Assembly: GCF_964204645.1 (NCBI RefSeq)
Contig: NC_134034.1
Coordinates: 2,542,072 to 2,606,071 of the forward strand
Direction: 5' to 3'
Source of the DNA: Tubulanus polymorphus
Taxonomy: Eukaryota > Animalia > Nemertea
DNA: 64,000 nucleotides
The notes under the pieces were generated by a model, which saw nothing but the letters and a program-made list of their open reading frames with translations, was not told the DNA's origin and made no database searches. The position numbers and the translations under genes are program-made. The first letter of the stretch is position 1; every line of letters starts with the position of its first letter. Positions 1 through 64,000 of the stretch are shown in pieces.

Positions 1-1590
1 ATAGCAGATTTAACATATTGTCTACACTGAGGTATCCAATAAGTCTCTCAAATTTTGGCAATAGTGGCATCTGTACCCAAATGAGCCACGTTGAAGTGAG
101 CGTCTCGTGTTACCAAATATGCGAATCTGCTTAACTTCGGAATTAACATAGGATATTTACAATCGTAACTAAGAGGTGCGTTTTTCAAACGCCCTCTACA
201 CCTGATTATTCCTTCCTTGTCCAAATATAATTGTAGTTGATTCACTACCGAAAATCGTTTCTTAGACGTACCAGATAACACCCGAATTATATCTTTACAA
301 TATAAATTCTGACAGCTCTTAACCCACAGGATCTTTGCGCGGTCTATCTCGCATGATGATAATTCATCAAAATGCCGTGAACTCGATTTTGTTTTGAGGT
401 TATGTACAAACCGTAATACGTATGCTGTAACCCGCAGAAGTCCTGTGAGGGAAGAATATGTCTCTATATCTACTACCTTCCCAACATCATAGTCAGAAAT
501 AACTTCTGAAACATCAAAGGATACAGCATTAGATTCGACATGGTTGGTGTTTACGTGCATGATATTTCCGTCACACTTACTTACTACAGGACGATTGTTT
601 TCATCGACCAGCCATGGCGGTCCCTTAAACCAGAAGGTGCTACATTGATTAAGTGTTTCACAAGTCACACCACGTGTAATAAGATCTGCAGGGTTTTCTT
701 CAGATGGACAAAAACCCCAACAACCAATATCAATTAAACGATTTATTTCTGACCTTCGATTTTCTACGAATTGGGATACCTTTTTACCCGACCGTCCTGC
801 TAACCACCCTAAAACAATCTGACTATCGGACCAGGCGAAAATATTCAATGGCCGACATAACGCAGGTTCAAGTGACTTTGCAACGTGAGATACAAGACGT
901 GCTCCTATCACTGCAGCGCACAATTCTAATTGAGGAATTGATAATTTCTTAATAGGTGCCACACGAGATTTGGACATCAAAAAGGCGGATTGATCAACGC
1001 AACGGATATATGTTACTGCCCCGAAAGCCCGTGAACTACTGTCACAAAATACGTGAAGTTCTGGTTGGCCGGAAACCAACATGGCAGAATCAATTAGTTG
1101 ACGCGGAAATTCAAATGTAGACGCTTCTCGCATATCTTTTACTACAGAACTCCATCTACTACAAAGTTCGCTGGACAGACTATCGTCCCAATCCACAGAA
1201 AGTTTCCAAATGTCTTGCATTAGAATTTTCGATTGAACTGTAATTGGTGTAAGAAAACCGAACGGATCATAGACACTGGAAATATTACTGAGAATCAAAC
1301 GTTTAGTAATAGGTACTACACTGGAAAGGTTGTCATAAAGCAGTGTAAGACTGTCATGGTTGACATCCCACTTTATACCCAAAACTTTGACACTGTTTGA
1401 CCGTTCCAAAACAGCCTCCCTCCCAGCAGCTTCACGCAGATCTGAGCAAGTCGACGACCAACACCGTAGATTAAAGTTCGCACCCGCAAAAAGAGTGCGA
1501 GAAGCTGAATACAAATCAACACAACCAGAAATGCTGTCGACGCTAGTGACGATATTATCTACATAAAGATCGCGTAGAAGCTGCTGTGAA
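1..1590 (-). mobile_element. BEL/Pao LTR retrotransposon pol fragment (RT C-terminus, RNase H/Peptidase_A17 region, start of integrase Zn-binding domain); 5'-truncated, continues beyond the window edge
   Basis: ORF 48..1634(-) has the RT motif LYVDN, the Pao-type KVLGIKWD, YDPFGFLTP, the RNase H-like ELHVFCDSS..AFGA, SKSRVAP..LSIPQLELCAA, WSDSQIVLGW and NPADLITRG, then H-x4-H of the integrase Zn finger. The frame continues past the TGA at 48-50 as ETYWIPQCRQYVKSA, so the stop is premature. The first ~16 aa of the ORF do not look retroelement-derived. Confidence 0.93.
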
Positions 1591-1789
1591 ATACAACCAT
1601 ATACGCCGAATGATATATTCGCGACACATGCCACATTTCATTTTCCGATGTGATAAAATTCTAACTAACTGCTTTCAGATTAACCCACATCATTAAACCT
1701 CATTTGTCATATTGTCGGCGTATAATTGTAATACAGGGCATCGTCGCAAACGTTCTAGTTAGGTTTTGCAATTTCAAAGCCCCCACGTG

Positions 1790-2460
1790 TTCAATTCAAT
1801 ATTTCAATTCCATTCAATTCAATATCTATTACACGGAAAAGCAGAACAATCGAATCATAAGAAAGCTAAACTAATTTAAAAAAGAACGAGAAAATTTAAA
1901 AAAATTTACAAATGTTATAGCGCGCTTTTCCATGTGGGCCTTGCAAAGCCTTAAAGGCCGCTAACGCAGGCACCCAATGAAAGAGAGAGAATAAAGAAGA
2001 AGACAGAGAGAAAAAAGGAACAGATGAGCTCGTGCTTGAGAGAATTTATAAGTACAGCAGAATGGTTTAGGGAATACTTGTATTGTTATAATAATGAGAC
2101 GCTAAGTTGATGTAATGGCAAATTTGGATCAATTGTAACAGGTTGGGTTGTTGCAGATTATGTTCGTATTGTATTTGATGGTGAGATGTGATTTTAGATG
2201 GCGTTTAAGAGTATGTTTATTCATGTGCAGAATTTGCATTGAGAAGGGAAGGTTTTTCCAAATTGAGAAAATTTTTGAGAAAGATTTAGTGCTTGTATTC
2301 GGTTGATTTAGAGGTAGACAATATGTGTGATCATGTCGAATGCTTTTGTAGGTGTTGATAGTGGGAGAAAGGTTTTCAATGGTAAAGATGTTACATACTG
2401 CCACATGTTACATAATGCCTGAGAAAGAGAAGCGAATGCAGCTTTTAGTGCGCGCCCAAT
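1790..2460 (-). mobile_element. 3' remnant of a CR1/L2-group LINE (ORF2 C-terminus, 3' UTR, (ATTGA)n-type tail)
   Basis: ORF 2129..2404(-) reads ...IWKNLPFSM...TLKRHLKSHL..KY....C..PTCYN, which resembles the W-N-x-L-P / FK..LK..L C-terminus of L2-group ORF2. A degenerate (ATTGA)n tail lies at 1790-1823 on the - strand. Clade assignment is from memory, not from a search. Confidence 0.6.
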
Positions 2461-3111
2461 CAACTAGCTTTCGTTGCAGGATCGTTTGGGTATACAGTCT
2501 TGGGAAATTCTACTGAGCGAAACTCCACTCAAACCAACTTTTTTGGTGAAGTCCCCGCTGTCTCCAGAAAAAAAACACAGTTTAATACTTTCCCACGCTT
2601 GCTGAAATATTCCGAATTTTCTACGTCGCGGGTCATCGTTTGAAAAAGAAACCTCAATATAGGATAAGAATATGTACACATATGATTCCGAAATATCTCC
2701 TTATCATCGAAAGATGACCGTTGTAAACTTCCGCACAAAAATTATAAATACTCAATCCACTTTCATTATTTAAACAGATTTTATGTAAATAGCCAGACGT
2801 GTGCCGTTTAATAATTCATATGAAGCGGTATGGCGCGTACGGTAAAACGTAGGTTACGTAGACGTACTTATACTAGCAGCAAGTATTGATCAAGTTCTGT
2901 GAGGAATAAAATGCGTACGCTTTATCACCAGTGTGCGCGTATATAGACACCGACAACCTAGTTGTACTATCAGTACTAGATAGACGGCCTTTCGAACCCA
3001 TTCGAGGAAGAGTTAAAAGGTCTTGATCGATTGTTCATTCATTGCAATCGTATATTTAAAAAAAAATATACGCCTCAGGCGAATAAGAGTGGAGGAATCT
3101 CACTGTGAATC

Positions 3112-6100
3112 ATGGCTAACTCTACGGGTCATCATCGACAAAATGAAAGCCAGGAAATTAAGACGATGCAGCTCTGTGAGTATAACGATACAAACAGTTA
3201 CGCAGACGTGAGTTTTTTGGATATCTCGGGGTCGTTTTCAATCTAACTAACCTTGTGGAAACGTTTTCTTGCGCGAGGCTCGCACGCGGGTGACTCCGAG
3301 CAAAATGTAGCTATCGGTTGCCCGGCCGCGACGTTATGACGTCATGCGGTCATTTAATCTCATTTAAAAAACTTTGCTTGTTATGAATATAGATTTGTTC
3401 CAGAAACAGAACGTATATGTCATGATCTGTTTGAAGAAAACCCACAATATGGAGAAAAGAGTAGTTGACCTTTTTCAAAAACTAAGATAGAGTGACGTTT
3501 AAACTCTATTGTGTTTAATGACGATGATCTTCTTGTAAAGCCAGATCCCGAGCCAGGTCGTCACGGGTGGGCCCTACTTAACAGCTAGAGTTACCCTCCT
3601 CACCCCTGTGTCGCCACAACAGGAGTACGTTTTTTTTTCAATATTCTTATCATAACCATTCAAAACGATAATATCATTCAAATTCATCGATTTTTCGGTC
3701 GTGATTCTATTTTTCAGATTCCGAAGTTGACCGAATTTACAACGATCTGGAAGAGGTAGAATCTTAATTCGGTCGTTAGTCGGGGCGAGGCCCGAAGTAT
3801 ATATATACCTATGCTATTTCGTAATTTTCGGTATTTTTTCATGTGTAGATGGGTTACGCTCGAGCTGACCAACTGAACGTTGAAGACGTGTCAAAATTCG
3901 ATCATTACCACTACTACGGCACGGACGCGATCGACGAGGCCATCGCTAAGTTGAACATAACGTAAGTCCGGCTGTTTTCAGGCCCGTACCGAGGTGGTTC
4001 GGGGGTAGCGATCGACCTAAAATTTTCAAAATAATTTCTAGAAAGTCAATGCTTAAAGATCTAGGTCAAAATCTTTCGAAATTTGGTGACAATGTCCTTT
4101 TATGGAGCGGGGTAAATTCATTTCATTCTAAAATGATTTACGTATTCATTTTATATATATAACGCGGTTTTTTGAAATCGAAGGACATTATTGGCAGTTT
4201 GATGTTCCATTTCATTTAGACGTCGTAGGCCTATTCTTCGCGGATGGAGAGACTATAAATTGGGAGTGTAATTAAACTTTCGATCTCCAGAGGCACTGTA
4301 CGAACAGCCCTGGCTCAACGATATTCGCGCTTAAAAAACAACCATATCTAACTTCTAAGCGAAACTCATTATTCATGGAAAAACCGTGTCAAAGCAAAAT
4401 TCAGGCTACAACTGGTATGAAAACTATGCGTGCGAATGATAAAGAGTGGACCGTTTGTCATGGGCTGGAAACCGGTTTTTAAAAGGCTGCGCAAAGGCGA
4501 TTTATGGGTATATTTGAATCATGACGGATCTCTTTAGATTCTACTACTTCGTTTAGGCACGATTCTTTATGAGCCATTTTCAAAACTAAGAAAGTTATGA
4601 CGCGTCGAGTCAATACTGATAAGCCATTTTCAAAACTGATTTAACCATACGTCCATAAGAACAGTTGCAGTGTGACAGTGGCCCAGTTTAGTGGAGCACA
4701 TGACTAGCACTTAGATCAGAAGTGCGAGTGCCTTGTCGTTAGACAGTTCCCGGTCTCCACGCATGATATCTGAATGGTACGACTAAATGTATCCATGGCC
4801 AATGAATCGAAAAGTCCGCAGTTCTGGGTTTAAAAAAAACACCATCGGTTTCGACGGGTTTTACTCGGGTCTACATTGTTTTTTTGACGATATTCGTCAA
4901 TTCTGATTGGCGATCCATCGTCGTTTCAACGTTGTGTTCAACCAACTGTACTAAAATAGATTGCTACTGATCTAATCACTCTAAGAAACGTCAACGTAGA
5001 AAACCAATGTGCGTCGCAGACACACGATGGCATGCAACCAAGGCTGCTTTTTCACTGATTATCACTAGCGTTTTCTAGCTCAACTACATTTACGTTGAAA
5101 TATATTTCCTAGGTCTGAAAGCTCCGTTTTGGACATCGGCTCCGGACTGGGCGGCACCAGTCGCTATTTGGCGCACAAAACCGGATGTCACGTGACGGCT
5201 GTAGAACTGCAATCGGATTTGAACGACGTGGCACGTGACCTGACGATTCGGTGCGGACTGGCTCCGCGTGTTCGGCACATCTGCGCCAACATCCTCGACG
5301 ACCAACATTTGAATTTAGGTTCGTTGCAAAAGTTTATATTGTCATATATCAAATCGAAGTCGAATCGATTTTACTTAATTCAAGAAAAAACTTTTAAATC
5401 CAACCCAAACGATTTGAATAGCCATTATTTTTCATTTCGATATCATAATTGAGTTTCAATTAATTAATTCTAAATTCTTGTTTTAATATTCTAACTGATT
5501 AGGCATATTTTTCTGTGGCCTCTTACGTTCCTTAAAAGTGTACTGGGCCCATGACGAGATGTAAGTCCAAAATAGACTTAAATCTTAATACTTGTCTTAA
5601 GTTGTTAGATTGGCTATAAGATGCTGTTTGGCTGGTTTTGAATCGAAAGCATGACTGCGCAAATACAGGCCCTGATTTTCGAGTCCACTCTCGATAGAAT
5701 ATACCGACCTGTCTAAGCAGCTACTTTTTGATTATCACGCATTGTATTGACCGTCAAAAAATGTCATTGAATTTCTTTCTGAAGGACAATTCGACTTCGT
5801 GGTGAGCTGGTTGGTATATCTGCACATAGACGACAAGGATAAACTATTCGCTACGTGTTACAAACATTTAAAACCAGCGGGAAAAATGTACGTATAAAAA
5901 TGAAATTTTTTATGAAATCTTTATATTTCTTATTTATTGGTCACTTACCACGGACTTAGAAACGACGGGGCTTGAAACGCGGCGTTAGATCGAAGAATCC
6001 GCCTGTCGACGCGTAGCTACGCTGAGAAACTTCCGATTAGAGTCCGTGGTCTGACATGTCGTACCTGTTGGGCTCTTCCCTGATTGAGGCCTACAATCAT

Positions 6101-9093
6101 CTAGTACTCACAATCACGTGTATTTTACCCATATATAATGATATGTCTCAGGTACATCGAAGATTTTTTCTCACTCGGTCAAATGTCACCGGACGAACTG
6201 AGCGTTTTGGAAACGGCTGTCAGTTGTCACGGTCTACCGTCAATGACCGGGTACCTTACCCATTTGAAAAACAGCGGGTTTTCCGTAGAAGAGGTGAGAG
6301 AGAGAGAGCGTCCGTGCATCGTCTTATCGTATCGTAGTGCGTGTCGACATTTATTTCAGAGGCACGGCTTAGCAGTAGTTTAGTTTCTGATGCCAGGGGT
6401 GAATCCCAAGATTGCTATTGAAGGTCTTGTGACGTAAGCGGATTTTGATGGTTGTAATAAAGGCGCGCAGTGCAACCTCGTTACAACGAACGTTGCGGAG
6501 ACCTCTCGGCATGGAGAGAGGAGTTGTTAAGTTGGGGGAAACTGTTGAAAGAGTAAGTCTGAGTTTTCAGGGCAGCCATCGGAGCAGTATGAAATTAATT
6601 CAATCATTACTTGGGACAAAATTCTATACGTTATATATCAGATGAATCGTTCTATGCGAGTTCGTTGTAACGAGAACCCACTGCATTTTGATTTTAAAGG
6701 GAAAAATTGATACCTTGTTTCTCCGCCTGCTGAGCTTAAGTTGACCCGGCCGCCTATCTACCCTGTAAATTACTTTTATTGCGATCAAGCTAACAATAAC
6801 AGGCACGGTAGCTATATAGAAATGAACTGATTACAGACTTTATTGCATTTGACAAAATGACCCTGCCAACTAGGAGAAACAAGGTATCAGTCTTGTTTAG
6901 CCTAACTAAGGCTTCGCCTTTGAAAATCGTGTGGATTGGTTTAATGCAGAGAATTCCATAAGATTTCGTATGATAAGGCAGAAAGAAGTTAAGAGTCCAT
7001 TCAGAAATAGGCGACTCAAAACAATTCGTGTCCAAGGCTCTCAAGACCCTCTGGATGCCATAACTCGTAAAAGCTTTATCTAACTATGTAGTACTGGTAA
7101 ATGTTAGTGGTTTTTAGTGGCTTTTTTCGACAGAGTTGAAGAGGGTCTAGTTCCACTGTTGAATCAAATTGAACCCACACAACAGTGGGAACCGGATCCT
7201 GGGTCAAATTAAGCCCACACAACTGTTGAACTGGATCCAGAGATGAATTAAACCCACACAACTGAGGAACTAGGTCCAAAGTCAAATCAAACCCACATAA
7301 CAGTGGAGATGGGTCCAGTGTCAAATTAAACCCACACAACTGTGAATCTAAACCCAGATTCAAACCCTTGTCTGGGTCGTCACCCATTCCTTATAGAACT
7401 GAATCCGGAGCCAGACCCAGCACTACGGTAAAGTAGCACGTATAATGAACATATATCGGTTAGTCTTCTAACGCTTGTCATGCTTCTAACAATTTCCATC
7501 AGGTATATAGAAGATTTGTTCTCGCTGGCAGAACTCTCGCCTAACGAAATGGAATTACTAAGAAACGCTATAAGCTGTCGTATGCTGCCTTCTGGCGATG
7601 TTTATCGAGAAACTTTAAAAAAGGCTGGCCTCGAAGTTGTTGAGGTATGATGAAGATTTGGAAACCATCGATGAAATCACACTCTACCCGTGTCGTGTAA
7701 AGTATATAGAAACCCCAACGCTTAGAATGTTCAAATAAAGTCCGAAATGGTTCCTTTGAACTAGGAATTTCTTGGGTATTACTCCGATGTAGTTGATTCA
7801 ACGCTTCGACAATATCCATAGTCATCTTCGCTGTATTCCTTGAGCAAGTAGTTTATTCAACGTTTCGACTTAATCCTGATAGTCATCTTCAGGAATACTG
7901 TATTCCTTGAGCAAGTAGTTCATTCAACGTTTCAACTATATCCTAATAGTCATCATCTGGAATGCTGTATTCTTTGAGTTACTAGTTTATCCAACGTTTC
8001 GACTATTTCAGGAGTACTGTATTCCTTGAGCTCGTAGCTCATTCAACGTTTCAACTATATCCTAATAGTCATCTTCAGGAATACTGTATTCTTTGAGTTA
8101 CTAGTTTATTCAACGTTTCGACTATATCATAATGGTTATCTCCAGGAATACTGTATTCTGACTTTATTTTATCTGGGCGTTGGATTTTCTATAATGCCCT
8201 AGTGAGAAACTACGATGTCGAAGATTTTTTCGAAAACGATTTTCACGTTCGAAAATCAGTTTAACCGACACTCATGGAATCGTACAATATCCTACCAAAA
8301 CTCAATACATCATGATGTTAATCGGGTCGATTGTTATGAACCGCAAATGTTGTCTATGACCTGGCCTTCGAAACAATAGGGTCAGAAAGTATTTCATCAG
8401 AATAGGGTCAGAAAGCATTTCACCAAAATAGAGAAGGAAAGTATGTTATCTCTCTAAAGGTGAAAAAGTATCTCCAAGTTAAACGAGTTTAATAGGTTAT
8501 CATTGGAGTCGAGAACGTTTATCTCCTGTATTGGACTGGCTCGTTAGGAATAGAAAATAAACCAGAATTTCTGTTGCAAAATCAAGCACGTTTCGACTGT
8601 GGTCGGTCTCCTGTACCGATTCCGGATTCTCTTCTGCCGCGTTCGTTCCAACCTGAATGTTCATAAGCTCTACCTATTTCGGAATAGCGTAGATCCTGAT
8701 AGATTTAACCTGATAGAAGCGGCCGCCAGAGTGAGAATTTGATCCGGAATTACCTTCCCTAAAACCTGCCTAACGACTACCTATAATCCCGGCTTTCCAT
8801 TTTATCTGCTACATTCGAATTTCCGCGCTTAAATTACGTCAGAATTTCGCTTTATTGTAAACTTGAACGAAAGTTAATTCGGCGATTCTTTTTTGCAGTG
8901 GTCTGACGTCACCGCAAGTTGGACACATCATTGCCACGAACGCGTCGGTCTGCACAAGGCGAACAAAGAGAAATACGTGCGCACGCACACCCTGACGTCA
9001 TACGCGGCGTTGGATCATTTTTACAACGCCGTCGATAAGTTATTCAGCGGAGGTAACGTTGGTGGCTGTAAAATCGTGGCTACGAAAGTGTAA
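3112..9093 (+). CDS. Class I SAM-dependent methyltransferase (sarcosine/dimethylglycine N-MT / PEAMT / sterol-MT-like fold), ~286 aa, 7 exons with alternative exon 6
   Basis: Exons 3112-3175, 3718-3755, 3849-3961, 5113-5318, 5785-5887, [6152-6293 or 7503-7644], 8899-9093. All introns are GT-AG with consistent phase, total 861 nt, and there is an in-frame TGA just upstream of the ATG. The protein has motif I VLDIGSGLGG, the post-I VTAVE, motif II QFDFVVS and motif III LKPAGKMYIED. Confidence 0.9.
6152..6293 (+). CDS. Methyltransferase alternative exon 6A
   Basis: cag|G TAC ... GAG|gtgag, 142 bp. Encodes YIEDFFSLGQMSPDELSVLETAVSCHGLPSMTGYLTHLKNSGFSVEE. Confidence 0.85.
6468..6683. mobile_element. 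MITE with ~24-bp imperfect TIRs (CAGTG...CACTG termini, Tc1/pogo-like)
   Basis: Left cagtgcaacctcgttacaacgaac matches the reverse complement of the right end (cagtgggttctcgttacaacgaac). No TA TSD is visible. Confidence 0.5.
7150..7345. repeat. ~40-bp minisatellite (gtcaaattaaacccacacaactgtggaactggatcca family)
   Basis: About 5 degenerate units. The same family occurs at 56450-56750, and the unit contains the actgtggaactgg MITE terminus. Confidence 0.8.
7503..7644 (+). CDS. Methyltransferase alternative exon 6B (tandem paralog of 6A)
   Basis: cag|G TAT ... GAG|gtatg, 142 bp, open frame. Encodes YIEDLFSLAELSPNEMELLRNAISCRMLPSGDVYRETLKKAGLEVVE, 23/47 identical to 6A by hand count. Absent from the supplied ORF track. 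Confidence 0.85.
7795..8160 (-). ncRNA. Tandem array (~67-bp unit, 6 units) of minimal type I hammerhead ribozyme motifs, Penelope-type
   Basis: The - strand unit reads UAUUC CUGAAGA U GACUAU-loop-AUAGUC GAAA CG UU^ GAAUA: stem I UAUUC/GAAUA, the CUGANGA and GAAA core, stem II, and a palindromic ACGU in place of stem III. Cores are intact at 7854-7897 and 8040-8083 and mutated in the other units. Confidence 0.72.
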
Positions 9094-10618
9094 ACATTTG
9101 AAACGTATCGACGAAAAATTGTAAATATTGTGTCGCTTCTTATTCATATTACGCTCCATCCTCGCTTGCCAGGGATTGATTGCCGCCCGCCGAGGTTCAC
9201 GCCAGAAAACCCTGGCCGCTGCTGTCAATTACATCGTCCACGATTTCTCGCGCGGACAGGTTCCCGCTCAGCTGCTCAATACATTGACTGGTAGCCGCTG
9301 GAGCGGCAACCTGTTCGCCCAAGCATGAGCGGTGTAAAAGACCAATGAAGGGTTTGCAGTCAGGATTGGTGTTGACGTCTGCTTCGGCGGGAGACGATCA
9401 AAGCAAGCGAGGATGATTTTGGTCGAGAACTATTCTCAAAGTTGTTTTTTTCAAAGACGGTGCAATCAGGTCGGTTAATTGGATATAAACTATATACTAT
9501 AATGAAATTATTTTTTGAAATTAATCACATTATCTCAGGACTCGGGAACCACAATCATGGCTTAAATCTAGTGGTTAAAACAGTCAAAAATTAATTACTC
9601 TCAACTCATGGAGAACCCAGGTGTCGTGATTGTCAACTCGCTGAATTATTTGCTGTACCAATGCAACCGAATAGAAACGAGGTGATGGCTATAGAGACTT
9701 TGCCCCGATATAATGACTACGCAATATTGGGGTCAAAAACAATGATCCACAGAACAGACTCTCGAAGTTTGTAAATCTCCCATTTTCTTTTGTTGTTACG
9801 TGTCCAACACTGGTGGGCAAACAAACTATACGAGGCTGCGTACAAAACAACAACTACGTCACCAGACTTGACTGGTCACCGCCACACCTGACTGCTTGGA
9901 CCTCACTGGCCGCAAATCGATATACGACGTAGTTATGAAATCACGCGTCGCTAGGCCAAGGGGCTGGAGGACGCGAGTTTGTGGAGCGATACCTGACCCC
10001 TGGCAAGCGAGGATGATTCAGAAAATCAGCAAGTGAACTGCCACAACACTGACCAGACAGATTAAACGCGCTGAGTAGCGACTGGTTCGGAAGACGCCTC
10101 TCGTCCAAAGAAATCCCAATGAAACAAACTTGAAAAATAATTTAGCATCCCATGTATTTCATAAACAATCATAATATCACAATTGACAATAGCGTTTAAG
10201 TAAATTTATAATATTATCATTTTAAAAAAAGTGAACAATTTTTATTATTTCTCAAAGATTCAGCAGTATCTACAATTTTTCTATTGAACATCGGAAAAAT
10301 GGACGGATTAACTTCAAATCTAATATTTTTTGAGTTATAGAACGTAAAAACCTCTCTTTAACAAAAGTTTCACGGTCGTTTAACCTAAAGGTCTATTTAC
10401 AAAACTCCTCTTTCACTAAATATTAACAAACTGAAAGGTTTTTCGTTTTTTTAACTAAGATACTCGGCATTAGCAACACGAAAATCGTTACAGCCGCGGC
10501 GAAAAATTCATATTTAGTAATTTTCATAAATTTCGATAATCTCCCGACGAAATGGCTGCAAAGTTAGGTAAAACTGAAAAGACAGCCAAATTTTTTTCAA
10601 AAAGTTTTAAGGATAGAT

Positions 10619-13600
10619 TCAAGCTGTATCTTTGAGAGGAATTTTTCTCGGTTTGAGGGTGCCTAGTTTCTCGTCGTAGTTAACCAGATGACCACCCGTC
10701 AACTCGGCTGGGGTACTTTCTACTGCTACGTACGGCCCGCTGAAAGTCTGAAACGAAAAAATTCAGAGGAAACATCGTGAGACAAATCAATTCTACACAA
10801 ACATGATGGTCGAGATTTCCAAATAATATTAATACTCTCTATTGAGTTATAAAGTATTATAGTAGGATGAAATTGAAGCGTCTACCATGAAATTATGATT
10901 CAAGATTCGAAAACCAAAAAATTTTAAATTTCAAATTCTAGCTATGTATTTATGTGGTGAAAAATTTGTTCCTAAAATTTTGATGTCTCAAAATCCAAAA
11001 TTTTAAAAGCTTATCCCGAGATGTTTTCAAATGATATTTTTCCTAGTATGGATTTTTTTTCTCATTAAATCATCAAATTCTGCAATCACATTGTCTAGAT
11101 TACTTTTAAATATTCGAAGAGTTTCAAAAAATCTAAATCTTGTCAGAAAATTAATTTGACATAAATTCGCCTAATTCGGTTTAAAGAACGACAACATTGC
11201 TGCCGGCAGATGTGCTAGGTTCGAATCCGCGCGCTCAATACACAGTATTTCCTACCGTCGTCGCTAGGTGACAGCACTGTCCAGGGCGAACAGGAGGTGA
11301 GGGAGGCGTGGAGTATGATACAGGGTTCGCTGTTACGCTACAACACACCACATACCGGTACATATTAGCATATGCATCAAGGGGTCAAAATCTTCAAGAA
11401 ACTTAAGAAGCACTAACAATACTTCTTATTCACGAAATCATTCATTAAACAACCTTAAATTTTCTCAAATAGACAAGAAATTTTTTAGCAGCAATCCTGC
11501 CCATTTTCGAGTTGCCCATTGTAAGTAACTGTTTTACTTCGACCCATACTCAACTGCCAGGGCGTTGAAGTGATAATTATGACGGCAAAAGAACATACCG
11601 TTGTTTTGATGTTTGATAAATCCGTCGCGTGAAACGTATGCCTGAAAAAAAAATTTCAGAATAAATCAGATATCCCGTGTATATTGAAAACTTGAGATAG
11701 ATAAATAAACTATAGATAGATAGATAACTATTGCGCTTTAGCCCAAAAATGGGCGAGTCAATTTTTACAGCTTACTACCATAGTATATTTGGCGACAATG
11801 AATTGATACATGACTATCAACTATTTTTGCATTGCTTATCATTCAATAAAGGTTTGTCACCCAAAAACTGGGTTGCCCAATTTACCCAAAGTATTCACTA
11901 ACAATAAAGTTTGTTGACAAAAATGGGTTTCCCAATTTTTACCACTTCCCAATTATTGAATAGGTAAAAGACTTACTTTTCTTTATGTTTTGTTTCGATT
12001 CTCGAAGCTTCGATCGAGTGCTGCTGTCGTTGTTTGGCTATTTTCAACAATCCGTAGTTCGACGTGCGAGCGACGTAATCAGCGAAATCGGTCAACGCTT
12101 TCTCCGTCTGCCGGTAATTCTCTCGAATCTAAACGTGAGAAAAAAATAAGTAGAGGAAAAATTTGAAATTTAGAATAGAACATCCCCTCCCATCAGAGTA
12201 CTACTGTGGCAAGTGAGGATCGATCAGTTTTTGCTAATGAGTAGTAGGACATCAAATACTGCAGCAATAGAGGATTCCACTTGTGGCAAGTGAGGATCCA
12301 CCAGGTGTTGCTAGTGTGCAGTAGGACATCAACTTCTGCAGCAATGGGGGATTCCACTTGTGGCAAGTGAGGATCCACCAGGTGCCGATGCTGAAGGACA
12401 TCAACTACTACAGTACAATAGAGGATTCCACTTGTGGCAAGTGAAAATCCCCCAGGTGTCGCTAGTGTGCAGTAGGACATCAACTACTGTAGCTATAGAG
12501 GAATCCACTCGTGGCAGGTGAGGATTCACCAGGTGTCACTAGTGTGTAATAAAGACATCAACTACTGCTACAATAGGAGATTCAACTTGTGGCATTTTAT
12601 ATTCAAGGCAAGTTTGATAGATATTCCAATACAGGAGTTTAAAGATCCAGTTCAAAATTGAAAATAAACTTAATTTCGACTGTAGTTAAACCGACCGTTA
12701 GTCACGCCATCTGGTGGCGTCATACGTAGCTAGTGTTTACCTCGGCGTAGTGTTCCTGTTCGTCGAGTAGATCTTGTTGTTTTTGCGCCTCCAGTAATTC
12801 CCCTTGCGTTAACGCGCAGCCCTGAGCGCGTTCTTCGATCGCTCGTGTGATCGTTTCCAAACACTCCTGATCGGGGGTCACCGGTCGAACGCCTTCCATT
12901 TCTAACTCTTTGACGACCTCCGTCCAAACTTCTCCCAACTGAAATTTTTTTCAAAATACTACATGATGCAGTGTTTTCAATAAGAGCCAGGTCCCAGGTC
13001 CCAGACCTGTCTGTCATTTGTAAAGGACCTGCCTGTTTTTTCAAACGAGCTTTCGTTTCAGGGACTGTGACATATTATGGGACCCTCCTGTTTTTCAAAG
13101 GGACCTGGCTTGTTAATTTCTTATTGAAAACACTGCTACATGAAATATTACTTGTTTATGCTGCTTGTTATTAATGCTTTTGATGTTATCTATATTATGT
13201 TAATTTAATGCTTTTAATGTTATTAAAACTTTTATTCACTTTTCATGAATCACATATTGATAAAGAAATGCATGGGGGCCTGAGTTTCCAATGTTTTTTG
13301 CTAAATTTGTCGAATTCCTAGAATTTTCCCTTATTTTTTCCTTGATTTTTCTGATTCACTGAGAAGTAGTTTAGGTCAGTGGCCAGCCTGATTTTGTATC
13401 ATTTTAGCTACTACAATCCTTTTAAGAGATTTACTCAAAAATGAGTTAATATTTGACTCGCAGCCTTTGAACTGGGATCACTTACCTTGAAATCATAGTA
13501 ACGTTCAACAATTGATAACGTTATGTGATCATCCGTAGTCAGTCCAGGCAATTCAACAAAGCCTTAAATATGAAAAGTTTTTGATGAAAAGTATAAATAT

Positions 13601-16600
13601 GAAAAGTAAATTTTGTCCAAAAAAAAAACTTCCAAGAATGGCTTACTGGTAGTATAACAAGATTTGACCAAATATTTCACTTTACTAAAGATTACTATCT
13701 GTCGGGCGGAAATCGGTTTTCCAACTTCAGAGTCCAACCCACCAGGGATTTGCCATTTCCAAAAATGGGTTGGCAATGTCTTACTTACTTCATTAAGTTT
13801 GAAAACCCGAAAAAGACTCAAATAAAGACTATATATTAACGAAAGTCTGTCACCCAAAATTATTTACCAACTATAATATTTGTAACCCAAAAAGGCTGCC
13901 TGAATTTTACGTTTAACTCAGTACAAGAATTCACACCTACCTAGTTTCGTAAATAGTGAATATATTTTCGCGCGAAGATTCTCCGACACGTCGACTATGG
14001 AATGACTCGGACAGGTCGAGGGCAGCGGTATGATACCCATCTCGGCTTGTAGAGCACCGACGAGCGGGTTGCTGAAATCTGTGAGACGAAAATAATGTAA
14101 CAATGCAAGCTACAACAGATTTCAGGCATAGATTCAATAGGGAAGATAGCATTTAGAAAGTCAACATCGGAAAAGGTTTGGTATTGATCTAGTTCGTTGC
14201 AATGATCAAAATTCTGGCTCAGCGTATGACTTAGTTTCATAATGGCCCTTTTTAAGTGAGACCCACTTCTTGACCCACTTCTTCACAAACAGTTCTGACA
14301 AAATGTTTGACTAACATTTAAACTACCCCGTGTTAAAAATGAAATACCATCGAAGAAAAAGGTAAAAAGTTTATCAAACAATAGACTTACAATCAAATGA
14401 CAGAAATTTATAATTTGTTTCTCCTATCTAATATAGTTGTTTTGTGAATTTGCCTTGATAAACTTTTCTTCCTATTTCATTGAATAATTAATTTCATAGA
14501 AAATAGAAATCAAATGATGAAACATGATAAACGTATAATCATTTAACCATCTACAAGCATTAGAATTCGATTGCAATCAAATTTGGTGTACAGTAGAGTA
14601 CGCATAAGTGGTGGATTTCAGTACTAAGGGTATTGGTGAATTACAGTTCTAAGGGTATTCAAGGATTTGTGTTTTTATCTACGGTATCTTATAATCTATT
14701 CACATTATTTTCGCGGTAATTTTGTGCGATGATTTCTAACTCGTTTCTTCGATCTTGTGTAGACCTAACATTTACAGAATGAACGTAAGCCAGGATAAAA
14801 TTCAGTTCGGCGTGCTATAATACTAAACGACTGCAAAATCGTGTGCGCTTCGATAGGATAGAAAAATGCGAAATTGTATTCTACCATCTCCTTGATGGGC
14901 GAAGTATCCAGATTCTTTGATGAACACTTGAAAAAAATCATTTCGTCGTTTTCAATTTGACATAGATTATTTTCATGCTCATGAACGAGTAGTTCTTTTT
15001 GAACGACGCAAAATTTCTTTTTTACGATCAGTACCTGCTATGGCGCCGGACTCCTCACGAGGGACTCCCATTTCGCGTTCTTCCTCGCGCCACAATTCGC
15101 ACATCAAATGCGCGGCAGACTTGTCACCTTGACCTCTCCACGTGTTTATATGCGGCAGACATTTCGGGTTCTCCGTCAAATCCAGTAAACATCCCAGAAT
15201 CAAGTTATGCATACTTTTCGGACAAGTCTGCGAAAAAGGAGATAAGAATGTAAATTTTTCAAACCGTTAAAAACAGGACCGAGTTCTACAGTTATTAGAT
15301 TAACACATTCACTCCTGGCTACAAGGACACTTGTAGTTCCAGTTCCATCATCATTGCCACAACGAGCTTTCTCATAGTTCCAGTTCCATCATCATTGCCG
15401 CTATGAGATATCTCATAGTTCCAGTTCCATCATCATTGCCGCTATGAGATATCTCATAGTTCCAGTTCAGCCATCATTGCCACTATGAAATATCTCATAG
15501 TTCCGGTTCAGTGATCATTGCCACTATGAGATATCTCGTAGTTCCAGTTCAGCCATCATTGCCACTATGAGATATCTCATAGTTCCGGTTCAGTGATCAT
15601 TGCCACTATGAGATATCTCGTAGTTCCAGTTCAGCCATCATTGCCACTATGAGATATCTCATAGTTCCGGTTCAGCGATCATTGCCGCTATGAGATATCT
15701 CGTAGTTCCAGTTCAGCCATCATTGCCACTATGAGATATCTCATAGTTCCGGTTCAGCGATCATTGCCGCTATGAGATATCTCATAGTTCCAGTTCAGCC
15801 ATCATTGCCACTATGAGATATCTCATAGTTCCGGTTCAGCGATCATTGCCGCTATGAGATATCTCATAGTTCCAGTTCAGCCATCATTGCCACTATGAGA
15901 TATCTCATAGTTCCGGTTCAGCGATCATTGCCGCTATGAGATATCTCATAGTTCCAGTTCAGCCATCATTGCCACTATGAGATATCTCATAGTTCCGGTT
16001 CAGCCATCATTTCCACTACGAGTTATCTCATAGTTCTGGTTCTGCCATCATTGCCACTACGAGTTATCTCATAGTTCTGGTTCTGCCACTATGAGATATC
16101 TTGCAGTTCCTTCACCATTATAATTAAAAGTTTCTATCTCGTAGTTCTGATTCTTCTTATTCACGGTTCGATATTTGCCAGTTGCTCAAAAGTTGGTTAG
16201 AGTTAACCAGTGTCAGTTCATTGTTACTACAGTATTTATCAACAGGTCATCTTTAACCAACTTTTGAGCAACTGGCCCCTGGACCCAGTTCCACAGTCGT
16301 GAGTTAACTCTGAGTTAAAGTTTGTTCATTTTCAATGAGTTAACTCTTGAGTTAAATCTTAACTCAGAACTGTGGAACTGGACCCAGAACTGTAGAACCT
16401 GATCATAGGCGTCCCCAAGGGGGGTGCGGGGGTAGCGGACGGACCCCCTTTTCGAGATTACTTCTCAAGTTACTATGTAATGTTCAAGATTTTTCTTGCC
16501 AATTTGACTAGTCTTTTACCTCTAAATGATTCATTGAGAGCCTGGGAAACGTCTTTAAAGCCTCCAATTTTTAAAAAGTTTTTTGGGGGAGGCCCACCAA

Positions 16601-19600
16601 ACACCAGACATTGTGCTTGGATGCTGGATTGATGCTAATTCGAACCCCCCTAAGAAAATTCCTGGGGACGCCTATGCTGATCGGATCAGAGTTTGCATTT
16701 TATCTTCGATTCACGTGTTAGTTTTCAATTTTCGATTTACCTCGAGCAGATCGAGCAGCAGAAATACGCCTTCCGTCTCGAGAAAGATATCCTCGGTCGA
16801 GTAACAGCCGACGACGGCGCACCAGATGGCGTCGACGGTCGACAGCATCAGTCGGTGGTGACCAAGTCCGCTGCTGATCTTGCGCGGGTTCATTTTCATG
16901 TAACCGGTCAAAACTTCCACGCCCTCGCGACCGAATAGTTCCTAAACGAGAATGTAAAATAAAAAGATCATAATCACAAAAATCATAATTAATTACTAAT
17001 TCTCAAGGACTTCATCGATTTAGAACCATGACTACAATTACTCGCTGATAATATATGCAATGAGGTTAAGGATTCAGTAGAATAATTATCGTATACAACT
17101 TAGGGATCGCTCATTTATTATGTTCGCATAAAATTTGACTTTTCAACCCCCTCTGTACGCAAATTGTCGGCCATTTTTTTCATATACATTAAGCATTACA
17201 GTACGCATATGAACTTACCCCTCCCCATACCCTAAAGCGTACGTAATAAATCAATGATCCCTTACCCGTCTGTGCATGTCGCCTTCGCATAGATTCGACA
17301 ATATGAATAGCATATCGCACTGCATTTCAACATCGATAGCGTCGTCATCTTCGTCCGATTTACAAACATTACTCAATATTCCTACAATCGATTCAAACAG
17401 CAGAAATAAACACTTTTAATTCCACAAAAGAATTCAACGCGTTCGCTACCTACTACAAGATATCTCATAGTTCCAGTTGAGTCACCATTGCCACTATGAG
17501 ATATCTCATAGTTCCAGTTCAGCCATCATTGCCACTATGAGATATCTCATAGTTCCAGTTCAGCCATCATTGCCACTATAAGATATCTCATAGTTCCAGT
17601 TGAGTCACCATTGCCACTATGAGATATCTCGTAGTTCCAGTTCACTCATCATTGCCACTATGAGATATCTCATAGTTCCAGTTCAGCCATCATTGTCACT
17701 ATGAGATAACTCATAGTTCCAGTTCAGCCATCATTGTCACTATGAGATATCTCATAGTTCCAGTTCAGCCATCATTGCCACTCTCTGAGATATCTCATAG
17801 TTCCAGTTCAGCCATCATTGCCACTATGAGATATCTCATAGTTCCAGTTCAGCCATCATTGCCACTATGAGATATCTCATAGTTCTGGTTCTGCCCTCAT
17901 TGCTAATACAAGATATCTCACTATTTCAGTTCAGCCATCATTGCCACTATGAGATATCTCATAGTTCCAGTTCAGCCATCATTGCCACTATGAGATATCT
18001 CATAGTTCTGGTTCTGCCCTCATTGCTAATACAAGATATCTCACTATTTCAGTTCAGCCGTCATTGCCACTAGTTGAAATTTTATCGTAAAACTCGAACC
18101 AGGGCCCACCTACGCGAACGTATAGATTCTCATTGTATTCCTACCTGTGATCTGATTGATGGCGCCTTGATCGACGAGATCCTGAATAATCACTTCCTCC
18201 CCGGTCGAAATTATACTGCGTAGCAACCGTAAACAATGCCTCATCTGCGCTCGTTTGTTGCCGCGGCCACCGACTGCGTGGAAACTGTTACCATGACCGC
18301 CGTAATCCTCTGAAAATCAGACGAAAAATATCGTATAACGATTTTTAACTTTACGTCAGTTTTATTTTATGTCAATTATGATTTCATTTCATGGAAAAGT
18401 TCATTTGATTCAATTGAAATGTAGATGAAACTGAAGCCTGGGAAACTGAGTAACTACTAGCAACACCAGGTGGATTTTCACTTGTTACAAGTGGAATCCT
18501 CTATTGCCGCAGTAGTGTCCTAGTGCGCACTAGTGACACCTGGTGGATCCTCACTTGCCACAACTGGAATCCTCTATTGACGCAGTAGTCAATGTCCTAG
18601 TGCACACTAGTGACGCCTGGTGGATCCCCACTTGCCACAAGTGGAATCCTCTATTGCCGCAGCAGTCGATGTCCTACTGTACACTAGCGACACCTGGTGG
18701 ATCCTCACTTGCCACAAGTGGAATCCTCTATTGACGCAGTAGTCAATGTCCTAGTGCACACTAGCGACATCTGGTAGATCCTCACTTGCCACAAGTGGAA
18801 TCCTCTATTGCCGCAGTAGTGTCCTAGTGCGCACTAGTGACACCTGGTGGATCCTCACTTGCCACAAGTGGAATCCTCTATTGACGCAGTAGTCAATGTC
18901 CTAGTGCACACTAGCGACATCTGGTAGATCCTCACTTGCCACAAGTGGAATCCTCTATTGACGCAGTAGTCGATGTCCTAGTGCACACTAGTGACACCTG
19001 GTGGATCCTCACTTGCCACAAGTGGAATCCTCTATTGACGCAGTAGTCAATGTCCTAGTGCACACTAGCGACATCTGGTAGATCCTCACTTGCCACAAGT
19101 GGAATCCTCTATTGACGCAGTAGTGTCCTAGTGCACACTAGTGACACCTGGTGGATCCTCACTTGCCACAAGTGGAATCCTCTATTGACGCAGTAGTCGA
19201 TGTCCTAGTGCACACTAGTGACACCTGGTGGATCCTCACTTGCCACAAGTGGAATCCTCTATTGACGCAGTAGTCGATGTCCTAGTGCACACTAGTGACG
19301 CCTGGTGGATCCCCACTTGCCACGAGTGAAATCCTCTATTGCCACAGTAGTCGATGTCCTAGTGCACACTAGTGACACCTCACTTGCCACAAGTGGAATC
19401 CTCTATTGCCGCAGTAGTTTATGTCCTACTGCACACTAGTGACACCTGGTTGATCCCCACTCAGTAAATCAAATAAATCTCTACATACCCGTTCCGACGC
19501 ACCATTCGAGCAGCAACAGCAGCCGAGTGCTGCCTTGACAAGTCATATAATCATCGATCATCAGCGGACACAGCGTGCACAGAGCGGCCATAGCGTGAAG

Positions 19601-22068
19601 CTGTATCTCCTCGAATTGAGCGGCCGTGTAATCGGACGGCGACGTCGTGTTCTCGTTCTCGCGCACGTATCCGAACAACGCCAACAATACCCGGCCTTCC
19701 GATAGAATCTACGCACAGACGGAGAGAGAAAATAAATCAATACTCATTTTAATAGTTCTATACACAAAAATGCTCTATGATCGCTACTGGCGGTAATTCT
19801 ACGATGGCCGCCCCCATAAAACCACCTACGACATCATCAAATCACCCCTACAGACACTAGAAAGATGGCTGCCTCCATAAATCCCCCTATTACATCATCA
19901 AATTACTCCAATAGACACTAGAAACATGTCTACCCCCATAAATCCCCCTATGACATCATCAAATTACTCCTACAGACACTAGAAAGATGGCTGCCTCCAT
20001 AAATCCCCCTTTGACATCATCAAATTACTCCTATAGACACTAGAAACATGTTTACCCCCATAAATCCCCCTATGACATCATCAAATTATTCCTATAGACA
20101 CTAGTGACATGTGTGCCTCCTATTACATCATCAAATGATCCATTAGTGATTTGATCTATCATAGATCCAATCAGAAAAGGTGACTGCCTCCATAAATCCC
20201 CTAATGACATCATCGAATTAAGTGAAAACTTACCGGAACTGCGGCCGTGTTTCTACTCAGTAAAACTAGAATATTGATGAGCAACTTTTTAAATTCGAAA
20301 TCTTCGTGACCGGTTCCGAGACGTAAATGGCGCACCAGCGCGTGATGACTCTTTACTGCAATCAAAAACAAACGCACGATAAAGTTTTTTATCAATCGAA
20401 GCTGCTGGTTTAGAGAAAGGATCACGAAATCTAAAGCACAACCGTCGAAATGGCGCCGCAGAAATCGCTTCTATAAATTTGCACTCAAAACGAACCTTCT
20501 TGAAACGTGGCCAATAAAACGAACATTTTAACGAATCCCGTCTCGACGAACGGAGCGTCCGGTTGATCGGCGATCAATAACGACGTGATCACTAATAGAT
20601 CGTTGCGTAATTGTCGATCGTAATGACTGTATCCCTGCGTAACTTGCTGCACGAACGCTTCCTGTAGCTGTCTGTAATCAATCAATTTATCAATTATCAG
20701 GGATGAAAACGGCCAATATTGAAAAATTTATCAGTTATTGTCTTATTTTCATCAAGCAGTTATTTGCATGTCAATCAGTAAATTGCATGTGTCTAATTGG
20801 TTGTGACATCCATACATTATTGCATATTGCATGTTGCCAGCGCATGTGACATCCAAACATTGCATGTAACATGTGCATGTCACATGCACTAATGTGTCAC
20901 ATGTTAAAAAGTATTCCATGCATTACATTTTACCCATACATTGCGTGAGACATGCACATGTAATATTTCATGTGACATGCAGTTTAACAAGTCACATGTA
21001 ATATTATTGCTTGACTACTGACTGCATTACATGTTACCCATACATTGCATGAGACATGTACATGTTACATGTAGTATTACATGTTACATGTAGTATTACA
21101 TGTTACATGTAGTATCATATGTCACATGAAGTATACATGTCACATGTAATATTATTGCTTGACTACTCACTGCATTACATGTTACCCATACATTGCACGA
21201 GACATGTACATGTTACATGTAGTATTACATGTTATATGTAGTAACATATGTCACATGTAGTACATGTCACATGCACTTTAACAAGTCACATTACGGCTCG
21301 ACTACTCACTTGATACAGACGATATTGCCGAGTTGTCCGGATACTTGTGATTTGTCGCCGTTCTCGAGAAGATTCCACAAAATATCGACAGATCTGAACA
21401 AACATTGTCCGCTGGGATCATTCTCATTCAACGCCGTACACAACCGTTCGGCAGCCTGAGCCAATAACATCTGATTACACGTGAACTCTACACATACAGA
21501 AATACGATCATCTCAGAAACTTCCCTTTCAATTCCATGAAATTGTTTAATAATGTGGCCTCAAAATTGTCTGAATATCTGTAGAGGAGGCAAGCCCAGGG
21601 TCCAGTCTCATGAAAAGGGTTAAAGCTTAACCCCACAGTGCGGTGTATAAATCAGTGATAGATTTTGCTAGTACACCGCACTGCGGTGTATTGATGTAAT
21701 CAGTAATTAGTTTTTGTCTTTATTCAAAAACGGCAGCACCCGTCAGACAAATACTAATAACTAGCGATACACCGCGCGGCGGTGTAGACACACTATAGTG
21801 GTATTCCCGTTATTAAACACACTAGGGTGATTTTTTAGAAATGTTTAAATTATCTCTAGCACTATAGGGTATAAACTAGTCAGCACTGAAAGGGTTAAAA
21901 TGGTTCAGTTTAAATTGTTGTCCTCCTCATTGAAAACATGAAGTATCCAACAGCCTGAAACTTCTGGTATAAAATTTTCACAAAAGTGGGCCCCGATTCG
22001 AAATAGAAACTCCACTTGCTGCTTAGATTAAAAACCACCTTGTCATATTAATAATAATAATAATAATC

Positions 22069-22105
<37 letters not shown>

Positions 22106-25100
22106 GGATTAAGGAAAACCAAAGGATAAACGATCTGAAATGATTATTTAGGGTTCATACTTCTTTTGTTTTGTCGAAAAAACTCACCGGAATCTTTCGA
22201 GAAATGTTGTAGCACGTTTAAAACTGCTCGACGAACTTCCAGGTCGGATTCCAATAGCGATAACGACTGAAAATTTGTTGAAACAAAAATAAGATCGGAA
22301 ACCATCATCTGGGTCATGAATTTCTGCACCGTTGTCAGGCGCGGATCCAGGACGAAATTTTAGGGGTAGCACAAAATCAAAAGGGCAGGCAATATTTTAA
22401 AAGGGCACTATCCCCTTCAGATGCAATTTCCAAGCACTTGGAATTCTTTCCTCCAAATAAAAACATAGTAATAATTTACGGGGGCACTTAGAAAAGCTAG
22501 AGGGTAGCACGTGCCCCGTGGGCTACCCCCCCTAGATCCGCGCCTGGTTGTTAAACTCTAGATTCTAGGTCAACTCGGTAATGAACTCACTTTAACGAGC
22601 GTTTCCGACACGTTGCTTTTCTCGACAATTTTTTGGTTGTACGATTTCCCTGTCGCTTGATGCTCTAAAAACCCAGATAAAAACAGTATCCATCTTAAAC
22701 CTTTCACCGATTCTACACTGTGGTGCGGTGTATAAATCACTGGATGGACTTTGCTAGTACACCGCACATCGCTAGTGTATCCATGTTATTAGTAATTAGT
22801 TCGTATCTTTTATGAAGGATGGCAGCTATGTCAAAAATGGCAAAATAGTTAAATATTATTAGTAACTTACTAACAATACACTGCACCGCGGTGTACAAAT
22901 TTTCAAATTATCTCCAGCACCGACGGGTATCAATTAGTCAGCACAGAATGGGTTTAAATTCTGGCATATTTTATTTTCATTATGATAACATGCACGTGTA
23001 ATACGTATAGTATAGGGCGGAATTAGAACTTACTTTGAATATTCTGTCCCGTCGGTTCCTCGCAATAAAAACTGACGAGCGTTGAACATATTTGCAGACG
23101 GACTTCTTTACTCGGTACTCGCATCAGATAACCTTCAAAACGCAATCAGAAAGTCGACATTTGTTATCTATCGAGGGAGGACATTTTTCGATCGAAAACT
23201 CTTGTGAAAACCTTTTAAGTTTCTGACTAAATTCTGTCATTTGGAATAACGCCTTTTAGTGATGCAATTTACATCTTAGAAATGTCTCTCTAAGAAATCA
23301 ATTCAACTCAGAAACCTAACTCCAACTTTTTTTTTTAGAGAGATCAATGCCATTTCTGAAAGCATCTAGGAGTTTCCACTTAAGGAACTTAAGATTATGC
23401 CGAAATAAACTAGTGCAAGTTGTAACTGAAATTGGTTGGGCAGCTAATTTTTGCTCATCTTATTATTATTAGCACACTTTCAAAAAACTGATCTCAGAGG
23501 GGATGTAGATTGATACCGCATTCATTCGGAACCACAGATATCTTGACATTTGCATTGATACAATTATACACGCACCTAATTGCGAAATCGACTCTATCGC
23601 AATTTGCTCGTACGACAGTTCGTCCGACGTTTTCTCTTTCAGAAGCGGCAGACCGCAGATTTTCAATAGATCGCACATCGACTCGATGTAGAGGGGTTGA
23701 TCTTCGGCGCGGTCGGCGCAGATATTCAGAATACGGAAAATCTGTACGAGATCTTTCATCAGCTGAACGAACGACACGCGGTTAAGGAATGTTTCGAATA
23801 CGAAGGCGCCGCATATAAACAAATGGGCTCGAGAATTACAAGGATTTCGAAGAGTAAAAAGGCAGGGTTCCTACGGATCAGTCGTTCCTAGATATAAGGA
23901 GTAGGATTTCCAAGAGTAAAAAGACAGGGTTCCTACAGATCAGTCGTTCCTAGATATAAGGAGTAGGATTTCGAAGAGTAAAAAGGCAGGGTTCCTACAG
24001 ATCAGTCATTCCTAGATATAAGGAGTTTTCTAAACTTAAATTCAGTAACGCCTCATACGGTAAAAAATAAAAACTCCAGGTCCAAATTTTATCGATTTTA
24101 AGGGGTAGCCTACTGGGCCCAGTTCCGCAGTTGCTAGTTAGAGTTAAAATTAGTTCATCTTCAATGAATGAACAGTTCAATCATTGAAAATGAACTAATT
24201 TAAATCTTTTAATCTAAATCTTATTTGAATTGAAAATTTAATTCAATCAATTCGATTTGACTCCTGAACTGACAATAACTGTAGAACTGGGGCCCGTACA
24301 ACTGCAAACTAGGCAAACATTTTTTATTGCCTATTTCACAAAATTGAAGGACTTTAATAGGAGTCCAGGACTCAGTTCCACAGTTCTGAGTTAAGATTTG
24401 ACTCGGAGTTAATTCATTGAAAATCAACTAATTTTAACTCAGAGTTAACTCAAACTCACAACTGTGGAACTGGATCCTGGGGATTTTGTTCAAATGAAAG
24501 GAGTTTCAAGCACCATTTTTAAAGCATTTTCCGTTTCAAAAGAGTTTTAACCAGTCAGTGAGTCATAGGGTTCCTGAAAGAGTTCAATCGAAGGAACAAA
24601 GCATTCTTTTTTTTTGTTGAAAAAGATACAAATCCAGTGTTGTAATGTTTGCCGAGTTTCTTCATGGCGCAAACATGTCGATCGTACATCATTGACTGAA
24701 ATAGAAAAAATTCAGATGAAAAGATCAGACAAGATTCCCGACCCAAGCCATAAACGCCGCTTCAATTCCCTGATCTTCAAATTTACGAAATTGAAATTAC
24801 AAATAGGTTTGCTGATAAAAAGTCTGAAATAAAGTAGAAAATTGTGTAAGGATTAAGGCGAGATTAAGCTAGATAGCAGCTATCTATGACTATAGTATGT
24901 AGTGTTAAAACGGTGAGAAATAAACAAGAATCCTAGGCCTAGGCCTCGCATGTCATCTTGGTAAATTGTCTCATCTCAGTAGGCTAAAGCCGAGCGTAGG
25001 CCGACCTTGCGATGCGATCGTCGCATTGCGTCACAAGTGGGGGCGTAAGTTGGTTGCGACGCGATTTCCAGCGACTGTGTGCGACTAGTTGCTCCCAGTC

Positions 25101-25662
25101 GCAAGAGCGCGTAGGTCGGTCGGGACGGTCGCGTCGCAGAAAGTAGAACATGTACGACTCACTGCGTCTGGCATCGCTGGCAGTCGCAACCCGTCGCAAG
25201 GAAGCGTAGCTTGGCGAGTCGTTGCGACGCGATCGACATTGGCGGTCGCAGTGAATCGCGCCGCAGTGAGTCGCAAGGCCGACCCACGCCCGGCTTAAAG
25301 AACGACTCCTTTTAAGTTACTTTTCTTCAGAATTGTTCACACATTTCTATGACCTTTCACATTTCATCGTACCTTTAAATGAACATCAAAGTTTCACATT
25401 CAATCCGATATCGAAAATATCGGCGATCAAACTTCTGAAAACCTACCGAGTGAGGGTCGACGAGTAATTTCACGATCTTCGCCAGATTCACCGGTTGCAG
25501 CTTGACGCCTCGTAGAATGCCCATATCATCGTCGGTGATCATGTGACCGACGACGGGAATCCTCAACTTATCGGGGACGACCGCTTGAATCATCGTCTTA
25601 CGATTCGCCGGCGACGACGACATTCCCGTTCGCGGATTCGTTTGTGTCTGCATAGCAGCCAT
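10619..25662 (-). CDS. CFAP69: Cilia- and flagella-associated protein 69 (ARM-repeat protein), ~942 aa, 20 exons
   Basis: Exons (- strand): 25662-25447, 24695-24630, 23762-23576, 23132-23034, 22664-22591, 22266-22188, 21487-21310, 20671-20496, 20355-20234, 19708-19489, 18309-18145, 17381-17266, 16941-16741, 15227-15035, 14078-13941, 13562-13486, 12938-12741, 12128-11977, 11641-11599, 10747-10619. Total 2829 nt, phase-consistent GT-AG. Recognisable CFAP69 segments include IPVVG, DLVQIFRILN.C, CGLPLLKEKTSDE, GHGNSFH.VGGRGNK.AQMR and GVRPVTPD. Confidence 0.93.
12195..12595. repeat. 77-bp dispersed minisatellite family A (hairpin cacttg-tgg-caagtg plus CCACCAGGTGTCGCTA)
   Basis: About 5 units here. 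The same unit forms arrays at 18450-19465, 29542-29955, 34743-34940 and 46508-46775. Confidence 0.9.
12970..13135. mobile_element. MITE with 17-bp TIR CAGTGTTTTCAATAAGA (hAT-like)
   Basis: Perfect TIRs plus subterminal gccaggtccc/gggacctggc inverted repeats. The 8-mer ctacatga lies on both flanks, offset by 2 bp on the left, so the TSD is imperfect. Confidence 0.65.
15335..16110. repeat. 41-bp minisatellite containing the 20-bp perfect palindrome ACTATGAGATATCTCATAGT
   Basis: About 18 units. Alternating cagttcagcc/cggttcagcg variants give an 82-bp higher-order dimer. Confidence 0.92.
16177..16388. mobile_element. Two adjacent short PIF/Harbinger-like MITEs
   Basis: gccagttgctcaaaagttggtta...taaccaacttttgagcaactggc, followed by gacccagttccacagt...actgtggaactggacc with CWG flanks. 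The second family recurs at ~24115-24295, 24367-24479, 53495-53597 and 55120-55222. Confidence 0.7.
16404..16676. mobile_element. MITE, 14-bp TIR CATAGGCGTCCCCA, 5-bp TSD CTGAT
   Basis: TIRs are perfect and CTGAT lies at 16399-16403 and 16677-16681. Superfamily not assigned. Confidence 0.8.
17103..17261. mobile_element. PIF/Harbinger-like MITE (TTA TSD) inserted in the CFAP69 exon-12 splice donor
   Basis: Imperfect TIRs gggatcgctcatttattatgt / acgtaataaatcaatgatccc. TTA lies at 17100-17102 and 17262-17264. Confidence 0.75.
17455..18072. repeat. Second array of the 41-bp palindromic minisatellite
   Basis: Same unit as 15335-16110, about 15 units. Confidence 0.9.
18450..19465. repeat. 77-bp minisatellite family A, largest array (~13 units)
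   Basis: Repeated gacacctggtggatcctcacttgccacaagtggaatcctctattg. Confidence 0.92.
19800..20215. repeat. 61-bp dispersed minisatellite family B (aaagatggctgcctccataaatccccctatgacatcatcaaa)
   Basis: About 6 units with alternating variants. Related copies occur at 30198-30650, 38240-38505, 39495-40000 and 40310-40530. Confidence 0.85.
20760..21292. repeat. Degenerate ACATGT/TGCATG-rich short-period repeat
   Basis: Dense catgttacatgtagtatta units, with an internal ~160-bp duplication. Confidence 0.75.
21631..21894 (-). mobile_element. piggyBac-type non-autonomous element (TTAA TSD) nested in a Harbinger-like MITE
   Basis: TTAA lies at 21627-21630 and 21895-21898, with CCC...GGG termini. The joined flanks match the reverse complement of the empty MITE at 43373-43501. 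Confidence 0.8.
22050..22103. repeat. (AAT)n microsatellite
   Basis: Direct reading. Confidence 0.95.
22336..22546. mobile_element. MITE, TIR CAGGCGCGGATC, 5-bp TSD GTTGT
   Basis: GTTGT lies at 22331-22335 and 22547-22551. A related decayed copy occurs at ~37848-37990. Confidence 0.8.
22695..22957 (-). mobile_element. piggyBac-type MITE copy (decayed)
   Basis: Colinear with the reverse complement of 50152-50432 and flanked by TTAA. Confidence 0.7.
23842..24025. repeat. 62-bp tandem repeat, 3 copies
   Basis: Unit starts at 23842, 23904 and 23966. Confidence 0.9.
24988..25295. mobile_element. GC-rich PIF/Harbinger-like MITE, ~25-bp imperfect TIR, TAA TSD
   Basis: agccgagcgtaggccgaccttgcga ... 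tcgcaaggccgacccacgcccggct. TAA lies at 24985-24987 and 25296-25298, and there are internal gtcgca/tgcgac repeats. Confidence 0.82.
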
Positions 25663-25979
25663 CTCTAATTCCCGGTTATTAATTCCGTTCTAAAATCGGG
25701 GGATGACTTAATAACAATAGATAGTCAGGCTAAACTCTAATCACAAATTTCGACTTGATTATTTGTTGACTTCTTCCTTTGAATTTGATGGTTTGTTTTG
25801 ATCCCAATTATCATCGCTTTAAAACAATTGAAACCTATATTTCGTGCTTTATTTGGCCCTGTTTCCCGTCTCTTAACTCGGGGCCACACGGGCCAGGTGA
25901 AATATAGCCGCAAATAATCCTTCAATCGCGGGAAAATCGACCGATTCTTCCTCGGTTTCTAACAGTTCAACGAGTCCAT

Positions 25980-26030
25980 GTCCGCCATATTGCTTACGTT
26001 GTTGTTATTGGTTACCGGGGATATTCAAAG
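25980..26030 (-). promoter_or_regulatory. Putative CFAP69 promoter elements: YY1-like AATATGGCGG and X-box-like GTTACCGGGGATAT
   Basis: ccgccatatt at 25982-25991 and gttaccggggatat at 26011-26024, about 330-360 bp upstream of the CFAP69 ATG. RFX X-boxes are typical of ciliary genes. Motif match only. Confidence 0.35.
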
Positions 26031-28065
26031 CGCTGCCGCGGTATGGACGCCCTGATGTGGATATTCTCGGAGCTATCCATTTCTCTCACCACGCGTGCCG
26101 CAGTACACTAAGTAAGTAAAACGCGGAAAAGGTATATAAAAATGTGACTGATTCCGAATACGGCGCCGCCCGCGGCCACAGCGGTAATGGCTTAGATTTT
26201 AGTAATCAATCTAAGTCTAAGGCCAGTCTTAAGACCACCTTCGTTCCATAGCCAATGTAAAAAGTTAGACCAATTGTTGCCTTTGAGCAAACAGGTCCTG
26301 GCTGTGATTTCGGGCCCGAAAAGGTCCGGCCTAGCCGCTGGCCAGTGGACGTCGTGTTTTTTACATTTTAGAAATAAAATTTCGATTTTAAATTCTTTTA
26401 ATGGTAGATAGCGGGTTTTTATCCCATTGTCCCTGGTTCATTCGGCATCCCGGCACTGACTCGAGAGTTGATCACATTAACTAAGGGGCCTGATGTCCGC
26501 AGAGCCAATACCCGATCCTCGATGAGGAGAACATTTAAAAACATTTTTCGATGTTAATTCGTTAGCCGTTTTTGCATCAGTTTCGTTTAACGTTTTTGTA
26601 TAATCGAGGTCATGTTAACTAATTAGATGCTTGTGGCCCTTATCAGCCCAGAGCGCGAGACGGGGTCAGTCGCTAGAATGCCTCCACTCATTGTAAGAAA
26701 AACAGATGAAGTTAAATAAAACATCAGTCACTCGGGGAGCGAAAACGATCACAAATACACTGCCCGCTCTTTATTTTCTTTAGTGTGCCCTCTTAGTAAT
26801 TTTAGTTGGCGAAAAGATGTCGTACGAACGAAAACCTTTACATTCCCAACACAAAGATACCATCCGAACGAAAAGATTATTTCGTTTCCGCGAATAATTT
26901 AATTCTTTCCCACGTCATTCAAGTCTCCGGGGCCCTAACCTGACCGTTACGGCGACCCTTCTTCCGTGTTTTAATCTTCACCACATTCGGCTCATTCTAC
27001 CTTGCATCGAACTGAAACCGACAACAGCAAATTCAATTCGGCTTTATTCAAAGTATTTAAAAAACATCTTTTGAATTTCTTTTCGTCAACTATGGGTACA
27101 AAATGCTAAATCTATAGCTTAAAGAGATTTGTTAAATATTATGAAATGATCCTATAAACGATATACATCACAAGATTCAAATAAATCTATAGGATAGCAA
27201 AAAGTTCAGCCCGGATGTAGATATTCCTGGTCGGAAATATCGGTGAAGCCCGGCCCCGGAGCGGACGCTAATTCGCATCCCATAATTCTGTAAAATTGCA
27301 CCTGAAAAAATAGAAAAAAACAACGATAAATCATGAATCGTGTCTAGATTTCAACCTCTGATGACGTTCTGAGGTAAGTTCTCGAACCGTTCGAGTCGAA
27401 TGCTATCGAAATTCGTGAATAAATCCGTTACGAATCGTAGAAAAACCGAATTGAAATCGAATTTCGCCGTGAAAACGTCGTTTTTTGGGAGCGACTGCAT
27501 GCAGTGTGTGCAGTTCGTTCGATGACCCTAAATCTAATAACGCTTATACGTAATCTAACCATTAGACTAAAGGTGCGCCAGGGCCAAGGAGAGTTGGAGA
27601 ACAGTTTGAGAAAAAATAGTGGATAAGAGTAGTATTCATACCCAGGCTCGCAACAACAACATTGCTTAGCGTGCGTCCACTGACAGTACCTCTCTACCTC
27701 TGGAGGCTTGTGGAATGTTTTAACTTAATAAAGCGCTCAACCCTGATCATCTGGACCCTCTACTCCCTAACCCTATCAAAACCCTCACCTTAAACCTTAC
27801 AAGATGAATTTTTTTGTTATTTTTATATCTTATCAGGCCTAGGCCTGGGCGAAAAAGCGTTTACTAAAATAATGCTGCCTCGGCCAAATATCCACTGTTA
27901 AATATTTGAAATATTCATTTCAAATTGTCATCGATTTCCCTTTTTAGTAATTTCTAATTTCGAAAATGATTTTCTCTCAAAATTCCAGCAATTAAACGCA
28001 TAGCTCACGATTTCTTGAAAATAGTTTCCAAAACGACCACAGCTAGACGAGATGGCGTAGTAACC

Positions 28066-46918
<18,853 letters not shown>

Positions 46919-48164
46919 TTCCAGCTGAATCAACGCGATCGATTAGGCTCGTTCTAAAAATGTGATCGAATAACGGTCGAACTGACACGGATGCAAGGAT
47001 GTTGCATTAAAGCTGAACTGACTAATTGTATAGGTTGAATTAAAGCTGAACAGAAGCTGTAAAGTTTGTATTAAAGCTGAACTGACATGGATCACTGAGA
47101 ATGTTGCATTAAGCTGAATACCGGTTATATTAAAAGCTGAACTGACTAATTGTATAGGTTGAACTAAAGCTGAACAGAAGTTGAAAAGTTTGTATTAAAG
47201 CTGAACTGACATGGATCGCTGAGAATGTTGCATTAAGCTGAATACCGGTTATATTAAAAGCTGAACTGACTAATTGTATAGGTTGAATTATTAAAGCTGA
47301 ACGGACGCAGGTTGTATTATCTAAGGCAGGTTTTGATCGGTCGCTACCAGTTCTGAAATTTTCCTCTGGCGTTTTCGCATTGACCAGAGTCAAGACCCAT
47401 CGATAGTGTAATCTGTAAACCTGATAGAAGCTGCCGATTTGATAGGTTTATATGGATTCTGGAATTCGACCAGAATATACTCTACCTATTCTCGAAAAGC
47501 AAAAATTTCTACAACCTGATAAAAGCGGCCGGTAGAGAGTTTGTAATCCGAAATTCTTATTAATTGGTCTCTTCTGATTCGGGAATTCTGTTCTGTTACG
47601 TCTGCTCTACCTATTGCAGAATAGCGTAATGTGTAAACCTAGAAGCTGCCGGCAAAGAGTTCTTTTGATCTGGAATCGCTATTCCTAAACCGAACTACCT
47701 GCAGTCGAAACTCGCCTGAAGCTTGAACTGACATGGGGGGGTTGTATTAATAGACATTGAACTGACATGAGGTACTGATCTTCCACGTAAGAATGCTTAA
47801 AGCTGAAGTGATATTGAGATTGTTTTTGTGCGTGTGTAAGTTGCTGACCCTCGATTGCGAAACTGAAAAAGAAATGCGCTTCACTTTTTTTTTCGTGGAT
47901 TTGTTGCATCTGAGTGTGGAAAATAACTGAAAAATCAGCGACAACAAAAAAAATATTTTTCTACTTTTCTGTTACTTGATAACGTTGTCGGACCGAAAAC
48001 TAGTTCTCCTCAAAATGCTTGTATATATTGATGCATCTAAGCATCCCACTGTATAGATATGAATTATCCACTTTATAGTTGGTTTTCATCATAAATAGGT
48101 TTCGTTGTGATAGAAATGTTTACGAGACCAGGGTAGGGCGTCTTTAAATCGGATCCAAGTTGAA

Positions 48165-48630
48165 ATTGGTCTATAAAACCAGCCCCTGCAGGGTTAAACT
48201 TTAAACAGACCAACTGATTAATTACTCAATATTATATAAATGGAGTAAAATTAGTCTGTAAACTAGCCCGTGCAGGGTTCAAGTTAAAACTGGTCTATAA
48301 AACCAGACCCTGCAGTGTTCAAGTTAAAACTGGTCTATTAAACCAGCCCCTGTAGGGTTCAAGTTAAAACTGGTCAATAAAACCAGCCCCTGTAGGGTTC
48401 AAGATAAAACTGGTCTATAAAACCAGCCCCTGCAGGGTTCAAGTTAAAACTGGTCTATTAAACCAGCCCCTGCAGGGTTCAAGTTAAAACTGGTCTATTA
48501 AACCAGCCCCTGCAGGGTTCAAGTTAAAACTGGTCTATTAAACCAGCCCCTGCAGGGTTCAAGTTAAAACTGGTCTATTAAACCAGCCCCTGCAGGCTTC
48601 GAGTTAAGACTGGTTTATAGAACTACCCTG
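48165..48630. repeat. 40-bp minisatellite family D array (reverse orientation)
   Basis: Repeated aaaccagcccctgcagggttcaagttaaaactggtctatt. Confidence 0.9.
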
Positions 48631-50151
48631 GAACCAGTGGCAAAGAGCCTAAGTCCAAAAATAGTCTTGGACAAAAACTCGGCTAAAGCCGTAACATTGG
48701 CCGTAATGAACTTAATTCCACTGAGCCTTGAATGTCTAACTAGGTGCGTGGTCTACAAAACTAGTATCTTGAATCAGATCTATAAAACCGGCCCGATGTC
48801 GTAAGTTTGCTAGGTAGCTTTTTACAAGTCCGTATATGATAATAGTTGAAGTCTGGTTCGTGAATATGATATTATATTTTCTAAATACGCTCGCTTGAAC
48901 AATTTGCTTCGTGGTCTGTGTGAGTGTTTGTAGGTACGTGTGATGTATTTGAGGCGTGAGGGCCCGCCGATGTAAAGAAATTAAAATCTAGTTACACCGC
49001 GAGATTGTAAATAATCGTGTTCTAATTATAATTATTGACTAATTAATCGATTAGTGTAATTAATGAATATACTCTACCACCGATTATTAATTAGTTTATT
49101 ATAGACATTAATTGAAGGAATTGGTGCAAGGCAAGAATGAAATTGTCTTAGGGTAAAATTGAGTTCTGCCAATGCGAGAGTTTGTTTAGTCGTACTCTGT
49201 TTTCTGGCTGTCGAAATTCGAGTTATGAAGGTTGAAATTTGAGTTATTCATGACGAAATTCGAGTTATTTTTATGTTGAAAATCCATATAGTAATAACTC
49301 GAATTTCGACGTAATTAACTCAAATTTCGACAAAAACTAATGACACAATGAGTCAAATTTCGACATGATATTTCGAATTTCGACATAATAACTCGAATTT
49401 CGACATGATAACTCAAATTTCGTCGTAATAAGTTGAAATCATGAAGAAAAAAAAACGGATCTCGTACGTCAGCAACGGGTTTCTTCTGAATCCAATCCCT
49501 TCAACTTGTAGAAATAATAACTTGAATCGACGACGACGAACAAAACCATTTCGAAAAGCTTGTAAATAATTTTTTGCTTCGCTTATTTATATGCGAGGAG
49601 TCGCAGTAGCAGACGGCGTGACATGTACAACATCCGGTCGCTGCGAGAAGCCGCAGCAGCAGACGGCGTGACTTGTACAACAACCGGTCGCTGCATATTG
49701 TATATTAGTTACCGGGTATATCATCGTTTTTGATTTTACATAAAATCGTAGTTTACCCTTTTTATCGTCATTAGTTGCGTATATATTGTATTTTAGTCAG
49801 TTTTTGTAAATATTGGAGAATGTGATTTTTAACCGGCCGCGCTGTCGCGGTTCGGAAATATGTAAATTGTAAGTTTGTAAATACGCGGAGGTAACGAAAA
49901 TTATTACGGTTCGTTTTGTTTCCGGTTTTTCATTCGCGATCGTTGCATTTAGAATTTACGTTTATATCTCGTATGAAATTATATCGCGATCGAAGCGCAG
50001 AAACGAACGGCAGAACCTCTGTCACAACACACTTCAGGATTCAGTTCCACAGTGCTACTTTTTGATGATGAACGAGGCATCTGCAAAAACTTTTTCAGAG
50101 CGTTCGTGATAGTGATACTAAATGTTGATCGAATAATCGTGATAATCTTAA

Positions 50152-50432
50152 CCCTTTCCGTGCTGACTAATTAATACCCTATAGTGCTTGAGAAAATGTG
50201 AAAATTTGGGAAAATTCCACCCTAGTGTGTTGAATTACGGGAATACCACTATAGTGCGTCTACACCGCGGTGCAGTGTATCATTAGTTACTAATATTTCA
50301 CTATGTTTGACAGGTGCTGCCATCTTTCAAGAGAGAGAATTACTAATTACATCAATACACCACATTGCAGTGTACAAGCAAAATCCATCACCGATTTATA
50401 CACCGCACTGCGGTGTAGACGTACTGAAAGGG
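50152..50432 (+). mobile_element. piggyBac-type non-autonomous element, complete 281-bp copy
   Basis: TTAA lies at 50148-50151 and 50433-50436, with termini CCCTTTCCGTGC / GTACTGAAAGGG. Five copies in the window: 21631, 22695, 31782, ~37080-37280 (partial) and 50152. Confidence 0.88.
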
Positions 50433-51039
50433 TTAAGCAAAACACGTATCACTTCTGGGCAGCAGACATGTCCTAGTACACGTGATTAGTGCGTAGGTTA
50501 TTCAGTGATGATGAGCGGTTACAATGTTTATCGTGAACGCAATTCACTAAACCAGTACTTCTTTTTCCGCACCAAAAGTGCTGTGAAAAGCGCTTACTTT
50601 TTTGCTTGAAAGCCGAACTGCTACAAACCGTGCGATCGGTATGAATGTATTGAAATTGTCCCAATATTTGGGACAAAATTCTAGGTTTGTAACTGATAAA
50701 CCGTTTTATCTGAGGTCGTTATAATAAGGTTCGGCCGTATCAAAACAATCCCAGTAATAAACCGTGCTCGACCCATGATATATATTATTCAATGTCCCGG
50801 CCTGAGTGCTTGGCGCAATTGTAACAGCCACTTCGATTGGTTGATTTTAAAGGTTTTTCAATGAACTGACCAATGAAAACTGATGACACTTTAAAGCGCA
50901 CTGTTTACAACTGAGTGGGTATCAATCCGCAGCCTGGAGTAATCATCCGACATACTCCGAGCTGGAAACCACCACTAACGGATATTCAGTATTGTTTGTG
51001 AAGGATGGATGATTTGTTTTTGTAAGAAGACTTTTGATC

Positions 51040-51560
51040 AGAACACTTTCATAAACTAATCGTCCACACTTCACATGAGTTCAGTGCTTCACCAGAGACA
51101 TTTTTAATCGAAAATGAACTACAAACATCAGATATTAGACATTTCATCAGAACACTTTCAAAAACTGATCATCCACACTTCACATGTGTTCAGTGCTTCA
51201 CCTGAGACATTTTTAATCGAAAATGAACTACAAACATCAGACACTAGACATTTTATCAGCACACTTTCAAAAACTGATCGTCCACACTTCACATGTGTTC
51301 AGTGCTTCACCTGAGACATTTTTAATAGAAAATGAACTACAAACACCAGACATTAGACATTTTATCAGCACAATGTCTGGTGTTTGTAGTTCATCATTTG
51401 GAATTGAAATGTCGGGTGAAGTTCTGAACTCATGTGAAGTGTGGTCAGTTTTTGAAAGTATGCTGATAAAATGTCTCATGTCTAGTGTTTGTAGTTCATT
51501 TTCAATTAGAAATATCCCTGATGAAGCACTGAACACATGTGAAGTGTGCACGATCACAAA
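51040..51560. repeat. ~109-bp repeat family C, inverted arrangement
   Basis: Three forward units to 51371, then about two reverse-complement units from 51372. Confidence 0.85.
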
Positions 51561-52380
51561 TTGAATGAATATCGATAAAGTATGGAATGCCTGTAGGGGG
51601 GACACCAGGTCTGTAGATATGACGATATCCGTATTAGGCCGAGTATTTTTAAATAATTCGATATCGGGTAATTTATAATTTATCAGAAAAATGCATTTCT
51701 ATCAATGAAAAATATATAAATATCGACGCGATGCTTCGATTACTTGAATCATCGACAATTGTGAAATCGATTATGATGTTAGCTTTAGTAACTATTTTTA
51801 TACTAATTATGTATTTCTCATGTAGTGATTATTATTATTATTATTGATATTTCTACATGATTATGGTAGCTTTATTGTCTTCTCTGCCTATGCAACGATA
51901 GTACAAGTACTAGTAGAACGCATGCATCGTCCTCGAGCGTTTATGAAACTATATCCAGTTCCGCCGATGTGAGTAAAATAGTTTTTTTTCAAAGGCAAAA
52001 CCTCATTCCGCATTTCTCCGATTAGATACGGCGTTTGGAAAAGTACTCGACATGTTCTAATGCTTAAAATGGATACCTTGTTTTCTCATTTCTGCTGAAT
52101 TTTATTTAAAGTTGATATTGCGGTTTAACGAAAATGACCCGGCCGATTAGCACGAACAAGGTATCATTTTTTTAAGCCTAAGATTTCATTTTCACATGAA
52201 CTAATTTTAACTTTGAAGTCAAATTCAAGATTTGACATCTACGGTTAAAACATGATTTCTTACTCTCAAATTGAACATAGAATGTGGAATTAAGCAAGGT
52301 TTGTCGTACATGTACCAGTAATATCTATTATCATATAGGACTCATCAGTTAGTGAATATGAATTTTTGTTGTAGTGCAGC

Positions 52381-52425
<45 letters not shown>

Positions 52426-52445
52426 CATTATAATTATTATTAGTA
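52381..52445. repeat. (TTA)n microsatellite
   Basis: Direct reading. Confidence 0.95.
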
Positions 52446-52636
52446 TTAATATTAATTGTTATCGAGGCGGGTTGTACATATTTAATGAAGTAAAATAAAA
52501 TCTCTTTGTTACCAAATGTAGATATGGTTGGTCTTTTTGTTTTAGCGGTTGAAGCCGATGGTTCTAAAGGGAATTAATTACAAATTGGAAAATGGAGGCT
52601 TCGGGATCATCGAGTTCCCGCGCAGCACGCCTAGGC

Positions 52637-55600
52637 TTGGTGTAATCTGCTTCGCTTCAGGAAAATCACTACTTATCACTTCTACAAACTTGACTTCACC
52701 TGTGACATTTCTAATTGAAAATGAACTACAAAAATGAAAATGTACTGACACTGATTCAGAGTGGTCCCGATGCTGAATAGAGGATGTGGGTGTCCCGGAT
52801 TCGAACCCAGTTATTACTGATACTGGTTCAGAGTGGCCCCGATGCTGAATAGAGGATACAGGGGTGTCGGGTTCAAACCCAGTAATTACTGATACTGATT
52901 CAGAGTGGTCCTGATGCTGAATAGAGGATGTACAGGGTGTCCGACGAGGAGGGATATCAAGATTTTTTAACGTTATCGCCATCTATTGGAATTTGGCTGA
53001 ACTGACTAGATAGCTCTTAGTTGTCTCACTAACTCTTCTTTAATCCGTTAAAATCACACTCGCCATCTGGTGGATATAACCATTATTAGACTGTGGTAGC
53101 ATAGAAATCCACCAGATGGCGAGTGTGATTTCAACCCATTGAAGAAGAGTCAGTGAGACAAATAAGAGCTATCTAGTGAGTTCATCCAAAATCCAATAGA
53201 TGGCGATCATAGTATCATTATTCTATGTACCAAAAGTTTTGGTTCGAGTGTAATAAACTATCTTATCTTATCTTATCTTAAACTAAGCGGATGTCCCGGG
53301 TTCGATCCTTGTACAATCTATGTGTTAATAGCTTCTGGGGTCCGAATCCCTAAGAGTCCACCCTTTAATTCACGCTGAGGGTACTGGTACCCTATATCCC
53401 GACTCGGAGTCAGTACTCAATACGGCGTTGTGCCCCAGCCATCCTCATTCCTGTAGCAGCCTTGTATTCATTATCCTTGTGTACCAGATATCTCGGGTCC
53501 AGTTCCACAGTTCCGAGTTTAGATTTAACTCTGAGTTAAATCATCGAAAATGAACTAACTTTAAAACTCTAACTCACAACTGTGTAACTGGGCCCTGAGT
53601 AGTTGCATTAGCACGTGTGAAGTTATTAGTCTGAACTGGCCGAACACACAGCACATAAACAATAAACCAATTGACAAAAACTATTTCAAAATGCATAATT
53701 TTTTTATTTCATAAAACATTCGCGTTTCATAGAAATATAAAATTCATCTATTCTCTCTTTTTTTCAATTTCTTTTTCGTGTTTAGCACCAATTATTAAAA
53801 AAACTTTATCCCGTAGCGTTATCTAAAAAGAAATGCTTTAATCCATACAGCGCGGGATTTCGTTGTAACGAACAGATCCCCGCTGGCCTGTTCTCATGAA
53901 AAAGGTTCGACTCTTAATCCGGATTTTATGGGTTTTTAAAAGTCTTGGGAAGTTATTAAAACTGGCAGCAGAAATAATAAACAAGGTATCCATTTTCTTT
54001 AGTTATGACTTTGCAAATGGAAGACAAAAATACAACAAATACAACAAACACAACAAACACCATTCCGTGTGAATTATTGTCATAAAACTAAATACAAAAT
54101 ACTGATTAGTGATGGCTTGACTCAATGCAATATATATAAGGGCCTTTCCCTCGGCATATGTTCAAACCTGATGACATCTTGAGACTCTGTCACAGTAGAC
54201 ACATCCTTTTGGTGTAATCTGCTTCGCTTCAGGAAAATCACTACTTATCACTTCTACAAACTTGACTTCACCTGTGACATTTCTAATTGAAAATGAACTA
54301 CAAAAATGAAAATGTACTGACACTGATTCAGAGTGGTCCCGATGCTGAATAGAGGATGTTTAGGGGTGTCTCGGGTTCAAACCAAGTAATTACTGATACT
54401 CTCGATGCTAAATAGAGGATGTGGGTGTCCCGGATTCGAACCCAGTTATTACTGATACTGGTTCAGAGTGGCCCCGATGCTGAATAGAGGATACAGGGGT
54501 GTCGGGTTCAAACCCAGTAATTACTGATACTGATTCAGAGTGGTCCTGATGCTGAATAGAGGATGTACAGGGTGTCCGACGAGGAGGGATATCAAGATTT
54601 TTTAACGTTATCGCCATCTATTGGAATTTGGCTGAACTGACTAGATAGCTCTTAGTTGTCTCACTAACTCTTCTTTAATCCGTTAAAATCACACTCGCCA
54701 TCTGGTGGATATAACCATTATTAGACTGTGGTAGCATAGAAATCCACCAGATGGCGAGTGTGATTTCAACCCATTGAAGAAGAGTCAGTGAGACAAATAA
54801 GAGCTATCTAGTGAGTTCATCCAAAATCCAATAGATGGCGATCATAGTATCATTATTCTATGTACCAAAAGTTTTGGTTCGAGTGTAATAAACTATCTTA
54901 TCTTATCTTATCTTAAACTAAGCGGATGTCCCGGGTTCGATCCTTGTACAATCTATGTGTTAATAGCTTCTGGGGTCCGAACCCCTAAGAGTCCACCCTT
55001 TAATTCACGCTGAGGGTACTGGTACCCTATATCCCGACTCGGAGTCAGTACTCAATACGGCGTTGTACCCCCAGCCATCCTCATTCCTATAGCCATTATC
55101 CTTGTGTACCAGATATCTCGGGTCCAGTTCCACAGTTCCGAGTTTAGATTTAACTCTGAGTTAAATCATCGAAAATGAACTAACTTTAAAACTCTAACTC
55201 ACAACTGTGTAACTGGGCCCTGAGTAGTTGCATTAGCACGTGTGAAGTTATTAGTCTGAACTGGCCGAACACACAGCACATAAACAATAAACCAATTGAC
55301 AAAAACTATTTCAAAATGCATAATTTTTTTATTTCATAAAACATTCGCGTTTCATAGAAATATAAAATTCATCTATTCTCTCTTTTTTTCAATTTCTTTT
55401 TCGTGTTTAGCACCAATTATAAAACATACTTTATCCCGTAGCGTTATTTAAAAAGAAATGCTTTAATCCGTACAGCGCGGGATTTCGTTGTAACGAACAG
55501 ATCCCCGCAGGCCTGTTCTCATGAAAAGCGTTCGACTTTTAATCAGGATTTTTATGGGTTTTTAAAAGTCTTGGGAAGTTATTAAATCTGGCAGCAGAAA

Positions 55601-55838
55601 TAATAAACAAGGTATCCATTTTCTTTAGTTATGACTTTGCAAATGGAAGACAAAAATACAACAAATACAACAAACACAACAAACACCATTCCGTGTGAAT
55701 TATTGTCATAAAACTAAATACAAAATACTGATTAGTGATGGCTTGACTCAATGCAATATATATAAGGGCCTTTCCCTCGGCATATGTTTAAACCTGATGA
55801 CATCTTGAGACTCTGTCACAGTAGACACATCCTTTTGG
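52637..55838. repeat. ~1.6-kb direct tandem duplication (copy 1 52637-54208, copy 2 54209-55838)
   Basis: Near-identical colinear sequence. TTGG occurs at the start (52637), the junction (54209) and the end (55835-55838). Copy 2 has one extra ~55-bp internal repeat unit and small indels. Confidence 0.92.
52975..53207. mobile_element. Foldback/MITE-like palindrome (~100-bp arms, ~31-bp spacer); second copy at 54610-54842
   Basis: atcgccatctattgga...cacactcgccatctggtggat / atccaccagatggcgagtgtg...tccaatagatggcgat. Confidence 0.8.
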
Positions 55839-55844
55839 ATTGTG

Positions 55845-56158
55845 GTAGTCTCATGATGTCATCAGGTTGAAATCCCTGCTGAGGGAGGATGTGTCTACTA
55901 GGGGCAGGGGTTTGTACTGTGACAGAGTCTCACGATGTCATCAGGTTCAAATTCCTGCTGAGGGAGGATGTGTCTACTAGGGGCAGGGGTTTGTACTGTG
56001 ACAGAGTCTCGTGATGTCATCAGGTTCAAATACCTGCTGAGGGAGGATGTGTCTACTAGGGGCAGGGGTTTGTACTGTGACAGAGTCTCATGATGTCATC
56101 AGGTTCAAATCCCTGCTGAGGGAGGATGTGTCTACTAAGACAAGGGTTTGTACTGTGA
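55845..56158. repeat. 79-bp tandem repeat, 4 copies, in the GALNT11-like 3' UTR
   Basis: Period 79 (55851, 55930, 56009, 56088). Contains the T-arm-like CAGGTTCAAATCCCTG. A partial inverted copy occurs at ~55790-55832. Confidence 0.9.
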
Positions 56159-56173
56159 TCTTTTTAAAACAGC

Positions 56174-59100
56174 TTAGAAGCGTTTATATTTTGGATTCAA
56201 TCGGAATTGTTGAGTTTCGACGAAAGTTTGACAATCTTGTACTTCCAAAACGGCGCCTTCTGACGCGCGAGGGACCCCGAGACATTTTCTGGAAGCAGTA
56301 TGCAGAACTGAACCCTGGAACGTAAAAACAAAATTGTGGTCAATGGATGTGCATAAGGAAGGAAGAGTTTTAGAATAACCCCCTCCCCCTGGTACTGACT
56401 GACTATTCGAGTCAGGACCTAGCAGTTCTTTAGTTGTGAAAAAGTCATATAAACCCAAACAACGTGAAACTGGATCCAGAGTCAAATTAGATCCACACAA
56501 CTGTGGAACTGGATTTAAGAGTCAATTTAAACCCACACGACTGTGGAACTGGATTTAAGAGTCAATTTAAACCCACACTACTGTGAAACTGGATCCAGAG
56601 TCAAATTAGATCCACACAACTGTGGAACTGGATTTAAGAGTCAATTTAAACCCACACGACTGTGGAACTGGATTTAAGAGTCAAATTAAACCCACACAAC
56701 TGTGGAACTGGATTTAAGAGTCAATTTAAACCCGCACAACTGTGGAACTGAAATCTGGTTCATTACTGTAAGTTTATATATTTACCATCCAACTGCGGAT
56801 ATCGTGGAATTTCCAGTGTTCCAGTTTTTCGCCGTAGTTACACTTCATCAGGCGCGGTTTGTGATTGGTCGACGTGTCCAAGTGATGTAAACACAACATC
56901 TTAGCGAGCATCAGCGATAGGTCGGTTTGAAAGTTCCAATCCTGACGAAACAAAAATTTGACGTCGAAAAATTTTCGTTTCATTCAATTACGTAATGAGT
57001 GTGAGGGTTGATTTGATTGACACGTTTAAGCCACGCCCCCGGGCCACGCCTACCTGGTCGGATTCGTTGTTACACTTGCGAAGGATGATGTTCGCGCGTT
57101 TGGTGTAAATCTGTTCGGCCGATGCCAAACACAAGTTTGTCCCGATCAGATTGATCTGCCGATGAAAACAATCATAAGTTAAATACAGTCCGGTTGTTCA
57201 CTATCCACACGCTACCTTCTGCTACCCGTCTCTCCCTTTTATCATCCCCTCCCTCTTCGTTCAGCCCTTCTCTTCTCCATCTCCTTCAGCCTCTCCCTTC
57301 TCTCTCCCTCTCTTCATTTAGCCCCTCTCTCTCCCTCTCCTCTCCTCTCTCACTCTCACTTACCCTCTCTCCCTCTCTTCATTGAGCCCCTCTCTCTCCC
57401 TCTACCTCTCCTCTCTCACTCTCGCTTACCCTCTCTCCCTCTCTTCATTTAGCCCCTCTCTCTCCCTCTACCTCTCCTCTCTCACTCTCGCTTACCCTCT
57501 CTCCCTCTCTTCATTTAGCCCCTCTCTCTCCCTCTACCTCTCCTCTCTCCCTCTCTCGCGTAAACCCTCTCTCCCTCTCTACATTTAGCCCCTCTCTCTC
57601 CCTCTACCTCTCCTCTCTCCCTCTCTCGCGTAAACCCTCTCTCCCTCTCTTCATTTAGCCCCTCTCTCTCCCTCTACCTCTCCTCTCTCACTCTCACTTA
57701 CCCTCTCTCCCTCTCTTCATTTAGCCCCTCTCTCTCCCTCTACCTCTCCTCTCTCACTCTCACTTACCCTCTCTCCCTCTCTTCATTTAGCCCCTCTCTC
57801 GCCCTCTTCCTCTCCTCTCTCACTCTCGCTTACCCTCTCTCCCTCTCTTCATTGAGCCCCTCTCTATCCCTCTACCTCTCCTCTCTCCCTCTCGCTTACC
57901 CTCTCTCCCTCTCTTCATTTAGCCCCTCTCTCTCCCTCTACCTCTCCTCTCTCACTCTCACTTACCCGCTCTCCCTCTCTTCATTGAGCCCCTCTCTATC
58001 CCTCTACCTCTCCTCTCTCCCTCTCGCTTACCCTCTCTCCCTCTCTTCATTTAGCCCCTCTCTCCCTCTACCTCTCCTCTCTCCCTCTCGCTTACCCTCT
58101 CTCCCTCTCTTCATTGAGCCCCTCTCTCTCCCTCTACCTCTCCTCTCTCCCTCTCGCTTACCCTCTCTCCCTCTCTTCATTGAGCCCCTCTCTCTCCCTC
58201 TACCTCTCCTCTCTCCCTCTCTCGCGTAAACCCTCTCTCCCTCTCTTCATTTAGCCCCTCTCTCTCCCTCTACCTCTCCTCTCTCACTCTCACTTACCCT
58301 CTCTCCCTCTCTTCATTTAGCCCCTCTCTCCCTCTACCTCTCCTCTCTCCCTCTCGCTTACCCTCTCTCCCTCTCTTCATTTAGCCCCTCTCTATCCCTC
58401 TACCTCTCCTCTCTCACTCTCACTTACCCTCTCTCCCTCTCTTCATTTAGCCCCTCTCTATCCCTCTACCTCTCCTCTCTCACTCTCACTTACCCTCTCT
58501 CCCTCTCTTCATTTAGCCCCTCTCTCTCCCTCTACCTCTCCTCTCTCCCTCTCACTTACCCTCTCTCCCTCTCTTCATTTAGCCCCTCTCTCTCCCTCTA
58601 CCTCTCCTCTCTCCCTCTCACTTACCCTCTCTCCCTCTCTACATTTAGCCCCTCTCTCTCCCTCTACCTCTCCTCTCTCACTCTCACTTACCCTCTCTCC
58701 CTCTCTACATTTAGCCCCTCTCTCCCTCTACCTCTCCTCTCTCCCTCTCACTTACCCTCTCTCCCTCTCTACATTTAGCCCCTCTCTCTCCCTCTACCTC
58801 TCCTCTCTCCCTCTCGCTTACCCTCTCTCCCTCTCTACATTTAGCCCCTCTCTCTCCCTCTACCTCTCCTCTCTCACTCTCACTTACCCTCTCTCCCTCT
58901 CTACATTTAGCCCCTCTCTATCCCTCTACCTCTCCTCTCTCCCTCTCGCTTACCCTCTCTCCCTCTCTACATTTAGCCCCTCTCTCTCCCTCTACCTCTC
59001 CTCTCTCACTCTCACTTACCCTCTCTCCCTCTCTACATTTAGCCCCTCTCTCTCCCTCTACCTCTCCTCTCTCCCTCTCGCTTACCCTCTCTCCCTCTCT

Positions 59101-61957
59101 ACATTTAGCCCCTCTCTCTCCCTCTACCTCTCCTCTCTCACTCTCACTTACCCTCTCTCCCTCTCTACATTTAGCCCCTCTCTCTCCCTCTACCTCTCCT
59201 CTCTCACTCTCACTTACCCTCTCTCCCTCTCTACATTTAGCCCCTCTCTATCCCTCTACCTCTCCTCTCTCACTCTCACTTACCCTCTCTCCCTCTCTTC
59301 ATTTAGCCCCTCTCTCCCTCTACCTCTCCTCTCTCCCTCTCGCTTACCCTCTCTCCCTCTCTTCATTTAGCCCCTCTCTCTCCCTCTACCTCTCCTCTCT
59401 CACTCTCACTTACCCTCTCTCCCTCTCTTCATTTAGCCCCTCTCTCTCCCTCTACCTCTCCTCTCTCACTCTCACTTACCCTCTCTCCCTCTCTTCATTT
59501 AGCCCCTCTCTCTCCCTCTACCTCTCCTCTCTCACTCTCACTTACCCTCTCTCCCTCTCTACATTGAGCCCCTCTCTATCCCTCTACCTCTCCTCTCTCA
59601 CTCTCACTTACCCTCTCTCCCTCACTACATTTAGCCCCTCTCTATCCCTCTACCTCTCCTCTCTCCCTCTCACTTACCCTCTCTCCCTCTCTACATTTAG
59701 CCCCTCTCTATCCCTCTACCTCTCCTCTCTCACTCTCACTTACCCTCTCTCCCTCTCTACATTTAGCCCCTCTCTATCCCTCTACCTCTCCTCTCTCACT
59801 CTCACTTACCCTCTCTCCCTTTCTACATTTAGCCCCTCTCTATCCCTCTACCTCTCCTCTCTCACTCTCACTTACCCTCTCTCCCTCTCTTCATTGAGCC
59901 CCTCTCTATCCCTCTACCTCTCCTCTCTCACTCTCACTTACCCTCTCTCCCTCTCTTCATTGAGCCCCTCTCTATCCCTCTACCTCTCCTCTCTCCCTCT
60001 CACTTACCCTCTCTCCCTCTCTACATTTAGCCCCTCTCTATCCCTCTACTCTCCTCTCTCACTCTCACTTACCCTCTCTCCCTCTCTTCATTTAGCCCCT
60101 CTCTATCCCTCTACCTCTCCTCTCTCACTCTCACTTACCCTCTCTCCCTCTCTTCATTTAGCCCCTCTCTATCCCTCTACCTCTCCTCTCTCACTCTCAC
60201 TTACCCTCTCTCCCTCTCTACATTTAGCCCCTCTCTATCCCTCTACTCTCCTCTCTCACTCTCACTTACCCTCTCTCCCTCTCTTCATTTAGCCCCTCTC
60301 TATCCCTCTACCTCTCCTCTCTCACTCTCACTTACCCTCTCTCCCTCACTACATTGAGCCCCTCTCTATCCCTCTACCTCTCCTCTCTCACTCTCACTTA
60401 CCCTCTCTCCCTCTCTTCATTGAGCCCCTCTCTATCCCTCTACCTCTCCTCTCTCCCTCTCACTTACCCTCTCTCCCTCTCTACATTTAGCCCCTCTCTC
60501 TCCCTCTACCTCTCCTCTCTCACTCTCACTTACCCTCTTTCCCTCTCTTCATTTAGCCCCTCTCTATCCCTCTACCTCTCCTCTCTCACTCTCACTTACC
60601 CTCTTTCCCTCTCTTCATTTAGCCCCTCTCTCGCCCTCTACCTCTCCTCTCTCACTCTCACTTACCCTCTTTCCCTCTCTTCATTTAGCCCCTCTCTCTC
60701 CCTCTACCTCTCCTCTCTCACTCTCACTTACCCTCTCTCCCTCTCTTCATTTAGCCCCTCTCTATCCCTCTACCTCTCCTCTCTCCCTCTCACTTACCCT
60801 CTCTCCCTCTCTTCATTTAGCCCCTCTCTCTCCCTCTACCTCTCCTCTCTCACTCTCACTTACCCTCTCTCCCTCTCTTCATTTAGCCCCTCTCTATCCC
60901 TCTACCTCTCCTCTCTCCCTCTCACTTACCCTCTCTCCCTCTCTTCATTTAGCCCCTCTCTCTCTCCCTCTACCTCTCCTCTCTCACTCTCACTTACCCT
61001 CTCTCCCTCTCTTCATTTAGCCCCTCTCTCTCCCTCTACCTCTCCTCTCTCACTCTCACTTACCCTCTCTCCCTCTCTACATTTAGCCCCTCTCTATCCC
61101 TCTACCTCTCCTCTCTCACTCTCACTTACCCTCTCTCCCTCTCTTCATTTAGCCCCTCTCTCTCCCTCTACCTCTCCTCTCTCACTCTCACTTACCCTCT
61201 CTCCCTCTCTTCATTTAGCCCCTCTCTCTCCCTCTACCTCTCCTCTCTCACTCTCACTTACCCTCTCTCCCTCTCTACATTGAGCCCCTCTCTATCCCTC
61301 TACCTCTCCTCTCTCACTCTCACTTACCCGCTCTCCCTCTCTTCATTGAGCCCCTCTCTCTCCCTCTACCTCTCCTCTCTCCCTCTCACTTACCCTCTCT
61401 CCCTCTCTACATTGAGCCCCTCTCTCTCCCTCTACCTCTCCTCTCTCACTCTCACTTACCCTCTCTCCCTCTCTTCATTTAGCTCCTCTCTATCCCTCTC
61501 CTCTCCCTCTCTCGCGTATACCCTCTCTTTCTCACTTGCCCCTCTCTCACTTCCTCTCCCTCTCGGTCTTCTATCATCCCCACCCTCCCCTCTCTTACCT
61601 ATGTCACTCCCCTCCCCTTTCCTTCACTCCCTTCTCCCTCCTTGCCTTTCTCTCTCTCTCCCTTTCTTTAATCAGTCCCTCTACTAAACCCCTCCCTATC
61701 CTCCTCTGACAACCGGCGATAAACACGGTAGTTGATAATGAAATACTAACCGGACCGATGGCCATAGTTTTCGGCGGTAGATTACGCGCGGCGGCGAGAC
61801 TGTTCGTTTTATTCGACGGCGTCGTCTGCTCCGGGTAGATATTCGTCAGATACCAACGAAACGATCGACACTTCAGACGTTGACGCAGCGCCACGCGGTC
61901 GCTGATATCCCCGTAATCGACCGACTTCACCGACGGTTTTATCATGAAGTAATACTT
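56174..61957 (-). CDS. GALNT11: Polypeptide N-acetylgalactosaminyltransferase, GALNT11-like; last four exons (end of catalytic domain, linker, ricin-B lectin); 5' part lies beyond the window
   Basis: Exons 61957-61751, 57155-57054, 56941-56786 and 56314-56174, all phase 0 and GT-AG. Motifs: YGDISDRVALRQRLKCRSFRWYLTNIYPE, ricin repeats NLCL..C..QDW and LCL...PRLMKC...W, and KCL...C. PRLMKC is what I recall from GALNT11. The family is certain, the paralog assignment less so. Confidence 0.85.
56450..56750. repeat. 40-bp minisatellite (same family as 7150-7345)
   Basis: Repeated gagtcaatttaaacccacacaactgtggaactggatttaa. Confidence 0.9.
57230..61710. repeat. 66-bp polypyrimidine/polypurine satellite (~4.2 kb core, ~64 units) filling a GALNT11-like intron
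   Basis: Unit ctctctccctctcttcatttagcccctctctctccctctacctctcctctctcactctcacttacc, matching the 22-aa periodicity in the ORF track. Confidence 0.96.
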
Positions 61958-64000
61958 CTGAAAAAAAATTGAAATAGAAATATATATAACTGACTAAATT
62001 TTAAATTACTGAGCAACGAAGTCATCGTGACGAGAGGCATAAAATGCAGGCGTCAAAAATCTGTGTCCACAATTCTGAGTTGAGTTTTAAAACGAGTAAC
62101 TCGAAACTCAGGGTCCTGTTGCACAGTTGTCAGTTAGATTTAACCCCGATTTTGGGGTCTAGCTCCACAGTTGAGGGATAGAGTTAACTCTGAACTCAGG
62201 ATCCTATTACATAGTTATACGTTAAAAGTTAACTCTGAACTCAGGATCTTATAACAGAGTGCGGAGTTGGAGTTAATCTGATTTTTATATGGTTTTTAGA
62301 ATTAAACCGAAAATTTGAGGTTTTGATAAATCTTTATAGTTTTGATCTTTCAAAATCTCTTTCGAACATGTGATTGTGGGACTTATATTTCGGAATTAAC
62401 TCTGAACTCAGGATCCACTTACACAGTTATACGTTATGAGTTTACTACGAACTCAGGATCCATGAGTTAAGAGTAAACTATATGAACTCAGTTCATTTTC
62501 AGTAAGTTAACTCTGAGTCAAAGTTGGTTCATTTTCAATTTCTCCCCCAACATTTTTACCTGCCCCCTACCCAACCAGCACACTACATGTTTCAAACCCA
62601 CAGATCGTAAAAAATACGATCTATCAATAATAATGCGAGTGAGCGCTCAATTTGTTTGTGCTTTATCTTCAGTTCGTGAGCGGAAATAACGAATAATTAC
62701 TGAATAATTCCGATTCAGCTGCGAGATACATAGCTCTCAGGGGATAGAGCAGAATCTTCGTGATTACTTCTGCAGGTCTGAATCCAGTTCCACAATAGAT
62801 GTACGATTAATCTATTGAAATGAAACCACAATGTTTCCGCTGTGTATCGGCTGTTGTCGAGCAGTACTATCAGATGGAATGACCGGAAAACAACACGTAA
62901 CAAACCACAGAAACCAAGCAGTTAGCATAGGTCAAGTGAAGAATTTTATCGCCACCATTTACCACGCTGAACCCAACACACGTTGTGATATCCAGGGAAG
63001 AACTTGCTGTTTTCGTTATGTTTTCCCGGTTGAAGTAAAGCATGTAGGCGTACACCCACCACGCTTCACTGACCGGGAGCAAAAAAATCTAGGCCTAAAA
63101 AGTCTATTGACTTTTTCAGTGGATTACGGAATTCCATTATGATTAATACCAGGGTTACTCCATTGAACGGACCGGTGTCTATTTGGATAATAAATCAACA
63201 ATACTACATCAAATATTAAGATCGAAGGGAATAATATACTATTTTATCATTAAATATATTATCTTTATGAAATTTCTAAATAAGTATCGGCATCCTTGTT
63301 TCGTCGTATCGGTAAAATAAAGGATTAATTGCATCAACTTGGAAATAATGATTCGTGTCGAAACCGATAGATGGCAGCACGGTCAATCGATGAACAATCG
63401 ATTTAGATCGGCTTTGTGCCCTAGTCTGACGCGCTCTCGGTTATCAGGTATCCATAACGACAAAGCCTGCAGGTTGAATGGAAAGTCTCGAAGGGTTCTA
63501 TAAAATGTTGCATCAAAATAAATGAACTTGAAAATGAATTTGCGTCGATTTCATTGACCTCCAAGCTATGTAGGATCCAGTTACAGACGGACTTGCGAGA
63601 AAATCGAACCCACGTCGAGTTGACTGGTCCCGTGGTCCGGGATAAGCATTTATCGAATTAAATCATCCAGGAAACTACAGAGAGATGAATTTTGATGCAA
63701 ACATTTTACATTTTACATCTTTATCCGCAGAAAAGTGGAATAGTAAGAAGGGTCGATGGTGCCTTTAAAGGAGAAAATTCGTCTAATCACATTGAATTTT
63801 ATATGGCATAAAATGGGATCAAAATATCTAACAGACACTTTTTCTTGAAGTTTTCACTCATTTTTCACATCAAGGTAGATGTGATTATTTATTGATCACA
63901 ATCGGGACGGATTAAAAAAAAATATTTATGGAAACTTAAAACGCAGCTCGTGCATAAATTCTAAATTCTAGAGTAGAGCCTGCATGGCATGAAAACGGCA

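Follow-up and report, generated by a model that had tools for sequence, protein, structure and literature searches.

The single-copy gene LOC141912012 of the nemertean Tubulanus polymorphus probably carries a mutually exclusive pair of exons, here called 6A and 6B, that arose when exon 6 was duplicated in tandem long ago; exactly one of them would enter each mRNA, giving 286-aa enzymes with different substrate-binding segments. The pair represents real but ordinary alternative splicing, with no new kind of mechanism, and RefSeq already has entries for the two isoforms, XP_074659267.1 (isoform X1, with 6B) and XP_074659268.1 (isoform X2, with 6A). The expectation in the initial annotation that exon 6B would be missed by standard annotation was thus mistaken. 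A literature search returned no paper on this gene, and none describing mutually exclusive exons in methyltransferases of this family.

Exon pair and reading frame

The gene encodes a class I SAM methyltransferase of 286 aa. Traits of the class I Rossmann fold include the DIGSGLGG motif, matches to Pfam Methyltransf_11/25 and alternating beta strands and alpha helices in the AlphaFold model, and Foldseek gave a probability of 1.00 to many class I methyltransferases. We mapped exons by tblastn of the RefSeq proteins on the window, the whole 64-kb stretch of DNA that was analysed, and read their boundaries from the sequence (a slash marks an exon boundary):

3112..3175, plus strand: exon 1, coding part, Met1 to Leu21 plus one base; donor CT/gtgagt
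3718..3755, plus strand: exon 2, 38 nt; acceptor tttcag/AT, donor GAG/gtagaa
3849..3961, plus strand: exon 3, 113 nt; family-invariant D52, Y56 and G58, motif FD-HYHYYG
5113..5318, plus strand: exon 4, 206 nt; SAM-binding motif I (DIGSGLGG) to beta3; Pfam Methyltransf_25/11; one copy in the genome
5785..5887, plus strand: exon 5, 103 nt; beta4, LHI motif, LKPAGK; 3' end is the AT of Met175; Pfam Methyltransf_11
6152..6293, plus strand: exon 6A, 142 nt; residues 175/176-222 of RefSeq isoform X2
6294..7502, plus strand: intron between 6A and 6B, 1209 nt, packed with repeats
7503..7644, plus strand: exon 6B, 142 nt; residues 175/176-222 of RefSeq isoform X1
8899..9093, plus strand: exon 7, coding part, 64 codons and stop; C-terminal helices and beta7

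The coordinates, common length, phase, splice sites and protein identity given for the pair in the initial annotation were all recovered on re-reading. Both exons enter in phase 2 and leave in phase 0, and the AT that ends exon 5 forms the split codon Met175 with the first G of either copy. Each has an intact AG acceptor and GT donor as read from the sequence (tctcag/G and GAG/gtgaga for 6A, ccatcag/G and GAG/gtatga for 6B), and just one of the three reading frames is open in each. The two copies share 23 of 47 amino acids (24 of 48 counting the common split Met) and 76 of 142 nucleotides. Nucleotide differences number 17, 15 and 34 at first, second and third codon positions, respectively, so that third positions are saturated. 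When either peptide was searched against the window by tblastn, the sole match was the other copy (E ~1e-11), with the next best at E > 0.2, so that the likeness of 6A and 6B is far above chance level. Searched in six frames, the 268-Mb assembly as a whole yielded 6A and 6B and no third copy, and nucleotide comparison found no likeness extending into the introns. Differences between the two RefSeq isoforms are confined to residues 180-221.

Because 142 is 3n+1, a transcript with both exons or with neither loses the reading frame. With one copy alone, either product is an open frame of 286 aa and matches a RefSeq isoform exactly. By frame reading, joining 6A to 6B brings a stop 14 codons into 6B, and skipping both puts the last exon out of frame, which agrees with the earlier proposal that the exons can be used only one at a time. 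The reading frame would then be the most likely basis of mutual exclusivity, and the stop in the double-exon transcript, lying upstream of the last junction, makes that transcript a probable target of nonsense-mediated decay. We also considered control by RNA structure. An inverted-repeat scan of 5888-8898 for docking or selector complementarity gave transposon-like terminal repeats and chance-level 14-15-nt pairs only, which leaves control by such pairs unsupported, though not disproved.

Selection, age and use of the two copies

Comparison with homologs indicates that both copies have been under long-term purifying selection, as the initial annotation had suggested. Against a segment profile built from 122 homologs with Tubulanus left out, 6B scored 55.0 bits and 6A 50.4 bits. 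In comparison, neutral-drift simulations (n=2000, at 66/141 nucleotide differences) scored -2.4 +/- 3.9 bits with a maximum of 16.3, and 87% of them contained a stop while 13% were stop-free. Between 6A and 6B, dN was 0.46 and dS was saturated. Since synonymous sites are saturated yet both copies still match the family profile, both have been kept by selection. The invariant family columns E178 and Y209 are the same in 6A and 6B, as are D179, E190, L194, L203, P204, S205, L213 and G217 (each found in 45-95% of homologs), and the differences between the copies lie mostly in variable columns. Departures from consensus at well-conserved columns were few: two in 6A (Ser216 for Ala, and Glu221 where 91% of the family have Val or Ile) and one in 6B (Leu218 for Phe). 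Exon 6B is the nearer to the family consensus in 78 of the 122 homologs and 6A in 29.

The duplication arose in the nemertean lineage. Loci in the annelid Owenia fusiformis and the coral Porites have intron positions around exon 6 in common with Tubulanus but a single exon 6, which dates the duplication to a time after nemerteans parted from annelids and cnidarians. Orthologs in Owenia fusiformis, Porites, Acropora and Montipora share ~44-47% identity with the Tubulanus protein over its full length. Coral isoforms vary in length (302, 280 and 250 aa), with no hint of an exon-6 swap as judged by those lengths. A full-length search returned no relative above 47% identity besides the gene itself, and a C-terminal-half query for short fragments of relatives had no match. 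Gene neighbourhoods in bacteria gave no clue to the substrate: the homologs stand alone, next to cox, PhaC, PutA or ADH genes, and none sits in an operon that would be informative.

Exon 6B is used in RNA. A single 779-nt spliced contig from the RNA-derived run X2 joins exons 4, 5, 6B and 7 through three GT..AG joints, passing unbroken from exon 5 into 6B and covering exon 7 from 8897. Two of the junctions predicted in the initial annotation, 5887>7503 and 7644>8899, are present together in this contig. We considered a processed retrocopy as its source and rejected it: the genome assembly has a single copy of exon 4 and of exon 6B, and the joints are missing from the DNA-like run X1. Exon 6A was matched by no contig in runs X2 and X3, with depth zero over 6072-6363 (contigs, from one study). 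Contigs drop rare variants, so this zero depth shows no more than that 6A is minor in the run X2 sample. Neither the joint 6293>7503 (both exons) nor 5887>8899 (neither exon) was among the joints listed, which come from contigs only. Run X4, dated 2015 and presumed to be RNA, yielded nothing beyond a partial match of 38 nt that came from another sequence. Polymorphism was seen in 6B at 7601, where T>A (Val208Asp) occurs in runs X1 and X2. Exon 6A had no differences between the reference and run X1, and its flanking introns on the same contig had 11, a weak signal given that about 2 differences were expected.

These data bear on two alternatives to exclusive use of both exons. One is that 6A is no longer used or never was, that only the 6B enzyme is made and that RefSeq isoform X2 is a model built from homology; indeed, the X2 model could derive from protein alignments rather than RNA. 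The presence of 6B in the sole spliced contig, the lack of any run X2 or X3 contig touching 6A, the greater closeness of 6B to the family consensus and the unusual Glu221 of 6A all fit this account. We nevertheless consider it unlikely: an unused copy with saturated synonymous sites should have lost the family signature, whereas 6A scores far above the simulated maximum, both of its splice sites are intact and, more weakly, it lacks the differences from run X1 seen in the introns around it. The other alternative is that exclusivity is loose, and that transcripts with both exons or neither are made in quantity as an unproductive-splicing switch that sets the enzyme level. Frameshifted transcripts are the usual substrate of such regulation, and we found no RNA structure that would enforce exclusivity. 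This seems very improbable to us, as neither of the joints it calls for is among those listed from contigs and the strong protein-level conservation of both copies suggests that both are translated in frame. Under the preferred reading, a mutually exclusive pair, each mRNA would take 6A or 6B to make a 286-aa enzyme, with isoforms identical outside the exon-6 segment, and 6A would be used in some tissue, stage or condition.

Swapped segment and substrate pocket

The segment encoded by exon 6 starts where beta5 ends, takes in two helices and the LPS loop, and reaches beta6. AlphaFold models of the two isoforms had mean pLDDT of 93.3 (6B form) and 93.1 (6A form) with secondary structure alike, so the predicted fold is confident and identical for both. 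Among solved structures, the best matches to the family profile were phosphoethanolamine N-methyltransferases (PMTs) of the same fold (Plasmodium 3uj6-3ujd and 4mwz, Arabidopsis PMT1/2 5wp4/5wp5, and nematode PMT-1/PMT-2), with Arabidopsis PMT at E 2.5e-39 ahead of Plasmodium PMT (PfPMT) at E 1e-31; in Foldseek, PfPMT was matched with TM-scores of 0.74-0.82. Identity of these PMTs to the Tubulanus protein is only about 22-23%. Successive methylation steps in this methyltransferase superfamily are often divided among paralogs or domains, as in PMT-1/PMT-2 and GSMT/SDMT. In Tubulanus the source of the variation would instead be how a single gene is spliced, with neither paralogs nor tandem domains involved.

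The PMT comparison suggests that the swapped stretch may line the acceptor-substrate pocket. The exon-6 segment corresponds to residues of about 156-203 in PfPMT/PvPMT, and the beta5-beta6 segment of PMTs holds acceptor-binding residues. PfPMT is described as binding phosphobase through Tyr160, Tyr175, Arg179, Tyr181 and Lys247, with a Tyr19/His132 dyad (cited in PMC6705855). The first four of these named residues fall in the exon-6-equivalent stretch. Profile, Foldseek and residue match thus agree with the earlier suggestion of a substrate-cap role, in placing the segment in the substrate-binding part of a PMT/SDMT-like methyltransferase. We note that the residue match to the PfPMT pocket is approximate, with alignment posterior probabilities of ~0.4-0.6 mid-segment. 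In this approximate alignment, the equivalents of PfPMT Tyr175 and Tyr181, at positions 195 and 201, are Glu and His in 6A but Arg and Arg in 6B, and the equivalent of Arg179 is Ser in both exons and Tyr, Phe or Gln across the family. In the LH(I/L) motif that follows beta4 the His is retained, H154 being the counterpart of PfPMT His132; the aligned stretch does not take in Tyr19 or Lys247. By the same approximate alignment, the full PMT set of phosphobase residues and dyad is not matched by the Tubulanus protein, and the lack of an Arg179 equivalent in the family consensus means that phosphoethanolamine is not an established substrate.

The protein also has matches to sarcosine/dimethylglycine N-methyltransferase (SDMT). 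Isoform X1 is called 'SDMT-like' in RefSeq, NCBIfam places NF041675 first, and Galdieria 2o57 is the top Foldseek match (E 1.6e-20). By profile, however, 2o57 is weaker than the PMTs (7e-22 vs 2.5e-39). Assignment as an SDMT equivalog was rejected, the NF041675 score being 69.3 bits against a curated cut-off of 550.

The exon swap could alter acceptor-substrate binding, with 6B placing Arg at two pocket-equivalent positions where the approximate alignment gives 6A Glu and His. It is plausible that the isoforms differ in substrate or methylation-step specificity. The specific proposal that one gene makes two enzymes, acting on two substrates or at early versus late N-methylation steps, with a more cationic pocket in 6B and a more acidic or neutral one in 6A, is possible but rather doubtful. 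It has to be weighed against a reading in which both exons are used exclusively but the swap leaves substrate and step unchanged and tunes stability, kinetics, oligomerisation or regulation, or simply permits splicing of equivalent enzymes to be controlled by tissue, a possibility to which we give some tentative weight. The sharing of well-conserved columns by 6A and 6B, with differences mostly at freely varying ones, is consistent with an unchanged substrate, as are the equal fold and confidence predicted for both isoforms and the uncertain mapping of differing residues onto the PfPMT pocket. Against an unchanged substrate, the corresponding part of PfPMT contains four of its named phosphobase-binding residues, the substitutions at 195 and 201 are non-conservative changes of charge at approximate pocket equivalents, and the long retention of two copies suggests that their roles are not interchangeable.

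Comparison with known exon pairs

Animals commonly have tandem-duplicated exon pairs that are incompatible in frame. Among enzymes, exons 9/10 of pyruvate kinase PKM and exons 3A/3C of ketohexokinase KHK are mutually exclusive exons that arose by tandem exon duplication. The Tubulanus pair resembles them in that its exons are homologous neighbours with matching phase and a shared length that is not a multiple of three, and in that the swap would replace a predicted ligand-binding segment and leave the remainder of the enzyme unchanged; here too the duplication is old and both copies are conserved. With 6A or 6B alone, and with both or neither, the out-of-frame products are those that hold both or neither. 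The general class has been reviewed (PMC9013439, PMC9741552). Unlike PKM and KHK, the Tubulanus pair is an event of the nemertean lineage, it lies in a small-molecule methyltransferase and only 6B was seen in RNA here.

If both forms are made, the pair would be a natural cassette swap limited to the acceptor-binding segment of an otherwise unchanged methyltransferase, and a clean paired system for studying which residues determine specificity for substrate or step across the PMT/SDMT-like family, which has animal and marine-bacterial members. It would also bring a nemertean case into the catalogue of mutually exclusive exons that tune enzymes, so far drawn mostly from vertebrates and insects.

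The intron between 6A and 6B has features of its own. It contains two elements with terminal inverted repeats, at 6467-6684 and 6703-6894, and a 39-nt tandem array at 7164-7344, and read depth rises into the thousands over its repeat stretches.

Twin copies of exon 6 and their annotation

A search with exon 4 of the methyltransferase gene LOC141912012 found a public protein of 286 aa whose sequence matches the window's exons exactly, XP_074659268.1, named "uncharacterized protein LOC141912012 isoform X2" from the nemertean Tubulanus polymorphus. The second member of its 90% cluster is XP_074659267.1, [quoted passage not shown]. The two proteins differ only within residues 180–221, with RefSeq isoform X1 carrying exon copy 6B and isoform X2 carrying copy 6A. 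Public annotation thus already treats 6A and 6B as alternatives; the expectation of the initial annotation that 6B would be missed was wrong. The gene was single-copy in a genome search, and its coding exons sum to 861 nt, counting one exon 6:

Coding exon 1: 3112–3175
Coding exon 2: 3718–3755
Coding exon 3: 3849–3961
Coding exon 4: 5113–5318
Coding exon 5: 5785–5887
Coding exon 6, either copy 6A: 6152–6293 (142 nt; cag|G acceptor, GAG|gt donor)
or copy 6B: 7503–7644 (142 nt; cag|G acceptor, GAG|gt donor)
Coding exon 7: 8899–9093

Both copies enter in phase 2 (exon 5 supplies AT and the copy G, which together encode Met175) and leave in phase 0, and each has only one open frame, the phase-2 one. 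They share 23/47 residues and 76/142 bases; re-reading the sequence bore out the lengths, phases, splice sites and identity first described. Differences at codon positions 1, 2 and 3 number 17, 15 and 34, so third positions are essentially saturated. Within the window, the sole match to either peptide was the other copy (E about 1e-11; next best >0.2), and across the whole 268-Mb assembly the peptides matched these two places only; the resemblance is not chance. Tandem exon pairs of this type are a well-known class, and tandemly duplicated exons occur in about 10% of animal genes according to a 2002 survey as quoted in PMC9013439. 6A and 6B are of value mainly as a natural experiment on what determines specificity in a methyltransferase family that is still uncharacterised.

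Similarity between the copies ends at the exon borders, indicating an old duplication. Orthologs in Owenia fusiformis and Porites harrisoni are about 47% identical overall and share the intron positions around exon 6; in both species exon 6 is single, with no further copy in the introns, and searches turned up no closer relative. The identity between 6A and 6B just exceeds the best match of either to any homolog (22/46), and family members with 49% identity in this fast-evolving segment are about 60–70% identical in the rest of the protein. Together, these comparisons place the duplication after the nemertean–annelid split, yet make it old.

Selection, expression and probable exclusive use

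The copies are a genuine tandem exon pair maintained by selection, as initially proposed. Against an exon-6 column profile of 122 homologs, with Tubulanus left out, 6B scored 55.0 bits and 6A 50.4 bits, whereas 2000 simulated copies drifted neutrally to the observed 66/141 differences scored -2.4 +/- 3.9 bits (maximum 16.3), and only 13% of them were stop-free. Between the copies, dN was 0.46 and dS was saturated. Family-invariant E178 and Y209 are identical in both, as are D179, E190, L194, L203, P204, S205, L213 and G217 (45–95% of homologs). Differences fall mostly in variable family columns; departures from well-conserved columns are Ser216 and Glu221 in 6A and Leu218 in 6B. Polymorphism adds little on selection: 6B has one nonsynonymous difference (7601 T>A, Val208Asp, towards a family-typical acidic residue), 6A has none, and the constitutive exons have three synonymous differences.

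Reads over the locus come from one study. In sequencing run X1, coverage is even across exons and introns, as for DNA. Run X2 gave a 779-nt contig (depth 78) with joints between exons 4 and 5, from 5887 to 7503 and from 7644 to 8899, the last two being predicted junctions; all joints are GT..AG, and there is no break between exon 5 and 6B. A retrocopy as its source is ruled out, since a genome search found none in the assembly and the joints are absent from run X1; the contig is therefore mRNA-derived, and exon 6B is used in RNA. Runs X2 and X3 had no contig over 6072–6363, around 6A. As contigs lose rare variants, this limits 6A to a minor form at most in that sample, and its conservation suggests that it is used.

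By frame, only one copy is usable per mRNA, as had been claimed. A transcript with both would meet a stop 14 codons inside 6B, far enough ahead of the final junction to be a likely nonsense-mediated decay target; with neither copy, exon 7 is read out of frame. Steric exclusion is ruled out by the 1209-nt intron between the copies, the introns flanking both are GT-AG, and a scan for complementary sequences found no convincing docking/selector match. The simplest mechanism would thus be frame incompatibility, with both-in and both-out messages out of frame.

The swapped segment and known methyltransferases

AlphaFold models of the two forms have the same secondary structure (mean pLDDT 93.3 with 6B, 93.1 with 6A), with exon 6 encoding:

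End of beta5: to residue 182
First helix: residues 188–197
Loop with conserved LPS: between the two helices
Second helix: residues 206–215
Start of beta6: residues 218–225

A family profile built from homologs matched solved phosphoethanolamine N-methyltransferases (PMTs) best (Arabidopsis 2.5e-39, Plasmodium 1e-31) and Galdieria sarcosine/dimethylglycine N-methyltransferase (SDMT) more weakly (7e-22). Top Foldseek matches were SDMT, TleD and PMTs, with TM-scores to Plasmodium PMT (PfPMT) of 0.74–0.82. Assignment as an SDMT equivalog was rejected, as the protein scored 69 bits where the cut-off is 550. Ortholog names conflict among sources (PMT-like, GSDMT-like, uncharacterized), and gene neighbourhoods of bacterial homologs gave no substrate hint.

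The alignment is firmly anchored at the start by IEDF, paired with ITDY, and at the end by invariant Tyr209, paired with PfPMT Tyr189; between these anchors the segment corresponds to PfPMT residues about 156–203. Tyr160, Tyr175, Arg179 and Tyr181, named in PMC6705855 as phosphobase-binding, lie inside this stretch. The proposed "substrate cap" is thereby supported at the level of the segment; residue equivalents are approximate (alignment posteriors 0.4–0.6), and by them the Tubulanus protein lacks the Arg179 equivalent. It is plausible that the swap changes acceptor binding.

Approximate equivalents of PfPMT phosphobase-binding residues
Tyr160: Tubulanus 180; Phe in 6A, Leu in 6B
Tyr175: Tubulanus 195; Glu in 6A, Arg in 6B
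Arg179: Tubulanus 199; Ser in 6A, Ser in 6B
Tyr181: Tubulanus 201; His in 6A, Arg in 6B

Repeats and related proteins

The 6A–6B intron holds two short elements (6467–6684 and 6703–6894) with 22–25-nt terminal inverted repeats, 84–91% complementary, which look like MITE-type transposon insertions. Read depth is very high over 6656–6947, and a high-depth GT..AG joint in run X2 (6491>6585) is probably from copies expressed elsewhere. The same intron (7164–7344) and 56443–56750, about 49 kb apart, share a 39/40-nt tandem unit with core AAACCCACACAACTGTGGAACTGGATCC; depth in the thousands indicates a genome-wide minisatellite family. The intron that separates 6B from exon 7 has a tandem array (7795–8160) of a 67-nt unit with 119-nt higher-order structure, which has depth in the tens of thousands and is thus a dispersed high-copy repeat; an Rfam scan of 3000–9600 (E<=0.1) found no hammerhead or other credible family there. 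Upstream of the gene, a 528-aa open frame (48–1634, minus strand) matches the Pao retrotransposon peptidase domain (PF05380) at E 6e-49 and is a BEL/Pao LTR-retrotransposon pol fragment. A 4.2-kb CT-rich satellite (57300–61513), made of about 64 copies of a 66-nt unit with 95% matches, accounts for the extreme GC and AT skew there.

Run X4 (2015, same species label) gave a 731-nt contig whose match to exon 4 is confined to 38 nt (5219–5256, 90–95%), beyond which the sequences part. The contig seems to code for a related methyltransferase with ...TAVELQ..., either of a different organism or of a relative under the wrong label; if recovered, it could prove the nearest relative of LOC141912012. 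The exon-4 search also returned P0002, a protist-like 942-aa protein from outside the window with a signal peptide and C-terminal RDEL. An N-terminal carboxyl-methyltransferase-like stretch, recognised by eye only, precedes two tandem methyltransferase domains of the LOC141912012 type, another way than 6A/6B to pair two versions of one fold.
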